A stretch of DNA of 64,000 nt from a virus, in the IMG/VR virus record IMGVR_UViG_3300045988_125846, positions 64,001-128,000 of that record; one strand, 5' to 3'. The notes beneath the pieces are model-generated. The model ran no database searches and was not told where the DNA came from. It worked only from the letters and a program-made list of their open reading frames with translations. Position 1 is the stretch's first letter, and every line of letters begins with the position of its first letter. Position numbers and translations under genes: made by a program. Shown here one piece after another: positions 1-64,000 of this stretch.

Positions 1-354
1 TCTACTCTCAGCATCATAAATTGTGACCGTCACAGCAAGAGTCTCATAGTCTGATGGGATTTTATCAAGTTTAATCTTAATAACCTCATCATCTCCATCT
101 CCCTCACCTGTACGGTTATCTCCCATATGCTTTACACTTTTTGAACTATGTTCAAGATTACCATAGAAAATAAAATCCTCATCCTTGCCAACCTTGCCAT
201 TCTCTTTTGTCATAAACACAGAGGCATCGAGATCAAAATCTGCTTCTCCGTCATAATGATTAATATCCCATCCAAGTCCAACAAGAATGTTTTTTAATGA
301 CGGTCTACCCTTTGTTAAATCTACTCTCTGTCCTTTACTTAACGAAACTGACAT
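1..354 (-). CDS. terD: TerD-domain protein (3' end of the gene lies outside the window)
   Basis: Not in the ORF track because it runs off the edge. Own translation from the ATG (rc of 352-354): MSVSLSKGQRVDLTKG..GLGWDINHYDGEADFDLDASVF..GDNRTGEGDGDDEVIKIKLDKIP. It is colinear with the two paralogs downstream. Confidence 0.8.
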   Translation of the reverse strand, partial: MSVSLSKGQRVDLTKGRPSLKNILVGLGWDINHYDGEADFDLDASVFMTKENGKVGKDEDFIFYGNLEHSSKSVKHMGDNRTGEGDGDDEVIKIKLDKIPSDYETLAVTVTIYDAESR

Positions 355-366
355 AATTAAATCCTC

Positions 367-942
367 CTACTTGTATCTTCTTGTTAATTCGCTAACACTT
401 GAATCATTTGTTCCCTGACCGATAGCGTTAAATTTCCACTCTCCGTCTTTCTTATAAACTTCTGCAAATACCATTGCTGTCTTGCCAGCATAATCATCTG
501 AAAGATTGTATTTACAAATTTCCTTACCAGTTGACTCATCAACAAGTCTAATGTACGCATTCTTGATAAGTCCAAAATCCTGCTTTCTTGAAATACAATC
601 ATAGATATTTACTACAAATACAATCTTCTCAACCTTATTTGTAATATTCGCAAGATCAACGGTAATCTGCTCATCATCACCGTCTCCATCTCCTGTGAGG
701 TTGTCACCATGATGATACACACATCTGTCTTCCGCTGATCTGTCACCATAATAAACACATGTACGATACTTATCATCTTTTCCTAAAATAATTGCTGAAG
801 CATCGCAATCAATGTTTGGCTTAGAACCAAATAATCCTTTCTTAGCAGCATCCCATCCAAGTCCTACCATAATCTTTGTAAGACCACCTGCTACTTCCTT
901 AGATAAATTAATTTTCTGTCCTTTTACTAAATTTACTGACAT
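367..942 (-). CDS. terD: TerD-domain stress protein
   Basis: 191 aa with VNLVKGQKINL..GLGWD..DCDASAI..GDNLTGDGDGDDEQITVDL (acidic Ca-binding loop) and a GEWKFNAIG tail. GGAAGGAG RBS upstream. Confidence 0.85.
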   Translation of the reverse strand: MSVNLVKGQKINLSKEVAGGLTKIMVGLGWDAAKKGLFGSKPNIDCDASAIILGKDDKYRTCVYYGDRSAEDRCVYHHGDNLTGDGDGDDEQITVDLANITNKVEKIVFVVNIYDCISRKQDFGLIKNAYIRLVDESTGKEICKYNLSDDYAGKTAMVFAEVYKKDGEWKFNAIGQGTNDSSVSELTRRYK

Positions 943-960
943 ATATATTCTCCTTCCATT

Positions 961-1539
961 TTATAAATCAAGACCAAAATTTCTACCAATAGCAGCTAAA
1001 CCACCATTGTAACCTGAACCAACTGCATTAAACTTCCATTCACCGTTCTTACGATACAACTCACCTGCAATAACACCTGTCTCTAATGAGAAATCCTCAT
1101 TAAGTTCATATTTGAAAAGTTCCTCATTTGTATCAGCGTTGTATGCTCTAATGTACGAATTATCAACCATTCCGAAATTCTGTAAACGATTTTCTGCATC
1201 ATAAATTGTCGCTGAGAAGCTAATCTTTGTAATATTAGATGGAATCTTATTTAACTCAACAATCATTGTCTCGTCATCGCCATCACCTACACCTGTTCTA
1301 TTATCACCAGAATAAATCAATGCTCCGCTTGGATGCTGTGGCTGACCATAAAATACAAAATCCTGTTCGCCTGTTACCTTTCCTGAATCATCAGTAAAAA
1401 ATGCTGATACATCCAAATCGAAATCTGCATTACCATCGTATCTATTTGTATCCCATCCAAGACCAAATACGACTTTGTTTAAACCTGCATTGCCTTTTGT
1501 AAGGTCAATCTTCTGACCTTTAACTAAACTAATTGACAT
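961..1539 (-). CDS. terD: TerD-domain stress protein
   Basis: Start moved to MSISLVKGQKIDL (AGGAGG 8 nt upstream of the ATG at 1539). Contains GDNRTGVGDGDDETMIVEL and GEWKFNAVG motifs. Confidence 0.85.
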   Translation of the reverse strand: MSISLVKGQKIDLTKGNAGLNKVVFGLGWDTNRYDGNADFDLDVSAFFTDDSGKVTGEQDFVFYGQPQHPSGALIYSGDNRTGVGDGDDETMIVELNKIPSNITKISFSATIYDAENRLQNFGMVDNSYIRAYNADTNEELFKYELNEDFSLETGVIAGELYRKNGEWKFNAVGSGYNGGLAAIGRNFGLDL

Positions 1540-1732
1540 ATTGTTTGTCCTCCTTATTCTTGGGAAGGCTGTCAACCTTCCCTTTTAATAATTTAAAAGA
1601 AATTGGGAATGTGAGTAACGTCAGAAAAATAAATGGAATAAAGCGTGTAATACATGCTACAACAACACTAATTGAAAAACATATAAGAGTAATAATCTCT
1701 ACTTTTTTATAACTTTTATCTCTCCTTATCAT
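1529..1732 (-). CDS. small hydrophobic (membrane) protein
   Basis: 67 aa with two hydrophobic stretches (IITLICFSISVVVACI, FIPFIFLTLLTF). GGAG RBS. Sits between the ATPase and TerD genes. Confidence 0.5.
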   Translation of the reverse strand: MIRRDKSYKKVEIITLICFSISVVVACITRFIPFIFLTLLTFPISFKLLKGKVDSLPKNKEDKQYVN

Positions 1733-1748
1733 GTTCTCATCTCCTCAA

Positions 1749-4349
1749 TTACTTATTCTCTCTTTTCTTCTCAATAATCTTTCTAATAAGATCAATTGGA
1801 ATAACCATAAAGGCTAAAATTACAACTACTACCCAATGTTTGAAATCTAAAGCTGTGACCTTAATAAGATTTTCTGCAAAGTTGCAAAGAGCAAATGTCA
1901 TTGCAAAAATTCCGATTGCAATGGCTGAAAATAACTTATTCTTTCCAATGCCATTGAATAAATTAATATGCTCTGTACGAATATTAAATCCATTAAATAC
2001 TGCCATAAAGCATAACAATGCGAATCTCGCTGTCATAGCTTCTGTTTCAGATGCAAACATATTTGCAATTGGGCTAAATGTAATAATTCCATAGAGTACA
2101 ATAAATGCTACTGTACTAATCGCAATACGTTTCTTTGCTCCTCTAATGAATAAGCCAGAACCTTTCTTAATAGGTTTCTCTGTCATATACTCATCTTTTG
2201 GTGGTTCACCACCGAATGATAGTGAATTAAGGGAATCCATAATGATATTTACAATCAGAATCTGAACTGAAGCGAGTAATGCACCTGTTGCAATCATTGG
2301 ATAGATAACACTGAGAATCAGAAGTGAAATATTAATAGGTAACTGGAATTCAAGGAACATCATAATATTGTGCATAAATGTTCTTCCAAGTTCTACTGCC
2401 TTTACTACGCTTGCAAAATTATCATCTGTCAATACAATGTCTGAAGCTTCTTTTGCAACATCTGATCCACCTTGCATACCAAAACCAACATCAGCTCTCT
2501 TTAAAGCAGGACTATCATTTACTCCATCACCTGTCATTGCAACTGATTTTCCAATCTCTTGTGCTAATGTGACAAGTCTGAGTTTTGTGTTTGGTGAGCA
2601 TCTTGAAATAACTCTCAATCGAGGAATTATACTCTTTACTTCATCATCTGACATCGCTTCAAATTCATCATTTGTAAGTGCTAAATCTCCATCTTTGTAA
2701 ATTCCACACTCTGTAGCAACTGCAACTGCTGTCTCAATACAATCGCCTGTAATTTCAATAACTTGGATACCAGCCTTATGTGCTATTTTTACTGCACTCG
2801 GTACTTCATCTCTTACAGGATCTACAACACCGATAATTCCAAGGAATGTCATGTCATTTGGTATTTCATTCTCTACTAAATCACCATCTGCCATTGTAAC
2901 TGCAATACATCTCATCGCATTACTTGTCATCGCTGTAATTGCATTACTTAATGTATCATTGTCGTTATTCTCTACAATTTCACCACTTGAGTCCATTACT
3001 TTTGTACAATGCTCAATCAATTTCTCAGGTGCGCCCTTATAGTATGTAACTCCATCCTTTGTCGTAAAAGCTGAATACTTATTACTACTATTAAATACCT
3101 GCTTTAACTTAACTGGATATTTTTTCTGAATGTCAGCATGTGTTTCAGGATTTACAAGGCTAAGAACTGCTCTATCAATTGAATTACCACCTGTAATATT
3201 GTTTTCTGAATCAAATGTTGCACTATTATTTAAAGAAATGTTTGCCTCGATATTATTCCAAAGAACCGAATCCTTATTTACATCATTACCAAAGCCATCA
3301 ATAATCTTCTTTGGAGTCATAATACCTGTCGTAAGAGTACCTGTCTTATCAGTACAGATAATATCAACATATGCTAACTCTGGAATTTTACCAGGATTCT
3401 TAGCAAGAATATTGAATTTCTCCATTGTCTTTACATTCTGTTTTGTTACAAGTTTTACAATAAGAGGCAATCCTTCGGGAACAGCAGCTACAATAATTGT
3501 TAATGCTACTGAGAAGTTCTGTGCGATTTTCTGAATAATATTCAGAACGCCACCGCTAAAATATTCTCCAAATCCAACCTGTACAATTCCTGAAATTGTA
3601 AGCACCGCAAATGTAATAACGGCTGCGATTGTTCCCCACTTAGAAATGAAGTCGCTCAGATTATCAAGTGCAATATCAAGTGCTGTCTTTGGTGCTTCAA
3701 GTGTTTGCATTTTAACAAGCGTATCGCCATTTACTGTATTCACACCTACATCAGTAACAATCATTTTTCCTTCGCCTGACATTACTGTTGTGCCAGCAAA
3801 TAAGCAATTCTGATTCGTATAAGCATCTGTTGAAGTAGTTTTCTTATGAACGTATCCTTCAATTGGTGTTTTCTTACACTCTTTTGTTTCTCCATTAATA
3901 GCTGCATTGTTTACAGAAATCTTACCTTCAATGAGATATCCATCTGCAAAAATCTCTTGTCCCATTCCTACACAAACAAGATCACCAACTACCAATTCAT
4001 CCTTATTAATTGTTTGAACTTTGCCATCACGAATTACGTCACAATACCTGACTGATGTTTTGGCTCTCAACTCTGCTGCTGATTTTTGAACACCAAGTCC
4101 AGTCTTAACAGCAATACATGTTACAATTGCTAATACAACAAGAATCATAATTGGATCTGATAAATCCATTACTCCCATGACTCCAAGGAATAACTGCAAT
4201 ACTGCAATTGCAATAAGAATCATTGTGATTTTCTCACTTAATGCCTCCTTTGCGAAGTCATACCACTTGTCCAACTTTGGTTCAGGAAGCTTATTACTTC
4301 CATGAAGCTCTCTACTTTTGAGAACTTCTTTACTACTCAATCCATTCAT
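1749..4349 (-). CDS. P-type (P2, Ca2+-type) cation-transporting ATPase
   Basis: 866 aa with the ICTDKTGTLT phosphorylation site, the VPEGLP TM4 motif, the MTGDGVNDSPALKRADVGFGM hinge, a cation-ATPase N-terminus (LSSKEVLKSRELHGSNKLPEPK) and multiple TM helices. Confidence 0.9.
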   Translation of the reverse strand: MNGLSSKEVLKSRELHGSNKLPEPKLDKWYDFAKEALSEKITMILIAIAVLQLFLGVMGVMDLSDPIMILVVLAIVTCIAVKTGLGVQKSAAELRAKTSVRYCDVIRDGKVQTINKDELVVGDLVCVGMGQEIFADGYLIEGKISVNNAAINGETKECKKTPIEGYVHKKTTSTDAYTNQNCLFAGTTVMSGEGKMIVTDVGVNTVNGDTLVKMQTLEAPKTALDIALDNLSDFISKWGTIAAVITFAVLTISGIVQVGFGEYFSGGVLNIIQKIAQNFSVALTIIVAAVPEGLPLIVKLVTKQNVKTMEKFNILAKNPGKIPELAYVDIICTDKTGTLTTGIMTPKKIIDGFGNDVNKDSVLWNNIEANISLNNSATFDSENNITGGNSIDRAVLSLVNPETHADIQKKYPVKLKQVFNSSNKYSAFTTKDGVTYYKGAPEKLIEHCTKVMDSSGEIVENNDNDTLSNAITAMTSNAMRCIAVTMADGDLVENEIPNDMTFLGIIGVVDPVRDEVPSAVKIAHKAGIQVIEITGDCIETAVAVATECGIYKDGDLALTNDEFEAMSDDEVKSIIPRLRVISRCSPNTKLRLVTLAQEIGKSVAMTGDGVNDSPALKRADVGFGMQGGSDVAKEASDIVLTDDNFASVVKAVELGRTFMHNIMMFLEFQLPINISLLILSVIYPMIATGALLASVQILIVNIIMDSLNSLSFGGEPPKDEYMTEKPIKKGSGLFIRGAKKRIAISTVAFIVLYGIITFSPIANMFASETEAMTARFALLCFMAVFNGFNIRTEHINLFNGIGKNKLFSAIAIGIFAMTFALCNFAENLIKVTALDFKHWVVVVILAFMVIPIDLIRKIIEKKRENK

Positions 4350-4478
4350 CTGTTTTACTCTCCTTTTCTATAATTTTTATATATGAATGTTAATTAGTTA
4401 CATATCTATATTCTCTTTTTAATTTGGGAATTTTATTGAGCTGAATCGCTCAGAAATTTTTTACAATGAAACGAAGTT

Positions 4479-4979
4479 TTACTTTGATTTTTTATTTAAA
4501 ATTTTTATAGCTAACTCTTTTAATTCTTCTGTCAACCCATGCTTATATGTTGTTTTAATAAAGTGGTCAGTATTTAAAAACTCACACATATCTGAATCAT
4601 CATCTAATATAATAAAATTATCAACTGGATTCTTTGACAACCATTCTCTAATTTCATCCCCACGTTGAGTATCGCCACTCAAAGATGGAGTAATATCATA
4701 CACCTCTATATCATAATCAGATAATCTACTAATTAGTTTTGTGTACAATTTATTTCCAAAAATACTTTCTTTACCACTTCTATCACAACCAATTCGCCAA
4801 GAGGATGACACAACAATTTTTGCGTTTGTTTTGTCAATTATTTCTTTTAATAATTTTAGAGGTCTATCCTCCACTTCCGCATATAATATACATCCCGTAA
4901 TATTATTCTTTGCTCTATAAATCAGCAAGTCATCCTCAGAATTGAGTACACCATCTACATCTAAAAATATAACCTTCAT
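4479..4979 (-). CDS. small HAD-superfamily phosphatase
   Basis: 166 aa with FLDVDGVLN (DxD motif I), VVSSSWR and IILDDD motifs. Confidence 0.65.
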   Translation of the reverse strand: MKVIFLDVDGVLNSEDDLLIYRAKNNITGCILYAEVEDRPLKLLKEIIDKTNAKIVVSSSWRIGCDRSGKESIFGNKLYTKLISRLSDYDIEVYDITPSLSGDTQRGDEIREWLSKNPVDNFIILDDDSDMCEFLNTDHFIKTTYKHGLTEELKELAIKILNKKSK

Positions 4980-5016
4980 TCTTTCACCTCTCTTCCCAAG
5001 AAATCGAACTTTACTG

Positions 5017-5331
5017 TTATTTATCTACAACAACTATCTCTTTGCCACAATAAGGACAATATTTTAAATTTGCCATATTTTCAGGTATCCTCCAATATGG
5101 ATCATCAGCATCGTCATGTTCTTTCGGGCAAATCGTTCTATAATCGTATTTTATCCATTTACAAGTTTGTATTTCCTCGTATCTTCGGAGTACAACATTT
5201 CCTCCGTCAATAAATATTTCCATTGGCTCACCAATTGCGTCTGCTTTTCCAAACACCAGTCTTCTAATTTCCTTTGGAATTACTATTCTACCTAAGTCGT
5301 CAAATCTACGAATTGTTCCCATAATTTTCAT
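5017..5331 (-). CDS. AbrB/SpoVT-type DNA-binding protein with a C-terminal Cys motif
   Basis: RRFDDLGRIVIPKEIRR is the swapped-hairpin AbrB signature. The C-terminus carries CPKE..YCPYCGKE. Confidence 0.7.
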   Translation of the reverse strand: MKIMGTIRRFDDLGRIVIPKEIRRLVFGKADAIGEPMEIFIDGGNVVLRRYEEIQTCKWIKYDYRTICPKEHDDADDPYWRIPENMANLKYCPYCGKEIVVVDK

Positions 5332-5523
5332 CTTTCACCTCTCTTCTAAAGAAACGAACTTTATTTTGATATTTCTATTTTAATTTCTGTTCATTTACCA
5401 TTTTTAATAATGGAATAATCCAACTCAGAACGAGAAGAATGTCATTTGGATATTGATTCAGCCATAGAAATGAGATACTATATATGTATATCGACTTCTG
5501 GATTATTCCTAGTTGATATGCGA

Positions 5524-5562
5524 GATGGGCAACAGCAACTTCACGACATATCGTTGCCCATC
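5524..5562. other. perfect 10 bp stem hairpin (GATGGGCAAC/GTTGCCCATC)
   Basis: Read directly. The T-run (TTTT) lies on the plus-strand side only. The hairpin is just downstream of the minus-strand gene 5598-7805. Confidence 0.35.
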
Positions 5563-5597
5563 TTTTATGTAAAAGCTATTGCTTATTACCAAATTGA

Positions 5598-7805
5598 TTA
5601 CGCATTTGCTATAAAATTATCAAAGCTGCGTTTCATATATGTATAATTAACTTTCTGTGATGAACTAAAATCAGATTTATTTCTGTAATTCTCAATCCAT
5701 TTTTCAAAATCCTGATCCTTATCATTTTGACAAGCATATGCCATGAGTGCTACTAATGCCATTCCACACTCTTTATAAACTGGATCGTCAATCTTAACAC
5801 AATCTTCTACCATGTCTGTGTAAAGGTTTATATCTTCGTCTGTCACATTTGGATTTGCATTTTCTTGAACAAAGGAAAGAACACTTTCTTCCGTATTTTC
5901 TTCAGCACTTTCTTTCGTATTGTTATTCTCCAATTCTGTGTTATTTACTTCTCTTGTACCAATATGTAAAAATTCATTCATCAGTTTTATAAGTAAATCA
6001 ATTTTACCTGTAATAGTTGCCTTTTTCTTTGTCTGTTGGTCTTTAAAATCTGCCATAGATACACCATCAACTTCTTTATCTTTAAGTTCTGTATTATATG
6101 CTCTTAAGAAATCAATGAATCTTGAATCTTCAATATTATATGTAGTAAATTTATCAAATACTGCAATCCACATTGGCATTGTAGTTGGAGTAAGTAATGA
6201 CTTCAAGTCTTTATTGTCATCGCCTAATGCTAATTCCAATCTATTAAAATGTGAATTAAGTTTTAAGAACTGCTGTTCTGTTGCATTTTCATCAACATAT
6301 TTGTAAATTGTATCAAGTTTTGCTTTCCATGAATCACGGAAGAACATTAACATTATTGATTCTGCAACAACACGTTCCAACTTTCCCTTAATAACATTAT
6401 TATCTGTAAACTTCCCACAATTTTTAAAGAATGTGTTTTTCTGTGAAATATTTTTAATATATCCCGCTGTCTGTGCAGATACATTAAGAAAACCACCCTG
6501 TTCCTTATTCATACTCGCATGATTGTTATAATCACGAATATGATCTGCAATCTGCTCATCTGTACAATCAAAGAATTTTGTTACGTTTATATTGAAATTA
6601 TTGAATCGTTTCTTTAACTCATCAGGAAGATCTTTATAATATTTCCCTATAACATCAAATATTTTCATCTCATATTCTGGTAAGCCATCTTCATCAAGTA
6701 CACGATTTCCATTATCATCTAAGACATAATCTCTATACTGAATTAAATGTCTCTCTGCTCCTGCTGAACCAATCTTAATACGATTTTCCTTGAATGCCTC
6801 AGCATATGAAAGTCTCTGCAATCCGTCAATTAAATGAGAGATTGTCAATCCCTTTTTCTTCTGTTCACAAAGAATAATTTCTGGAATAGGAAGATTACTA
6901 AGAATACGACAAAAATATCTATTCGCTTCTTCTGTAGTCCACTGAAAAGGTTCACGTTGCAAGATGTAGTTGCAGTTCACGTCTCCATTTTTCTTATCCT
7001 GTAACAACGAATACATGCTATACTTGTCCGTCCTGTAATTTTCAGATTCGCTAATTTCAATAATTCTGTCTTCCATATTATTTACCTCCACATCATAATT
7101 CCCATCATTTTTATTCTTTGAAAATACTGAAAGTCCTTTATTTATCTTAATTGACTTCATAGCACTACTATATTCTCTGTCTGATATATTCAATTTTTGT
7201 TTTATATTATCAGCAGGAACATTCTCCATCCGCATCAGCAAAATATTTTTTTGTATCCTCGGCAAAGAATCAATAAAATTATCAACTTTTTCATCGGCAC
7301 TAAAATCGAACTCACTCTTGTCTTCTACGTTAAAGTCAGATGCAATTTTTTCTACTAAATCATTATCTTCTTCAGTAGGTGCATCAAATGAAGTATCTGG
7401 AATAATAACTGGTTTTCCTTTATCGTCATCTGTTACATTTCCATTTTTATCAACCTTTACTATCTTTCCATTTTTATCAGTTAATAGATTTTTTCTTTTA
7501 CATCTCTGATAGTTGTCTCTATACCAGTCAATAACAGATTTTTTAATATTATTAATAAGGTAAGTTTTAAAACTCGCACCTTGAGATGAATCAAAGTTGA
7601 TAACACTTTCCATCAGAACATTCATTGCATCATCGTACAATTCGTCATGTTCATGTGCTGGAATCCCATACCTGAAAAATGCATTGTAACTAATTTTCTT
7701 CAATTTTGACATATCATTTACACAGTATTCAGTAATCCATTCCAACTGTTGTGATGAAAGATTATTTAATTTTTCACGCAATATTTCGTCTTTCACTTCA
7801 TGCAC
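5598..7805 (-). CDS. sigma-70-like N-terminal module fused to a DUF262 (ParB/GmrSD-type) domain
   Basis: 735 aa with a GTG start. Region-2-like FKTYLINNIKKSVIDWYRD and region-4-like LPRIQKNILLMRMENVPADNIKQKLNISDREY. Further on, LQREPFQWTTEE....HLIDGLQRLS matches the DUF262 signature. Confidence 0.6.
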   Translation of the reverse strand: MHEVKDEILREKLNNLSSQQLEWITEYCVNDMSKLKKISYNAFFRYGIPAHEHDELYDDAMNVLMESVINFDSSQGASFKTYLINNIKKSVIDWYRDNYQRCKRKNLLTDKNGKIVKVDKNGNVTDDDKGKPVIIPDTSFDAPTEEDNDLVEKIASDFNVEDKSEFDFSADEKVDNFIDSLPRIQKNILLMRMENVPADNIKQKLNISDREYSSAMKSIKINKGLSVFSKNKNDGNYDVEVNNMEDRIIEISESENYRTDKYSMYSLLQDKKNGDVNCNYILQREPFQWTTEEANRYFCRILSNLPIPEIILCEQKKKGLTISHLIDGLQRLSYAEAFKENRIKIGSAGAERHLIQYRDYVLDDNGNRVLDEDGLPEYEMKIFDVIGKYYKDLPDELKKRFNNFNINVTKFFDCTDEQIADHIRDYNNHASMNKEQGGFLNVSAQTAGYIKNISQKNTFFKNCGKFTDNNVIKGKLERVVAESIMLMFFRDSWKAKLDTIYKYVDENATEQQFLKLNSHFNRLELALGDDNKDLKSLLTPTTMPMWIAVFDKFTTYNIEDSRFIDFLRAYNTELKDKEVDGVSMADFKDQQTKKKATITGKIDLLIKLMNEFLHIGTREVNNTELENNNTKESAEENTEESVLSFVQENANPNVTDEDINLYTDMVEDCVKIDDPVYKECGMALVALMAYACQNDKDQDFEKWIENYRNKSDFSSSQKVNYTYMKRSFDNFIANA

Positions 7806-7815
7806 CTGCCTTACT

Positions 7816-7998
7816 TCATTTCCTTTTTCTGTCTAACTCTCTATACAAATATTCTCCAAAACTCAACTCATTATCATTGATTTTTATATGTCGTGTCTCT
7901 GAACAACATTTCGGACAACGACAGAATTTCTCATGCTTGTCCTTTGAGAACGACATAACTCCAATCATCGGAATATAACAATTTTTACAAATCACCAT
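7816..7998 (-). CDS. zinc-ribbon protein
   Basis: Start moved to MVICKNCY (AGGAAGGA RBS). Contains CxxC...CxxC (CKNC, CPKC). Confidence 0.55.
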   Translation of the reverse strand: MVICKNCYIPMIGVMSFSKDKHEKFCRCPKCCSETRHIKINDNELSFGEYLYRELDRKRK

Positions 7999-8011
7999 AT
8001 ATATCCTTCCT

Positions 8012-8629
8012 TTACAAATCAAACAGCTCGTTCATTACTCGTGGTTCATATGTACGCTTATCCATTTTCGACATGGATTCCAAAATCTCATTTGTAACTG
8101 TGTCAGAAATCTTTTTATCAAGAATAATGTTAAGAATTTGTATCTCATTTTTAATACTTCTTCTTTTTATTCTCCGTTCCTTTATCATCTTATATGCTTT
8201 CCATCCTTGTGCTGCATTAAGATTGCAAAATTCTATATAATGATTGATATCGGATAATTCCCTATCTACAAAGCTAAGTTCTTCACACAACTCTTCTTTT
8301 CTATGTAATGCATCTGTTGCTAATCCGTTAAGATCAGTTATTTTGTCAATCCATTTCTGGATATTTTCAGCAACCATAACTTTTTCAGTATTATTTTCCA
8401 CTTCTGATTGTGTAATCTGTTTTACATTATCGGGTGGGGTATCAATTTTCTGGATATGAAATACTGATTTCAAGGCTTTGGGTAGCGAGTTATTATATAG
8501 ATTATTGGCTGCTTTATTTGAAAATGTATCAGCCAATGCCTCGCAAGATGTTGGAACATATTTACCATTACGATTTCTCATAATCCAACGAGAACCGTCT
8601 GTAATTACATATTGTGCCAACGTAATCAT
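8012..8629 (-). CDS. hypothetical protein
   Basis: 205 aa ORF co-oriented in the array with a coiled-coil-like C-terminal half. No motif recognised. Confidence 0.6.
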   Translation of the reverse strand: MITLAQYVITDGSRWIMRNRNGKYVPTSCEALADTFSNKAANNLYNNSLPKALKSVFHIQKIDTPPDNVKQITQSEVENNTEKVMVAENIQKWIDKITDLNGLATDALHRKEELCEELSFVDRELSDINHYIEFCNLNAAQGWKAYKMIKERRIKRRSIKNEIQILNIILDKKISDTVTNEILESMSKMDKRTYEPRVMNELFDL

Positions 8630-8654
8630 CTCCTCTCTTTGTTTGATTTAGCAA

Positions 8655-8728
8655 TGGATCATCAGAGACTTGAACTCTGAGCCTTTCGGTTATGAGCCGA
8701 ATGCACTAACCAATTGTGCTAATGATCC
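8655..8728 (-). tRNA. tRNA-Met (CAT; elongator Met or Ile2-type)
   Basis: rc folds as GGATCAT-TA-GCAC/GTGC-TTCGG[CTCATAA]CCGAA-CAGAG[TTCAAGT]CTCTG-ATGATCC-A, a perfect cloverleaf. Confidence 0.9.
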
Positions 8729-8892
8729 AAGTCGCTGACACTATCGCAAGTTTATCAGGAAGTTCTATAGTATCAGCTTGTAATCCGTTAGTGGATCAGG
8801 CTATGGTAGAACTATAGCAACTACACATTTTGCTCTTACAATGATTAATTCTTGCGTTCTGCGATAGAACCCGGTCTGGAAGTATCGCATAG

Positions 8893-8964
8893 CAGGGCAT
8901 ATCAGATTCGAACTGACAAATTTCGCAGTCAAAGTGCGATGCCTTACCGCTTGGCGAATGCCCT
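8893..8964 (-). tRNA. tRNA-Gln (TTG)
   Basis: rc reads AGGGCAT-TCGCCAAGCGGTAAGGCA-TCGCA[CTTTGAC]TGCGA-..GTCAG[TTCGAAT]CTGAT-ATGCCCT-G. The D-arm is identical to the canonical bacterial tRNA-Gln. Confidence 0.9.
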
Positions 8965-9028
8965 ATAATATTATTTCCATATTTAATTGTGTAACTTAGG
9001 AATTTTAATTGCAGAAAACGCTTGAAGC

Positions 9029-9057
9029 TTGACTTTCTTTCGAAATATATGTAAAAT
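9029..9057 (+). promoter_or_regulatory. sigma-A-type promoter (TTGACT-17-TAAAAT) facing rightward inside the leftward tRNA leader
   Basis: Hexamers and the 17 nt spacer were read directly. The promoter is bracketed by the inverted repeat CGCTTGAA (9020-9027) / TTCAAGCG (9062-9069). A T9 run lies at 9170-9178. Confidence 0.35.
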
Positions 9058-9194
9058 AAATTCAAGCGATATTTCGCTTCTGCAATGGCTTAATGCTGTT
9101 GTATGTATTTGGTTTGATAGAGTCAAGTAGAAAGCTGTTGGCGCAGCGTTTGAATCGCTTGGCTCTATCTTTTTTTTTATTATTTACGAAAATT

Positions 9195-9223
9195 ATAATA
9201 CTCCAAACATTTGTTCTTGTCAA
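9195..9223 (-). promoter_or_regulatory. sigma-A-type promoter (TTGACA-17-TATTAT) upstream of the tRNA-Gln/tRNA-Met pair
   Basis: rc of 9195-9223 reads TTGACAagaacaaatgtttggagTATTAT. Confidence 0.45.
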
Positions 9224-9295
9224 CGCATTTCCAGAACATTCGTTCGAGATTTGTTCGTTTAATATTTTTATTATATAATACTTCAAGTCCTATAA

Positions 9296-9547
9296 TCAGG
9301 ACACTATTTGGGGAAACTTAATATTATGCACAATAAATTCCTGCACTCCATCCAGCGAAAGCAACCCAAAAAAGTCATTATCTTGATAATTAATTGTGTT
9401 TGCCCTATTTATTATTCGCTTTCCTTCATCAACAGTTATCTGTCTTGGTCTTGTATGGATAAAAGTCATACCGTTGAAGGAATCAACCCATATTTTGCCA
9501 GGTGTTTCATCAATCATTTTTTTTGCTATTTCTTTATCTACATACAT
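9296..9547 (-). CDS. hypothetical protein (overlaps the stop of the MazF-like gene by 1 nt)
   Basis: 83 aa, translationally coupled (ATGA overlap) to the upstream toxin-like gene. Confidence 0.55.
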   Translation of the reverse strand: MYVDKEIAKKMIDETPGKIWVDSFNGMTFIHTRPRQITVDEGKRIINRANTINYQDNDFFGLLSLDGVQEFIVHNIKFPQIVS

Positions 9548-9927
9548 TATGCCATTACCTCCTCAAGCTTGTAGTCTGTTCCAAAAAATAAAGAATTAAA
9601 GCATACTTTATCTACCATTCTTTTATTTTTATCATCAGTAATAGTTCCAATTTTTGAGATCACTTCATCTTTTGAGATTGTTGTGATCTGCTCACCTAAC
9701 GCCATAGAATATAATGTTAATCCATTATTTTCATTTGCTTGAATACATCCATGACAAGGCATGTTTGTCTTTTTAATCTTACTTGTCAAAGGCATCACTG
9801 TTATAATCGGAGCATATTTCGTACCCAATGGATTACTTACTATTACATAAGGTCTTTCATTCGCTTGTACCGAATTTCCTTCATAATTGATTTTTGCCTT
9901 TATTATGTCGTATCTCTGTAAATCCAT
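9547..9927 (-). CDS. mazF: MazF/PemK-family endoribonuclease toxin homolog
   Basis: RYDIIKAKI..NERPYVIVSNPLGTKYAPIITVMPLTSKIKKTNMPCHGCI..ISKIGTITDDKNKRMVDKV aligns by eye along the whole length of B. subtilis EndoA. GGAGGAG RBS. Confidence 0.8.
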   Translation of the reverse strand: MDLQRYDIIKAKINYEGNSVQANERPYVIVSNPLGTKYAPIITVMPLTSKIKKTNMPCHGCIQANENNGLTLYSMALGEQITTISKDEVISKIGTITDDKNKRMVDKVCFNSLFFGTDYKLEEVMA

Positions 9928-9984
9928 ATGTACTCCTCCTCTCTTTTGTGTTTATGTACTTGTGGATTACCTTTGATACTTCGC

Positions 9985-10013
9985 ATTATAGCAAGTTGTC
10001 ATCAACTTGTCAA
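9985..10013 (-). promoter_or_regulatory. perfect consensus promoter (TTGACA-17-TATAAT) for the MazF-like operon
   Basis: rc reads TTGACAagttgatgacaacttgcTATAAT. The spacer contains the palindrome CAAGTTG-tcat-CAACTTG (9992-10009). Confidence 0.6.
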
Positions 10014-10040
10014 TGGGTTTATGTCAGTTTTTTAAAATAA

Positions 10041-10069
10041 TTGACATATAGTTTGCAACAACTTATAAT
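10041..10069 (+). promoter_or_regulatory. perfect consensus promoter (TTGACA-17-TATAAT) for the RHH gene
   Basis: TTGACAtatagtttgcaacaactTATAAT. Further CAACTT half-sites lie in and after the spacer. Confidence 0.6.
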
Positions 10070-10099
10070 CAACTTATATTAATAAAGGAGATATTTACT

Positions 10100-10270
10100 A
10101 TGCCACAAGGAAAAATCAAAGATGAAAACACAAGGGTTATGGTGCTTCTTTCTAAAGATATAAAAGAAAAGGCAGCCAGAATTGCAACAGCAGATGGACG
10201 CTCGTTATCTGGTTGGATTCGTAACCTCGTAACAAATGAAGTTAATAAGTTTGACGACACTAAGAAATAG
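10100..10270 (+). CDS. ribbon-helix-helix (CopG/Arc-like) DNA-binding protein
   Basis: 56 aa ORF below the track cutoff: MPQGKIKDENTRVMVLLSKDIKEKAARIATADGRSLSGWIRNLVTNEV. AAAGGAG RBS. It is the only plus-strand gene in the left arm. Confidence 0.65.
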   Translation: MPQGKIKDENTRVMVLLSKDIKEKAARIATADGRSLSGWIRNLVTNEVNKFDDTKK

Positions 10271-10283
10271 TGTCGTTTACATA

Positions 10284-10478
10284 TTACACAAACTTTACAA
10301 GATCAAATGGTTTAACTTCCATCACATTTGCTACAAGTTCTAATACTGCCAGATCTGGAACTGCACTTCCATTTTCCCATTTACTAATTGTACTTGGTGC
10401 AATATCAGCCATTTTCGCAAGTCCTCTTACTGTTATTCTTTTTTCGGTTCTGATTTTCTTTCCAATATATTCAACCAT
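10284..10478 (-). CDS. XRE-family helix-turn-helix regulator
   Basis: ITVRGLAKMADIAPSTISKWENG is an HTH_3 signature. Start set to the ATG with GGAG 8 nt upstream. Confidence 0.75.
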   Translation of the reverse strand: MVEYIGKKIRTEKRITVRGLAKMADIAPSTISKWENGSAVPDLAVLELVANVMEVKPFDLVKFV

Positions 10479-10480
10479 AA

Positions 10481-11461
10481 TCACATCTCCATCAATTTCT
10501 CTTTCATTCCCACTGCACCATTCGCATAGTTATTAACTGTTGTATTTACACTACTATGTCCAAGCTGTTGCTGCACGAATGCAAGATTTCCATTCTGATT
10601 CATTACACTGGCATAATAATGTCTCATCATATGTGGAGTAATACCATTTCCATAATTCTCAAATATCTGTTTGATATTTCTTTCTGTTGTACGTGTACCA
10701 TTTTTATTTACGAACACAGCTTCTTTGTCTACAATATTATTCAATGTATTTCTGTACTCTAGCCATTCTTTTATAGCTTTTAAAGCAGATCCGCTAAGAT
10801 ATACCGTTCTATTTTGCATTTCTCTGTACACACCTTTACCAAGAATAGTAATATATGGCATTTCTTCTTCTAAATGCAAATCAGATAAATCCAAGCCAGC
10901 AAGTTCAGACTCTCTTATTCCAGTCCCTCTTAAGACACGAAAAATAGCAATATTTCTATTTCTTACAGGAATATCCTTTTTCCACATTATCTTTTCTTCC
11001 ATATCATTAAGCTGTTTTTCTGTTGGAAGTTTTTTAGTTAAATTGTTTCCAGATGGAATTCCTTTATATGTTACATCTTTAAAGAATCCATCTTTAATTT
11101 CGGTTCCCTTCACTCTACTCATATAATCCCAAAAACTGCTTATAATATGTTTCCTGGTTTCCAATGTAGTTGGTGACATACCATTCTGTTCTTTAGTTTT
11201 CAAATATAATGTAATATCCTCTGCCATAATATCAGTAAAATCCGATGGCTCAATATCTGAAATATTTGTTTTATCAATAAGTTTCTCTTCAATAAACCAA
11301 TTGAGCAAATCTACAATAACTCCAAGATAATTCAATGCACCTGCTTTACTCTCTATTTTAACAGTGAAATATTTTCTCATATATATAGGAAGATTTAACT
11401 CATCTAACTTCCTATTGAGTTTTTCTGCGTTTTTATTTTGAACTTCAATTTTATAACACAT
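10481..11461 (-). CDS. tyrosine recombinase / integrase (XerC/D-like)
   Basis: N-terminal SAM-like core-binding region, RGTGIRESEL (catalytic R), HMMRHYYAS (H-x-x-R) and LGHSSVNTTVNNY (H..Y). Confidence 0.85.
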   Translation of the reverse strand: MCYKIEVQNKNAEKLNRKLDELNLPIYMRKYFTVKIESKAGALNYLGVIVDLLNWFIEEKLIDKTNISDIEPSDFTDIMAEDITLYLKTKEQNGMSPTTLETRKHIISSFWDYMSRVKGTEIKDGFFKDVTYKGIPSGNNLTKKLPTEKQLNDMEEKIMWKKDIPVRNRNIAIFRVLRGTGIRESELAGLDLSDLHLEEEMPYITILGKGVYREMQNRTVYLSGSALKAIKEWLEYRNTLNNIVDKEAVFVNKNGTRTTERNIKQIFENYGNGITPHMMRHYYASVMNQNGNLAFVQQQLGHSSVNTTVNNYANGAVGMKEKLMEM

Positions 11462-11466
11462 AATTA

Positions 11467-11748
11467 TCACTCCCTTGTGTAATCTGCTATCGCTTTTGCA
11501 ATAGCTTTAGCTGCTCTTTTACTTTTTAATGATTTCTGAATCGATTCTGTATTCCAAAAGACATCACTAAACTCAGCTAACTCACCACCGCAATTCCAAT
11601 TCGGAATACTAAAGAATCCTCCATTTACATATTCTCCGAAAATCACACTATAATAATTTCCATTATACTCAACACCTATATGGTGAATATTTTCAACATA
11701 AGTATCACCATTATAACTGATTTTATAATTTTCCATACTATATTCCAC
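11467..11748 (-). CDS. hypothetical protein
   Basis: 93 aa, co-oriented, abuts the integrase gene. Confidence 0.55.
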   Translation of the reverse strand: MEYSMENYKISYNGDTYVENIHHIGVEYNGNYYSVIFGEYVNGGFFSIPNWNCGGELAEFSDVFWNTESIQKSLKSKRAAKAIAKAIADYTRE

Positions 11749-11752
11749 CTTC

Positions 11753-12019
11753 CTACATATTATTCTCTACTTTATCCGTATAATAACGTGATCTAATTCG
11801 TTGAGCATAATCCAACATTTCCAGATAATCGTCACACCAACGAATTTCTACGTTTTTCGTGATTTCTCCATTACAGCCTTCATTAAAACATGTTAAGTCT
11901 TTGATATGTTTCTTTTTACGCTGATTTCCATTTCTCTGTATACCACTTCCTAACTGATTAATTTTCATACAGTGAAGACATAAAAATCTTGAAGCTCTTT
12001 TTGGATTTCCCATATTCAT
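11753..12019 (-). CDS. hypothetical Cys-cluster (zinc-binding?) protein
   Basis: CLHC...CFNEGC motif. GAGGTGA RBS before MNMGNPK. Confidence 0.5.
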   Translation of the reverse strand: MNMGNPKRASRFLCLHCMKINQLGSGIQRNGNQRKKKHIKDLTCFNEGCNGEITKNVEIRWCDDYLEMLDYAQRIRSRYYTDKVENNM

Positions 12020-12078
12020 TATTATCACCTCGTTTTCTGTATTAAAAAAGAAGCAGTTTATTCTGCTTCTACTTTCAT

Positions 12079-12345
12079 TTATTCCAAATATTTATATTTT
12101 CCAGTTTCAACCAACTTATTTATAAGTGTTTCAAGAAAATTAACACAGGATTCATATGTATTTCCTTCGAAAATAACTTCGTTAATAGCTGTATTTTTTA
12201 CATACCATTCTATCTTATTATCGGTGGAGATGACTGCCATTATCCAATAGCTGAATTGATGTTCCTCCTCTCCGTACATTCGGATTTTATCCCAAACAAT
12301 CTCCATTGTAGATAGTTTATTTTTTAACAAGTCCAAATTTATCAT
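12079..12345 (-). CDS. hypothetical protein
   Basis: 88 aa, AGAGGGG RBS. Confidence 0.55.
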   Translation of the reverse strand: MINLDLLKNKLSTMEIVWDKIRMYGEEEHQFSYWIMAVISTDNKIEWYVKNTAINEVIFEGNTYESCVNFLETLINKLVETGKYKYLE

Positions 12346-12372
12346 AATTTTCCCCTCTAAATGTCTGTTTCA

Positions 12373-12531
12373 TCAGGTTTTCAAATCATCAAATTTATGT
12401 TTTCTAGCCACAGCTCTGCATACTTCTTTAATAACATTTCTCTGTCTTTCTGTTTCTGCTTTTTTAAGCAACTCTTGTTTTACTTCCTCAATAACAGATT
12501 TTTGCGCATTATATAAGACACGTTCATTCAT
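12373..12531 (-). CDS. hypothetical small protein
   Basis: 52 aa ORF below the track cutoff (MNERVLYNAQKSVIEEVKQELLKKAETERQRN..). GAGGTGA RBS. It fills the gap in the array. Confidence 0.4.
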   Translation of the reverse strand: MNERVLYNAQKSVIEEVKQELLKKAETERQRNVIKEVCRAVARKHKFDDLKT

Positions 12532-12575
12532 TATTATTCACCTCTCTTATATGAAAACAATCTTTCAACAACAAA

Positions 12576-12761
12576 TTATATATTCTGTTGAGCCATTGGA
12601 CATCCAAAACATACTGCACAACCTTTTAGATCCTGTAAATGCCGCTCATTAATCCAGTTTTTATCACTTGCTTGTTCATTGGATATACACACGCCACACT
12701 CCTGCATATTTTTAACTTCGTCTTCTGCATAAAGCTTACCAGAATACTTTCCTAGCCTCAT
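12576..12761 (-). CDS. hypothetical Cys-rich protein
   Basis: 61 aa, AAAGGAG RBS, CGVC..CAVCFGC motif. Confidence 0.5.
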   Translation of the reverse strand: MRLGKYSGKLYAEDEVKNMQECGVCISNEQASDKNWINERHLQDLKGCAVCFGCPMAQQNI

Positions 12762-12794
12762 ATAAATTATCTCCTTTCATATGAAAGCAATTTT

Positions 12795-13172
12795 TCATTT
12801 GATTAATGTATCTACATCAATGTCTGTTTTAAAAACAACGAATGATCCTGGTCTCATTAATTCCTCAGTTTTCTTAGCGGCTTCTCCCCAATCTAATCCT
12901 TCGTAATCTCTCTTTGGAATTTCGATAAAATCAGTTTCGTAAATTTTCTTATGAGTCTTATCTATGTCAACACATCCACTACTATTCAGTTCAGGTCTTC
13001 GTATTTTTACAACATACAGATCATATTTTGTTTCGATTATAAGTATACTTGCCATTTCACATATTCTTCTATCTGGCAACCTACTTATAAGTTTGTTTTT
13101 TATATCATCCATATCTTCTTTATAAAGATGTGATTCATAAACGCAATCTATAAAACTTCCAACTATCTTCAT
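12795..13172 (-). CDS. hypothetical protein
   Basis: Start moved to MKIVGSF (AAAGGAGA 8 nt upstream). Confidence 0.55.
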   Translation of the reverse strand: MKIVGSFIDCVYESHLYKEDMDDIKNKLISRLPDRRICEMASILIIETKYDLYVVKIRRPELNSSGCVDIDKTHKKIYETDFIEIPKRDYEGLDWGEAAKKTEELMRPGSFVVFKTDIDVDTLIK

Positions 13173-13211
13173 ATTAGTTGTCTCCTTTCGCATGAAGGCA
13201 TTTCTTTGGAT

Positions 13212-13490
13212 TTAATACCCAAATTTTTGCATTTTTTCTATATTGAATTTCCAATAAACCATTACCGATGAACCATATTTATTTATAGCATCTTGTCTTA
13301 ATCCTTCACTTGTGAAAATTAATTCAAGCTTTTTTAAATCATTAAATAACTTCTTACTCATTATAGGATAATGACTATCAAATCCTTTACGAACATTTTG
13401 TGTAACAATTTGATAACAAGCTCCATTATCTAAAATTAAATCTTTGTGATCAAGCTCAATTATATCTCTGCCAACTTTTAATTTTACCAT
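13212..13490 (-). CDS. hypothetical protein
   Basis: 92 aa, co-oriented in the packed array. Confidence 0.55.
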   Translation of the reverse strand: MVKLKVGRDIIELDHKDLILDNGACYQIVTQNVRKGFDSHYPIMSKKLFNDLKKLELIFTSEGLRQDAINKYGSSVMVYWKFNIEKMQKFGY

Positions 13491-13536
13491 TTTATTATCA
13501 TCTCCATTCTATTTTCAAAAGAAATCGTCATTTCTT

Positions 13537-13773
13537 TTAACAATAGTTATCCATTGCTGGTATGTTTTGACTTGCAACAATATGTTCATCTTTTATTTGT
13601 GGAGCTGAATCAATAAACTCACCATTGAAATTAACTAGAGCTATTGTATCACTTTCAATACAAATAATTTGTGCTTCAGGATTATATACCTGAATTCTTT
13701 TTAGAATATATTCCATTTTATCAAAGCATTTTTGCATATCACGAATGTCTTTCTCTTTAATACCATTAGTCAT
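13537..13773 (-). CDS. hypothetical protein
   Basis: 78 aa, 1 nt gap to the upstream ORF. Confidence 0.5.
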   Translation of the reverse strand: MTNGIKEKDIRDMQKCFDKMEYILKRIQVYNPEAQIICIESDTIALVNFNGEFIDSAPQIKDEHIVASQNIPAMDNYC

Positions 13774-13774
13774 T

Positions 13775-13972
13775 TTATATCACCTCTTCCAATCTTCCAA
13801 GTAAATCATTCTTTACTTCGATTATAGCATTTAACCTGCCTTTGATCTGTAAATCATATGGACTATCAGTACTTTTTAACAAATTCTCAAGTCTGTCAAT
13901 TTCTGTATTAAGCTCATTAATATATTCTCTTATCTTTTCTCTAATATCAGGATGATTCTCATACTGATACAA
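13775..13972 (-). CDS. hypothetical protein
   Basis: 65 aa, helical/coiled-coil-like. Confidence 0.5.
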   Translation of the reverse strand: MYQYENHPDIREKIREYINELNTEIDRLENLLKSTDSPYDLQIKGRLNAIIEVKNDLLGRLEEVI

Positions 13973-14081
13973 CTTTTCTAATGTTTATTGCATAGACTTA
14001 TTTGCTTCAAAATCAGCCTCACCGTACATATACATTTCTGTATTTGATCCGTCTAAATTCCATTTTACCTTCTGAACTAGC

Positions 14082-14261
14082 TTACTCATTATCATCACCA
14101 TTCTTATATGATTTCAGAATGATATTTTTATCATTATCATAGAAAATTTCCATAGGCATTCCATACACATCCCTTTTACCAAATGCTTTCTCCCTAATTT
14201 CTTTTGGAATAACAATTCTACCTAAATCGTCAAAACGTCTTACAATTCCTGTTGTTATCAC
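14082..14261 (-). CDS. AbrB/SpoVT-type DNA-binding protein (short paralog of 5017-5331)
   Basis: 59 aa GTG-start ORF below the track cutoff: (M)ITTGIVRRFDDLGRIVIPKEIREKAFGKRDVYGMPMEIFYDNDKNIILKSY. Confidence 0.55.
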   Translation of the reverse strand: MITTGIVRRFDDLGRIVIPKEIREKAFGKRDVYGMPMEIFYDNDKNIILKSYKNGDDNE

Positions 14262-14353
14262 TCATATCACTACCTTTCTTTTATTTTACATTATAATATT
14301 CTCTCTTACAATAAAAAATAACTGCTAGTAGAAATACTAGCAGTTAATATTCA

Positions 14354-14623
14354 TCAATGTACATTTTTGATAAATTCTTCAACAAAATCATAGTCTAACA
14401 TTTGTTCATGGTTGACTGGATTCGTTTCAACTGCACATCTGTAGTGGTGACAAAATCCTTGTGTCGCACCACAATCAGGACATTTTCCTTCATCGCCTGC
14501 ATACAAATCAAATTCTTCACCAACTCGAATTCTGTTATAAACTTTTCCTTTATACTTAAATTTTGTGCAATCGCAACCATTAGATGTTCCCATATCTTTT
14601 CCACATAATTCACAAATTACCAT
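14354..14623 (-). CDS. hypothetical Cys-rich (zinc-binding?) protein
   Basis: CELCGK..CDC..CPDCG..CHHYRC clusters. Confidence 0.55.
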   Translation of the reverse strand: MVICELCGKDMGTSNGCDCTKFKYKGKVYNRIRVGEEFDLYAGDEGKCPDCGATQGFCHHYRCAVETNPVNHEQMLDYDFVEEFIKNVH

Positions 14624-15029
14624 ATCTTTTTTCTCCTTTTGAATTTTATTATTATAGATTGATTTATAATATCACCCAATTTTCCAAGAAAGTTTCTATT
14701 CTGGAGTAAGGGCAAGATAATTTATTATTATCAGTTTTAACGACTATAACATCGCCTACACACTGACTATTTATAGTGTATTGTTCCATGTTTAAAACCC
14801 ATAGAATTGTTAATTCCTATAAATTTCGCTCTGAACATATAATACCTCCTGAAATAATTCTTTCATCTCTAATGTAAGCAAACATCACTATCTTCTTTAT
14901 ATTGAGGATGGTTACGATTCATACACATCTATCCAGGGCAAGCCCATGTACAATACAAACACTCTTTACATTTCATATATTACTTCTCCTACAACATTAC
15001 CAAATGAAAGTTAAATTTACTTGGTATTT

Positions 15030-15302
15030 TTATATTATATAGCCTGTAAACCCACCGCAAGTAATATCTGTTAATTCTGGATTTATTTGTGCAAAGCTAA
15101 TATTATCATCTATGCAAATATATAAATAATTTTCATCTACTGAAATGTGTTGTACTTCATATTTTCCATAGGGAATTAACGGGAATTTAATATCGTCAAC
15201 TTTTCCATATGCTAACTGAACAATTTCGTCTTTTTCTGTTGTTCCTTGAATATAAAATCTTGTATTTCCACCTGTTATTGTTAAAATATCTTTTACCGTC
15301 AT
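15030..15302 (-). CDS. hypothetical protein
   Basis: 90 aa, GGAGG RBS. Confidence 0.55.
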   Translation of the reverse strand: MTVKDILTITGGNTRFYIQGTTEKDEIVQLAYGKVDDIKFPLIPYGKYEVQHISVDENYLYICIDDNISFAQINPELTDITCGGFTGYII

Positions 15303-15335
15303 AATAATACCTCCTAAAACTTAGATTTCTTAGTA

Positions 15336-15524
15336 TTAAAACTGCGACCGAATTGTTATCTTTAATACACCATCTGCAATATCCCAGCTCTTAACTGTGA
15401 AATATCCATAGGAAGAAATTGCTTCCTGTACATGATTATATCTATGTGTGCTAAAATCATAACTATCGTAAATTTTAATATGATTATCTCCATTAAAATT
15501 TTCAAGAAAATCTTTAATTTTCAT
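15336..15524 (-). CDS. hypothetical protein
   Basis: 62 aa, AGGAGAA RBS. Confidence 0.5.
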   Translation of the reverse strand: MKIKDFLENFNGDNHIKIYDSYDFSTHRYNHVQEAISSYGYFTVKSWDIADGVLKITIRSQF

Positions 15525-15573
15525 ACACTATTATTCTCCTTTCCATTCCACAAGAAAACTTGGTTTCATTGAC

Positions 15574-15831
15574 TTATTTTATATAGATACTTGGTTCACT
15601 CTTTATTAATAAACTAACTAGATTCCCAAATTTTTCATGAGCTGCATTAAGAATAAGTTCTTCCAGATCTCTTAATTCCCAATACTGTAAATTTTCTGCT
15701 AGATGATTTAATGTACAATCTGGTTTAAGTTTCCCGGATTTATATTTCCATTCATTTATATCATTGCACAAATTTAATAAACCATTTGCATCCATATGAT
15801 CTATATAATATTTCACTTCATCTCTACTCAT
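15574..15831 (-). CDS. hypothetical protein
   Basis: Start moved to MSRDEVKYY (GGAGG 6 nt upstream). Confidence 0.55.
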   Translation of the reverse strand: MSRDEVKYYIDHMDANGLLNLCNDINEWKYKSGKLKPDCTLNHLAENLQYWELRDLEELILNAAHEKFGNLVSLLIKSEPSIYIK

Positions 15832-15859
15832 AATCAACCTCCAATTTTCCAATTGAAAA

Positions 15860-16066
15860 CTATTTAATTCCAACTTCCTTACACAATTCTAAAAACTCAT
15901 CCTGGCTAATTTGCATTTCTGGTTTAATAGTTGTCTCATAATAATGAATTGTATCTGCCGCAAGATTATAATTCTTATCAGACTTTGCAAGATCAACCAT
16001 TGATTCCAATGTAAATTTTACGATTCCTATGTATGTCTTCTTATCTATTTTATCCATATTATTCAC
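15860..16066 (-). CDS. hypothetical protein
   Basis: 68 aa, co-oriented. Confidence 0.5.
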   Translation of the reverse strand: MNNMDKIDKKTYIGIVKFTLESMVDLAKSDKNYNLAADTIHYYETTIKPEMQISQDEFLELCKEVGIK

Positions 16067-16091
16067 TCCAATCTTCCAATGAATCTATTAT

Positions 16092-16283
16092 TTAAACGCC
16101 AAATACTTTCTGATTAAATCCAAATAAATTGATCCATTTATCGTGACAAAAATTAATTGTCATCCTATACCCACATTTTGTAAAATGCCTTATAATTATA
16201 CAAAATGGTTTGTTACCAGTTGTATCACCAATCTGAATATACCAATCATGATTGCCAATATGTTTCAACTTTTTAAACTTCAT
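16092..16283 (-). CDS. hypothetical protein
   Basis: 63 aa, GGAGG RBS. Confidence 0.5.
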   Translation of the reverse strand: MKFKKLKHIGNHDWYIQIGDTTGNKPFCIIIRHFTKCGYRMTINFCHDKWINLFGFNQKVFGV

Positions 16284-16307
16284 AATCTACCTCCAACATT
16301 TTCTCTT

Positions 16308-16556
16308 TCATACTATATCATTCAATAGCTCAATTACTTCATCAAGTTTGTCACTTGCTTCTTCCATACTATCAATTGCATCTTCAGAACACATTCCTCT
16401 GTAACTGCTTTGTAATCCTTCTGGCATATTATCAAATGCGTCCTGTTCTTCATTAAGTATGGAAGATAACTCACTTGATATCTGTTTTAATTCAGTTTGT
16501 GTACTCTGAATCCTTGCTTTAAGTTTACCTATTTTTTCTCTTCTTTGTTTATTCAT
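16308..16556 (-). CDS. hypothetical coiled-coil protein
   Basis: 82 aa, heptad-like and acidic. 1 nt overlap with the upstream ORF. Confidence 0.55.
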   Translation of the reverse strand: MNKQRREKIGKLKARIQSTQTELKQISSELSSILNEEQDAFDNMPEGLQSSYRGMCSEDAIDSMEEASDKLDEVIELLNDIV

Positions 16557-17185
16557 TACCTATCACCCCATAATGCATGGACTACATCATAATCACTTGG
16601 CATACATGTACATGTCAAAGCTCCAAATTTCAACTTATTAAATTCTTCTTTTGTAATTTCAATTCCCATATCGCCATCAACAGTAGTATTGTAATCAAGC
16701 TTTCCTTGACATTCTGGACGGAAATACCATACTCTATAGAACTCTTTACCAGTCTTACTATTTTTACCGCTAAACAAACAGGTAATTGTTCTGCCTGAAC
16801 TAATTTCAGTTGTAACAGTTTTTCCGAAATATGGATTGTATTGACTATATACATTTTTCCCGTATTTTAGATTTTCCTGTTTATCATGTTCACTCATTTC
16901 GAATAACTGCTGTGTACCTCTTCCGTAAGAAGTGTCATACACTTTACTGCTATTCACACCAACTGTAGAATACAACTTAACTCCATTTCTATCAGTTGTT
17001 TCAACTTTCTTTACTCTTTCTCCGTTGATGTACTCATTGCATAATCTATCTGCATAATGCACATTTCCATTTTCATCAACTGTACGAGTAATTTTCTTCA
17101 TATCATAATTATCATAAGCTGCCTTTGCAGCACTTCCTGCATAAATTCCTAAGAATGCCAATAGTCCTCCGAACATATTCATCAA
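16556..17185 (-). CDS. hypothetical protein with an N-terminal transmembrane/signal segment
   Basis: MMNMFGGLLAFLGIYAGSAAKAAY followed by a soluble domain. GGAAGGTGG RBS. Confidence 0.6.
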   Translation of the reverse strand: MMNMFGGLLAFLGIYAGSAAKAAYDNYDMKKITRTVDENGNVHYADRLCNEYINGERVKKVETTDRNGVKLYSTVGVNSSKVYDTSYGRGTQQLFEMSEHDKQENLKYGKNVYSQYNPYFGKTVTTEISSGRTITCLFSGKNSKTGKEFYRVWYFRPECQGKLDYNTTVDGDMGIEITKEEFNKLKFGALTCTCMPSDYDVVHALWGDR

Positions 17186-17207
17186 CCACCTTCCTTATTT
17201 TATATTA

Positions 17208-17360
17208 CTATTTTCTCCACTTTTCCATTTCATCAACCGACTTCTTGTTTAAGTTATTATACATATCTTGTCTCTTACGAGATTCTTCCTTTTTGTTCGC
17301 TCTCCATGGAAGATATATACATAAGTATCCTGCAATTAAAAATCCGATTAACTGTGACAT
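17208..17360 (-). CDS. small single-pass membrane protein
   Basis: 50 aa ORF below the track cutoff (MSQLIGFLIAGYLCIYLPWRANKKEESRKRQ..). GGAGG RBS. Confidence 0.45.
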   Translation of the reverse strand: MSQLIGFLIAGYLCIYLPWRANKKEESRKRQDMYNNLNKKSVDEMEKWRK

Positions 17361-17410
17361 AATAATTACCTCCGTTTTTCCAACTGTTGAATATCATTAC
17401 TATAATTTTA

Positions 17411-17647
17411 TCACATGACTTTAAATTTTGCACTATATATCCAAGTATTAAAATGATCCATATTTAGTAACTTCAATACATCCTCAAAACCTTTAATGAT
17501 ATCCGTTGCAAACAAAAATCCTTTATTGTATCCTTCGTAATTATTATTAGGAATAATTATAAGATACTTTCCATTCTTATGTACTTCATGTCCTCTTTTA
17601 GACATTTCCTTTTTAAATTCTTTGTAATCAAACATAATTTTCACCAT
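17411..17647 (-). CDS. hypothetical protein
   Basis: 78 aa. The start is uncertain (the alternative is MFDYKEF). Confidence 0.5.
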   Translation of the reverse strand: MVKIMFDYKEFKKEMSKRGHEVHKNGKYLIIIPNNNYEGYNKGFLFATDIIKGFEDVLKLLNMDHFNTWIYSAKFKVM

Positions 17648-17722
17648 TCCTTTCCAAAAAAATAAGAGATTGAATATTCCAACCTCTTACATATTCTCCA
17701 AGTAAATTTCCGATTCATTGAA

Positions 17723-17998
17723 TTATTTCCCTTTGTATTTTAATGGATATTTTGATAAATCCAAATATTCTGGGCAGTAAATACATGGTACATATTCTCT
17801 AAAATCATCATAATACCATGCTTTCCACAAAGTTGTACCTTTCTTTGCTAATTCCCTTGTTGCTTCCTGAAATGAATCTGCTAAATCCATATGATACACT
17901 TCCATATTTTCTCTTGTACGTTCCAAAATCTTTTTTGGTACTCGTTTTATAAAATCATTCTCATCAAATACTGTTTGGCTCATAATTATTTCCTCCAT
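17723..17998 (-). CDS. hypothetical protein
   Basis: 91 aa, GGAGG RBS. Confidence 0.55.
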   Translation of the reverse strand: MEEIIMSQTVFDENDFIKRVPKKILERTRENMEVYHMDLADSFQEATRELAKKGTTLWKAWYYDDFREYVPCIYCPEYLDLSKYPLKYKGK

Positions 17999-18030
17999 TT
18001 CTAAAACAAGAAATCATCCTTTCATTCGAC

Positions 18031-18201
18031 TTAGATACTATTCCATATCCAAGTCAAACATTCTTCAAATGTACCCGTATATAAGTCTTTTGCTTCTTTT
18101 GTATCATCGCCACAATCATACACTTCATATCCGTTTAGTCCTTGTGTGATAAAATACTCATCATTAACAATCCAATTTTCCATTTCTAATACAATATTCA
18201 T
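18031..18201 (-). CDS. hypothetical small protein
   Basis: 56 aa ORF below the track cutoff (MNIVLEMENWIVNDEYFITQGLNGYEVYDCG..). AAGGTGG RBS. Confidence 0.4.
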   Translation of the reverse strand: MNIVLEMENWIVNDEYFITQGLNGYEVYDCGDDTKEAKDLYTGTFEECLTWIWNSI

Positions 18202-18241
18202 GTAGCCACCTTACTTTCCAATAAATATTTTTCTATTTATT

Positions 18242-18433
18242 TCACTCATCCAGAACACCTATCATAGATGGTATCTGACACACTTTTAGTTCGCCATCAA
18301 ATAATTCTCTATGTTCTCTTGATTCAAAATATCTTTTTGCTTTATTATAAGCATCTTTTTTTGAATCTGCTTTTACTTCAATCATTCTATCGTGGAATAT
18401 TGCTATATAATTTCCATCTTTAATTCTTACCAT
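18242..18433 (-). CDS. hypothetical protein
   Basis: Start moved to MVRIKDGNY (AAAGGAGAG RBS). Confidence 0.5.
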   Translation of the reverse strand: MVRIKDGNYIAIFHDRMIEVKADSKKDAYNKAKRYFESREHRELFDGELKVCQIPSMIGVLDE

Positions 18434-18480
18434 AATACATCTCTCCTTTATAACAAATCCTGAGCATTGTAAATTATCTT

Positions 18481-18786
18481 TCATTTGCTTTTATTATTTA
18501 AAGCATCTATAAGACCTTTCCCGTTCTCTATACTAGATAATTTTAATTCTACATCAGCTATCGTACTAGCAGAAACCATTTTAACAAACTCAAATGATAC
18601 TTGCCCATTATTATTCTCTGCTACTACTTCAAGTCCATGAATTAATGCTTCTAATCCAGCTTTCATACCACCTAAGAAAGCTAACTGAATATTATTATCA
18701 ATTTTTTCCATGTCTGCCTCCATTCTTCTAAAGAAACTCTTGTTTACTTGCCTATTAAATAACAAATCTAATAATTCCGTTTCCAT
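18481..18786 (-). CDS. hypothetical protein
   Basis: 101 aa. The start is uncertain. Confidence 0.5.
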   Translation of the reverse strand: METELLDLLFNRQVNKSFFRRMEADMEKIDNNIQLAFLGGMKAGLEALIHGLEVVAENNNGQVSFEFVKMVSASTIADVELKLSSIENGKGLIDALNNKSK

Positions 18787-19015
18787 TAGGTAAATTCATA
18801 AATTCACCTATACCACCATGATATAATTTCCGTGCTTCTGTTCTTGTATAACCACATCCATCACACCAATCTGAACAAAAATCTTCCCAACCTGAATACC
18901 ATGCACATATTTCTGCTCTGATATTGTATCTATTTGCATGGGATTCTATCTTCTGTTTGATTTTATTAGTAAGTTTTATATACTGACTTAAATATTCTTC
19001 ACTTTTCTTGTCCAT
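18755..19015 (-). CDS. hypothetical protein
   Basis: 86 aa, co-oriented. Confidence 0.5.
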   Translation of the reverse strand: MDKKSEEYLSQYIKLTNKIKQKIESHANRYNIRAEICAWYSGWEDFCSDWCDGCGYTRTEARKLYHGGIGEFMNLPNGNGIIRFVI

Positions 19016-19178
19016 AAAATCACTCCAATCTTAAAATGAAATTGCTATTTCTTACTAACAACATTCCATATTTCCATACCAAAACCATCGCACACCATCA
19101 TAGCTTGCATATATATCATTATCTTTACTCTTAAAATATATTGGATAATCATTGTTTTTTCATTTTCATCACTCCAAT

Positions 19179-19538
19179 CTATACCAAATTCCATGTTTTA
19201 ATAGGTGTACTTACTGAAATATCAAAGTGTTCATCATTCCGTAAATCTTCAACCTCTTTTCTAAGTACAATACACTCAAATTTATTCTCTTTAATTGCCT
19301 TGCAAATCACTCTCATTGAACCTGCTTTTGATTTGTAATTTCTGTTAAAAGTAGCCATCTTATTTTTATCCGCAAAGCCAACCACCTTATAATAAATTCT
19401 GTCAGTTGCCTTCCAGAAATTTTCTGCAATCGGAATGAGAACATAATGTTCACACATCCATTTGAAATCCTTTTCCGTTTTGCTGATATAAGGATTACTA
19501 CCATCAACAAATTCTATATGCTGATATTTCATACTCAC
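19179..19538 (-). CDS. hypothetical protein
   Basis: 119 aa, GGAGGTG RBS. Confidence 0.6.
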   Translation of the reverse strand: MSMKYQHIEFVDGSNPYISKTEKDFKWMCEHYVLIPIAENFWKATDRIYYKVVGFADKNKMATFNRNYKSKAGSMRVICKAIKENKFECIVLRKEVEDLRNDEHFDISVSTPIKTWNLV

Positions 19539-19756
19539 ACCTCCTTGTAATCTTCCAATAGTTCATTTAAGTTGTCTTTTCTCCACCGATGAAGTTTTCC
19601 ATCGCCAGTGTAATTCCTAACAACTCCAACCTTACGACCCGCAACTTTCTGATCGTGCTGTATATACTGACGAACAGAATTGTGATGATGCCCGTCACTA
19701 TGTACCTCAATGTATTTCTGCTTGTTTCGTTTATTTTGATATGTTTTTACTCTCAT
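19535..19756 (-). CDS. hypothetical basic protein
   Basis: Start moved to MRVKTYQNK (GGAGGG RBS). Confidence 0.5.
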   Translation of the reverse strand: MRVKTYQNKRNKQKYIEVHSDGHHHNSVRQYIQHDQKVAGRKVGVVRNYTGDGKLHRWRKDNLNELLEDYKEV

Positions 19757-19757
19757 T

Positions 19758-19946
19758 TTAATATCCCTCCAATCGTTTCCACTCACCATCAATCCGTTTC
19801 CATGCAGTAGGATTTAAGCTATATAATTCTCTTTGAAATAACTCATCATATCTTTTATCCATCTGCTCTTTAGCATCGAACAGTTCCTCATGGTCTAAGT
19901 TTCCTTTATCTAAACCAGACAGTTTATATATTCGCAACTTATACAT
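19758..19946 (-). CDS. hypothetical protein
   Basis: Start moved to MYKLRIY (AAGGAG RBS). Confidence 0.5.
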   Translation of the reverse strand: MYKLRIYKLSGLDKGNLDHEELFDAKEQMDKRYDELFQRELYSLNPTAWKRIDGEWKRLEGY

Positions 19947-19951
19947 ATTAA

Positions 19952-20158
19952 TCACTCCTTAACTATTTTTAAATTTCCATAACATTTTCCGCACATTGAG
20001 TAATTCCTATCACACGACACACAAGAATCCCAATATCTATTATCTTTCTTGTATCCTTTTGGAAAAATAACTTCTCCTATTTCATTTAATTTTGGTATTT
20101 CTCTTTTACATTCATTCCCGTCATAATGACAAAAATAAGCTAATCTCATACTAATCAC
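19952..20158 (-). CDS. hypothetical Cys-rich protein
   Basis: 68 aa with several Cys pairs (CVSCD, CGKC). Confidence 0.5.
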   Translation of the reverse strand: MISMRLAYFCHYDGNECKREIPKLNEIGEVIFPKGYKKDNRYWDSCVSCDRNYSMCGKCYGNLKIVKE

Positions 20159-20327
20159 TCTCCTTCAAATTAGGACACAAACCAAGACCACCATCAATTT
20201 CAGGTACTCTTCTGTATGCGTCTCTATGAATACAATCTGCCTTATCACATTCGCTGCAACAACATTTCTTGTATTCCTCATAACTCATTTTGTAATTTGT
20301 CTCTTTAAATCTCTCTTCTGTCATCAT
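20151..20327 (-). CDS. hypothetical Cys-rich small protein
   Basis: 58 aa ORF below the track cutoff (MMTEERFKETNYKMSYEEYKKCCCSECDKADCIH..). Confidence 0.4.
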   Translation of the reverse strand: MMTEERFKETNYKMSYEEYKKCCCSECDKADCIHRDAYRRVPEIDGGLGLCPNLKESD

Positions 20328-20329
20328 AA

Positions 20330-20653
20330 TTACTGCACCTCCAATGCTTTCTGTACTTTCTCGTTAAACTCACCATATAAAGATTTCCATTTCTCAATCA
20401 TTTCTTCTGTAGGCTCACCAATAAGATTGTATCTTTCTTGCCTATATTCTTCGGGATCTTCACAACATTCTGTTACAAACACAGCAGTTCCAAATTTATC
20501 TGCATCACATCCAAAACCACCAGTTGCAAGTACAATTTGATATTTTGCATCTCTAAATTCTGGTTTAAAAAAATCTGGTTTAATTACTACTAACTTGCCT
20601 TCAATATTGTCACTTAATGGTTTACATTCGCTTCTATCAATTATTGTTTTCAT
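20330..20653 (-). CDS. hypothetical protein
   Basis: 107 aa, GGAGGTG RBS. Confidence 0.6.
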   Translation of the reverse strand: MKTIIDRSECKPLSDNIEGKLVVIKPDFFKPEFRDAKYQIVLATGGFGCDADKFGTAVFVTECCEDPEEYRQERYNLIGEPTEEMIEKWKSLYGEFNEKVQKALEVQ

Positions 20654-20861
20654 TATCGTTTACCTCCTTCACCCAATCTGGTTCATATCCTCTTGCTCTC
20701 CATTCTATTACAGAAACTTTGTAGCCTTCGTTTTCTGGAAATTTTTCTTTTAATAATTTGTAAACCCGTTTTGCTTCCCAATCGTATGTAAGCTCTCCTT
20801 GTTCTGTTGCGAATAAATATTTGCCATCTTTTGACACATTTATTCTTGTATAATCAACCAT
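20637..20861 (-). CDS. hypothetical protein
   Basis: Start moved to MVDYTRI (GTGAGGcaagtaaaATG, the same leader as the ORF at 22201). Confidence 0.5.
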   Translation of the reverse strand: MVDYTRINVSKDGKYLFATEQGELTYDWEAKRVYKLLKEKFPENEGYKVSVIEWRARGYEPDWVKEVNDNENNN

Positions 20862-20905
20862 TTTACTTGCCTCACTTTCTAAATAAACAGTTCTTTCATT
20901 TGGTT

Positions 20906-21544
20906 TTATGCTGCAAAAAATGTACCATCCTCTAAGAATTTCCATTCATTTGCTTCACATGTTTCTTCCATTATTTCATCATCCACCTCATAGAAAAATT
21001 CATAACCATATTTTTCATAATCAGCACATAATCTTTCAATAATTGCAACCACATATTTTTCAAGCTTCTGAAGCAATTCTTTACTTACATTTTTGTAATT
21101 TGCATACCATAAATCATTTTCCCATTCTTCTGCTAGATCAATTCTATCTACACAACAATAGTTATAATGATTATTCATAGGGAGTTTAATATCCATTCCA
21201 CATTCACTTGAATACCTACTGATTGTTCTTAATTCCTTTTCCGTAAAATATTCAATCAAATCATTAAATTCGTCTCCACAGAAATGACTTTTCGGAAGAT
21301 TTAAGACATTGCTTACATTTAACTCTCCATAAATATTCAATCCGTCTCCCTGACAGTAATTTAAAGAATACTGTAATTTCAGTTCGCTGTCTGGAAATAT
21401 ATTCCGTAAATCCTGCTCATAAATTTCAGTAAATTCTGATGGTCTAAAATCGTCATCTAAATACCACTGTTTTGCTTTTTCTTTTGCGTCTTCTGATAAT
21501 TCAGAAAAGTTATATACTTTGTATTCTCTTGTAACAACTTCCAT
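20906..21544 (-). CDS. hypothetical protein
   Basis: Start moved to MEVVTREYKVYNFSELSEDAKEKAKQWY. The N-terminal motif is reminiscent of proteins on conjugative elements, but no family is assigned. Confidence 0.6.
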   Translation of the reverse strand: MEVVTREYKVYNFSELSEDAKEKAKQWYLDDDFRPSEFTEIYEQDLRNIFPDSELKLQYSLNYCQGDGLNIYGELNVSNVLNLPKSHFCGDEFNDLIEYFTEKELRTISRYSSECGMDIKLPMNNHYNYCCVDRIDLAEEWENDLWYANYKNVSKELLQKLEKYVVAIIERLCADYEKYGYEFFYEVDDEIMEETCEANEWKFLEDGTFFAA

Positions 21545-21562
21545 ATCAATCAACCTCACTTT

Positions 21563-22201
21563 CTATGCTATCTGCCTTGCTATATCTTCAATGTTCCCAT
21601 TCATTACAATCACAGCATCTTTGTTATCAGGATGTTCACTCATAAAATCTCTCAATCCTTCAAACTGCTTATTATCTGCATTTTCAATCATCTGCCTTAC
21701 ATCTTTATTGTGTAGCTTAATCAGATAAACCTTTTCATAATACTGTTTGAATAACAGATTTTTCTTTTCACAATACTGCTTAATTAAATCAATCTGTCTC
21801 TGTTCCTTTTCTCTGATTGCTTCAACCTTTGCTTTCTCATTAGCTTCTGCTTGTTCTTTTCGCTTACGATTTCCAATCAGATGATTAAATAATGAGTTTG
21901 TTTCACACAGATCCCTAATAACTGCATTATCAATGTCATATGCATCAGGATTATCTTTGTCAATCCACCATAAGAAGTTATCAATTGTCCTGTTGAAATT
22001 CTCTTCAAAGATACATCTGTTACCAAGATTTCTGTTGTAGATTTCCTCTCCGTTTCGCTCAATCCGTAATGATGTATATACATTTTCATCTGGTTTATTA
22101 TTGTAGATAGTCCATTCATATCTATCCTGTCTGCCATATACGGTTAATCCGTATGCACTGTATAACTGTTTCTCTTCATTCTTTAAATATAAAAGTCCCA
22201 T
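21563..22201 (-). CDS. hypothetical protein
   Basis: Start moved to MGLLYLKNEE (GGAGG RBS). Confidence 0.6.
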   Translation of the reverse strand: MGLLYLKNEEKQLYSAYGLTVYGRQDRYEWTIYNNKPDENVYTSLRIERNGEEIYNRNLGNRCIFEENFNRTIDNFLWWIDKDNPDAYDIDNAVIRDLCETNSLFNHLIGNRKRKEQAEANEKAKVEAIREKEQRQIDLIKQYCEKKNLLFKQYYEKVYLIKLHNKDVRQMIENADNKQFEGLRDFMSEHPDNKDAVIVMNGNIEDIARQIA

Positions 22202-22202
22202 T

Positions 22203-22502
22203 TTACTTGCCTCCATAGTTCAAATCTAAATTTGTATATTTTGCCCATTTTCCTGTATAAACACCATTCATTCTTTCTTCAAAAGTTCTCTTTCTCATTC
22301 CATACATTTCTGTTGCAACTTTATACATGTCATAAACAAGATCCTTTTCCGTATCAATAATCATAAAATCTTTTGGATTTTTCACATTGTCCAATACATA
22401 CTGCATGAAATCTCTGAATGTAATTAGTCTGTTTGTTGTACACCATACAAGAATTTTGTTTTTGTCTTTGGTGTCTCTTGTTACAAATTTCATCAACTGC
22501 AT
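22203..22502 (-). CDS. hypothetical protein
   Basis: Start moved to MQLMKFVTRD (AAGGAGAA RBS). Confidence 0.55.
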   Translation of the reverse strand: MQLMKFVTRDTKDKNKILVWCTTNRLITFRDFMQYVLDNVKNPKDFMIIDTEKDLVYDMYKVATEMYGMRKRTFEERMNGVYTGKWAKYTNLDLNYGGK

Positions 22503-22572
22503 TTCACATTCTCCTTCATAATAAAATAAGACAGACACAATTATTTGCATCTGCCTTTATTTATTCTCTGTA

Positions 22573-23058
22573 TTAATCTACTTTCTCTTCTTTTGGTGTG
22601 ATTAAACTCATAAGATTCTCTCTAATATAACCACAGAAAGCATCAATACTTCCATTTCCAATAGTCCAACAACTATCTTCATCATAATTCCAATGGATAA
22701 TTACCTCATGCCCTGCTGTGATATTAGGTAAATCAGCATCTTCCTTTCTCGCATATGAACTATTTGAAAGAGCTTTAAGATATACATATCTTCTGATATT
22801 CTCAATATCTCTTTCTGTTTCTGCATTGAAAATCTCTACCAGATGGTCATCAGAACATTCATCATAAATATCATATTCAGAAGCTCCATTTTTCTTATTA
22901 TCAAGTCTCTTTAACTCTTTGCTGATTGCAAACAGTGCTGATTCCTCATACTTTTTACACTCTTCTTCACTTCTAAATACTGTGCCATCTTCTGCGATGT
23001 ACTCTGTTCTTACAAGTTTCTCAATTGTTTCTGTTTTTCTTACTTCGTTTACTCTCAT
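22573..23058 (-). CDS. hypothetical protein
   Basis: 161 aa, AAGGAGA RBS. Confidence 0.6.
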   Translation of the reverse strand: MRVNEVRKTETIEKLVRTEYIAEDGTVFRSEEECKKYEESALFAISKELKRLDNKKNGASEYDIYDECSDDHLVEIFNAETERDIENIRRYVYLKALSNSSYARKEDADLPNITAGHEVIIHWNYDEDSCWTIGNGSIDAFCGYIRENLMSLITPKEEKVD

Positions 23059-23162
23059 AGTTTTAATCTCCTTTTCTCTTATACTATATATCGTGGTTAC
23101 TCGTTTTATGCACCACTATATCTTGTAATTATTTTACCAAGAAATTACAATTTCCTTTGACT

Positions 23163-23396
23163 TTAGAATACAAATACTGCTGTTGTTCTTGATGTAATCG
23201 CATATAATTTTCCAGTCTTATTTCCTTTTAACAGCATTCCATTACATCCATATACACCACTTGAATATCCGACTTGTGTGTAATATCCTTCTGTTTCTTC
23301 GATCTGCCTTCTCGTATCATTATTTCCGTATGTAATATCTTCTGCAAGTCCATCTTTTACCATCTCTTTTAACTGTCTCTGTGTATACTTTGTCAT
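23163..23396 (-). CDS. hypothetical protein
   Basis: 77 aa, co-oriented, 3 nt gap to the upstream ORF. Confidence 0.55.
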   Translation of the reverse strand: MTKYTQRQLKEMVKDGLAEDITYGNNDTRRQIEETEGYYTQVGYSSGVYGCNGMLLKGNKTGKLYAITSRTTAVFVF

Positions 23397-23399
23397 ATC

Positions 23400-23915
23400 T
23401 TATTCCTCCGTTTCTGTTTCGTGCCACTGCAATCCTCTTGCTTTATATAATGGAATCCAATGACTTTCATAAAAATCATATCCAGCTCCATCAATTCCAA
23501 AGAAGTAACCAAACTCTTCACTTTCATAAATTCTAAATCCGCACTGTGACATCAGTTCAATTCCGTTATCTTCTTCTAACCACCAATCATCACACCTATC
23601 TCCAAAGCTCCACATTGTTCCCCACATTGGAAGATAATCATCATGATTAACTTCAAAATCGCCATTTTCACATCTGATTTCTTCTCCGTTGTCAAGTGAG
23701 ATAATGTATTCTTCCGTTTCTTCATCAAAGTCTGTGATTTCTCCATAGTCTCCATTATCAAATACATATACTCTGTCATATTTGCTTGGCTTTGTAACTT
23801 CTGTCCAATCATCGGGATGATCCTGAAATAACCGTAAAATCATTCCCTGTGGAATTGCATTCATTTCATGTACCCATGCTTCAGTTGCTTCTTTAATTGT
23901 TTTAAATCTGCTCAT
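23400..23915 (-). CDS. hypothetical acidic protein
   Basis: 171 aa with an LPMWGTMWSF motif. No family assigned. Confidence 0.6.
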   Translation of the reverse strand: MSRFKTIKEATEAWVHEMNAIPQGMILRLFQDHPDDWTEVTKPSKYDRVYVFDNGDYGEITDFDEETEEYIISLDNGEEIRCENGDFEVNHDDYLPMWGTMWSFGDRCDDWWLEEDNGIELMSQCGFRIYESEEFGYFFGIDGAGYDFYESHWIPLYKARGLQWHETETEE

Positions 23916-23986
23916 AATCGTTTCCTCACTTTCTTGTAATAAAATAGGCAGCTAGTAGATTATTCTCCTAACTGCCTTTACGTTTG

Positions 23987-24202
23987 CTATAAATTAATTG
24001 CGTTTCCATCTTCATCATATTCAATTGGTGCAATGTGAACGGCATAACCGATTTCTTTTTCTTTGTCGTAAATCTCCATTGTGCCACCTGCACAAAATTC
24101 AAATGAGAACCGCTTGTCATCCGATTCAAGCAATTTAATCAAATGATCCGTGAGTTCGTTTAAGTTCCGTGCATCTTCTTTTGATTTTTCAATACTTGTC
24201 AT
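23987..24202 (-). CDS. hypothetical protein
   Basis: 71 aa. Confidence 0.5.
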   Translation of the reverse strand: MTSIEKSKEDARNLNELTDHLIKLLESDDKRFSFEFCAGGTMEIYDKEKEIGYAVHIAPIEYDEDGNAINL

Positions 24203-24208
24203 TTTGCT

Positions 24209-24400
24209 TCACTCCTTTTCATAAATCTCTAACTTATGTAACAAATCAAACATTGCTACATATCTGCCCTGATTCCGTTCTTTGAGTTTATCATTGTCGT
24301 TCTGCATTGCATTATCATAATCTTTATTTACTTTTCTAAATTCCTCTGCAATAATTTCAAGAATTTCATCCTTTGTCTTGCTGCATTTATATTTTGCCAT
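24209..24400 (-). CDS. hypothetical protein
   Basis: 63 aa. Confidence 0.5.
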   Translation of the reverse strand: MAKYKCSKTKDEILEIIAEEFRKVNKDYDNAMQNDNDKLKERNQGRYVAMFDLLHKLEIYEKE

Positions 24401-24417
24401 TTCTCTTCACCTGCTTT

Positions 24418-24636
24418 CTACATTTCATCAATAGCATTGTGCATTCGTTCTTTTGCGTCTGCTAACTGTTTATCTAAATCCTCAAAGCATTTCTGTTTTG
24501 CTTCATCAGACAATTCCATATCTTGAATCACCTGTTTATCTCTCTTAATAGAATTTAATTCATCCATTAATCTATCAAAATCATTTGCGTCTCTTTTTGC
24601 ATCGTGGCAATGCATGATTGCTCCTCTATCTGTCAT
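24418..24636 (-). CDS. hypothetical protein
   Basis: 72 aa, GGAGTGAAG RBS. Confidence 0.5.
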   Translation of the reverse strand: MTDRGAIMHCHDAKRDANDFDRLMDELNSIKRDKQVIQDMELSDEAKQKCFEDLDKQLADAKERMHNAIDEM

Positions 24637-24669
24637 TTTCGCTTCACTCCTTCCTAAGAAATCTTAGAT

Positions 24670-24840
24670 TCAGCCTAGATATATTCTAACTACGAAGTCA
24701 TTTATTTCAACTGCGTTTGGCGTTAGTTGTAAGTTGTGTTCTGTAAGTGGCAACTCTCCCCATATACCAGCTTCGTCTAATAAATGAATCTCTTTGCCTT
24801 TATTTTCTTCTATAATCTGTTTAACCGTTTTTTCTACCAT
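24670..24840 (-). CDS. hypothetical small protein
   Basis: 56 aa ORF below the track cutoff (MVEKTVKQIIEENKGKEIHLLDEAGIWGELPL..). Confidence 0.4.
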   Translation of the reverse strand: MVEKTVKQIIEENKGKEIHLLDEAGIWGELPLTEHNLQLTPNAVEINDFVVRIYLG

Positions 24841-24872
24841 ATTTTTCCTTTCTAATCTAAAGAAATGCGAAT

Positions 24873-25118
24873 TTACTCTGTTTCTACTTCATATATCTTC
24901 CAATCAATATTGTATGAATCCGTCTGAATGTTCGCATCATATTCATCAATGGACGATTCATTTCCTTCTTCTACTAAATTCTCATATCTGCCTTTCATTT
25001 CATCATAAGCTTCTATATAAGAATCATATGTATCAGGCTCATTTATACTCTGGTTCTCAACCTCTATTAAAATCCATTTACTCATTTCTCTTACCTCCAA
25101 TTCCAATGAAACACGCAT
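24873..25118 (-). CDS. hypothetical acidic protein
   Basis: 81 aa, GGAGG RBS. Confidence 0.5.
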   Translation of the reverse strand: MRVSLELEVREMSKWILIEVENQSINEPDTYDSYIEAYDEMKGRYENLVEEGNESSIDEYDANIQTDSYNIDWKIYEVETE

Positions 25119-25121
25119 TTA

Positions 25122-25298
25122 CTATGTTTCTTTAAACTCCTCTTTTGGATCAACAAACTCAATCTTCTGTACCCAGATTGTACACTTGTATTCCTCTTTC
25201 AGATGCTTGTACGCAAGTTTTGCACTCTCTTTATTATCTACAGTGCGAAGACGCTCTAAACTTCCATCTGTGTTATAACAACCTAATCTGTACTTCAT
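25122..25298 (-). CDS. hypothetical small protein
   Basis: 58 aa ORF below the track cutoff (MKYRLGCYNTDGSLERLRTVDNKESAKLAYKHL..). AGGAGGA RBS. Confidence 0.4.
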   Translation of the reverse strand: MKYRLGCYNTDGSLERLRTVDNKESAKLAYKHLKEEYKCTIWVQKIEFVDPKEEFKET

Positions 25299-25582
25299 GA
25301 TCTATCCTCCTTCTTATGAAATATCCATTTACTCCTTTATAATTTCTGTGGAAATAGAAATTCCATCAACAAGGAATCCTTCCAACATTTCCTTCGCAAA
25401 TTTCATCGCTTGCTCATCATTAGCTGCCCCCAATTTCTTTATAGAAAGCTCTAATTTTATTTTCTTTTCGTAATATAATTTGTACTTTAAAAATCATATT
25501 TATCTCCATTCTTTCTTTTGAAATATCTGTTTACTCTGCTATTACATTTATCGAGATAATAAAATCCTTATCTTCCTGCTCA

Positions 25583-25789
25583 TTATCTTTTAGAGACAAT
25601 TAAATTTCCTGTTAATGTAACTTCGATTCCGTTTTCATACTTTCTAAGACTTCCCTTTTCAACCTCAAAATCATTATATTTAAGAAAAATACTATCTCTC
25701 CCATTGTATTCAGCTACAATTTTTCCATCCAACCATACATAGACATTTTCATTTTCGCTTATATATGATAATAAATCATCTAATCGCAT
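25583..25789 (-). CDS. hypothetical protein
   Basis: 68 aa. Confidence 0.5.
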   Translation of the reverse strand: MRLDDLLSYISENENVYVWLDGKIVAEYNGRDSIFLKYNDFEVEKGSLRKYENGIEVTLTGNLIVSKR

Positions 25790-26187
25790 AAATTATACCC
25801 TTCGCTTTCTTCTGCCTCTTTCAAACTCTCTTCATCTACAATGCAGTAACAACCAAGTGCATCTCCAACTCTGTCATTATCAACTCCAAGCGATGTAACA
25901 ATTTCGTTGAATGTGCCTTCGCTATAATCTTCCCTGTAAATTTCAAGGTGTTTCTGACCTTTGGTTACATAGTGTTCTTCAGTTTTGCTTCTGAAACAAT
26001 CTAAAGCATTTTGCAAGCAATCGGCTTTTCTCTTTGCATTATTCCAATAAGTAAAATATGTTCCATGCGCCCACTGCTGATCTTCTGGTTGTGTTGGATC
26101 GTAACCACTAACAACCACATACTGAGTATCACTTTCGCTTTGTAGTAAGGCATAATTATCTTTCCGTAATAACTCTGTCCATTTCAT
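25780..26187 (-). CDS. hypothetical protein
   Basis: Start moved to MKWTELLRKD (AGGAGGTG RBS). Confidence 0.55.
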   Translation of the reverse strand: MKWTELLRKDNYALLQSESDTQYVVVSGYDPTQPEDQQWAHGTYFTYWNNAKRKADCLQNALDCFRSKTEEHYVTKGQKHLEIYREDYSEGTFNEIVTSLGVDNDRVGDALGCYCIVDEESLKEAEESEGYNLCD

Positions 26188-26200
26188 GTTCTTACACCTC

Positions 26201-26371
26201 CTATTCAATCACTTCTACTTCTTCGCTTAATCCTATGAGCATTAAATCTTTCATTGGACAATTTTTATTCAAACAATCTGCCTTAAATATGAATCCATCA
26301 TTTGATGTACAGATCCATTCTTCTTTCATGTGCTTAAATTTTGTTCCAACTTTAATATTTCTTGTCTGCAT
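26201..26371 (-). CDS. hypothetical small protein downstream of the HicA-like gene
   Basis: 56 aa ORF below the track cutoff (MQTRNIKVGTKFKHMKEEWICTSNDGFIFKADCLNKNCPMKD..). GGTGGAGG RBS. No HicB features seen. Confidence 0.45.
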   Translation of the reverse strand: MQTRNIKVGTKFKHMKEEWICTSNDGFIFKADCLNKNCPMKDLMLIGLSEEVEVIE

Positions 26372-26375
26372 AGTT

Positions 26376-26573
26376 TTATACCTCCACCAAATTGTTCTCT
26401 TTTATAAGTCTTTCACGAACCATTCTGTTTAAATCCTTATTGACTGCTATAATTTTATGAGAAGTTCGATTCATGTAAATAAAATGACTTCCCCTACACC
26501 GTGTAAATCTATAACCATTCCGTAACAGAATCGGCTCGAATTCTCTTAATTGTTTTGTCTTTCTATATGCCAT
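26376..26573 (-). CDS. hicA: HicA-family toxin homolog
   Basis: 65 aa with LLRNGYRFTRCRGSHFIYMN..IIAVNKDLNRMV, matching the HicA/YcfA pattern (G-x-x-x-x-R-x-x-GSH-x-x-[FY]). GGAAAGGA RBS. Confidence 0.65.
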   Translation of the reverse strand: MAYRKTKQLREFEPILLRNGYRFTRCRGSHFIYMNRTSHKIIAVNKDLNRMVRERLIKENNLVEV

Positions 26574-26690
26574 AATTTATCTATCCTTTCCTTATTATAA
26601 TGTGTTTGCCCGTATAGTCTGATAGCACAGCTTCATTTCACTTTTACCGATGTTTCATATTAATCACTCACTTTCTAATTGTTTATTCTC

Positions 26691-27629
26691 TTAAATTGCC
26701 TTTACCCTTGAAGATTTCTTAGTAGTCTTTGTAGTTCTCTTCTTCTCTGTAAACGGACTTTCCATTTCGTAGCGAACAATTTCGGACAGATAATCAAAAA
26801 TCTGTGCCTGTGTTTTATTCATAATATTCTCTACAAAATATTCAGTTCCCTTACAATGTTCAAGTAAAGCAGCTTCCATTTCGTCTGTTCTTCCGTCTGT
26901 GTAAGCATATAATGCTTTTAAAGCACGAATAATTTTCGCTGTATATGCTTTCCCATTATACGAATCTGCATATCCATTCCATCCGAGATTTCCAAGCAGT
27001 TTCAGCATAGAATCAAGAAGATTTACGTTTGTCTGCACAAGATGAATACCGTCTGAAATTGATGTAAGAGTTCCAACGGTATTTGTTGTATCATCATCTC
27101 CTTTTACTGCAACATTATTCTTATGACAAATTTCCTGTAATTTTACATAATCTCCCTTACCACCTGCAATAGCAGCCTTGTAAATATCCATAGGTTGCAT
27201 TTTTACTCTATCCTGTGACTGGTTAATAAACAAATCAATCGCTTCCTCAAGAGAACATTCCATAATTTCAACAACTACAGAATCCATTTTCGCTTTGAAT
27301 GCTCCATAAATTCTGTGCTGACCATCAATAACCCATAATCTTCCTTTGTAAAATAATACCTTCGGAACATCCCATTTGTACTTGTTATATGCATTACCGA
27401 TTGTGTATGCTCTTGCAAGTTTTAATCTTCTCTGCCATTCAGGAATGTGGATATACATTGGATCTACTACAAGCTGAAGCTTATCTCCAACCATACTGTT
27501 TCGTTTTGCGTCCTTAATCATCCGTGAAATATAATCCGTTTCCATTTTGCCGGTAAATCCTTCTGCGTTCCGTGCTTCCTGCATTTCCATTTCTGCTTCT
27601 TTTGCTGTTAAATAAACTCTCTTACACAT
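26691..27629 (-). CDS. ParB/Srx-fold protein with a DGQHR motif (DndB/DUF262-like)
   Basis: 312 aa with IPEWQRR..(35 aa)..LWVIDGQHRIYGAF. Confidence 0.6.
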   Translation of the reverse strand: MCKRVYLTAKEAEMEMQEARNAEGFTGKMETDYISRMIKDAKRNSMVGDKLQLVVDPMYIHIPEWQRRLKLARAYTIGNAYNKYKWDVPKVLFYKGRLWVIDGQHRIYGAFKAKMDSVVVEIMECSLEEAIDLFINQSQDRVKMQPMDIYKAAIAGGKGDYVKLQEICHKNNVAVKGDDDTTNTVGTLTSISDGIHLVQTNVNLLDSMLKLLGNLGWNGYADSYNGKAYTAKIIRALKALYAYTDGRTDEMEAALLEHCKGTEYFVENIMNKTQAQIFDYLSEIVRYEMESPFTEKKRTTKTTKKSSRVKAI

Positions 27630-27673
27630 AATTGCGTCCTCCTAGTAGTTTTTTGCATTAAAATAGCGACTAC

Positions 27674-27811
27674 TTATTTCGCAGTCGCTTTGATTTCTCT
27701 TGCCTTTACCATTGCATTATTCATTTCAATACAAATTCCATGACAAATTCTCCTGTCTCCACATCGCTTGCATAGTGAAACGAACAATGTTTCCTTAATT
27801 TCCTTTGCCAT
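27674..27811 (-). CDS. hypothetical small Cys protein
   Basis: 45 aa (MAKEIKETLFVSLCKRCGDRRICHGICIEM..), followed by the inverted repeat AGCGACT/AGTCGCT. Confidence 0.35.
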   Translation of the reverse strand: MAKEIKETLFVSLCKRCGDRRICHGICIEMNNAMVKAREIKATAK

Positions 27812-27925
27812 TTAGACCTCTTCTCTCTCTAAAAGTGTTTCGTAATATTGGCTTTCGCTTTCAAAAAGCTGGTATTTTCCATTGATCCAACCCATATAAC
27901 CATCCGGTACTTCATATCCTTTCAT

Positions 27926-28084
27926 TTATTTTTTCGCCTCTCTTTCTGTTCTCCTTGCTAAATTATTTTCGCTATCTGGGCAAATTCCCATAGCTAATAA
28001 TGCGTCTTTCGCTGTGCATCCTGTAATAATCGCATAGAATAATGCGTCCCATGGTGCTTGATTATCCCGTAATGTTCTTGCCAT
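27926..28084 (-). CDS. hypothetical protein
   Basis: Start moved to MARTLRDNQ (GGGAGAG RBS). Confidence 0.45.
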   Translation of the reverse strand: MARTLRDNQAPWDALFYAIITGCTAKDALLAMGICPDSENNLARRTEREAKK

Positions 28085-28101
28085 GATTTTCACTCTCCCT
28101 T

Positions 28102-28278
28102 CTATAACAGTCCACATGCGGCTAATAATTTCTTTGCAAATGGATGCTTGTTTGCTTCCAATTTGCGTTTCAACTCTCTGTTGTAACGCTCCTCAAAATA
28201 ATCACGCTCTGATTGTGCGATTTCTGCTTCTGGACGATTATCAATAACATCATAACCATCCTTAATGATAATTATCAT
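28102..28278 (-). CDS. hypothetical small protein
   Basis: 58 aa ORF below the track cutoff (MIIIIKDGYDVIDNRPEAEIAQSERDYFEERYN..). GGAGGAG RBS. Confidence 0.45.
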   Translation of the reverse strand: MIIIIKDGYDVIDNRPEAEIAQSERDYFEERYNRELKRKLEANKHPFAKKLLAACGLL

Positions 28279-28303
28279 TTGACTTTTCTCCTCCTTTTGT
28301 GCA

Positions 28304-28477
28304 TTAAAAAAGCGATGCTAACGTCTGCGCTAACATCGCTTTACTCATGTTGTTGGTTTTGATACCATGGTTTCGTTTTACTTCTGCCCGGACTGAATAG
28401 ATCCGTGGTGGTCTGCTTGCTTTTGCAATTTCATAATCACAATAAGCATTGTGAATTTGTTTTGCTTTCTCTGACAT
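28304..28477 (-). CDS. hypothetical small protein
   Basis: 57 aa ORF below the track cutoff (MSEKAKQIHNAYCDYEIAKASRPPRIYSVRAEV..). GGAGGAA RBS. Confidence 0.45.
   Translation of the reverse strand: MSEKAKQIHNAYCDYEIAKASRPPRIYSVRAEVKRNHGIKTNNMSKAMLAQTLASLF
28305..28342 (-). terminator. intrinsic terminator
   Basis: On the minus strand, a roughly 12 bp stem (GCGATGTTAGCG..CGTTAGCATCGC, with G-U pairs) is followed by TTTTTT. Confidence 0.55.
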
Positions 28478-28496
28478 GGTGATTCCTCCTTATTAT

Positions 28497-28994
28497 TTAC
28501 CACTCTGCACCGCTATATCTGACCTGTAAGATAATATCATCGGTTATCTTTTCTGTTCCGTTACTATCCATGAGCATAGATACTACATCTTCATCTTCAT
28601 AGTCTTCACAGCCACGAAATTTCCATTTGTTTCCGCTATAATCCTGTACAGTGACAACGTTTTGCTTTTTGTTTGCCCTTATTACTTTCGCTGTCAAAGG
28701 ATATGTTTTGTTTTCATCTAAATCTTTAAGATGCGGAAGTTTCTCACAGATTTTTGAATACGAATATCCATCTGCCTTATTGAACTGCTTTGTTGTATCG
28801 CCAAGCTCAAAGCAGAGATATCCATATTTGTCATAGAAATAACCAGCAATGTCACAGATTGGGATTGCATTTGTTACACTGATCTGCTTTGGAGTTGAGG
28901 CATTGACTGTTTGCGTTTGTTGCATTGTGCCTACTGTGTAGGATGTAAGGATTGTTGCTGTTGTAAGAATGAGTGATAATAATTTCTTTTTCAT
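28497..28994 (-). CDS. secreted protein (signal peptide)
   Basis: Start moved to MKKKLLSLILTTATILTSYTVG..VNAS (AAGGAGAA RBS). Confidence 0.6.
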   Translation of the reverse strand: MKKKLLSLILTTATILTSYTVGTMQQTQTVNASTPKQISVTNAIPICDIAGYFYDKYGYLCFELGDTTKQFNKADGYSYSKICEKLPHLKDLDENKTYPLTAKVIRANKKQNVVTVQDYSGNKWKFRGCEDYEDEDVVSMLMDSNGTEKITDDIILQVRYSGAEW

Positions 28995-29084
28995 ATTTGT
29001 TCTCCTTTTCTGATTGTTTTTGGGTATAAAAAATAGCACCCGGAAATTGGGTGCTTGATTGGTGCTGTGGTTATATTTGACGCA

Positions 29085-29375
29085 TTATTTGCCTTGTAAT
29101 TGCTTTTTCTTTGCCTCAAGTTCTGCTATTTGTTGCTCTATTGAGGCAATTGCTTCGTTTGCCTTGTTATATTTTTCATCTGGTATCCATTCCATAATTT
29201 CCCCTGGTTGGACTTGGAGATATTCGCAGATACGATTTAATGTATCTGTTTTAAATACTTCATTTTTACTTATTTTAGACACAACATTAGTGCTAATTCC
29301 TGTATCTTTACATAGTTGTGTTTTTGTTATTTTGCGTTCGCTTAAAAGTGTATCAAGTTTATAATATACTATCAT
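29085..29375 (-). CDS. XRE-family helix-turn-helix regulator
   Basis: ITKTQLCKDTGISTNVVSKISKNE is an HTH, followed by a coiled-coil tail. Confidence 0.7.
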   Translation of the reverse strand: MIVYYKLDTLLSERKITKTQLCKDTGISTNVVSKISKNEVFKTDTLNRICEYLQVQPGEIMEWIPDEKYNKANEAIASIEQQIAELEAKKKQLQGK

Positions 29376-29403
29376 ATAATTTTCGCCTCCTTTTATATAT
29401 TCA

Positions 29404-29432
29404 AAGATAGCATATTATTTGACTTTTTTCAA
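29404..29432 (-). promoter_or_regulatory. promoter (TTGAAA-17-TATCTT) with a flanking 7 bp inverted repeat
   Basis: rc reads TTGAAAaaagtcaaataatatgcTATCTT. The repeat GATAGCA (29406-29412) / TGCTATC (29434-29440) brackets it. Confidence 0.4.
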
Positions 29433-29444
29433 GTGCTATCATTT

Positions 29445-29612
29445 TTATTTACCATATGTCAATGCATATGGTTTTGCCTTGAACCATTTACGTATATTGT
29501 CAGTAAGTCCCCATGAAGTTTGTGCAAAGTCGTTTTGATCGTTTAGCACTTCTTTCATTGCTTCTTTTTTCGCTTTTGCATGTTTAATTGCCATGCTTCT
29601 ATCTTTTCCCAT
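29445..29612 (-). CDS. hypothetical protein
   Basis: Start moved to MGKDRSMAIKH (AAGGAGGA RBS). Confidence 0.5.
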   Translation of the reverse strand: MGKDRSMAIKHAKAKKEAMKEVLNDQNDFAQTSWGLTDNIRKWFKAKPYALTYGK

Positions 29613-29629
29613 GATTTTATCCTCCTTTT

Positions 29630-29857
29630 TTAGAATCTCCAATGATGCTTGAATTTATCAGGTATAGCAGTTGCAGTTACAGTTCTACCCCAGCAGTCGG
29701 AAATTTTCCCTTCCATTAGACAACCAAACTCATTTGCAGAGTTTGACAGTGTTACTAGCTGAGAAGTAACGGAGCAAATTTCATCTCCGAAAAGCTCAGA
29801 GTTGGCTGTGAGCTGATTTGCAAGTGCATGGATTTCATTTTTTCTGAATTTCAACAT
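29630..29857 (-). CDS. hypothetical protein
   Basis: Start moved to MLKFRKNEI (AAGGAGGG RBS). Confidence 0.5.
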   Translation of the reverse strand: MLKFRKNEIHALANQLTANSELFGDEICSVTSQLVTLSNSANEFGCLMEGKISDCWGRTVTATAIPDKFKHHWRF

Positions 29858-29892
29858 GTCAATTCCCTCCTTAATTTTAAAAATGCACACTA

Positions 29893-29920
29893 TAAAAAGG
29901 GCAAAGTATTTGCCTTGCCC
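29893..29920 (-). terminator. intrinsic terminator after the 222 aa ORF
   Basis: Minus strand: GGGCAA-ggcaaatact-TTGCCC followed by TTTTTAT. Confidence 0.6.
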
Positions 29921-29949
29921 TCTCTAACTATGCATTTTATGGTTGCATA

Positions 29950-30618
29950 CTATTTGTTGTTTTTCTTAGATTTTTTTGTGTACTTGTCAGTTAATACGCT
30001 AGGAATATCGGCAGGTTTAATAGTTCCTGCTTCTACCATCCACTCAAAGCCTACACCGTAAAGGTTTTTAAGCGCATTTGTTACGTCATACTTGAGAGCC
30101 TTTGTACCGTTAGACTTTACAACGGTTTTCGTGTCAATCTTCTTACCGATTGATTCCAGAACGGCAGTTTCAAATGTTGTACCTGCTACATCAAGTTTGT
30201 AAACTTTGTAGAAGTTCTCTACTGCTGTCTTGACATCTTCTAAGCACTTAGCATCTTTCATAGCTTTGCGGAATTTTTTGTCGTGTTCGTTGTATTCAAA
30301 AGAAGCTTGTTCTTTGAGCAACTTATCCCACTCAACCTTTAAGCCTTCATTGATAGTTACATAATTAGTACGCATCCGGTTCAGATCCTCAACTGTAATG
30401 TCAAGATTTCCCGAACCTTTTTCGAGCATGTCGTCAATGGCTGCAATACTGTTATTATTAGCATCAATTTTTGAGCCATAGATTGTATTCAGTTCGGCTT
30501 TTTTGATGATGCAACGGAAAAATTCAGAAGTCCGTGTTGATAATGTGCGTGCTGACTGGAAAAAGTCAACTTTAGTGTTGTTTGTTGCTACTGTTGTGTT
30601 AGTTGTTGTTTTACTCAT
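29950..30618 (-). CDS. hypothetical protein, the only ORF of a monocistronic unit driven by three strong promoters
   Basis: 222 aa, GGAGAAAGAG RBS, T/N-rich N-terminus and K-rich C-terminus. Bounded by a long leader and its own terminator. Confidence 0.65.
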   Translation of the reverse strand: MSKTTTNTTVATNNTKVDFFQSARTLSTRTSEFFRCIIKKAELNTIYGSKIDANNNSIAAIDDMLEKGSGNLDITVEDLNRMRTNYVTINEGLKVEWDKLLKEQASFEYNEHDKKFRKAMKDAKCLEDVKTAVENFYKVYKLDVAGTTFETAVLESIGKKIDTKTVVKSNGTKALKYDVTNALKNLYGVGFEWMVEAGTIKPADIPSVLTDKYTKKSKKNNK

Positions 30619-31193
30619 AATGTTCTCTTTCTCCGACTTGACGCAATCGGTGCTATGTATTTTTATTGTGTACGTTGTTATCCTCAGCTTTTAACAGACT
30701 TGGAACTGTCAATCTTTGCAGACTGGTAGCTTTATAACGTCCTCCTCACCTTACCTAGTGCACCTCACACCGTTGTACTTTCGTACGCCCCTAAAGAGTA
30801 TTCATGCTTAGTCTTGAGCATTCATGACCTCTAACCCCTTTAGGATATAGATACAGACCTCAATATTCAATTCCTACGAGTTGGGGAACGTAGGCACTCT
30901 ATTTTCACCCCGAATTGCAATGCAAATAGTTAGAATACAAGCCGTAACTTATTTTCGTAGTGTGGTTTGTGCCGTAACACTTGCCACCTATCCGCAAAGG
31001 CATTTTTAAAGATATGCAAACTTTTTGTGGAATTTTTGCATGAAATATGCTAAGATATGTAATGCTATGGTGTAGCGTTTCATGCGTTCCACTATGTAAG
31101 GGTGTAAGGTGTGATAGACTTTGCACCCTATTTATAGGTTGCTACCCTATATATAAGCTATAAGTTTGAACATTTAAGTCAATCGCTTGACTT
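30619..31193 (-). ncRNA. long structured 5' leader or non-coding RNA
   Basis: No credible ORF and visibly higher GC than the flanks. It contains many helices; the individual helices and their coordinates are listed in the finding for 30619-31193. Confidence 0.4.
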
Positions 31194-31199
31194 GTTTAA

Positions 31200-31228
31200 A
31201 GTATATCATGTTACTTGTCTGTTGTCAA
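31200..31228 (-). promoter_or_regulatory. strong leftward promoter P1 (TTGACA-17-TATACT, extended -10 TGa)
   Basis: rc reads TTGACAacagacaagtaacaTGaTATACT, followed by the conserved AAGTCAAG around +1. Confidence 0.65.
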
Positions 31229-31301
31229 GTATTATTTTAGGATTGCTTGCAAAGAAGTTTAAAGTCTTGTTACTTCCTAATTATTCACTTGACTTAATAC
31301 A

Positions 31302-31330
31302 AGTATATCAGATATTCTTTTGCTTGTCAA
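31302..31330 (-). promoter_or_regulatory. strong leftward promoter P2 (TTGACA-17-TATACT, extended -10 TGa)
   Basis: rc reads TTGACAagcaaaagaatatcTGaTATACT, followed by AAGTCAAG. Confidence 0.65.
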
Positions 31331-31380
31331 GAGTCAATCTCTAATTTCTTAAAAATTGTTTGTTCTCTTGACTTGATTAT

Positions 31381-31409
31381 ATACTATCACATGAATTGTC
31401 TAAAGTCAA
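31381..31409 (-). promoter_or_regulatory. leftward promoter P3 (TTGACT-17-TAGTAT, extended -10 TGa)
   Basis: rc reads TTGACTttagacaattcatgTGaTAGTAT, followed by AAGTCAAG. Confidence 0.55.
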
Positions 31410-31610
31410 GTATTATTTTTCAAAAAATACGATAAATTATAATACAAACATATGTTCTACTTGGATAATCCAGATCTGATTTTATAGAACGTTTGTTCTA
31501 TCCAAAAACAATGTATAATATATATCTATTATCCACTGTTTTTGCCTAACCCGGGGTAGTTAAAACTAATTAGATGGGCTGGAAATGTAGTAAACCTTAT
31601 AGCTGATTCA

Positions 31611-31830
31611 TCCACACACCAACTCAAAAATCTAACCCTTCCCAATATTCAAAATCCCAACAAAATCAAGCAAAATCCAAAATTTCACCCTTCAAACCAC
31701 TTATCGTACCCCATATCGTCAAATTCCACTAAAATCAAGCATTTCAGCCACTTCAACCCCAAAAAATTAAATTCCTATCTCACCAAAAATTCACCCATAA
31801 TTTCAAAATTATCCTTATTTATAAGCACTT
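31611..31830 (+). other. G-depleted, C/A-rich tract with phased A-runs
   Basis: By direct count only a handful of G occur in about 220 nt of the plus strand. Repeats AAAATCAAGCA (x2) and TTCACCC (x2). No ORF. Confidence 0.5.
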
Positions 31831-31946
31831 TTGCCGATAACGATTTTTCCATCAAAAGTCACACTCAAGAATCTCAACATATGGGGGTATTAAAACCTTC
31901 GCACAAATCACCTTTTAAATAGAGATATCCATATATAAAACAGCAA

Positions 31947-31976
31947 TAAAAAGGACTATAGCCAAAGCCATAGTCC
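31947..31976 (-). terminator. intrinsic terminator after the Big_2 gene
   Basis: Minus strand: GGACTAT-ggctttggct-ATAGTCC followed by TTTTTATTG. Confidence 0.6.
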
Positions 31977-32003
31977 AATAAACAAATATTCAACAATATA
32001 CAA

Positions 32004-32879
32004 CTAATATAAATAAATTTCAATTCTCTCAATATCATATTTTTCTTTCATATCCAATAAATAACGATCAGATATTTTTATTTTTTCACATGCTGGTATT
32101 TTATTTGTTTTTATACTATAAGAAGTATTTATGCAAATTGGTTTATTATCGCTATTGTAATACAATATAGAGCATAATGCTAATTGATTACGATTTGAAT
32201 TATTACTAAATATAATATCTCTATATTCAAAGTTTCCATTAGTATATGGATTAGATACGCTATACTCTATATCTATAGGATCGGCTCTATAAACATTGCT
32301 TAAGTTTATTCTTGTATATTCATCATATGATATTGGAATAATAATATACCTGTTAGAATTTACAACACCTCTAATTTCACCACTTCCAATATAAAATCCG
32401 TCTTTATCGTAACGTTTACATTTAATTCTAGCTTCAACAGTAATATCATTGTTATTTATTATCTTAATAGCATTAGTATTATTTCTATTAAAATCTTTGT
32501 TTTCAGGAATATCAATCAACTCATAACTTACATGATCTTTTAAAGCATCCTTAACAGTAACCTTACAAACATAATTTTTATCATTATATTTTGCGGTTAT
32601 TTTAACAGAACCAGGTTTTAATGCTTCTATATGCCCATAATTAGTAACTTTCACAACATTTTTATTAGAAGAAGACCATCTGGCAGAATATATTTCAGTT
32701 TTCCCTTCATATATTTTCAAATTTTTTACTTCTCCAGCATACAAAGTAATTTTTGTATAATTCAATTTAACCTTCTTGGCAGCATAGGTATTTTGTGGTG
32801 CTAATTGAATAATGGTAATAGTCATTACAACACATAACACAAAACTAAATACCCTCTTTAATCTCTTTGATTTCTTCAT
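32004..32879 (-). CDS. secreted protein with a bacterial Ig-like (Big_2) domain
   Basis: Signal peptide MKKSKRLKRVFSFVLCVVMTITIIQLAPQNTYA. LYAGEVKNLKI..ARWSSSNKNVVKVTNYGHIEALKPGSVKITAKY matches the Big_2 pattern. Confidence 0.7.
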   Translation of the reverse strand: MKKSKRLKRVFSFVLCVVMTITIIQLAPQNTYAAKKVKLNYTKITLYAGEVKNLKIYEGKTEIYSARWSSSNKNVVKVTNYGHIEALKPGSVKITAKYNDKNYVCKVTVKDALKDHVSYELIDIPENKDFNRNNTNAIKIINNNDITVEARIKCKRYDKDGFYIGSGEIRGVVNSNRYIIIPISYDEYTRINLSNVYRADPIDIEYSVSNPYTNGNFEYRDIIFSNNSNRNQLALCSILYYNSDNKPICINTSYSIKTNKIPACEKIKISDRYLLDMKEKYDIERIEIYLY

Positions 32880-32913
32880 AAATAAAAACCTCCTATATAA
32901 AATATTTGATTTA

Positions 32914-32942
32914 ATTGTACTCTTATATAAAAAGAATTACAA
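32914..32942 (-). promoter_or_regulatory. promoter (TTGTAA-17-TACAAT) for the Big_2 gene
   Basis: rc reads TTGTAAttctttttatataagagTACAAT. Confidence 0.4.
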
Positions 32943-33234
32943 TAAGTATGTTTCAATATAAATGTTTTCATAAAATAAAATCTCACTAATATAATTCCTC
33001 AAAAATATTATATATCATTCTAACGTATTTAAAAGCCGAAATAAGGCTTTTTAATTTTTACCCCAACAAGTTATCATAAAAGCAATAAAAAACATTTCTA
33101 GGGCTATTCTACGCTGTCAAAAATGCATCTACTTAAGTTACTCATTGTAGATTTTTACCAAAATTATTTTCAGTACAAAACATTATTTTATACATAATTG
33201 CCAAATTATACATCAGATAATGTGCGTAGCACAA

Positions 33235-33290
33235 GATGTAGTCCCTTGATAGGGACGGTCTTTTCGCAGCGTTAGCAAGAAAAGAACATC
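33235..33290 (+). other. three-way-junction-like structured element
   Basis: GATGT-a-[GTCCCT tgat AGGGAC]-gg-[TCTTTTC..13 nt..GAAAAGA]-ACATC, preceded by the hairpin GTGC-gta-GCAC (33222-33232). Confidence 0.35.
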
Positions 33291-33376
33291 TCTAGGGTAG
33301 ACATATATAAAATAAACCAATAAATAGCAATCCTAACAGAGAATAATATATTATCAATCAAGAAAGGAATTATATC

Positions 33377-33793
33377 ATGAACAATACAAACAATATAACC
33401 AATTCAGAGACACCAAAGTACCTCAAACATAAAGAAAGTAATATATCCAAAGCAAAGAAGAAATCTAAGCATAAACATCAATATGAAGAATGTTTAATTC
33501 AATACAGATGGAATTTTAAAAGTAATGTATTTACACAAGAAGAAAAAGATAAAATTTACACATCATTGAGCAGTTACTGTGCCGTATGCGGAAAAATCAA
33601 AGGATATTTGCAAAACGGAAAATATCATACTGAGATTGAAGAATTACAAAAAGAAAGACAAAAATGGAAACCGTATTGGGTTGGAATACCAGACGAAGAA
33701 ATATATGAAAGATATCATGATAAATTACCAGTATTCTTTGTAGAGGATTATTGGAAAGACAGCTATGTGAATTTGGATGAGAATAAAAAATAG
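33377..33793 (+). CDS. hypothetical protein
   Basis: 138 aa, AAAGGAA RBS, basic N-terminus, one CxxC. Flanked by GC-rich hairpin islands. Confidence 0.6.
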   Translation: MNNTNNITNSETPKYLKHKESNISKAKKKSKHKHQYEECLIQYRWNFKSNVFTQEEKDKIYTSLSSYCAVCGKIKGYLQNGKYHTEIEELQKERQKWKPYWVGIPDEEIYERYHDKLPVFFVEDYWKDSYVNLDENKK

Positions 33794-33909
33794 AAAAGAG
33801 AATAATCATATATGTACACTTCATTGCCTACGGCGTTGTTGGTCAATCGCTTCTTACGAAGCTCATGCCCTTGTGTCCTGCTTACGCAGTCCACAAATAT
33901 AAGAATTTT

Positions 33910-34057
33910 AATTTTAGAACTTTTATTATATCTTTTATAAGGGATAGCCCTAAAAACCCTTGATTTATAAGGCTTTTTTTTCAATTTTAGAACTTTTGCA
34001 AATTTGGCATATTTTTGCAAAAACTTCAAAAACCCTTAATTTATAAGGGAAAAATCC
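33910..34057. repeat. about 74 bp tandem repeat (2 full units plus a partial third)
   Basis: AATTTTAGAACTTTT at 33910 and 33983 (AAGAACTTATTTT at 34058). AAAAACCCTTgATTTATAAGG at 33952 and AAAAACCCTTaATTTATAAGGG at 34029. TTTTGCAAA occurs twice in unit 2. Confidence 0.6.
33952..33981. terminator. bidirectional terminator-like hairpin
   Basis: AAAAA-CCTT-gatttat-AAGG-cTTTTTTTT. The stem is short and weak. Confidence 0.35.
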
Positions 34058-34179
34058 AAGAACTTATTTTTTGAAAATGGTGTTAAAATTTTATGCCAAG
34101 CCAAACGGCAGTTGGAGGGATTTTTGTCGTTAAGTGGAGAATATAGTTATATACAAGTATTTAGAAAGGAGATTTTATA

Positions 34180-35433
34180 TTGGAATTTAATTGTAAAGTT
34201 AATATTGTAGATGCCATTATGGGTGCTGGTAAAACTCAGTCAATAATGAATTATATTAATCAATCAGATGAAGATGAGAAATTTTTGGTAATAACACCTT
34301 TCCTTGATGAAATAACCAGATATAGGACGTATTGTAATGGTAAGAATTTTAAAGCACCTACATTTTTAAAAGATGAAAAGGATGATAGGGGCAGTAAACT
34401 TAGAGATCTTAAGAGATTGATCGGCAATGGTAATAACATAGTGTCAACCCATGCTCTATTTCAAAAATTCGACAATGAACTGATTGATTTATGTAGAGCG
34501 CAAAATTATACGCTTATAATGGATGAAGTTGCAAATGTTATAGAAGAATATGATATTACCAAACAGGATTTTGAGATATTAAAAAATACATATGTTGAAA
34601 TCAATCCTGATACAAAGCAGCTTACATGGAAAGATGAATATTCTGATTATCATGGTAAATTTGATAATGAAAAGCGTTTATGTGAGTTAGGAAGTCTTGT
34701 ATGTTATGGAGACAACTTAATGGTATGGTTATTTCCTATAGAGACATTTAATTCATTTAGGAATATCTATATTCTTACATATTATTTTGATATGCAAATG
34801 CAGAAATATTACTATGACTATTATGGAGTTCAATATACATACTGGTCTGTTCAAGGCGATTCTATGGAAAATTATCATCTTATTCCATATAGCTCAAATA
34901 TCAGATATACATCTTATGATTATAGTAAGCTAATTCATATTTGTGAGAATGAAAAATTAAATATGATTGGCGATAGAGATTCTGACTTGTCTTTTTCTTG
35001 GTATTCTCGAAATAAAAACAACGCATCAATGAAGATATTAAAAAAGAATATATATAATTTCTTCCATAATGTGCGAAATACAAATTCAAATGACTACATA
35101 TGGACTACATTTAAAGAATACCAACAAATATTAAAAGGGAAAGGATATACAAAAGGATATCTATCATGTAATTGCAGAGCCACCAATGAATATCGAGACA
35201 GAACTTCTGTAGCATATCTTATAAATCGTTACCTCAATCCATTTATTAAAAATTTTTTCACAACAAATCATATTAGTGTAGACGAGAATGGTTATGCACT
35301 TTCTGAAATGCTTCAGTTTATATGGCGATCAGCTATTCGTGATGGCAAGGAAATTTGGGTATATATCCCAAGTATACGAATGCGAAATCTTCTAAAAAAA
35401 TGGATCAAAGACAATTCACCACAAAATTCCTAA
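34180..35433 (+). CDS. P-loop NTPase (helicase-like)
   Basis: 417 aa with a TTG start after AAAGGAG. Walker A is IMGAGKTQS and Walker B is TLIMDEV. Confidence 0.55.
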   Translation: MEFNCKVNIVDAIMGAGKTQSIMNYINQSDEDEKFLVITPFLDEITRYRTYCNGKNFKAPTFLKDEKDDRGSKLRDLKRLIGNGNNIVSTHALFQKFDNELIDLCRAQNYTLIMDEVANVIEEYDITKQDFEILKNTYVEINPDTKQLTWKDEYSDYHGKFDNEKRLCELGSLVCYGDNLMVWLFPIETFNSFRNIYILTYYFDMQMQKYYYDYYGVQYTYWSVQGDSMENYHLIPYSSNIRYTSYDYSKLIHICENEKLNMIGDRDSDLSFSWYSRNKNNASMKILKKNIYNFFHNVRNTNSNDYIWTTFKEYQQILKGKGYTKGYLSCNCRATNEYRDRTSVAYLINRYLNPFIKNFFTTNHISVDENGYALSEMLQFIWRSAIRDGKEIWVYIPSIRMRNLLKKWIKDNSPQNS

Positions 35434-35529
35434 TAAATAGAGAATAAACATATGTAACCAATTAACACAGCACTTAAAAGGAGCTGATTACAATGAATAA
35501 AATTTTAAAAATCAAAGGAGAACAATTAA

Positions 35530-35748
35530 ATGAACAAAACAGTAACAATCGAATCAAAGAATCATAAATACGCAAATACATACGGTGGGCTTATCTGTCA
35601 GTCCGATTTTTGTACTGACTATGAAGGAAGTAAAAATATTGCAGATAAAATCGCTTCTGCTTGGAGATTTGATAGATCATGTAACATGCAAATGAAAAAT
35701 AGTATTAGAAGTTATAAAGAAAAGGTTACAAATAATAAAAATAACTGA
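35530..35748 (+). CDS. hypothetical protein
   Basis: 72 aa, AAAGGAGAA RBS. Confidence 0.5.
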   Translation: MNKTVTIESKNHKYANTYGGLICQSDFCTDYEGSKNIADKIASAWRFDRSCNMQMKNSIRSYKEKVTNNKNN

Positions 35749-35884
35749 GATACCATTTCTAGCTGAGAATTTATTATTCTGACAGTGCACAGAAAATTCT
35801 ACACCATTCGGTGAACAAATACTCGCCTAAAAATTATAACTGAAAAATTTACACAACTGTATTAAAGGAGAATGGAATAACTAT

Positions 35885-36121
35885 ATGTGTAGTCTATGTA
35901 ACAGATATGATGGTACGCACGATCCACGATGTCCTTACTATTCTCCTACTCGCCCAAGAATAACTTGCTGCTATTGCAACGAAGGAATTTATCAAGGCGA
36001 AAGGTATCTTGATAATGAACAAGGAGAATATATACATGAGGATTGCGTTGGATCTGCTGGAATTAATTGGATGATTAATTGGTTAGGATTTAGATATGAA
36101 ACGGAGGAGAACGATGAATAA
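35885..36121 (+). CDS. hypothetical zinc-binding protein
   Basis: CSLC..CPYY..CCYC..EDC clusters. AAGGAGAA RBS. Confidence 0.55.
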   Translation: MCSLCNRYDGTHDPRCPYYSPTRPRITCCYCNEGIYQGERYLDNEQGEYIHEDCVGSAGINWMINWLGFRYETEENDE

Positions 36122-36389
36122 GATTATTAGAAAAATCAAGAAGATGTTCTGTAAATCTGGACAAGTATATAAGGTAAATATCAAAGACATTATTATATCA
36201 GAAGAATTCAGGGCTACTCACCCTAGATTCAAGAAAATGGTACAAAAACGTGAATTTTACCGTAAGAATAATATGTATGAGTCGCTGGTTATACTCAACA
36301 GAGATTTTATGCTGATAGATGGATATACTACATATTTGCTCTGTTTAGAGAATGGTGAAAAATATGTTGATGTTTATTTTATGGATTAG
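36114..36389 (+). CDS. small ParB-N/Srx-like domain protein
   Basis: Start moved to MNKIIRK (GGAGGAG RBS). IKDIIISEEFR..(30 aa)..LIDGYTTYLLCLENG resembles the ParB N-terminal domain. Confidence 0.45.
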   Translation: MNKIIRKIKKMFCKSGQVYKVNIKDIIISEEFRATHPRFKKMVQKREFYRKNNMYESLVILNRDFMLIDGYTTYLLCLENGEKYVDVYFMD

Positions 36390-36459
36390 GAATAAATAGA
36401 AATTTCATTTGGAGAATATATAAGTGAAACATAATAAATAAAAGATAAAAGGAGGATTT

Positions 36460-36924
36460 ATGGCTGGTACAGTTGAAAAAGAAACCAATTTTTATCTATA
36501 TAAGATTATAGATAAAGACGAATTAGTGTATATTGGGAAGTCAACTAATATTGATAATAGAATTGAAGTTCATAGCGTTATAAATAATCATTTTGATAAA
36601 AACATGTATTTTACATGTAGAGGAGAAAGTATATCAAATTTAGTTATTTATATTGCCAACGTTCCTGACGAGTATCTTTTGTCAATATATGAAATAACAT
36701 TAATTTCAAAATATAAACCACTATATAATAACAGCGACAAGTATGATACAAAACATCTATTAAAGTTACCACAAATAAATTGGTTTCCATATGTATCAAA
36801 AGAAAATTGTGAAGTAATTTATAACATGAAAACAGGCAAGATTATTGATCCTTGTTTAATAGATACACCATTAAAAAGATGGAATATTTTAAAAGATTTA
36901 CATATGGAGGAAATTAAATGTTAG
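36460..36924 (+). CDS. GIY-YIG nuclease-domain protein
   Basis: FYLYKIIDKDELVYIGKSTNIDNRIEVH carries GIY-x10-YIG and the conserved R. Confidence 0.6.
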   Translation: MAGTVEKETNFYLYKIIDKDELVYIGKSTNIDNRIEVHSVINNHFDKNMYFTCRGESISNLVIYIANVPDEYLLSIYEITLISKYKPLYNNSDKYDTKHLLKLPQINWFPYVSKENCEVIYNMKTGKIIDPCLIDTPLKRWNILKDLHMEEIKC

Positions 36925-39686
36925 ATACACAGATTAATATGTATTCGGTTGATACAGGTCATTTTTATAGCAATCATGAAAAATACTTACATCAAATGAA
37001 CTGTAAATACAGACGTGAAAGAAATTATGTAAATAATATGCTTCCAAAATTAGAAGAAGAACTCGTAACGCAGGGTTACAACAAAGATGATTTTTCTGAT
37101 TGGAAACGTTGTACCGTTGAAGACTACTATGAACAAGAAAATGATTCTGTAAAAGAATATATGAAGTGGTGTTTGATTATAAAACACAAAAGAGAGAAAG
37201 CAAATTTATCAAAAGAAAAACTTCTGAATCTTTTATCAAATAAGACAATTCAAAAAGAGAATCTATCGAATAAAATCGAGTATTGCAAATCGCATAATAT
37301 TCCATATAATAAAAAAATCGAATTAAGAGAGTTAAGAAAAGATGAACTAAATGATAATAATATCATTTCAGTATTTGAATCTTCCCTTACACGTATTATT
37401 GGCATTAAAAAAGACGAACTAACAGACGCTCTTATTGTAGTTCAAGTTTATTATTTTGATGTATTTAAAGATTTGTCTTTTTATGGGTTTATGTATAATG
37501 GCGAAAAATACAGATACTTTACATCTTCTGCTGGTCAAATCCGTAAGAAAAAAGCTGTTTTTATTAAAGAATCAGTATGGAATGAAGTTGAAAAGACAGT
37601 CATGTGTGGTCTTACTATTGATAAAATAAACTCAAAGGGTGGAAACAATGTTAATAAACATCTTGCGTATATGGCATTGGCGAATTCAGCTACTGACCAG
37701 TGGAATGATTTTGATATAGACAGATGTATTGTTGTAGATGATTTTGAGACGAATGTGCCAGGAGAATTTGATTTTATTGATGAGACTGATTATTCGATTG
37801 AGAGAAAAACTGGTACTGTTCCGATTACTCATACTGATGGAGCTGGCATGATATTACCAAGCGTAATGACGAAAAACACAATGTTTCGTGCTCCATGGGT
37901 GAAAGGTTTATTGGGAGTATTTGATTTTAAAAAGTTTATTGAAGTAAATAATTGCTCTCCTATTATCACAGATATTTATGGGCAAGATCATGATGTAATT
38001 GCTGAAGATATTAGAATAATTTTCACAAAAAGTCAATTTAAGATGTATAAGTTTTATGATTCATGGGATGAGTATAAGACATATTTTAAGCAATATCATT
38101 GTCAAGCTGGTAGATGTAACACTGAGGAAGATAGAATTAAAAATGCAAAAATCAATTATCAGATGTTGCAAACTCTCACAAATGTAACAGATGAAGAGAT
38201 TGATTTACTTACAAAGAAGTCTGTGGAGCGAATCACAAATATCTGTAACTCTGTTGATACTATGAAAGATATTCTTGGAATTACACCTTATAATACAAAT
38301 ATGACAGCTTTTCAAAAAGCAGTAAAGATTTATCCTGCTCTACTCAACGATACATATGCAAAAGACGTGATCCGTGAAGTAAAGAATAGCCTTTTAAAAA
38401 AATATAGAAGTGGAAAACTTGAAATAAATGGAAAATATACTTTCTTACTTCCAGATTATTATGCAGCTTGTGAGTATTGGTTTGGACACATTGATACGCC
38501 TAAAGGATTGTTGGCAGACAAAGAGGTATTTTGTTGGTTATTTAAACAATATGATAAACTTGACTGTCTAAGAAGTCCTCACCTCTACAAAGAACATGCT
38601 ATTCGTTTTAATGTAGCGAATAAAGTATATGAGGAACGAGTTGATAAAATCAGAGAATGGTTTACAACAAATGCGGTATATACAAGTACATATGACTTGA
38701 TTAGTAAAATTCTTCAGTTTGATGTTGATGGAGATAAATCATTGGTAGTTGCTGATCCTGATTTTGTAAGAATCGCAGAACGTAATATGAATGGTGTTGT
38801 ACCACTCTATTATAATATGCGTAAAGCAGAGCCAAGAATTTTGAATAATCAAAGTATTTATGAAGGATTAAATGCGGCATTTACAGGTGGAAACATCGGT
38901 GTTTATAGCAACAATATTTCAAAAATCTGGAATAATGATGTATTTATCAATGGAACAGATGAGGAAAAAGAACATGCAACTAATTGTGTCAAGCGTTTAT
39001 GCTGTCAGAATAATTTTGTTATTGATTACGCTAAGACATTATACAAGCCTGAGTTTCCAGAAACAATTGGTGAAGAAATTAAAGAGTTTACCAATCAGAA
39101 ACTTCCTGCATTCTTTGAATACGCTAAAGACAAGGAAAAATCACAAGTTGATGATAGAAATGATAGTTTTGTAAATAAACTCTACTATCGTATTCCTAAT
39201 AAATCAATTAATACAAGAGGTATGAAACTTGGAGAATTAAAATATAAGGATATGATGAAAAATCCTGATATTGTATGTTCTAAAGAGGTATCTGATTTGT
39301 ATGATGAATTGAACAAGAAGTACCGCTATATGGTCAATATGAAGGATGAATATATTGATAATCTTCATTATGTGGCTTGCTCTATTAGAAATCAATTTGC
39401 AGAGCTTGGATATTCGGAAGAAATGATTGCTGATATGCTCATTCAATATTTATATGGTGGGGAAAAACGTGCGAAACAATTGTTTTGGTTTTGTTATGGT
39501 CAGTATATTGTTACTAATTTAGAGAATAATCCAAATATCAAAAAGAAAAAGACTAAAATGATTCAATGTATTGATTGTGGTAAATGGATTGAAGTTGATT
39601 TTATGTCCAAGTCATGTAGATGTGAACTTTGTCAGCATGAATATCGAAAACAGCTTGATCGAGAAAGAAAAAGAAAAAACAAGTAA
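36918..39686 (+). CDS. candidate single-subunit two-barrel RNA polymerase (YonO/QDE-1-like)
   Basis: 922 aa. LRSPHLYKEH (nt 38571) lies 50 aa upstream of QFDVDGDKSLVV (DVDGD at nt 38721-38735), matching the RxPxxH...DxDGD catalytic-barrel pattern. C-terminal zinc ribbon CIDCGK..CRCELC. An HU-like gene follows. Confidence 0.55.
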   Translation: MLDTQINMYSVDTGHFYSNHEKYLHQMNCKYRRERNYVNNMLPKLEEELVTQGYNKDDFSDWKRCTVEDYYEQENDSVKEYMKWCLIIKHKREKANLSKEKLLNLLSNKTIQKENLSNKIEYCKSHNIPYNKKIELRELRKDELNDNNIISVFESSLTRIIGIKKDELTDALIVVQVYYFDVFKDLSFYGFMYNGEKYRYFTSSAGQIRKKKAVFIKESVWNEVEKTVMCGLTIDKINSKGGNNVNKHLAYMALANSATDQWNDFDIDRCIVVDDFETNVPGEFDFIDETDYSIERKTGTVPITHTDGAGMILPSVMTKNTMFRAPWVKGLLGVFDFKKFIEVNNCSPIITDIYGQDHDVIAEDIRIIFTKSQFKMYKFYDSWDEYKTYFKQYHCQAGRCNTEEDRIKNAKINYQMLQTLTNVTDEEIDLLTKKSVERITNICNSVDTMKDILGITPYNTNMTAFQKAVKIYPALLNDTYAKDVIREVKNSLLKKYRSGKLEINGKYTFLLPDYYAACEYWFGHIDTPKGLLADKEVFCWLFKQYDKLDCLRSPHLYKEHAIRFNVANKVYEERVDKIREWFTTNAVYTSTYDLISKILQFDVDGDKSLVVADPDFVRIAERNMNGVVPLYYNMRKAEPRILNNQSIYEGLNAAFTGGNIGVYSNNISKIWNNDVFINGTDEEKEHATNCVKRLCCQNNFVIDYAKTLYKPEFPETIGEEIKEFTNQKLPAFFEYAKDKEKSQVDDRNDSFVNKLYYRIPNKSINTRGMKLGELKYKDMMKNPDIVCSKEVSDLYDELNKKYRYMVNMKDEYIDNLHYVACSIRNQFAELGYSEEMIADMLIQYLYGGEKRAKQLFWFCYGQYIVTNLENNPNIKKKKTKMIQCIDCGKWIEVDFMSKSCRCELCQHEYRKQLDRERKRKNK

Positions 39687-39725
39687 AATTCCGCATATCT
39701 TTAATGATATTTTGCACCCATTAGT

Positions 39726-39766
39726 AATGGACTATTTTTAAATGTTATTTTTCTAAATAGTCCATT
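39726..39766. repeat. perfect 12 bp inverted repeat AATGGACTATTT / AAATAGTCCATT
   Basis: Read directly; 17 nt loop. A third copy, TTATGGACTTT, lies at 39769-39779. Confidence 0.6.
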
Positions 39767-39887
39767 CATTATGGACTTTCATTTGTGTCTATATGGAGAA
39801 CAACATATCATATAGGCATAAGCCTAATTTACAAATTAAGATATGTTTCTATAAACGAATTCGTGCAGTTGGGAGGAATGATTATTT

Positions 39888-40184
39888 TTGACAATTACAC
39901 AGGAAAAGATTATTAAAGAAATCGCAGAGAAGGAAGATATAAATGTAGCGACAGTCCGTAAAGTATTCAAAAGGGCAGAGAAATGTATATTCGCCTACCT
40001 ATCTTCTACTACTCCCACTGATAATACAGTGGTAAAAATTTTAGATGGATTAAGTTTGGAATGTAAATATATTCCAGAAAAAGAAATCCATACATATGAT
40101 AATATCCAATGTGAGGCAAAAATTTGGACGAAACCAAAAATAACTCGTTATTACAATAGAAAGCTAAATGGATATTTTGATTAA
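39888..40184 (+). CDS. HU/IHF-like DNA-binding protein (divergent)
   Basis: 98 aa, TTG start after GGGAGG. KIIKEIAEKEDINVATVRKVFKRAEKCIFAYL..VKILDGLSLECKYIPEKE follows the HU layout. Confidence 0.45.
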   Translation: MTITQEKIIKEIAEKEDINVATVRKVFKRAEKCIFAYLSSTTPTDNTVVKILDGLSLECKYIPEKEIHTYDNIQCEAKIWTKPKITRYYNRKLNGYFD

Positions 40185-40590
40185 AACAATGAAATCAGCT
40201 TTTCTTGGCTGATAAAACAGAGAATATATAATTGTCGGAAGACATTAGAACAACGTCCTATACGGACGCAATATAACACAAATTAAATTCAGAACAGTGA
40301 TTTAGATCTCGTATCATACTGAGGCAATAAAGTCCATAGAGACAATGTATGTGGTGCAAGCAGCCATAACTGCTAACTTTAATGTTAGGTTGGTAAACCT
40401 ACGGATAATCAGCTTATTTGGTGAACTGATAAAATCTAAGAGATTCCATCGCTACTAATTCATTGGCGGTTCTGAACAATTCTAAAGATCATTTCTAAGA
40501 TTGGTACATATTCATATTGTACTCCTCTTCTTATATGTATCGGTGACTGTGCTACAATTCTTGCAGTATGGTTGCCGATTATTCTTTTAA

Positions 40591-40663
40591 TCTCTTATAG
40601 CTCAGTTGGTAGAGCATCGCACTGTTAATGCGAAAGTCGTAAGTTCGAGTCTTACTGGGAGAG
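40591..40663 (+). tRNA. tRNA-Asn (GTT)
   Basis: TCTCTTA-TA-GCTC/GAGC-TCGCA[CTGTTAA]TGCGA-AAGTC-GTAAG[TTCGAGT]CTTAC-TGGGAGA-G. Confidence 0.85.
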
Positions 40664-41497
40664 CTTTTCTACTTTTGTAGGACTGGTTGGTTTCGGATCA
40701 GGAGATGTTAAATCTCAAAAATAAGCATGGCGACATGTATAAAGTGGTTCTTATCGTATTATAAGGCTGCGACTGTGAAATACAGTTTAACGGAAAACAC
40801 ATAAAATCTACGCCCAACCTTCTATTCAAGGACAACTGTTGGCGAATATGGTTGATTGGTGGGTGTCTTGAAATAGGCACTGTAGTAACACAGAAATGTG
40901 GGTATGATTTGTGTACTATTGGTGGGAATACCGCAAGTATAACCGCTGGTAGGATTTTGGTAATATCTCTTAAGTTGAAAAACAGGGATGGAATCAAAAG
41001 GCAAGGAGATCGCAATTCGAGCAGGATGGTGATGATTGGGCTGTACTCAAAAGGTACGGATGATCAAATGTACACCTCATCGTCCATAATAAGTACATGC
41101 TTTTGAAAGAAATCAAATTATTTTAGGTAAATAATATTTAAAAGAAAATTACAAAACAGCAAAAGTGTGTGCGACCGCAAAGAGAAAAACAACTTATTCA
41201 CCTGTAATATGGTGACATATAGCACTCGCAAGGTGTTATATGAGAAAGTACAAGTACGTGCAATTCTAATAGGCTGCAACCTATGAATCTCGCAAGGAAG
41301 AATGTGCCGAAAGAAAATCTATAATACTTTGTGGTAAGAGTTTGCCGGTTATGTCAAAACTGGTGTTGTTGCTAACTACAAGTTAATCGCTTGTGTGATA
41401 AACTGTGTCCAACCACAGTAGATGTTAGTGTATTGAGTCAAATATCTCAGCTCATATTAAGTAATGATCTCATACTTCGGTATGGGATTTTTTATTT
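40664..41497 (+). ncRNA. candidate large structured non-coding RNA(s) between tRNA-Asn and tRNA-Lys
   Basis: About 830 nt with no credible ORF and visibly higher GC than the flanks. Repeated CGCAAG-type and GAAA-capped hairpins; their coordinates are listed in the finding for 40664-41497. Ends in a UUCG-capped terminator. Confidence 0.45.
41469..41494 (+). terminator. intrinsic terminator
   Basis: CTCATAC-TTCG-GTATGGG followed by ATTTTTT. Confidence 0.65.
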
Positions 41498-41498
41498 A

Positions 41499-41573
41499 GA
41501 GTGTGTAGCTCAGTTTGGCAGAGCACTCGACTTTTAATCGAGTTGTCGATGGGTTCAAATCCCTCCACGCTCA
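41499..41573 (+). tRNA. tRNA-Lys (TTT)
   Basis: GAGTGTG-TA-GCTC/GAGC-CTCGA[CTTTTAA]TCGAG-..GGG[TTCAAAT]CCC..-CACGCTC-A. Confidence 0.85.
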
Positions 41574-41827
41574 CTCTCTTCTGCTATTCGGCAGGAAATA
41601 AATCAAGAAAGAAGTGAAAATTATTTTATTAATTAACAAAACAGAAGCCTTTGCAATGAGGAAACTTGTTGGAAATGAGAATGTAAAAAAGACTTATAGT
41701 GGTCATTCTAAATACTATCTGGTTGAGTCTTATCAGAATTTAAAGGCTTTAAGTAATTATAGAAAAAGTAAAATCGTTGGATAGAGACGAAATCTAAAAT
41801 GAAAGGTGGTCGGAAACCATCGGTACA

Positions 41828-43057
41828 ATGAAATTTTATGATACTAATGCTATTTTAAAACTACAGGACAAAATTTTTGAGGAAGATTTTATCATAAGTT
41901 CTGTAACATTACAAGAATTAGAGCATATTAAAGTATCTCGAAACAAAGATGATCATGTAAAGTATGAAGCACGAAAAGTTTTGCACCTACTTGATGATAA
42001 TTCGGATAAATATGAAGTTGTTGTATATGACAACGCAATTGAAAATTACATACTTGAGAAAAATATGGAAATAACACCTGATACTAAAATAGTTGGTAGT
42101 TGTGCATTTGTAAATACAATGAAGGATGTTATTTTTATTACAGATGATATTGCTTGTAAAATGATTGCAAGTAAGATATTTAATCTTACTGTAAAAGGTG
42201 TAAATGATGAGCCAGTAGATGATTATAGTGGATTTATTGAGAAGACACTTTCAGAGTCAGAAATGGCTTATTTTTATGAACATTTGCAGGAAAATACCTA
42301 TGGATTACTTGAAAATGAGTATCTTATCTTAAAAGATTCTAATACTCATGCCGTTGATACTCTCGTTTGGCGAGAAGGAATGTACCAAAATATTAAATTC
42401 CCTAATATTAAATCAGATTATTTTGGCGTAGTTAAACCTCTTAATGGAGATATTTATCAGCAAATGGCTTTAAATAGTTTCTCTAATAATCAAATTACTA
42501 TGATTAAAGGTTCTGCTGGTACAGGAAAATCATATCTTGCGGTTGGATATATGATGTGGTTACTCGAAAAACACAAGATTGATAAAATTGTGATTTTTGC
42601 CAACCCAACTCCTACTATGAATTCGGCTAAGATTGGATTTCTGCCAGGAACACAGCTAGATAAGCTCGTTGATTCAAGTATTGGTAATATGCTTGCTGGA
42701 AAACTTGGAGACAAGTTTATGATTGAACAGCTTGTGTCAAGAAACAAGCTTTCTATATTACCGATGTGTGATATTCGAGGATTTGATACAAGTGGTTTAA
42801 ATTGTGCGGTCTATATTACAGAGGCGCAGAATTTAGATATATCACTCATGAAACTTGCATTACAGAGAATTGGAGAAGATTCAATCTGTATTATAGATGG
42901 CGACTATAACACTCAGGTCGATCTCAATCAATATGCAGGCAATAATAATGGTATGAGAAGAATGTCTGAGGTATTCAGAGGACATGATTTCTATGGAGAA
43001 ATTGAATTACAGAACATCTACAGAAGTAAGATTGCTGCTGTAGCTGATGACATGTAA
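41828..43057 (+). CDS. phoH: PhoH-like ATPase with an N-terminal PIN-like domain
   Basis: 409 aa. N-terminal FYDTNAIL..ITDD (PIN-like). Walker A is IKGSAGTGKSYLAVG, followed by the conserved PhoH C-terminal region (FLPG..K..P). Confidence 0.8.
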   Translation: MKFYDTNAILKLQDKIFEEDFIISSVTLQELEHIKVSRNKDDHVKYEARKVLHLLDDNSDKYEVVVYDNAIENYILEKNMEITPDTKIVGSCAFVNTMKDVIFITDDIACKMIASKIFNLTVKGVNDEPVDDYSGFIEKTLSESEMAYFYEHLQENTYGLLENEYLILKDSNTHAVDTLVWREGMYQNIKFPNIKSDYFGVVKPLNGDIYQQMALNSFSNNQITMIKGSAGTGKSYLAVGYMMWLLEKHKIDKIVIFANPTPTMNSAKIGFLPGTQLDKLVDSSIGNMLAGKLGDKFMIEQLVSRNKLSILPMCDIRGFDTSGLNCAVYITEAQNLDISLMKLALQRIGEDSICIIDGDYNTQVDLNQYAGNNNGMRRMSEVFRGHDFYGEIELQNIYRSKIAAVADDM

Positions 43058-43080
43058 AATATTATGAAATTGGAGGCTAA

Positions 43081-43719
43081 ATGCCTATGAATAAAGATTA
43101 TTTACAGTTAGAGTTTGATAGTTTAGGAAATGAAGCAAATTATAAACTTGCAGATCCGACTCTTGTTGATTATTATAAGCGATTAAATAATCGTGAAATT
43201 CTCATCAATCAAGATATTGATGACGGAATTGTAGAATGGACTCAGGAAATAGTTGAATGGAATAGAGAAGACAAGGATATAGCAATTGCCGAAAGAAAGT
43301 CAATTAAGATTTGGATTAATTCAAATGGTGGTTCTCTTAATGCAATAAACGAGCTTATTAATATCTGTAATCTTTCTAAGACACCAGTTTATGCTATTGG
43401 AATGGGAAAATGTTACTCCGCAGGAGGGCTTTTGCTTATGGGTATCCCAAGGGGCAACAGATATATCCTGTCGTCTACCGAAGCACTTATTCATGATGGT
43501 TCTACAGGTAGTTACGGAGATACTGGCAAGGTACTTGATGATTTAGAGAGAACTAAGAAAATCGAGGAAGACACAAAACAGTTTATTTTAAGTCATACAA
43601 AGATTATTGAGAGTGAATATGATAAAAATTATCGTAAAAATTGGTGGCTAGACGCTAACGAGATTATTGAAAAAGGTGTAGCTGACCACATTATTACAGA
43701 TATTGAGGAATTATTTTAA
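43081..43719 (+). CDS. clpP: ClpP-family serine protease-like protein
   Basis: IWINSNGGSLNAINELINICNLSKTPVYAIGMGKCYSAGGLLLMG..ALIHDGS parallels the ClpP core (S and H positions). Confidence 0.7.
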   Translation: MPMNKDYLQLEFDSLGNEANYKLADPTLVDYYKRLNNREILINQDIDDGIVEWTQEIVEWNREDKDIAIAERKSIKIWINSNGGSLNAINELINICNLSKTPVYAIGMGKCYSAGGLLLMGIPRGNRYILSSTEALIHDGSTGSYGDTGKVLDDLERTKKIEEDTKQFILSHTKIIESEYDKNYRKNWWLDANEIIEKGVADHIITDIEELF

Positions 43720-43765
43720 GGAGGGCGCACTGCTCTCCTATTTTATTGGAGAAAAAGGAGAAAAT

Positions 43766-43975
43766 ATGGTAGATAGTAAAATTAAGAAAGCAACTGTTAG
43801 TGCGGCTAAAAAGAATATCACAGCAAGTGGAGTAAGAATTGAAAATGGAACCTTCGTTGACGATGAAGGTTCTATTGTAGATCGTATTGCTGAGAAGTTA
43901 CCAAAAGGTACAACTATCTTTGATATTAAAATCAGTATTGAGATTTCAGATGAAGAGTCTGAGTCTGCTGAATAG
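43766..43975 (+). CDS. hypothetical protein
   Basis: Start moved to MVDSKIKK (AAAGGAG RBS). Confidence 0.5.
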   Translation: MVDSKIKKATVSAAKKNITASGVRIENGTFVDDEGSIVDRIAEKLPKGTTIFDIKISIEISDEESESAE

Positions 43976-43982
43976 AGAGTAG

Positions 43983-44978
43983 GTGGATGTTATAATCGAC
44001 TTACATAGATTAGAAAATGAAACAGGTTTTGAATGGAAATTAAGATGTTGTCTTGCAAAGAAACGTAAAGAGACAGATATGGATTGGATTGAAATTCGAG
44101 ATATGCTTGGATTGAACATTACACCAGATCAGCTTAGAAAACAGGCAGTCGGATATGAAGAATATGATAATTATATTCACAACTGCGAGGGTGCATCTGA
44201 AAGAATTTTATGTGTGTCAGATGTTCATATTCCGTTTAATTTACCTATTGATATTTTTACAAGCTATAAGGGAATTGTAGATACTTTAATAGTCAATGGT
44301 GATTTATTGGATTGTTTTTCATGTTCTGCATTTCCTAAAAAATTCAAAGTAAATCTTGATGAAGAACTTGTTTTAGGAAGACAGTATATTATTGATTTAA
44401 TCAATCTGACTACACCTAAAAAGGTAATGTTTGTGATGGGAAATCATGAATACCGTATGCAAAGATACTGTTCTGATAGATTATCAAACGAATTACTTGG
44501 CATCATCCCAACAGATCCGCTAGGAATGATTGTAGACGATGGATTCAAAGTTAATGATGAAAGAAATAAAACCCAGACACAATACTCTTCTATTCGTGAA
44601 GTGTTTGAAGATTCAAATATTGAAATCGTTTATGATAAAGAATGGTGGATAAAAGAAGGTAATGTAATTTTCTGTCACCCATTAAATTATTCATCTGGTA
44701 TGTTAAAAACAACAGAAAAGGCAGTCAATTATTTCTTGCGTGTAGATCGCACATTTACTGGAATCGTAATGGCTCATACCCATAAAGTAGGAAGTTTTAC
44801 TCAAGGTGGAATAAAAATGTATGAGCAAGGTTGTGTGTGTGATTTGGATAAGCTGGATTATAACAACGGTAAACTTATAATTCCAAATCAGAACGGGTTT
44901 ATGTATCTTGCATTGGATTCAAATGGTGACATTATTGATTCCAAGACAAGAATTATTACTAATTTCATGACAAAGTAG
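43983..44978 (+). CDS. calcineurin-like metallophosphoesterase
   Basis: GTG start. Motifs VSDVHIP, NGDLLD, MGNHEYR and MAHTH. Confidence 0.75.
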   Translation: MDVIIDLHRLENETGFEWKLRCCLAKKRKETDMDWIEIRDMLGLNITPDQLRKQAVGYEEYDNYIHNCEGASERILCVSDVHIPFNLPIDIFTSYKGIVDTLIVNGDLLDCFSCSAFPKKFKVNLDEELVLGRQYIIDLINLTTPKKVMFVMGNHEYRMQRYCSDRLSNELLGIIPTDPLGMIVDDGFKVNDERNKTQTQYSSIREVFEDSNIEIVYDKEWWIKEGNVIFCHPLNYSSGMLKTTEKAVNYFLRVDRTFTGIVMAHTHKVGSFTQGGIKMYEQGCVCDLDKLDYNNGKLIIPNQNGFMYLALDSNGDIIDSKTRIITNFMTK

Positions 44979-45005
44979 ACCAAGTACAAGTGACTTGGTT
45001 TTTAT
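44979..45005 (+). terminator. intrinsic terminator
   Basis: ACCAAGT-acaagtg-ACTTGGT followed by TTTTTAT. Confidence 0.65.
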
Positions 45006-45185
45006 ATTATGCATAAGTAACTATGAAAATTGGGCTAATTTTCTACTTTTAATTAGTCCGATTGTATAGAAATTGTGATGTTGCTGTCACAATTGTATGT
45101 ATCGGAGGGAGTGTACTCAAATGAGACACTACCTTCTTTTTGTATTAAAAAAATAAATAATTGAGAAAAAAAGGAGAAAATTAAA

Positions 45186-45470
45186 ATGACAAAGAACGAG
45201 GTATTAAAGGCAGTAGTAAATAAAGTTGAGGGAGCTTCACAGAAGGATATCGCAGTTATTCTTGATGCTTTTGCTGATGTAATCACAGAGACATTAACAG
45301 CAAACCACGCAGAATCAGTTGCAGTTGGAAAACTTGGAAAGTTTAAGGTCAAGACAGTTCCAGAGCGTAGAGGAAAAATTATGATGGGCAATCGCAAAGG
45401 TGAGGAGTATGTAACTCCACAGCATGATGAGATTTGCTTTAAGATGTCAAAGTCTGCAAAACAGCTCTAA
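45186..45470 (+). CDS. hup: HU-family DNA-binding protein
   Basis: MTKNEVLKAVVNKVEGASQKDIAVILDAFADVITETL..VAVGKLGKFKVKTVPERRGK is the canonical HU pattern. Confidence 0.85.
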   Translation: MTKNEVLKAVVNKVEGASQKDIAVILDAFADVITETLTANHAESVAVGKLGKFKVKTVPERRGKIMMGNRKGEEYVTPQHDEICFKMSKSAKQL

Positions 45471-45491
45471 TTCTAAGGTGGTGAAAATATA

Positions 45492-46166
45492 TTGAAAACA
45501 TTTGGTTTTACAGATACAAATGATTTTGCTGAATTTTTAGCAGATACTTTTGACAAGCTGGATGTTTGTACAAGAGATTATGACGATGATTGTTCAGAAA
45601 TTGTAGTTGTGGCTAAGTATGATGTGATGAAAGATGTTCTTAATTCTGTTATTAAGAATACGAATTTTAAACTTGCTTCTTGTAACGATTTGAATGATCC
45701 TTATTTGGACGGTTATGATGATGCATTTATTCTTAGTATTGATTCTGAAATGAATGTATGTGTTCAGGTTGTTAAGTATGAGGGAAGTGATACTTATATC
45801 AATATGAATGAGACAGACATTGTGTTTATTCATGGAGATGTAAGTTCAGCTTTTGTTAAGGACAATAAAGATTCTGGATGCATTATTCATGAATTCAACA
45901 TTGGTGATGACGCTGAAGATGTAGACGATGATTGTGATGGTAATTGTAAGAATTGCAGTTGCAGTGACGTAAGTGATAATTCTCATAAAAATATTACATT
46001 TGATAAAGATGAAAACGGAAAAATTCACGGATTTACTTCTGTTAAAAGTGATGTTAATGGATATGAAAAGCGTGAATTTTATTCTAGTAAGCCGATTGAT
46101 TTAAGTGATTTTGACGAATATAATTCGGTTGGAAGATTATTTGATTTGCTTGATTTTATTTTTTAA
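45492..46166 (+). CDS. hypothetical acidic protein
   Basis: 224 aa, TTG start after AAGGTGGTGA. D/E-rich with a Cys cluster CDGNCKNCSC. Confidence 0.55.
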   Translation: MKTFGFTDTNDFAEFLADTFDKLDVCTRDYDDDCSEIVVVAKYDVMKDVLNSVIKNTNFKLASCNDLNDPYLDGYDDAFILSIDSEMNVCVQVVKYEGSDTYINMNETDIVFIHGDVSSAFVKDNKDSGCIIHEFNIGDDAEDVDDDCDGNCKNCSCSDVSDNSHKNITFDKDENGKIHGFTSVKSDVNGYEKREFYSSKPIDLSDFDEYNSVGRLFDLLDFIF

Positions 46167-46173
46167 ATATTTG

Positions 46174-46205
46174 GAGTGTGCGGTGTATGCTGCACACTCT
46201 TTTTT
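46174..46205 (+). terminator. intrinsic terminator
   Basis: GAGTGTGC-ggtgtatgct-GCACACTC followed by TTTTTTG. Confidence 0.65.
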
Positions 46206-46209
46206 GTAT

Positions 46210-46293
46210 GGGTAATTAAACAACTACGGAGATTGGCGAAACTGTAAATTTCGTGGCTTTTGCATCGAGTGGGTTCGACTCCCTCATTACCCA
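46210..46293 (+). tRNA. tRNA-Tyr (GTA), class II with a long variable arm
   Basis: GGGTAAT..CGAAA[CTGTAAA]TTTCG-long arm-GGG[TTCGACT]CCC..ATTACCC-A. The D-arm is AT-rich and weak. Confidence 0.7.
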
Positions 46294-46458
46294 CTTTTGA
46301 TGTTTCTGTGAATGGAAACAGGGAATAGATATATGTGCTCATGATTAGTGTCATAGCTGATTGTGGGATTTATGATGAATATATAAAAATGCGACAAGAA
46401 GCGGTTAGTTAATGATACTACTGCTTCTTTTTTGTTATATGAAAGGAAGTGAGATTTA

Positions 46459-47493
46459 ATGGGTAGAAAAATACAGCATAACAATATTGTTACTGATGAG
46501 TTATTGGCTCAGTGCAATAAAGAGAATATAAAGTTAGGAAATGACTTTTTGGATTATCTTCGTTCAGTTGATAGATCCCCAAATACAATCAATGCGTATA
46601 GGCGTGACCTTTTTATTTTTTGGGTTTATCTGCTTCAGCATTGTGACAACAAATTCTTTATTGATTTATCTAAGAGGGATATTGCTCATTATCAGAGTTT
46701 TTGCCTTACTGAATATAAATGGTCGCCAGCTAGAATGCGTAGAGTAAAATCTACTCTTTCTTCTCTTTCAAATTATGTGGAAGCTATATTGGACGATGAG
46801 TATGAAAATTTTAAACCGATTATACGCAAGATTGAAAATCCTGCAAATGAGAAAGTATTTACTAAAACTGTATTATCCGATGAACAAGTACAGGGTATGC
46901 TTGATTTTTGGGTTGAAAAAGGTAAATATGACAAGGCTTGTATTTTAGCATTAGCTGCATTTAGTGGCAGACGTAAGAGTGAGTTACCACGATTTAAAGT
47001 ATCTTATTTCGATGATGAAAATATTATATACGGTTCTTTATATAAAACACCTGAAAAGATTCAAACAAAGGGAAGAGGCTCTAGGGGCAAAATGTTGACG
47101 GTATATACACTTGCAAAACCGTTTAAGCCATATTTTGATTTGTGGATGAATTATAGAAAAGAACACGGAATTGAATCAGAATGGTTATTTCCAAAGAAAG
47201 TAAATGGAGAATATATAGATGAACCTATGGATTCAAGCACTCTTGACAGTTGGGCTGATACATTTAGTAAGCATTTAGGAGAAGACTTTTATTTTCACAG
47301 TCTTCGTCACTTCTTTACAACTTCTTGTTCTCGAAGCGGTCTTCCTGATGATGTAATTCAAATGCTAGTTGGTTGGAGTTCGCTAGATATGGTATCAGTG
47401 TACAAAGATATTGACGCTGATGAGCAATTTGCAAAATATTTTGCTGATGGAGAAATAAAACAAGTAGAACAAAAATCACTTTCTGATTTGTAG
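46459..47493 (+). CDS. tyrosine recombinase / integrase (second copy)
   Basis: 344 aa with SPNTINAYRRDL (core-binding), AAFSGRRKSEL (R), FHSLRHFFTT (H-x-x-R) and LVGWSSLDMVSVY (W/H..Y). Confidence 0.85.
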   Translation: MGRKIQHNNIVTDELLAQCNKENIKLGNDFLDYLRSVDRSPNTINAYRRDLFIFWVYLLQHCDNKFFIDLSKRDIAHYQSFCLTEYKWSPARMRRVKSTLSSLSNYVEAILDDEYENFKPIIRKIENPANEKVFTKTVLSDEQVQGMLDFWVEKGKYDKACILALAAFSGRRKSELPRFKVSYFDDENIIYGSLYKTPEKIQTKGRGSRGKMLTVYTLAKPFKPYFDLWMNYRKEHGIESEWLFPKKVNGEYIDEPMDSSTLDSWADTFSKHLGEDFYFHSLRHFFTTSCSRSGLPDDVIQMLVGWSSLDMVSVYKDIDADEQFAKYFADGEIKQVEQKSLSDL

Positions 47494-47749
47494 ACAATCC
47501 CGATGAAACTTTTGTCTAACATTATTTTTCCACTATCAGCCATAGAAATGTTCGTGCTTCTCTGCGTTAATGAGAACCTTAATTGTCGGATGAGAGACAA
47601 TAAACCTTATCAACTGGTCTTTGCTCCGAAGACTGAAAATATGTGGAGAATAATCAATAAGCATGAATGGATTGCGAAAGTTTTCTAATTTAAAACTGCA
47701 TGTGTACAGTGCAATATCAGCTAGTTAGTGCTTTATGCTGATTATACTT

Positions 47750-47821
47750 GGCTCTATAGTATAAAGGTAATTATATCCGACTGTCTATCAGAAGATTTGG
47801 GTTCGATTCCCAATAGAGTCG
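47750..47821 (+). tRNA. tRNA-Asp (GTC), AT-rich with one C-A mismatch in the anticodon stem
   Basis: GGCTCTA..TCCGA[CTGTCTA]TCAGA..TTGGG[TTCGATT]CCCAA-TAGAGTC-G. Position 37 is T, which is unusual. Confidence 0.6.
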
Positions 47822-47823
47822 CT

Positions 47824-47897
47824 GTGTTAGTAGCTTAGTAGGTTAAAGCGTCAGATTGTGGTTCTGAATATCGTGGGTTCAAATCCCACCTAACACC
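47824..47897 (+). tRNA. tRNA-His (GTG)
   Basis: GTGTTAG-TA-GCTT/AAGC-TCAGA[TTGTGGT]TCTGA-ATATC-GTGGG[TTCAAAT]CCCAC-CTAACAC-C. The nucleotide at -1 is T rather than G. Confidence 0.8.
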
Positions 47898-47946
47898 TAA
47901 TGATTAAAAGGAAAACGAAAAAATAAAAGAAAGGAGTGTACATACA

Positions 47947-48240
47947 ATGGCAAGTAGATTATCTATTGAAAATGATAGATTAAAAGTCGGTCAAGTAAAA
48001 CGAGTAACATCGAATAATGGAAATAAAATTGATTCTATTACTCTTCTGCTTAATGAATCTGTGGAAGTTTTATTTGCACCAAATGGAAATACATTGGAAT
48101 TTACGGTATCAAATCCAAATATTGATATGAGCAATTTGGACTGTACTATTGATAAAGAGACTTTAAGGGACTTAGTAATCAGTTTCAAAGATGCTTATAA
48201 TCAGATAATTTCAAACGAAAGTGAGGGGACAAATTCATGA
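47947..48240 (+). CDS. hypothetical protein
   Basis: 97 aa, AAAGGAG RBS. Confidence 0.55.
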   Translation: MASRLSIENDRLKVGQVKRVTSNNGNKIDSITLLLNESVEVLFAPNGNTLEFTVSNPNIDMSNLDCTIDKETLRDLVISFKDAYNQIISNESEGTNS

Positions 48241-48710
48241 AATTAGATCAGAAATTTAATGTAGAAAATGACATCGCAAGTGTAGATATTACTGTTACAA
48301 GTCTTGGCACTGCTGATTTGACAAGTGAGCAGGAAAAAGAATTACTTGCAAATTACAATAAGTATATCGAGTATAGTAAAATACAGTTCAAGGGAAATAT
48401 CAAGCTTAATAATGGTGTTCCAGAAGTAACAACAGATCCAAAAGACGATTCTACTATTGTTGAATTGGAGATTACGGATGTAACAAATGAGAGAAAACTT
48501 GTCAATGAAGATTTAGCATTTCATTTTGAAAGAGATGTAACAAAATATCCTGATACAGTATTAAATACTGTTCTTGATAAGAAGGAACTGTATGCACAGG
48601 CTCAGTGTGTATTATTTGCTACAAAAGTTAAGGAAGCTGTTACTGAGAAGTTAGCTGAAATTCGTGCGTTGAATAATACTTTCGAAGGAACTACAGAATA
48701 TACTCTGTAA
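48237..48710 (+). CDS. hypothetical protein
   Basis: 157 aa, 4 nt overlap (ATGA) with the upstream ORF. Confidence 0.6.
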   Translation: MKLDQKFNVENDIASVDITVTSLGTADLTSEQEKELLANYNKYIEYSKIQFKGNIKLNNGVPEVTTDPKDDSTIVELEITDVTNERKLVNEDLAFHFERDVTKYPDTVLNTVLDKKELYAQAQCVLFATKVKEAVTEKLAEIRALNNTFEGTTEYTL

Positions 48711-48744
48711 AAAATAATGGGTGGTACTCTTCCACCCTAAATAT

Positions 48745-48815
48745 GGGGCATTAGTCAAAAGGTAAGACAATGGATTTTCATTCCATGAGTATCGGTTCGA
48801 GTCCGTTATGCCCTA
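48745..48815 (+). tRNA. tRNA-Glu (TTC)
   Basis: GGGGCAT-TA-GTCA..AGAC-ATGGA[TTTTCAT]TCCAT-..ATCGG[TTCGAGT]CCGTT-ATGCCCT-A. Confidence 0.8.
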
Positions 48816-48823
48816 TTTTTTAT

Positions 48824-48900
48824 GCGGTAAGCCTGATGTGAAAGCTTATCTTTTGGATGCATACGAAATTTAGTGTGTAAGTTCAACACTTACTACCGCC
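48824..48900 (+). other. tRNA-like element / possible pseudo-tRNA
   Basis: A perfect T-arm GTAAG[TTCAACA]CTTAC and 6 bp acceptor-like pairing GCGGTA/TACCGC. I could not build a canonical D-arm or a 7 nt anticodon loop. Confidence 0.25.
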
Positions 48901-49006
48901 CTATGCCCTTTGCGGTCTTCGGACTGGTACTGTTGTAACAATAGGATACGTCCTATGCAGTTTAGATGAAAGCTCGCCATTCGAGGATGGAATGAGAAAG
49001 GCAATA

Positions 49007-49675
49007 TCATTTTGGAATTTTATCAAATATCAATTTTCTTAACTTGAGTTGATATTTATCATAATGAGATTCCCAATCAAATTCTTTTGTATTATCTAAG
49101 ATATCTTGTTTGAGATTTTTGAGTTGTTGTTTATCTGTTTTATGCTTCATGATAATCGGTAATTCGTTAATCTCGTTCTCATAAAATAAAATGGTTGCAA
49201 TAATACAATTCTTATTGGCAAACAACGCAACTAATTCTTGTTTTGTACCCAATACAATTTCAGCCATACCTACTACTCTATTCGTAGTCATAGCTTTACG
49301 AAGAAGTTCATATTCGATTTCTGACTCCATTTCAGGAATTAAATAATATGATTTATCTATGAGTAGGTCTGATATTTCTTTTGATTTACAGAAATATTTT
49401 ATTGAAAGTGTTCTATCTTTGTTTGATGTAATTGATTCTATATCATATTGTTCCAAAATAACATACTTATCTTCTGCATATTTATATCCTTTTACAATAT
49501 CTTCATTGTGGATTTCTTTATTACAAGATGGACAAAATTTGATATAACGCACTCTTTCTTTGGAGTCTTTGCAGAGTTGATTAAGTTCTATAGAACTGTT
49601 GTGTGATGTTTTTAACATTTTTACGGGAATATATAAATCTTTGAATTGAATTGCAGTTTTATATGAAGCGTTCAT
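49007..49675 (-). CDS. ku: Ku-like DNA end-binding protein
   Basis: 222 aa with AIQFKDLYIPVKMLKTS..IELNQLCKDSKERVRYIKFCPSCNKEIHNEDIVKGYKYAEDKYVILEQYDIESI, which aligns by eye with the bacterial Ku (YkoV) N-terminal core. Confidence 0.8.
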   Translation of the reverse strand: MNASYKTAIQFKDLYIPVKMLKTSHNSSIELNQLCKDSKERVRYIKFCPSCNKEIHNEDIVKGYKYAEDKYVILEQYDIESITSNKDRTLSIKYFCKSKEISDLLIDKSYYLIPEMESEIEYELLRKAMTTNRVVGMAEIVLGTKQELVALFANKNCIIATILFYENEINELPIIMKHKTDKQQLKNLKQDILDNTKEFDWESHYDKYQLKLRKLIFDKIPK

Positions 49676-49733
49676 GATAGTTTCTCCTTAGATACTTTTG
49701 GTTTAGTATATGGAGAAATTTGAAAAATATTAT

Positions 49734-49807
49734 CTGGATATAGGACAATTTGGTAGTCCGCTAGTTTTGGGAACTAGACGTTGTAGGTTCGAGTCCTACT
49801 ATCCAGA
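49734..49807 (+). tRNA. tRNA-Pro (TGG)
   Basis: CTGGATA-TA-GGAC/GTCC-CTAGT[TTTGGGA]ACTAG-ACGTT-GTAGG[TTCGAGT]CCTAC-TATCCAG-A. Confidence 0.9.
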
Positions 49808-49900
49808 CTACTGCTCTATACAGTTATAACCGGTTTGGCGACTGATTGGTAAATATTGGAAGAAAGAGTCATTTCCTTTGGAGTGGCACTTTTATTATAT

Positions 49901-49973
49901 ACACCTTTAGCTTAATTGGTAGAGCAACGATCTCCAAAATCGTCAGGTCTATGTTCGAATCGTAGAAGGTGTG
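49901..49973 (+). tRNA. tRNA-Trp (CCA)
   Basis: ACACCTT-TA-GCTT..GAGC-ACGAT[CTCCAAA]ATCGT-CAGGT-CTATG[TTCGAAT]CGTAG-AAGGTGT-G. Confidence 0.9.
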
Positions 49974-50035
49974 CTAAGTGAAGTGAACTAAATTGTCAAA
50001 ACATTCAAAATATTTGTACAAATGGTTTTATATAC

Positions 50036-50064
50036 AAAAAATAGAGAGTATTGTCAACTCTCCA
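50036..50064 (-). terminator. intrinsic terminator
   Basis: Minus strand: GGAGAG-ttgacaatac-TCTCT followed by ATTTTTTG. Confidence 0.5.
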
Positions 50065-50077
50065 TTTAATTATACTA

Positions 50078-50377
50078 TTACCATAAATCAACGGTATTTT
50101 CTTTATTTACTTCTACCAAGTAATCTTCATCTACATTAAATGGTTCGGGTTTCTTATTGCACTCATAGCATAATGGAATTATGTACCATTTATTGCTTTC
50201 ATGTGTTTTCTTAACGTGTGCTCCCACTTTTGCACGATTATAGCATTCCTCACATTGACAATATGTTGGGAATGGGAGTAAAGATTTATTTTCCCAATAT
50301 GTTATCCAAGAGGAGCAACCTTTAGGATTTGAATATCTATCTTTTGATGTTCCGTTGATGTTTTTAACTTCAACCAT
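50078..50377 (-). CDS. Cys-rich protein, possibly an HNH-like (beta-beta-alpha metal finger) nuclease
   Basis: 99 aa with CQCEEC..GAHV..SNKWYIIPLCYECNK. The spacing resembles an HNH/HNN core. This is a weak call. Confidence 0.3.
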   Translation of the reverse strand: MVEVKNINGTSKDRYSNPKGCSSWITYWENKSLLPFPTYCQCEECYNRAKVGAHVKKTHESNKWYIIPLCYECNKKPEPFNVDEDYLVEVNKENTVDLW

Positions 50378-50622
50378 TATATCATCTCCTTTTATAAGTT
50401 TGACATATTTTATCGCAATCTGTCGAATTAGTCAAGTGTAAATTGTGTAAAAGAGAATAAATATATAGCCAACTATGAGAGGATTGTTACTGTTTCGGTT
50501 GCAGGTAGTTGGATTATGGAGTGAGAAGCCTTTGACTGATCATCTTAGGTATAGTAGATACTCGCACTACTCTCTCACTCTATTTTAATTGGTTTTGCGA
50601 GTGGAAAGCGAGAAAAGAATAT

Positions 50623-51636
50623 ATGGGTAATTATAAAAGAAATGAAGAAAACAAAAAAGATAGTAATCAATGTGGAATTTATTCTATAACCAATAAATTA
50701 AATGGTAAAAGATATATAGGTCAAACCTACAATTTTAAATATAGATGGATGAGACATAGAAGTTATCTAAAGCACAATACTGAACACAATGCACATTTAC
50801 AAAATGCATGGAATAAATATGGTGCAGAAAACTTTGAATTTGAAATTATTGAAAGATGTAAATTTGAACAGCTAGATGAACGAGAAATTTATTGGATAAA
50901 CTATTATGATTCCAAAAATGCGGGATATAACTTTGCAGATGGTGGACTCGGATGTAAAGGTTATAAACACACTGATGAAGAAATTGCAAAAATGAGAATG
51001 ATTCAAAATCCTGAACCAATTGTAATGCTTGATCTAAATGGTGAGTATATAAGAACTTTCGTCAGTGCAGGTGAAGCATGTGATTTTTTAGGCAAAAAGT
51101 CAACAAGTGGAATTAAAAGATGTTGTGAAAAAGATAAATATAAAAAGGCTTATGGATATATTTGGATCTATGAAAAAGATTATAAATCAGGAAACATAGA
51201 TTGGAATTATTATTTATCTAAAAATAAAAATCTTCCTAAGCCAGTATTGCAATACAACTTTAATATGGAACTAATCAAAGAATATGCTTCTGCTTACGAT
51301 ACAAGCAGAGAAGGATTTAATTCTGCAACAGTATCGGCAGCTTGTAATGGTAAGTATGATACATATAAAGGTTATATTTGGATTTGGAAAGATAATCCAG
51401 AAATCTATTATAAAAATAAAGCCAAACGAAAAGAAAAGGCTTTAAATAATAAAAAAAGTAGAGAAAGAATTATTTTACAATATTCAAAAGAAATGGAATA
51501 CTTAAAAGAGTGGACTTATGATGAGATTTTAAACAATAATTTTAATTTAAGAGCAATTCAAAGCAATTGCTCTGGACATACAAAAACATCACAAGGTTAT
51601 ATATGGAGATATAAATCAGAAGAGTCGGTTGCTTAA
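50623..51636 (+). CDS. GIY-YIG homing endonuclease with three NUMOD-like DNA-binding repeats
   Basis: GIYSITNKLNGKRYIGQT..RWMRH..ENFEFEIIE..EREIYWINYY..GYN. Triplicated [YG]YIW[IR][YW]K repeats (AYGYIWIYEKD, YKGYIWIWKDN, SQGYIWRYKSE). Confidence 0.85.
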   Translation: MGNYKRNEENKKDSNQCGIYSITNKLNGKRYIGQTYNFKYRWMRHRSYLKHNTEHNAHLQNAWNKYGAENFEFEIIERCKFEQLDEREIYWINYYDSKNAGYNFADGGLGCKGYKHTDEEIAKMRMIQNPEPIVMLDLNGEYIRTFVSAGEACDFLGKKSTSGIKRCCEKDKYKKAYGYIWIYEKDYKSGNIDWNYYLSKNKNLPKPVLQYNFNMELIKEYASAYDTSREGFNSATVSAACNGKYDTYKGYIWIWKDNPEIYYKNKAKRKEKALNNKKSRERIILQYSKEMEYLKEWTYDEILNNNFNLRAIQSNCSGHTKTSQGYIWRYKSEESVA

Positions 51637-51653
51637 ACTACTCTTCTTTTTTA
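51618..51653 (+). terminator. intrinsic terminator overlapping the end of the endonuclease gene
   Basis: AGAAGAGT-14 nt-ACTCTTCT followed by TTTTTATT. Confidence 0.6.
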
Positions 51654-51680
51654 TTGGAATAAAAGGAAGGAAGTGACAGA

Positions 51681-52739
51681 ATGGCTAAATTAATACAGCC
51701 TTTATCAGAACAAGAATTAAAGCAGGCTACATTAGTCAGTCTGCGCAAAGATTATGGTAAGCTATCCAATTTCTATCAAAGAATCATAAATGGGGAACTT
51801 ACACTTTGTCCTAAATGCGGTCAATGGAAATCCACAAAGATAAATTTTTATCAGTCAAATACGAGTCCTGATGGCGTAGAACATTATGGATGTCGTGAAT
51901 GTATCCTTAATGATTGTACAGATTATGACAAAGCCACAGATACAAGAATTGATAACAGAGAAAAAACGATTGAAACTTTTAAGCGTCTCAATTGGTATTT
52001 TGATGAAAATGTATATAATGACCAATTGAAAATATTAGCAGATGGTGTAGGTGAAAAGGTTCGTGGTACTGCCGCACAACAGTGGATTACTATTAGGGCT
52101 AGTCTTAATGACTATAAGTTTAAGACTTTTGCTGATTCCGTATTCTCAGATGAAGATGAAGAAACTTTGCAACTTACTTCCAAAAGATCACCTAGAAAAG
52201 AAATTATTAAAATATTCGGCTCAGGTTTTACATCGGAGGATTACTTGTATTTGCAAGATCAGTATGATGATTGGCGTAGTCGCACACAAGTTGATAGTAA
52301 ATCACAGGAAACCTACATCATACAGATATGTTTTAAGCAGTTAGAAATTTGGAAGGCGCAGAAAGTAGGAAAAGATACTGACAAATTAGTAAAATCATTA
52401 AATGACCTTATGAATGGTGCAAATTTACAGCCACGTCAGAATGTTGGAAACGCTGCTACTGACAGTCTTACTTTTGGACAGCTCATCGAAAAATGGGAGT
52501 TGGAGTCACCTATACCAGAAGCCCAAGGTGAATTTGCTGATCCAGATCATATTGGAAAATTTTTACGAGTATGGTTCAAGGGAAGCTTAATGCGAGCCTT
52601 GGGGTTGGATGGTGGTTATTCAAAAGAGTACGATGATTATGTCCAGAAATATACAGTTGAAAAACCTCAAAATATTGATGATGACGATTCTGTTGATGAA
52701 ACCATGTATGAAAAAGTATTTGGAAAAAACGAGGTCTAA
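51681..52739 (+). CDS. putative terminase small subunit / DNA-recognition protein (assigned by position)
   Basis: 352 aa, abuts the large terminase (stop and ATG adjacent). Zinc ribbon CPKCGQ..CRECI. Assignment is positional only. Confidence 0.35.
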   Translation: MAKLIQPLSEQELKQATLVSLRKDYGKLSNFYQRIINGELTLCPKCGQWKSTKINFYQSNTSPDGVEHYGCRECILNDCTDYDKATDTRIDNREKTIETFKRLNWYFDENVYNDQLKILADGVGEKVRGTAAQQWITIRASLNDYKFKTFADSVFSDEDEETLQLTSKRSPRKEIIKIFGSGFTSEDYLYLQDQYDDWRSRTQVDSKSQETYIIQICFKQLEIWKAQKVGKDTDKLVKSLNDLMNGANLQPRQNVGNAATDSLTFGQLIEKWELESPIPEAQGEFADPDHIGKFLRVWFKGSLMRALGLDGGYSKEYDDYVQKYTVEKPQNIDDDDSVDETMYEKVFGKNEV

Positions 52740-54512
52740 ATGCTTATGGGTAAAAAATTAACAGATAAACAGATTAAAGAAGATCGTACTAGTAAGATTA
52801 TGAATACTGTTGCTCAAAGAGCATCCTATTACCGAGCCAACCCGCATAGATTTTGCAGTGATTATTTGTTCCCAGATACTCCAAATTTTTTAAAGACATT
52901 CCAAAAGATTTTAATTTGGGCGATGGTACATTCAGACTCATTTTGTTTTATTGCTTGTAGAGGTATTGGAAAAACTTTCTTAGTTGCCTTGTTTTCGGTA
53001 ATAAAATGTATTTTATATCCAGGTACAAAGATAGTTGTAAGTTCTGCAACTTTCAAACAAAGTAAAGAATTGGTAGGTAAGATAACTGATGATTTTATGC
53101 ATAGATCAGCTATGTTAAGGTCTGAAATAGAACGAACTAGTACAGGACAAAACGATTGTGGTGTATGGTTCAAAAATGGCTCATTTCTAGTTTGTAGAGT
53201 TGCAAATGAAAATGCCAGAGGCGCAAGGTGTAACGTACTTATAATTGATGAAAGTCGGCTTGTTCCAAAGAATATTATTGATGATATTTTTGTGCCTATG
53301 TTAAATGCCCCAAGGTCGCCTGGATATTTAAGTAAACCTGAATATTCTCATCTCGCAGAAGTTGGACAAAAATTGTTTTTAAGTTCGGCTTGGTATAAGC
53401 AAAGTGAATTATACTCTATGCTTAAAGGATATACAATAAACATGTTAAAAGATAATTCTAAATTCTTTGCATGCGACCTTCCTTATCAGTTATCTATCGC
53501 ATCTAACATTATGATGCGTGAAACTATCGAAAATGTTATGGCAGATCCAGATTTTAATGATATTTCATTTATGATGGAATACGAAGGAAAATTTTATGGT
53601 TCTGGTGAAGATAGTTTATTTAAGCTTGATGTTCTTGAAAATAGAAGAAATTTAAAAACAAGTTTTAGGAGTTTAGAATATTATCGAAACACGAATACTA
53701 AACCACCTATGAAACAGGCAGGTGAAAAAAGGATTTTATCTGTGGATATTGCTTTGTTAGCTTCACGAAAACATAACAACGATGCTTCTTGTTTTATAAT
53801 CAATCAGCTTCTTCCAAATGGAGAAATGGATTATATAAGTAATATTGTTTATATAGATACTGCTGAAGGTCTTGTTACAGATGAACTTGGAATTATGATT
53901 ATGAGATATTTTTATCAGTATGATTGTGATTATTTGTCTTTAGATGCAAATGGTGTTGGGCAGTCGTGTTTGGATTTCTGTTTTGCAGATAGATATGATG
54001 CCATATATGGATGTACATACCCTGCTATTCAAACAGTTAATTCAGAAGATTTAAATGAACGATGTAAAATTAAGAATGCACCAAAAGTCATTTATGCTAT
54101 TAAAGCAAATGCTAAATCAAATAATGATATGGCACTCGCATTAAGAGCAGGTTTTCAAAATGGAAACATCAATCTTCTTATTAGCGAAAACAATATTGAA
54201 GATGAATTATCTAATGTTATTAAAGGGTATAATAAATTATCCATTCCGCAACAAGTCAGAGAAAAAATCCCATATTTGCAAACAACATTTTTAATAGAGG
54301 AACTTATCAATCTTGAACATGATATTGTAAATGGCTTAGTAAAAGTCAAAGAAAAATCAGGTATGAGAAAAGATAGATATAGTTCTCTTGAATATAATTA
54401 TTTTGTTGCACAAGAATTGGCGAGAAAACTAAAGCCTAAGAAAAACAATTTTGACATCACCAAAATGGTCGGTGTCTCAAAACGCCCTAAAAAATGGGGA
54501 TTCTATAACTAA
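52740..54512 (+). CDS. terL: terminase large subunit
   Basis: 590 aa. Walker A-like ACRGIGKTF and Walker B VLIIDES. C-terminal RNase H-like nuclease region (SVDIAL..D). Followed by the portal gene. Confidence 0.85.
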   Translation: MLMGKKLTDKQIKEDRTSKIMNTVAQRASYYRANPHRFCSDYLFPDTPNFLKTFQKILIWAMVHSDSFCFIACRGIGKTFLVALFSVIKCILYPGTKIVVSSATFKQSKELVGKITDDFMHRSAMLRSEIERTSTGQNDCGVWFKNGSFLVCRVANENARGARCNVLIIDESRLVPKNIIDDIFVPMLNAPRSPGYLSKPEYSHLAEVGQKLFLSSAWYKQSELYSMLKGYTINMLKDNSKFFACDLPYQLSIASNIMMRETIENVMADPDFNDISFMMEYEGKFYGSGEDSLFKLDVLENRRNLKTSFRSLEYYRNTNTKPPMKQAGEKRILSVDIALLASRKHNNDASCFIINQLLPNGEMDYISNIVYIDTAEGLVTDELGIMIMRYFYQYDCDYLSLDANGVGQSCLDFCFADRYDAIYGCTYPAIQTVNSEDLNERCKIKNAPKVIYAIKANAKSNNDMALALRAGFQNGNINLLISENNIEDELSNVIKGYNKLSIPQQVREKIPYLQTTFLIEELINLEHDIVNGLVKVKEKSGMRKDRYSSLEYNYFVAQELARKLKPKKNNFDITKMVGVSKRPKKWGFYN

Positions 54513-54537
54513 GGAAAGGAGGAAATCAGAAATATAA

Positions 54538-56130
54538 ATGACAACACAGAAAACAAATAATTCTGCAAAGAAATCAGTACAGACAGAACCATCGCCAACT
54601 CGTAAAAATGAGCTGACTACTTCTACTCAGAAGTATGCACAGATGATTAACTTTCAGGAATTACAACGTATCTTACAGCAGAATATATCCAAAGGTACAT
54701 CGAAGACATATACTCAATACACAAAAGAAAAATTACAATCATACATAAAAAGTCCTCTTGCCAATATTGACAATCTTCGTGATATATCTGCTTTCTTATA
54801 TCGTATCAGTCATAACTATAAAAAGATTATAGAATATTATGCTTACACTCCTATCTTTAGTTATAACGTATCTTACAATACTCCCGATTGGGCAAATCCC
54901 CCACAGGATGCATCTGAATATATTAAAGGATATCAAGAACTCTGTACTCGATTAGAAAATATGGATTTGAAAGAAATGGGTTCGCAAATGATTGCCACTT
55001 GTCTAAGAGATGGTATTTATTGTGGATTTTGTTATGATGATGGAGATTCGTTCTTTATACATCCACTTGATCCAAAATATTATAAAATCGGTTCTCGTGC
55101 AGAAAAAGATACATGGATTGTAAAATTCGATGCCTCTTATTTTGATTCTGGTAACAACAAGGATTTCTTATATGGTACTGGTAGTGAAACAGATTCAGAG
55201 GAAGGATTATGGGATGATGTTTTTGTAGAAGGCTACGAAACATATAAATCAAAAGGTAATGATTATAAATGGTTTGAATTACCACCAGAAAAAACTATAT
55301 GTATTATATGTGGTGATGATCCAGTTGTACCACTGCCCTACTTCCTACCTGTATTCGTATCTCTCTTAGATTTGCTTGATTACGAAGCTCTTATTCGTTC
55401 TAAAACAGAACTTGAAAATTATGTTCTTCTCTTATCAAAAATCCCTATGAATGAAAATTCAGGCGAAGTAAATGACTTTGCTGTAGACCTTGAAATTGTA
55501 CAAGCTACTCAAGCTGCAATTGATGAAGTATTACCAAGTCTTGTTGGTTCAGCATGGACTCCATGTGAAGTTGAAAAAATTGAGTTTGGTAATAAAAATC
55601 AGGTTGATGATACCAATGTATATTCACAGGCAATTAAGAACTTGTTCTCTTCTCTCGGTATATCTGAAATGATATTCAATGGTCAAAAATCAGGTTCTGT
55701 TGGTCTTAAACATTCTATCACAGTTGATATGACTCTTCCTATGGAGTTATTAAAAAGAATCGAAGCGAATATTCAAAGATATGTCAAATTAAATATCACA
55801 GAGGATTTTGAATTTTATTTCCATTATGTATCTGTATTTGACCTTGATGAAAAGATGTCTCAAAGAAAAGATAAAGCTACGTTGGGTATAGATACAATGG
55901 ATTATGCAACGTTGGATGGTTCTTCACCTTCAAGAGTTGTTAATAACGCTTTTATGATGAGGTCATTAGGATTAATGAATTACTTTACTCCTCTCTCATC
56001 TTCGTATACGCAAAGTGGCATGGGTGATAATGAAGGTGGTGGTCAGACTAAGAATGAAGATGACCTTTCAGATGAGGGACTTGCTACCAGAGAGGGTGAA
56101 AAAGATGTTGGCACACAAGCTGGTAATTAA
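54538..56130 (+). CDS. portal protein
   Basis: 530 aa, directly downstream of terL. The size and acidic C-terminus are typical. Positional call. Confidence 0.7.
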   Translation: MTTQKTNNSAKKSVQTEPSPTRKNELTTSTQKYAQMINFQELQRILQQNISKGTSKTYTQYTKEKLQSYIKSPLANIDNLRDISAFLYRISHNYKKIIEYYAYTPIFSYNVSYNTPDWANPPQDASEYIKGYQELCTRLENMDLKEMGSQMIATCLRDGIYCGFCYDDGDSFFIHPLDPKYYKIGSRAEKDTWIVKFDASYFDSGNNKDFLYGTGSETDSEEGLWDDVFVEGYETYKSKGNDYKWFELPPEKTICIICGDDPVVPLPYFLPVFVSLLDLLDYEALIRSKTELENYVLLLSKIPMNENSGEVNDFAVDLEIVQATQAAIDEVLPSLVGSAWTPCEVEKIEFGNKNQVDDTNVYSQAIKNLFSSLGISEMIFNGQKSGSVGLKHSITVDMTLPMELLKRIEANIQRYVKLNITEDFEFYFHYVSVFDLDEKMSQRKDKATLGIDTMDYATLDGSSPSRVVNNAFMMRSLGLMNYFTPLSSSYTQSGMGDNEGGGQTKNEDDLSDEGLATREGEKDVGTQAGN

Positions 56131-56142
56131 GGAGAAAAAAGG

Positions 56143-56322
56143 ATGAAACAGAATTTTATAAAGACATCAGATTCTGAAACAGCTTCTAAGATGACAAATC
56201 TTGGCTTTCAGAAAATTGATGAACAAAATGGTATTTATACTTTTCTGAATACTGATAAATTGATGTTTTCAGATGATATAGATAAATCAAAGATTCAGTA
56301 TAGTAATATGCTGAACATTTAG
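56143..56322 (+). CDS. hypothetical small protein
   Basis: 59 aa ORF below the track cutoff (MKQNFIKTSDSETASKMTNLGFQKIDEQNG..). AAGGAGAA RBS. Confidence 0.45.
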   Translation: MKQNFIKTSDSETASKMTNLGFQKIDEQNGIYTFLNTDKLMFSDDIDKSKIQYSNMLNI

Positions 56323-56353
56323 CCACTCTCCTATTTCGAGTGGTTTTATTTTT
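56323..56353 (+). terminator. intrinsic terminator
   Basis: CCACTC-ctatttc-GAGTGG followed by TTTTATTTTT. Confidence 0.6.
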
Positions 56354-56381
56354 GCCTAAATTTTGAAGAAAGGAGAAGAAA

Positions 56382-58088
56382 ATGGCTAAGAAAAGACTTC
56401 GTTATATAGAAGATTTGTATGATTTCTATTCAAATAAATACAAACGTTCTACGAAATTCAGTGCCGAAAAAACTGGTGAACCATTGGTTGTTCAAGTACA
56501 TGGGCGTATAAATTTTGATGAGTCAAACAAGAACAAAGATGGGCTTCTTCCAGTTCATTTACAGTCATGCCATACAGATTTAAATGTAAACGGCTCTAAT
56601 ATTGAATCTTCTGTCATGGAAGCTGCTCTTCCATCTTTTAGCAATCGTCCTATTCTTGGATACATTCACAAGGTAACAACCGATGAAAATCCAGAAGGTC
56701 AGTGGGAATTTTATTCTCATAATATGCATGAAGACGAGAATGGTGATGTGGTTTATGATGAATATCCTATTGGAATCATACCTGAAAGTTGTAATGCACA
56801 GTTAGTTTATGATGAAGAAAAAAAGAAAACTTATTGTGAAGTCGATGGATATATTTTTGAGGAATATTCTAAAGCTGCTGAAATTTTACAGCGTGAAGAA
56901 GAATGCTCTGTATCAGTCGAATTGTCAATCCGAGAACTCAGTTATGACGCAAAGCAGAAGTTTTTAAATATTGAAGATTTTTGGTTTTCTGGTGTGACAA
57001 TTCTAGGAAAAACACCTCAAGGCAATGAAGTAAAGCCTGGAATGACTGGTTCAAATATTAAGTTGGCAGATTTCAGTTCTAAGAATAACAGTTTATTTGA
57101 AGATTATGAGTCAAAAATGGTTGAACTACAAGCACGAATTGAAAATTTAGAGACTGCTTGTTTCAATAAAGAACAGAATTCTTCTGTTCGCACATTATCA
57201 AAGGAAGGAGGAAATAAAGAAAGTATGACAAAATTTGAAAAGTTACTTGCTAAATACAATAAAACAGTTGAAGATGTAACCTTTGATTATTCAGAATTAT
57301 CAGACGAAGAATTAGAGGCTAAATTTGCAGAAGTGTTTGGTGAAGACAATAATACAGATGGTGACAATTCTGGTGACAATACAGTGAATGAACCTTCTAA
57401 TGATAATGAAGGTGATGAAGAAAACACTACTGAGCCAGAAGGAACTACTGATGGAGATAATGAGGGCGAAGGTCAGAATTTTGAGAATATGACAAAGACA
57501 TTTGAAATTTCTCATGATGACATTCGTTATGCTTTATATAATCTCTTGTCTTCTTATGAAGACGCAGATAATGAGTGGTATTACATTACTGGTGTATATG
57601 ATTCTTACTTTGTTTATGAAAGTTGGGATGGCGGTAAAATCTATGGTCAGAAATATACAAAAGATAATGACAATGTATCATTTGATGGCGAACGCTATAA
57701 TCTGCACAAAGAATATCTTACCGATTCAGAATATACAGAAATTCAGGATATGCGTTCCAACTACTCTTCTGTTGTAGAGGAATTAAACACATATAAATCT
57801 GCTGAAGTATTTGCAGACAAGATGACTGTATTTGATGACGAAGCATATTCAGAATATCTTGATACAGATGAGTTCAAAGCACTTATGTCTGAGGATTCTG
57901 TAAACAAATATTCTAAGGAAGAGTTATCTGAGAAGGCTGATGCTACTCTTGGAAAACTTGTTAAAAAGAATAAGACATTCTCTTTTGCAGGTGAAACACC
58001 ACAAAAGAAACATGTGAGCAGAGTTGCATTTAATGCAGAAAAAGAAACGGAAGATACATATAAACCATATGGCGATCTGTTTGATTAA
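56382..58088 (+). CDS. putative prohead protease fused to a scaffold-like acidic region
   Basis: 568 aa. The N-terminal third (NRPILGYIH..PIGII..VDGYIF..CSVSVELSI) resembles HK97-type prohead proteases. The middle has coiled-coil and a D/N/E/G-rich tract. Confidence 0.45.
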   Translation: MAKKRLRYIEDLYDFYSNKYKRSTKFSAEKTGEPLVVQVHGRINFDESNKNKDGLLPVHLQSCHTDLNVNGSNIESSVMEAALPSFSNRPILGYIHKVTTDENPEGQWEFYSHNMHEDENGDVVYDEYPIGIIPESCNAQLVYDEEKKKTYCEVDGYIFEEYSKAAEILQREEECSVSVELSIRELSYDAKQKFLNIEDFWFSGVTILGKTPQGNEVKPGMTGSNIKLADFSSKNNSLFEDYESKMVELQARIENLETACFNKEQNSSVRTLSKEGGNKESMTKFEKLLAKYNKTVEDVTFDYSELSDEELEAKFAEVFGEDNNTDGDNSGDNTVNEPSNDNEGDEENTTEPEGTTDGDNEGEGQNFENMTKTFEISHDDIRYALYNLLSSYEDADNEWYYITGVYDSYFVYESWDGGKIYGQKYTKDNDNVSFDGERYNLHKEYLTDSEYTEIQDMRSNYSSVVEELNTYKSAEVFADKMTVFDDEAYSEYLDTDEFKALMSEDSVNKYSKEELSEKADATLGKLVKKNKTFSFAGETPQKKHVSRVAFNAEKETEDTYKPYGDLFD

Positions 58089-58117
58089 ATCAAAAACTAA
58101 ATAACTTTATGAATTAG

Positions 58118-58147
58118 CACTTATGGAAAATCCATAGGTGTTTTTTA
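58118..58147 (+). terminator. intrinsic terminator
   Basis: CACTTATGG-aaaat-CCATAGGTG followed by TTTTTTATT. Confidence 0.65.
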
Positions 58148-58186
58148 TTGCACAAAAATTAGAAATTTTAAGGAGGAAATAAAACT

Positions 58187-58708
58187 ATGGCTAGTAATTT
58201 CATTTCATATACTAAGCACGGTGTTGCTGAGTCAACTTTACTTAAGGCTACAAAAGTTGGTCATCACTACAACTTAGTAAATGAGTCTAAGGATATTGAC
58301 AATGGTTCTGTTGCTGTAATTGGTGACAGAAAGAAAGCAGATGTGTTTGAAGCAAAAGTTCCTGCAAAGGGAGACAAAATTGTTCTCATTTTAACTGCTC
58401 CAAAGATTTATGAGGAATATACAACAAAGATGCAGGAGGAATCTAACTTCTACAACGGTAAGGGTGAAGTTATGAGAGCTTACGAGATTCAGGACACTGA
58501 TAGATTCACACTTTCTACAGAAGCTTTCAATTCTGATGCAGAATTAGCTGTTGGAAAATATGTATTTGTAGATGGTACAGACTTCAAGCTTACAACTGGT
58601 GAGAAACCAAGTATGACTGAGTATGGTTTTGTGGGACATATCTACGAAGTTGCTGCAAATGGAAATTATCGTATTTGGGTAGATAAGAATGCCCAGGTAT
58701 ATGCGTAA
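58187..58708 (+). CDS. hypothetical head protein (decoration or accessory, by position)
   Basis: 173 aa, AAGGAGGA RBS, immediately upstream of the capsid gene. Confidence 0.4.
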   Translation: MASNFISYTKHGVAESTLLKATKVGHHYNLVNESKDIDNGSVAVIGDRKKADVFEAKVPAKGDKIVLILTAPKIYEEYTTKMQEESNFYNGKGEVMRAYEIQDTDRFTLSTEAFNSDAELAVGKYVFVDGTDFKLTTGEKPSMTEYGFVGHIYEVAANGNYRIWVDKNAQVYA

Positions 58709-58735
58709 TTCGGTAGAAAGGAGGATTAATATACT

Positions 58736-59836
58736 ATGCAGAGATTAAGATTTAATGAAATGAGCGATGTAATCGTTGAAAAGTTTGATGAGACAAAATA
58801 TAAGAACTTCTCTCGTCTGTGTGTTGACACAGCAAAAGGTACTGTAAAGCAGTATTCTATCGAAGAAGCAAATGATAAGATTCGTAAGACAATTATCGAG
58901 ATGGCAGGTCTTTCTGAGACTCCGACTCCTAATGAGGTAAGAAAGGCATTTAAGAAACAGTCTGTAAGAGAAGCCGTATTCGAGGTTATCGAGGAGACTG
59001 TTGAAGATACTCTTGTATCTGGTTGGACAAGCTCACCTGTATTCCAGAAGTATGTAGAGGTTAAGACTCTTGCTCTTGGACAGACAAATAAGTTCTATAC
59101 AAAAGATCCTTGCATTATCACTGTTGCTGAGATTGCTGATGGTCATCACAGCATTGAGAGACAGAGACTTGGTGCTGGTAAGGAATTCGGTGTAACTGTT
59201 AAGTCTTATGGCGCAAAGGTTTACATGGAAATGTCAAGATTCCTTCAGGGCGTTGAGGATTGGAGCGAGTTAATCAATAAGATTGCAGAAGCTTTCACAA
59301 GATTAATCAATACTCTTCTTCATGAAGCTGTTATGAGTGCTGGTACTTCTCTTCCTGTTCCTACTAAGTGGAATATCCGTGGTGAGTTAAATGCAGCTAA
59401 CCATGATAAGTTTGTAAAGCTTATTTCTGATGTTCAGCTTGCTACAGGTGGTGTTGCTACTATCGTTGGTACAAAGGTTGCTCTTGCAGGATTAAAGAAC
59501 CTTGGAGATATTCAGTGGGTTTCTGAAGCTGCAAAGAACGATGTTTATAACACTGGTAGAATTGGTACATTTGAGGGTACTCAGATTATCGAGCTTCCAC
59601 AGGCATTTAAGGAGAATGACGTAGAACATTATCTTGAAGATGATACAAAGCTTCTTATTCTTCCATCTAACATTGACAAGTTTGTTAAGATGTACTATGA
59701 GGGAATGGATGAGACTAAGGAAGTATCTGAGTCTGGTGATAATGCCGATGATACAAAAGAGTACGAGTTCAAGTCTCGTTTTGGTATCAAGACTATGACT
59801 AACACAAGATTTGGTACTTGGACAATCGGTGCGTAA
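58736..59836 (+). CDS. major capsid protein (positional call)
   Basis: 366 aa, AAAGGAGGA RBS, followed by a strong terminator. The order portal / protease-scaffold / small head protein / ~360 aa protein mirrors lambda-like head modules. Confidence 0.6.
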   Translation: MQRLRFNEMSDVIVEKFDETKYKNFSRLCVDTAKGTVKQYSIEEANDKIRKTIIEMAGLSETPTPNEVRKAFKKQSVREAVFEVIEETVEDTLVSGWTSSPVFQKYVEVKTLALGQTNKFYTKDPCIITVAEIADGHHSIERQRLGAGKEFGVTVKSYGAKVYMEMSRFLQGVEDWSELINKIAEAFTRLINTLLHEAVMSAGTSLPVPTKWNIRGELNAANHDKFVKLISDVQLATGGVATIVGTKVALAGLKNLGDIQWVSEAAKNDVYNTGRIGTFEGTQIIELPQAFKENDVEHYLEDDTKLLILPSNIDKFVKMYYEGMDETKEVSESGDNADDTKEYEFKSRFGIKTMTNTRFGTWTIGA

Positions 59837-59850
59837 TCCATAGAAATATT

Positions 59851-59886
59851 GGGACTGTATATCTAAATGATATGCAGTCCTTTTTG
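59851..59886 (+). terminator. intrinsic terminator after the capsid gene
   Basis: GGGACTG-17 nt-CAGTCC followed by TTTTTG. Confidence 0.6.
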
Positions 59887-59909
59887 ATTGAGTGAAAGGA
59901 GAAATATAA

Positions 59910-60479
59910 ATGCCATATCAGAAAAAAGCTACAACTACTTCTGCTACAAAAACAAAGGCAGAAGATACAAAGGTTGAAAAAGATACGATAAAGGAAACAG
60001 TTGCAGAGGTTAAGAAACCTAAGAAGTATGAACCAGATGATTTAATTCCATGTCGCTCTATGTACGCAGGTACTCTTCTATTTACTGGTGATAAGACAAA
60101 GATTACATATGAGTTTAGTAACATGGGTGATTTCAGATATATTGAGTATCAGGACTTACTCTCAGCTTTACTTGTTCGTAAGAAGTCTTTATTTGCACCT
60201 TATATCATTATTGAGGACGAAGAGTTACTTGAAAATGTACATTGGCAGGAAGTTAAAAAAGTATATGATGGTTTATATGATAGAGAGGATTTAATAAATC
60301 TTATCAATCTTCCGACTATGCGTTTTAGTGAAGAGTTTAGAAAACTTCCATCTGGTTTCAAAAATACAATCGCAACAATGGTTTCTGAAATGATTTCAGA
60401 AGGAACTTTTGACAGTATGAATAAAATCAAGATTATTGATGAGGAATGTGGTACTGATTTAAAGTTACTTGCTGAGTAA
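59910..60479 (+). CDS. hypothetical structural-module protein
   Basis: 189 aa, K/T-rich N-terminus, AAAGGAGAA RBS. Confidence 0.55.
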   Translation: MPYQKKATTTSATKTKAEDTKVEKDTIKETVAEVKKPKKYEPDDLIPCRSMYAGTLLFTGDKTKITYEFSNMGDFRYIEYQDLLSALLVRKKSLFAPYIIIEDEELLENVHWQEVKKVYDGLYDREDLINLINLPTMRFSEEFRKLPSGFKNTIATMVSEMISEGTFDSMNKIKIIDEECGTDLKLLAE

Positions 60480-60496
60480 TATATTGGAGGTGTTAT

Positions 60497-60952
60497 ATGA
60501 ATATCTCCTACGAAAAAGTATTTGACAGATACTTTGGTTTAATTGATGATGTCAAAGAATTGTCTTTAAAAGAGTCTGATTTGCATGAAATATTAGCAGA
60601 ACGTTTACATTCTACTATCTCTAGTCCATTTATTCGTAGATTATTTTCCACATTAAAACTTGATGATGAAATGGAACAGTTTGAATTTGAATTAACAACT
60701 TCTGTTGATGAGTATTCTGACGAAGAATTTGTTATTGAACTATTTAGCAAAGGTATGGCTATAAAATGGCTTGAGCCAAAAGTTAAATCATTGGAAAATA
60801 CTGTGAAGTTTTTCGGTGGAAAAGAAGAGAAAAAATTGAAAGACGATTTTTCACTAAATAAGGCATTGCTGAAAGAAATGAAAATTGAACAGCAGAAACT
60901 TATTCGTGATTATGGTTTTGCTTTTAAACCATATTCGTCAACGGAGTCTTAA
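60497..60952 (+). CDS. hypothetical head-completion/connector candidate
   Basis: 151 aa, GGAGGTG RBS. Positional only. Confidence 0.5.
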   Translation: MNISYEKVFDRYFGLIDDVKELSLKESDLHEILAERLHSTISSPFIRRLFSTLKLDDEMEQFEFELTTSVDEYSDEEFVIELFSKGMAIKWLEPKVKSLENTVKFFGGKEEKKLKDDFSLNKALLKEMKIEQQKLIRDYGFAFKPYSSTES

Positions 60953-60953
60953 T

Positions 60954-61319
60954 ATGCAATACATATATGGAGACTTCACAGATAAGCAAATCAATGAAGC
61001 AGTTCGTGCAATGCATGGTGATATTCACAAACTACTGCTCTATAAAGACAAGACAATTGAAGAGAAAATATTTGAAGATGATGAAGCATTTCTCGTCTTC
61101 TTTAAAAACGTTATGTTTAAATTAGGTGGCACAAAAACCTTATTTAATGATAACGGACTTATGGTTACTCTTATTGCAACCTTACAAGGTGCTATGGATA
61201 ATTTCAAGAGCGACCATTTTAGTTACAAAAAATTCCGTAGGGCAATCTTAGATTCTCACGGATATATTAAGCAGATGTTTGAAGGAGGTGTAAGCGATGC
61301 CGAGTCTACAAACAGCTAG
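60954..61319 (+). CDS. hypothetical structural-module protein
   Basis: Start moved to MQYIYGDF (the ATG directly follows the previous stop). Confidence 0.5.
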   Translation: MQYIYGDFTDKQINEAVRAMHGDIHKLLLYKDKTIEEKIFEDDEAFLVFFKNVMFKLGGTKTLFNDNGLMVTLIATLQGAMDNFKSDHFSYKKFRRAILDSHGYIKQMFEGGVSDAESTNS

Positions 61320-62559
61320 GCGTGTCGCAAATGCCAAGAACAACGGTGCTAAAACGATTGGTCAGATTTATAAGGAACAGTCTGATTGGGCGATGGAACA
61401 GACATTTGAAAACGACATCGCTACAAAGACTTGTTACATCTATGACTATTTTCATGACGATTTTTTCACAGATGAACATGGAATTACACGTTCACTTGCT
61501 GAAGGTATGACTTATGAAAATACTAATAAGACAAAAATAGATGCAAAGTTTATTGTCAAATCTTATCAGTCAATGGACAAAGATCAAGTGGAATACTATC
61601 TTATGTTTCGTCCAAGTCAGCCTGTAAGATTTAATGAGGGCGATGACCTTTATTATTATGAGACTGATTTCAGGAAACGCTATGGAGCGACATTTCCGAT
61701 AGGACTTTTCGTGGACGTTCCAGATGATAGAGGAATTTATCATAAGTGGATTGTCTGTCGTGATGAACCTGCAAATCAGTTTCCAAAGTATCTGATTTTA
61801 CCAGTAAATTATGAACTTACATGGATTGAAAAGAATGATGATAAACGTATCAAGAGACGTATGTGGTGTTGTTTAAGACAACAGAATTCTTACACGATTG
61901 GAACTTACACAGACCGATATTTTACACATACAGATAATCAGGATAAGATATGGTTGCCAATGAACTCTATTACAGAGAAGTTTTGGTACACTTCTGAAGA
62001 TTCTAAAAATATGCGAGTTGTAGTAAGTGCTTTGACAGAACATCCTACAGTATGGACAGTGACCAAGGTTGAAAATTCAATGCCATTTGGCATTCAAAAG
62101 CTTACTATATATACAGCATTTTGGAACGAGCATACTGATTATGTCAATCTTGAAACAGGCGAAATGTATGCGAACTATTTCGATTCAGAAATTGCCCCAA
62201 CCGATCCATCCACACCAATTCCTGCTCCATCTTCTATCACAGCTAAGATTTCTGCATCCACTTCAACAATCAAAGTAGGTGGCTCTTATAAAAATTTTAC
62301 CGTAAATTTCTACAACGATTCCAATGAAGATATTACAACTGAATATGCTGATGCAACCTTTACATGGACTTGCTTTATTGATAATGAAGATTGGACTGAT
62401 AAAGTCACATGGCGAACTGGTACAGAGTACAACCAAAAGAAAGCAAAGTTTCCTAACGACACTTCTACTATCGGCAAAATATTGTCTATTAAGTGTGAAA
62501 TTGTTAAGGATAGCTTGCCGATTAAATCCGAAATTTTGTCGTTAGAATTAACTGAATAG
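61297..62559 (+). CDS. hypothetical structural protein with a C-terminal Ig-like region
   Basis: 420 aa. The C-terminal ~110 aa (SSITAKISASTSTIKVGGSYKNFTVNFYN..) looks like a beta-sandwich. Confidence 0.55.
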   Translation: MPSLQTARRVANAKNNGAKTIGQIYKEQSDWAMEQTFENDIATKTCYIYDYFHDDFFTDEHGITRSLAEGMTYENTNKTKIDAKFIVKSYQSMDKDQVEYYLMFRPSQPVRFNEGDDLYYYETDFRKRYGATFPIGLFVDVPDDRGIYHKWIVCRDEPANQFPKYLILPVNYELTWIEKNDDKRIKRRMWCCLRQQNSYTIGTYTDRYFTHTDNQDKIWLPMNSITEKFWYTSEDSKNMRVVVSALTEHPTVWTVTKVENSMPFGIQKLTIYTAFWNEHTDYVNLETGEMYANYFDSEIAPTDPSTPIPAPSSITAKISASTSTIKVGGSYKNFTVNFYNDSNEDITTEYADATFTWTCFIDNEDWTDKVTWRTGTEYNQKKAKFPNDTSTIGKILSIKCEIVKDSLPIKSEILSLELTE

Positions 62560-62569
62560 GAGGTGTTTT

Positions 62570-63220
62570 ATGGCAGAAAAATTAGTTACAAAGAATGATT
62601 TGTTAAATAAGCTTCGTGCATATAGAATTACTCCTGACGATGAAAATATTCAGTATAAGAAAAAGATTGAAAAAGCACTTATGCTTAATCCATGTCTTTT
62701 ATATGCACTCAATGAGAAGTCATTAGAGTCTGAACTTTTCGATGATGATGGAAATATCAACTGGGAATGGAACGAAGATACAAAAGAGTATGAACCTCTT
62801 GGGGAATGGGATAGATATTTTGGTGGAACTTCTAATATTCGTCCTTATTTATTTATTCCTGATACTCAGACTGAGGTAAAACATTATATCTGTTACCAAG
62901 TATCTTTTGATGAAATGCCTCGTTATCAAGATACATTAAAGTACACAAATATTACATTTACAATATTTGTTCACGGTAATGACAGAAATGACAAATTAAC
63001 AGGTATTCCAAGGCATGATCTTATTGCTTCTATTATAAGAGAGCGATTTAATTGGTCTAATATATTTGGAATGCAAACACATCTTGTATCATCAAAGGAA
63101 TCTACAACAGATAATAATTATCTTGTTCGCACTCTCGTATTCCAAGTTGTTGACACTAATGGAATTCATAAAACAACAGATAAAAAATCTTCTATCATGA
63201 ATTACGGTATAAGGCGGTGA
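62570..63220 (+). CDS. hypothetical structural-module protein
   Basis: 216 aa, GGAGGTG RBS. Confidence 0.55.
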   Translation: MAEKLVTKNDLLNKLRAYRITPDDENIQYKKKIEKALMLNPCLLYALNEKSLESELFDDDGNINWEWNEDTKEYEPLGEWDRYFGGTSNIRPYLFIPDTQTEVKHYICYQVSFDEMPRYQDTLKYTNITFTIFVHGNDRNDKLTGIPRHDLIASIIRERFNWSNIFGMQTHLVSSKESTTDNNYLVRTLVFQVVDTNGIHKTTDKKSSIMNYGIRR

Positions 63221-63224
63221 TTAT

Positions 63225-64000
63225 TTGGATGTATTAGAAACGTTAAATAATCTTCAATCTGCTGCTGAAGAAGATATAAAAAAGAAACAAGAAAAAAGTC
63301 ATAATCCAGAATACCATTTTGACAAACTTAAAATGTATTTTGGTGAGGATTATACAATAAATGGTATAACTGTTTCAATTCCAACCATAGGAGATATTTT
63401 AAATATTGGCGAATCAAAATTTTACCAAGCAATCTCTCCTTTTCTGAGTAATTCTACTTCTATTCGAGTTCTTCTTTATGATGTATTTAAAAAGGATTGG
63501 AACAAAACAAAAGATATTGAAGTGTTTTATATCTTATATCAATTGCTCGAAGATAAAGAGCCGTTAAAGCTACTATTCAAAGATTTTAGTTTTGATGGTT
63601 TTGAGCTGATTCAAGCAAGAAAAAATGTTGACGATCCAGAATACAATCATCTTGCGCTTTTAAATCAAGATAAAAATATGATTATTTATGATGACGAATA
63701 TATGGAAATTGCCGAATTTATTCGAGCGATGATGAATGTTCATCCAAAGGTGGAAAAAGCAAAAGGTAAAACAACAAAACAATGGATACTACAGGAAGAT
63801 AGAATGAAAGCTGAACAGGATGATAAAAAGAAGGGCGTATCGACTCTTTTACCACTTGTTTCGAGTTGTATAAATCATCCTGGGTTTAAATATAAGTTGG
63901 AAGAATTAAAACAAGTGAATATATGTCAGTTTATGGATTCTGTAAACAGAATTCAAAAATACGAACAGGGAACGGCTGCTCTACACGGAATTTACGGTGG
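63225..64000 (+). CDS. hypothetical protein (3' end outside the window)
   Basis: Not in the ORF track. The frame is open from TTG at 63225 (AAGGCGGTGA upstream) to the window edge: LDVLETLNNLQSAAEEDIKKKQEKSHNPEYHFDKLKMYFGEDY... The start is uncertain. Confidence 0.5.
   Translation, partial: MDVLETLNNLQSAAEEDIKKKQEKSHNPEYHFDKLKMYFGEDYTINGITVSIPTIGDILNIGESKFYQAISPFLSNSTSIRVLLYDVFKKDWNKTKDIEVFYILYQLLEDKEPLKLLFKDFSFDGFELIQARKNVDDPEYNHLALLNQDKNMIIYDDEYMEIAEFIRAMMNVHPKVEKAKGKTTKQWILQEDRMKAEQDDKKKGVSTLLPLVSSCINHPGFKYKLEELKQVNICQFMDSVNRIQKYEQGTAALHGIYG

Follow-up and report, generated by a model that had tools for sequence, protein, structure and literature searches.

GOLLD RNA (Rfam family RF02032), which was reportedly described by Weinberg et al. 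in 2009, is among the largest non-coding RNAs of bacteria and phages. It has recently been found to form RNA-only nanocages, hollow and self-assembled, and these cages are closed homo-oligomers that range from 10-mers to 14-mers. Cryo-EM structures are available for the env-38 GOLLD, a 14-mer (PDB 9MEE), and for the S. agalactiae GOLLD, a 12-mer (PDB 9L0R), and the genes are flanked by tRNAs in the published loci (PMC12286853, PMC12990946). The 5' domain of GOLLD is less conserved, comprises residues 1-420 of the 833-nt env-38 RNA, and forms the cage cap (PMC12286853). The env-38 linker is disordered and faces the cage interior, and the linker of some other GOLLDs contains a tRNA; a GC dinucleotide in loop L21a of env-38 forms a symmetric kissing contact between chains (PMC12286853). 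GOLLD RNA of an L. brevis prophage accumulates in phage lytic growth (PMC12286853). The Rfam model RF02032 represents the 3' domain alone.

The window analyzed here is a stretch of 64,000 nt (positions 64,001-128,000 of IMGVR_UViG_3300045988_125846), and all coordinates are positions in this window unless a relative is named. The original prediction, which was made from the letters of this stretch, described a giant structured RNA of the ROOL/GOLLD type or of a new class. The GOLLD assignment held, on the basis of a full-length RF02032 match and covariation in homologs; the ROOL assignment fell with the lack of any match to its model, and that of a new class was not upheld. With high confidence, the island at 40665-41497 is regarded as a single RNA of ~830 nt that belongs to the GOLLD class and represents a divergent subfamily from large temperate phages whose hosts are gut Bacillota (Lachnospiraceae-type). 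The features of the locus are as follows.

36918-39686: YonO-like single-subunit RNA polymerase, 44% identical to SPbeta YonO
40591..40664, + strand: tRNA-Asn(gtt), directly 5' of the island (ARAGORN; Rfam tRNA, 70.3 bits)
40667..40682, + strand: tRNA-trailer hairpin UUCUAC-UUUU-GUAGGA (MFE fold)
40683..41023, + strand: likely GOLLD 5' domain, ~340 nt with ~14 helices (RNAalifold and pair counts in 15 homologs)
40714..40792, + strand: entry module of the 5' domain, conserved, and apparently recurring in known GOLLDs
41024..41453, + strand: GOLLD 3' domain, the family-defining part (RF02032 match and projected helices)
41024-41086, + strand: first hairpin of the 3' domain with a UCAAAAG loop (RF02032 model positions 1-63)
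41087..41160, + strand: AT-rich variable internal linker, 19% GC (unpaired RF02032 positions 64-130 with a 14-nt insertion)
41174..41335, + strand: multi-helix core, closed by the 9-bp helix ACCGCAAAG/CUUUGUGGU
41225 and 41289, + strand: core hairpins with the two CUCGCAAGG motifs (RF02032 alignment)
41269-41284, + strand: core hairpin with a CUGCAA loop (RF02032 alignment)
41466..41497, + strand: intrinsic-terminator-like hairpin with a UUCG loop and a 10-bp stem at 41466-41489, followed by a T-run (terminator scan)
41499..41574, + strand: tRNA-Lys(ttt), directly 3' of the island (ARAGORN; Rfam tRNA, 59.8 bits)

The island measures 833 nt, lies on the + strand, and is bracketed by the genes for tRNA-Asn and tRNA-Lys, a placement on which ARAGORN and Rfam agree with the original prediction. 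The motifs quoted there were all found at their positions (CTCGCAAGG at 41225 and 41289, CCGCAAG at 40931, CCGCAAAG at 41175, and CACA-GAAA-TGTG at 40889-40900), and the described richness in GNRA-capped hairpins was likewise borne out. The elevated GC content is real but modest, with 0.369 in the island against 0.31-0.32 in the flanks and 0.326 in the whole window; the linker at 41087-41160 has 0.19. Folded as a single sequence, the island has an MFE z-score of -5.49 relative to dinucleotide shuffles.

Relatives were retrieved via the PhoH-like gene at 41828-43057, which yielded 37 IMG/VR phage contigs, mostly of 80-180 kb; full-length or near-full-length homologs of the island were present in 15 of them. 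Alignment A1 was generated using MAFFT and contains 15 sequences in 944 columns, with homologs that are 73-99.8% identical to the island. In L006 and L007, two near-identical phages whose PhoH is 97% identical, the corresponding slot is occupied by a different GOLLD, at 3156-3630 (159.2 bits) and 3153-3627 (171.2 bits), respectively. The downstream tRNA in relatives is Lys, Ile, Pro, or Thr.

Both ends of the island are marked by hairpins. The UUCG-capped terminator that had been predicted ahead of tRNA-Lys was recovered by the terminator scan, and its U-run stops 1 nt short of the tRNA gene; its stem (helix 33) covaries in L013 and L033, and it is common even to the L006/L007 allele, which is otherwise unalignable with the island. 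At the 5' end, the trailer hairpin has a compensatory variant, CCCAU/GUGGG, in L008. Since similar hairpins (CCTAC-TTTG-TAGG) stand 3' of the downstream tRNAs in relatives, this element is probably a boundary of the tRNA cassette and not part of GOLLD proper.

Covariance-model searches were performed using Infernal cmscan in E-value mode. The RF02032 match extends over 41024-41453 on the + strand and covers model positions 1-416 of 416 with a score of 100.1 bits (E=8.1e-27 in a local search of 40500-41700, and E=4.3e-25 for the whole 64-kb window). All RF02032 elements are present in order in this alignment, with one hairpin shorter by 9 model positions. The curated gathering score of Rfam for this family is 150 bits, which is an annotation cut-off and no structural feature, and the island lies 50 bits under it; default Rfam annotation is silent at the island for this reason, and a default scan at gathering thresholds returned tRNAs only and no GOLLD. 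Against RF02032, the subfamily homologs reach 77.5-97.5 bits. The island is classed as a divergent GOLLD instead of a routine one because it falls below the threshold while the L006/L007 allele scores above it. For the ROOL model (RF03087) there was no match at E<=10 in 40500-41700, nor at E<=0.01 across the whole window, and the raiA, OLE, HEARO, and group I/II intron models gave no match at E<=10 in 40500-41700. GOLLD was thus the sole strong match among the large-RNA models of the proposed Infernal check, visible in E-value mode. Sequence-only searches were also run: a blastn comparison of the island with GenBank phages matched the flanking tRNAs alone, and nhmmer profiles of each half (5' and 3'), compared with env-38 and with L006/L007, found nothing beyond shuffled decoys. 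As nhmmer was blind even to the 3' domain that the covariance model found, searches of this kind are uninformative here.

Within the 3' domain, the first hairpin is followed by the linker, by a conserved AGCAAAAGU strand that stands between the linker and the core-closing helix, and by the multi-helix core; three 3'-terminal stem-loops of the RF02032 alignment complete the domain. The core-closing helix (41174-41182 with 41327-41335) is 100% paired, with compensatory changes in three of its nine pairs. The CCGCAAAG motif at 41175, which the original prediction had taken for a hairpin, is instead the 5' strand of this covarying long-range helix. A kissing interaction of the CUCGCAAGG loop with UGCGA (41170-41174), which could pair with UCGCA, was considered and rejected: the partner is UAUGA in many homologs, while the loop is invariant. 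The loop at 41274-41279 (CUGCAA) has a GC dinucleotide that is invariant in 84 unique variants among the matches listed in the subfamily search described below.

It had also been suggested that the AT-rich segment at 41101-41160 might divide the region into two RNAs. The segment does resemble a boundary in its low GC content of 19% and in the variation of both its sequence and its length among homologs (A1 columns 489-600). It nevertheless sits inside the RF02032 model, where it follows the first 3'-domain hairpin and is aligned to the model's own unpaired linker; on the + strand of the linker, the terminator and promoter scans listed neither a terminator-like nor a promoter-like site, and ARAGORN found no tRNA inside 41087-41160. 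A disordered internal linker is an established part of GOLLD (PMC12286853), and it carries a tRNA in the fetched loci of phiCbK and Mesorhizobium phage Cp1R7A-A1. The AT-rich stretch is the variable internal linker of GOLLD and not a boundary, and two separate RNAs are very unlikely.

Covariation, the second check that had been proposed, gave strong support, with 67 compensatory pairs in 15 homologs. RNAalifold predicted 196 pairs on A1. Standard pairs occupied 98.6% of the pair cells, compared with 32-44% when the 3' partners were slid by 1-3 columns, and the 67 pairs changed on both sides compare with 5-10 in the slid controls; the whole-island pairing values were reached in none of 500 shuffles. 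Compensatory changes occur in both halves of the island, in helices 2-16 of the 5' half (40683-41018) and in helices 17-32 of the 3' half. Many of the invariant pairs are G-U, which read as A-C mismatches in the complement, and hence the strand of the RNA is the + strand. For an independent test, the Rfam consensus structure was projected onto A1 via the cmscan alignment (92 pairs in 14 helices). Across the 15 homologs, 93.4% of the projected cells are paired, as against 32-45% in slid controls, and 24 of the 92 pairs are compensatory, as against 0-3 in controls, with none of 500 shuffles as high. Twelve of the 14 projected helices are paired at 83-100%, and 11 of those 12 have compensatory changes. 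The weak ones are helices 6 and 9 (60% and 72% paired), and one weak Rfam helix is better served by an alternative, family-specific pairing of 41248-41252 with 41303-41307.

The 5' half of the island, 359 nt in length, covaries as well. Helices 2-16 are 91-100% paired, except for a 2-pair helix at 80%, and most of them have compensatory changes; one long-range helix joins 40799-40808 with 40906-40914, and the hairpin loops include GCGA, GAAA, and GCAA-containing ones. The entry module consists of AAUAA, a GCGA hairpin (40726-40737), AUAAAG, a GUGG...CUGC stem (40744-40770), CG, and a further hairpin (40771-40787). For comparison, the env-38 sequence was taken from Supplementary Table 4 of PMC12286853, and eight GenBank phage loci given as GOLLD in Supplementary File 3 of the same paper were used. 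Inspection by eye indicated that the order of the module (R-AUAA, a GNRA-type hairpin, AAAG, a stem-loop, CG, and a hairpin) is common to env-38, P577, Cp1R7A-A1, Vibrio phages, L006, L007, and the window, and the GUGG...CUGC stem occurs in env-38, DSS3P8, and the window.

A covariance model of the entry module (R1, 79 positions) was built with the window family as its sole source. Over whole loci its matches were not significant, and the L006 match was at noise level (E=1.8) beside a false match of similar score. When the search was confined to 5' regions, L007 scored 10.7 bits (E=0.028), P577 12.0 bits (E=0.011), and Cp1R7A-A1 16.2 bits (E=0.0023), these E-values being rough. On the same rough scale, the top matches of the restricted search were at the expected site, on the correct strand, and over the full model, and the runners-up had E>1. 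A MAFFT alignment of entry modules from seven known GOLLDs was too poor for a model that leaves out the window. A hand-written descriptor of the module was dropped as too loose; it matched a tRNA and two unrelated sites of the window and missed env-38. From the weak model matches and inspection by eye, homology of the 5' domain with other GOLLD 5' domains appears likely.

Several of these results, namely the score under the Rfam gathering threshold, the lack of nhmmer similarity to env-38 or L007, and the weak support for two Rfam helices, could be read as signs of a new class of structured large RNAs whose likeness to GOLLD is due to chance or convergence. This explanation is very improbable, given that all 416 model positions are matched (E=4e-25) and that 12 of 14 externally defined helices are 83-100% paired, 11 of them with compensatory changes. 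An above-threshold GOLLD allele takes the same slot in near-identical phages, and the linker position, the tRNA context, and the 5' entry module are as in known GOLLDs. The assignment to a divergent GOLLD subfamily is accordingly retained.

The slot itself is variable among the relatives. By blastn, the last 56 nt alone of the L006/L007 GOLLD can be aligned with the island, and this GOLLD is preceded by another, atypical tRNA-like gene. The 400-nt leader upstream of the tRNA is 98.5% identical between L007 and the window, and the terminator is common; the identity of the leader up to this point indicates that the exchanged unit is a tRNA-plus-GOLLD cassette. A GOLLD is lacking in the slots of L011 and L024, which contain an ORF and an AT-rich spacer, and in those of L014-L016, and arrays of 6-9 tRNAs fill the slot in L021 and L022. 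A tentative reading, to which we give a low probability, is that a tRNA-flanked hot-spot accepts interchangeable cassettes in this phage lineage (two very different GOLLD alleles, tRNA arrays, or nothing), with tRNA genes and a common trailer hairpin at the borders of each. If such interchangeability were functional, GOLLD would be an accessory module related to tRNA; the cage might, for instance, store or shield phage tRNAs or act as a decoy for host anticodon nucleases, traded against extra tRNA genes.

The same surroundings bear on the idea that the island has no independent function and is a long structured leader, a spacer, or a degenerate remnant of a tRNA array. It does lie between tRNAs, in a slot that holds tRNA arrays in L021/L022 and an AT-rich spacer in L011/L024. 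Against this, ARAGORN and Rfam found no tRNA-like matches inside the island, the 67 compensatory pairs over 830 nt show that an elaborate fold is under selection, and the copy in Eubacterium segne described below has a nucleotide identity of 74%, above the 48% amino acid identity of its PhoH; a functionless leader or remnant is highly improbable. A decayed protein-coding gene or small-protein locus is hardly conceivable, because the only longer ORFs, 40698-41015 on the - strand (105 aa) and 40852-41106 on the + strand (84 aa), gave no match in a Pfam search, their stop-free frames shift or vanish in diverged homologs, where the longest such frames move in both position and frame, and substitutions concentrate in compensatory base-pair changes, in line with the original prediction that no credible ORF is present.

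Besides the YonO-like polymerase, the window encodes a PhoH-like ATPase, a ClpP-like protease, an integrase, a homing endonuclease, a terminase large subunit, and a portal protein, together with ten tRNAs according to ARAGORN. The identity of the portal to those of GenBank phages stays below 30%, and its closest relatives infect Bacillota. A subfamily signature of 31 specified bases was found in at least 115 IMG/VR contigs, and 84 unique full-length variants were obtained among the signature matches listed. A scan of a genome collection with a pattern that had 15 specified bases returned 120 stretches, nearly all of them chance matches; the sole real one (L134) is a prophage-like copy of the island in Eubacterium segne BX4, a cultured gut isolate, with 74% nucleotide identity and 97.5 bits. 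This copy is located at about 128.3-129.2 kb of contig NZ_JACOOZ010000003.1. The order in E. segne BX4 is tRNA, GOLLD, tRNA-Asn, a small ORF, and PhoH (48% amino acid identity), and a comparison of the two identities indicates that the RNA is more conserved than the neighboring protein gene. The part of the published GOLLD alignment that was accessible contained no Eubacterium, Lachnospiraceae, or Clostridia entries.

Existing knowledge of the GOLLD class is left unchanged by this locus; what is new is the sub-threshold subfamily and the host lineage. A whole subfamily in large Bacillota phages of the human-gut type (at least 115 IMG/VR contigs) scores below the Rfam threshold and hence goes unannotated. 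The class is extended to Lachnospiraceae-type hosts, and one cultured isolate among them has a prophage-like copy. The divergent GOLLD, the canonical GOLLD, and the slot with no GOLLD form a natural allelic series in almost identical backbones, which is usable for tests of function.

The gene layout suggests that the island RNA would be transcribed from the + strand jointly with tRNA-Asn. Its 5' end may be freed by 3' processing of tRNA-Asn, and either the terminator hairpin or RNase P, cleaving at tRNA-Lys, may set its 3' end. With the trailer hairpin 1-2 nt from the end of tRNA-Asn and the U-run 1 nt from tRNA-Lys, both ends could be defined by enzymes of tRNA processing. At 40550-40558, 33 nt upstream of tRNA-Asn, TGCTACAAT is a candidate extended -10 element; it was read by eye and is unlisted by the promoter scan. 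By homology with the env-38 and S. agalactiae GOLLDs, the island RNA probably forms a homo-oligomeric nanocage, which would be closed via loop-loop and A-minor contacts with the linker facing the interior. The invariance of the GC dinucleotide in the hairpin that corresponds to L21a, across the 84 variants, is consistent with the kissing contact of env-38. The recurring linkage to tRNA genes suggests a function connected with tRNA or translation while the phage grows.

Among described RNAs, ROOL (RF03087) is similar to the island in being large, ornate, associated with phages and prophages, located near tRNAs, and assembled into RNA-only cages (PMC12286853), whereas its secondary structure is unlike that of the island and its model gave no match at E<=10. 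The allele in L006/L007 shares with the island the slot, the upstream leader, the terminator, the downstream genes, and the domain plan, and differs from it in scoring above the Rfam threshold, in being alignable by blastn over its last 56 nt alone, and in its other, atypical upstream tRNA-like gene. Relative to canonical GOLLD, the island has one shorter hairpin, weak or altered pairing in two consensus helices, and an AT-rich sequence (36% GC); the 5' domain is also shorter than that of env-38, with ~340-360 nt compared with 420 nt. The overall lengths are close (833 nt in env-38 and ~830 nt in the island), and hairpins resembling P21a and P21b of env-38 are present. The fetched loci of known GOLLDs have the same tRNA-GOLLD-tRNA context as the island, and tRNA-Asn also stands ahead of the GOLLDs of Mycobacterium phage PegLeg and Acinetobacter phage P577. 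The closest likeness is therefore to GOLLD, with which the island shares a match to the full 3'-domain model, the same order of helices supported by covariation, and a linker placed after the first hairpin.

The tRNA gene located directly 3' of the terminator of GOLLD, a giant phage RNA, varies between otherwise very similar phages. This slot (window 41499-41574; approximately 3675-3750 in L001-L036, the IMG/VR phage contig loci retrieved via the neighbouring PhoH-like gene) is occupied by Lys(ttt), Ile(tat), Pro(tgg), or Thr(tgt), and the tRNA bodies differ. Since the Ile and Pro genes have the T-arm and the 3' half of the acceptor in common, the sequences suggest recombination inside tRNA genes. 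In many loci, a short CCTAC-TTTG-TAGG-type hairpin was found after the upstream and downstream tRNA alike, and the copy at the downstream tRNA is followed by AAATAAAT. Hairpins of this type were located as follows:
Window 40667-40682, trailer hairpin
Window 41581-41597, trailer hairpin
L005-L036, just 3' of the downstream tRNA, trailer hairpin
The hairpin may serve as a processing signal for tRNA trailers, or it may mark the joint at which the cassettes recombine.

The genes 5' of GOLLD in several loci resemble tRNAs in their T-arm (GGTTCGA.TCC) and acceptor ends:
L007 (a phage with a canonical-type GOLLD allele), approximately 2672-2760, tRNA-like gene
L023, L008, and L036, approximately 2766-2842, tRNA-like gene
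L134 (the Eubacterium segne BX4 locus), 275-345, tRNA-like gene
None of these genes was called as a tRNA by ARAGORN. Rfam scores were 39.2 bits for the L036 gene and 42.6 bits for that of L134, and the L007 copy, in which the anticodon loop is oversized, was absent from the Rfam matches. The L134 locus (NZ_JACOOZ010000003.1 128001-136000), which belongs to a 340-kb contig of a cultured gut isolate, is a relative of the window phage region; its GOLLD subfamily member has 74% nucleotide identity, and the adjoining PhoH is only 48% identical.

Upstream of tRNA-Asn, window 40185-40590 forms a 406-nt leader that contains no ORF and is 95-100% conserved in several relatives, among them a phage with the other GOLLD allele. 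This leader had no match in Rfam. Its fold z-score was -2.46, and a 15-bp hairpin at approximately 40541-40581 overlaps a candidate extended -10 element.

A1, the MAFFT alignment of GOLLD homologs, shows natural variation in the length of the GOLLD 5' domain. A 39-nt tandem duplication in L003 (approximately 2990-3030; columns 201-253) repeats two hairpins, and L020 and L012 carry a segment of approximately 50 nt that is replaced and expanded (columns 150-253). The 5' domain is tolerant of modular changes. In two more distant relatives with a PhoH that is 65% identical, the slot contains six to nine tRNA genes in place of GOLLD (L021 3087-3928 and L022 3240-3850), and one tRNA of these arrays has a predicted four-base anticodon, gtta. 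Elsewhere in the window, ARAGORN called a tRNA-Tyr(gta) at 46210-46294 (+), and the Rfam tRNA model returned nothing at this site at E<=0.01.

A full-length match to RF03160, the type-P1 twister ribozyme, was detected at window 30677-30738 (-) with 48.3 bits (E=1.1e-7 for the whole window), which falls below the gathering score of 67.2 bits. The conserved twister positions UAA...GC...CCAAG...AAA.GC.GAGG are present, and the element may be a self-cleaving ribozyme within the leftward gene block of the phage.

A gene with similarity to SPbeta YonO precedes the tRNA-GOLLD unit by approximately 0.9 kb:
Window 36918-39686 (+), YonO-type single-subunit RNA polymerase homolog, 922 aa
The protein is 44% identical to SPbeta YonO and 42.5% identical to its homolog in Psychrobacillus phage Perkons, which is annotated as an RNA-dependent RNA polymerase.
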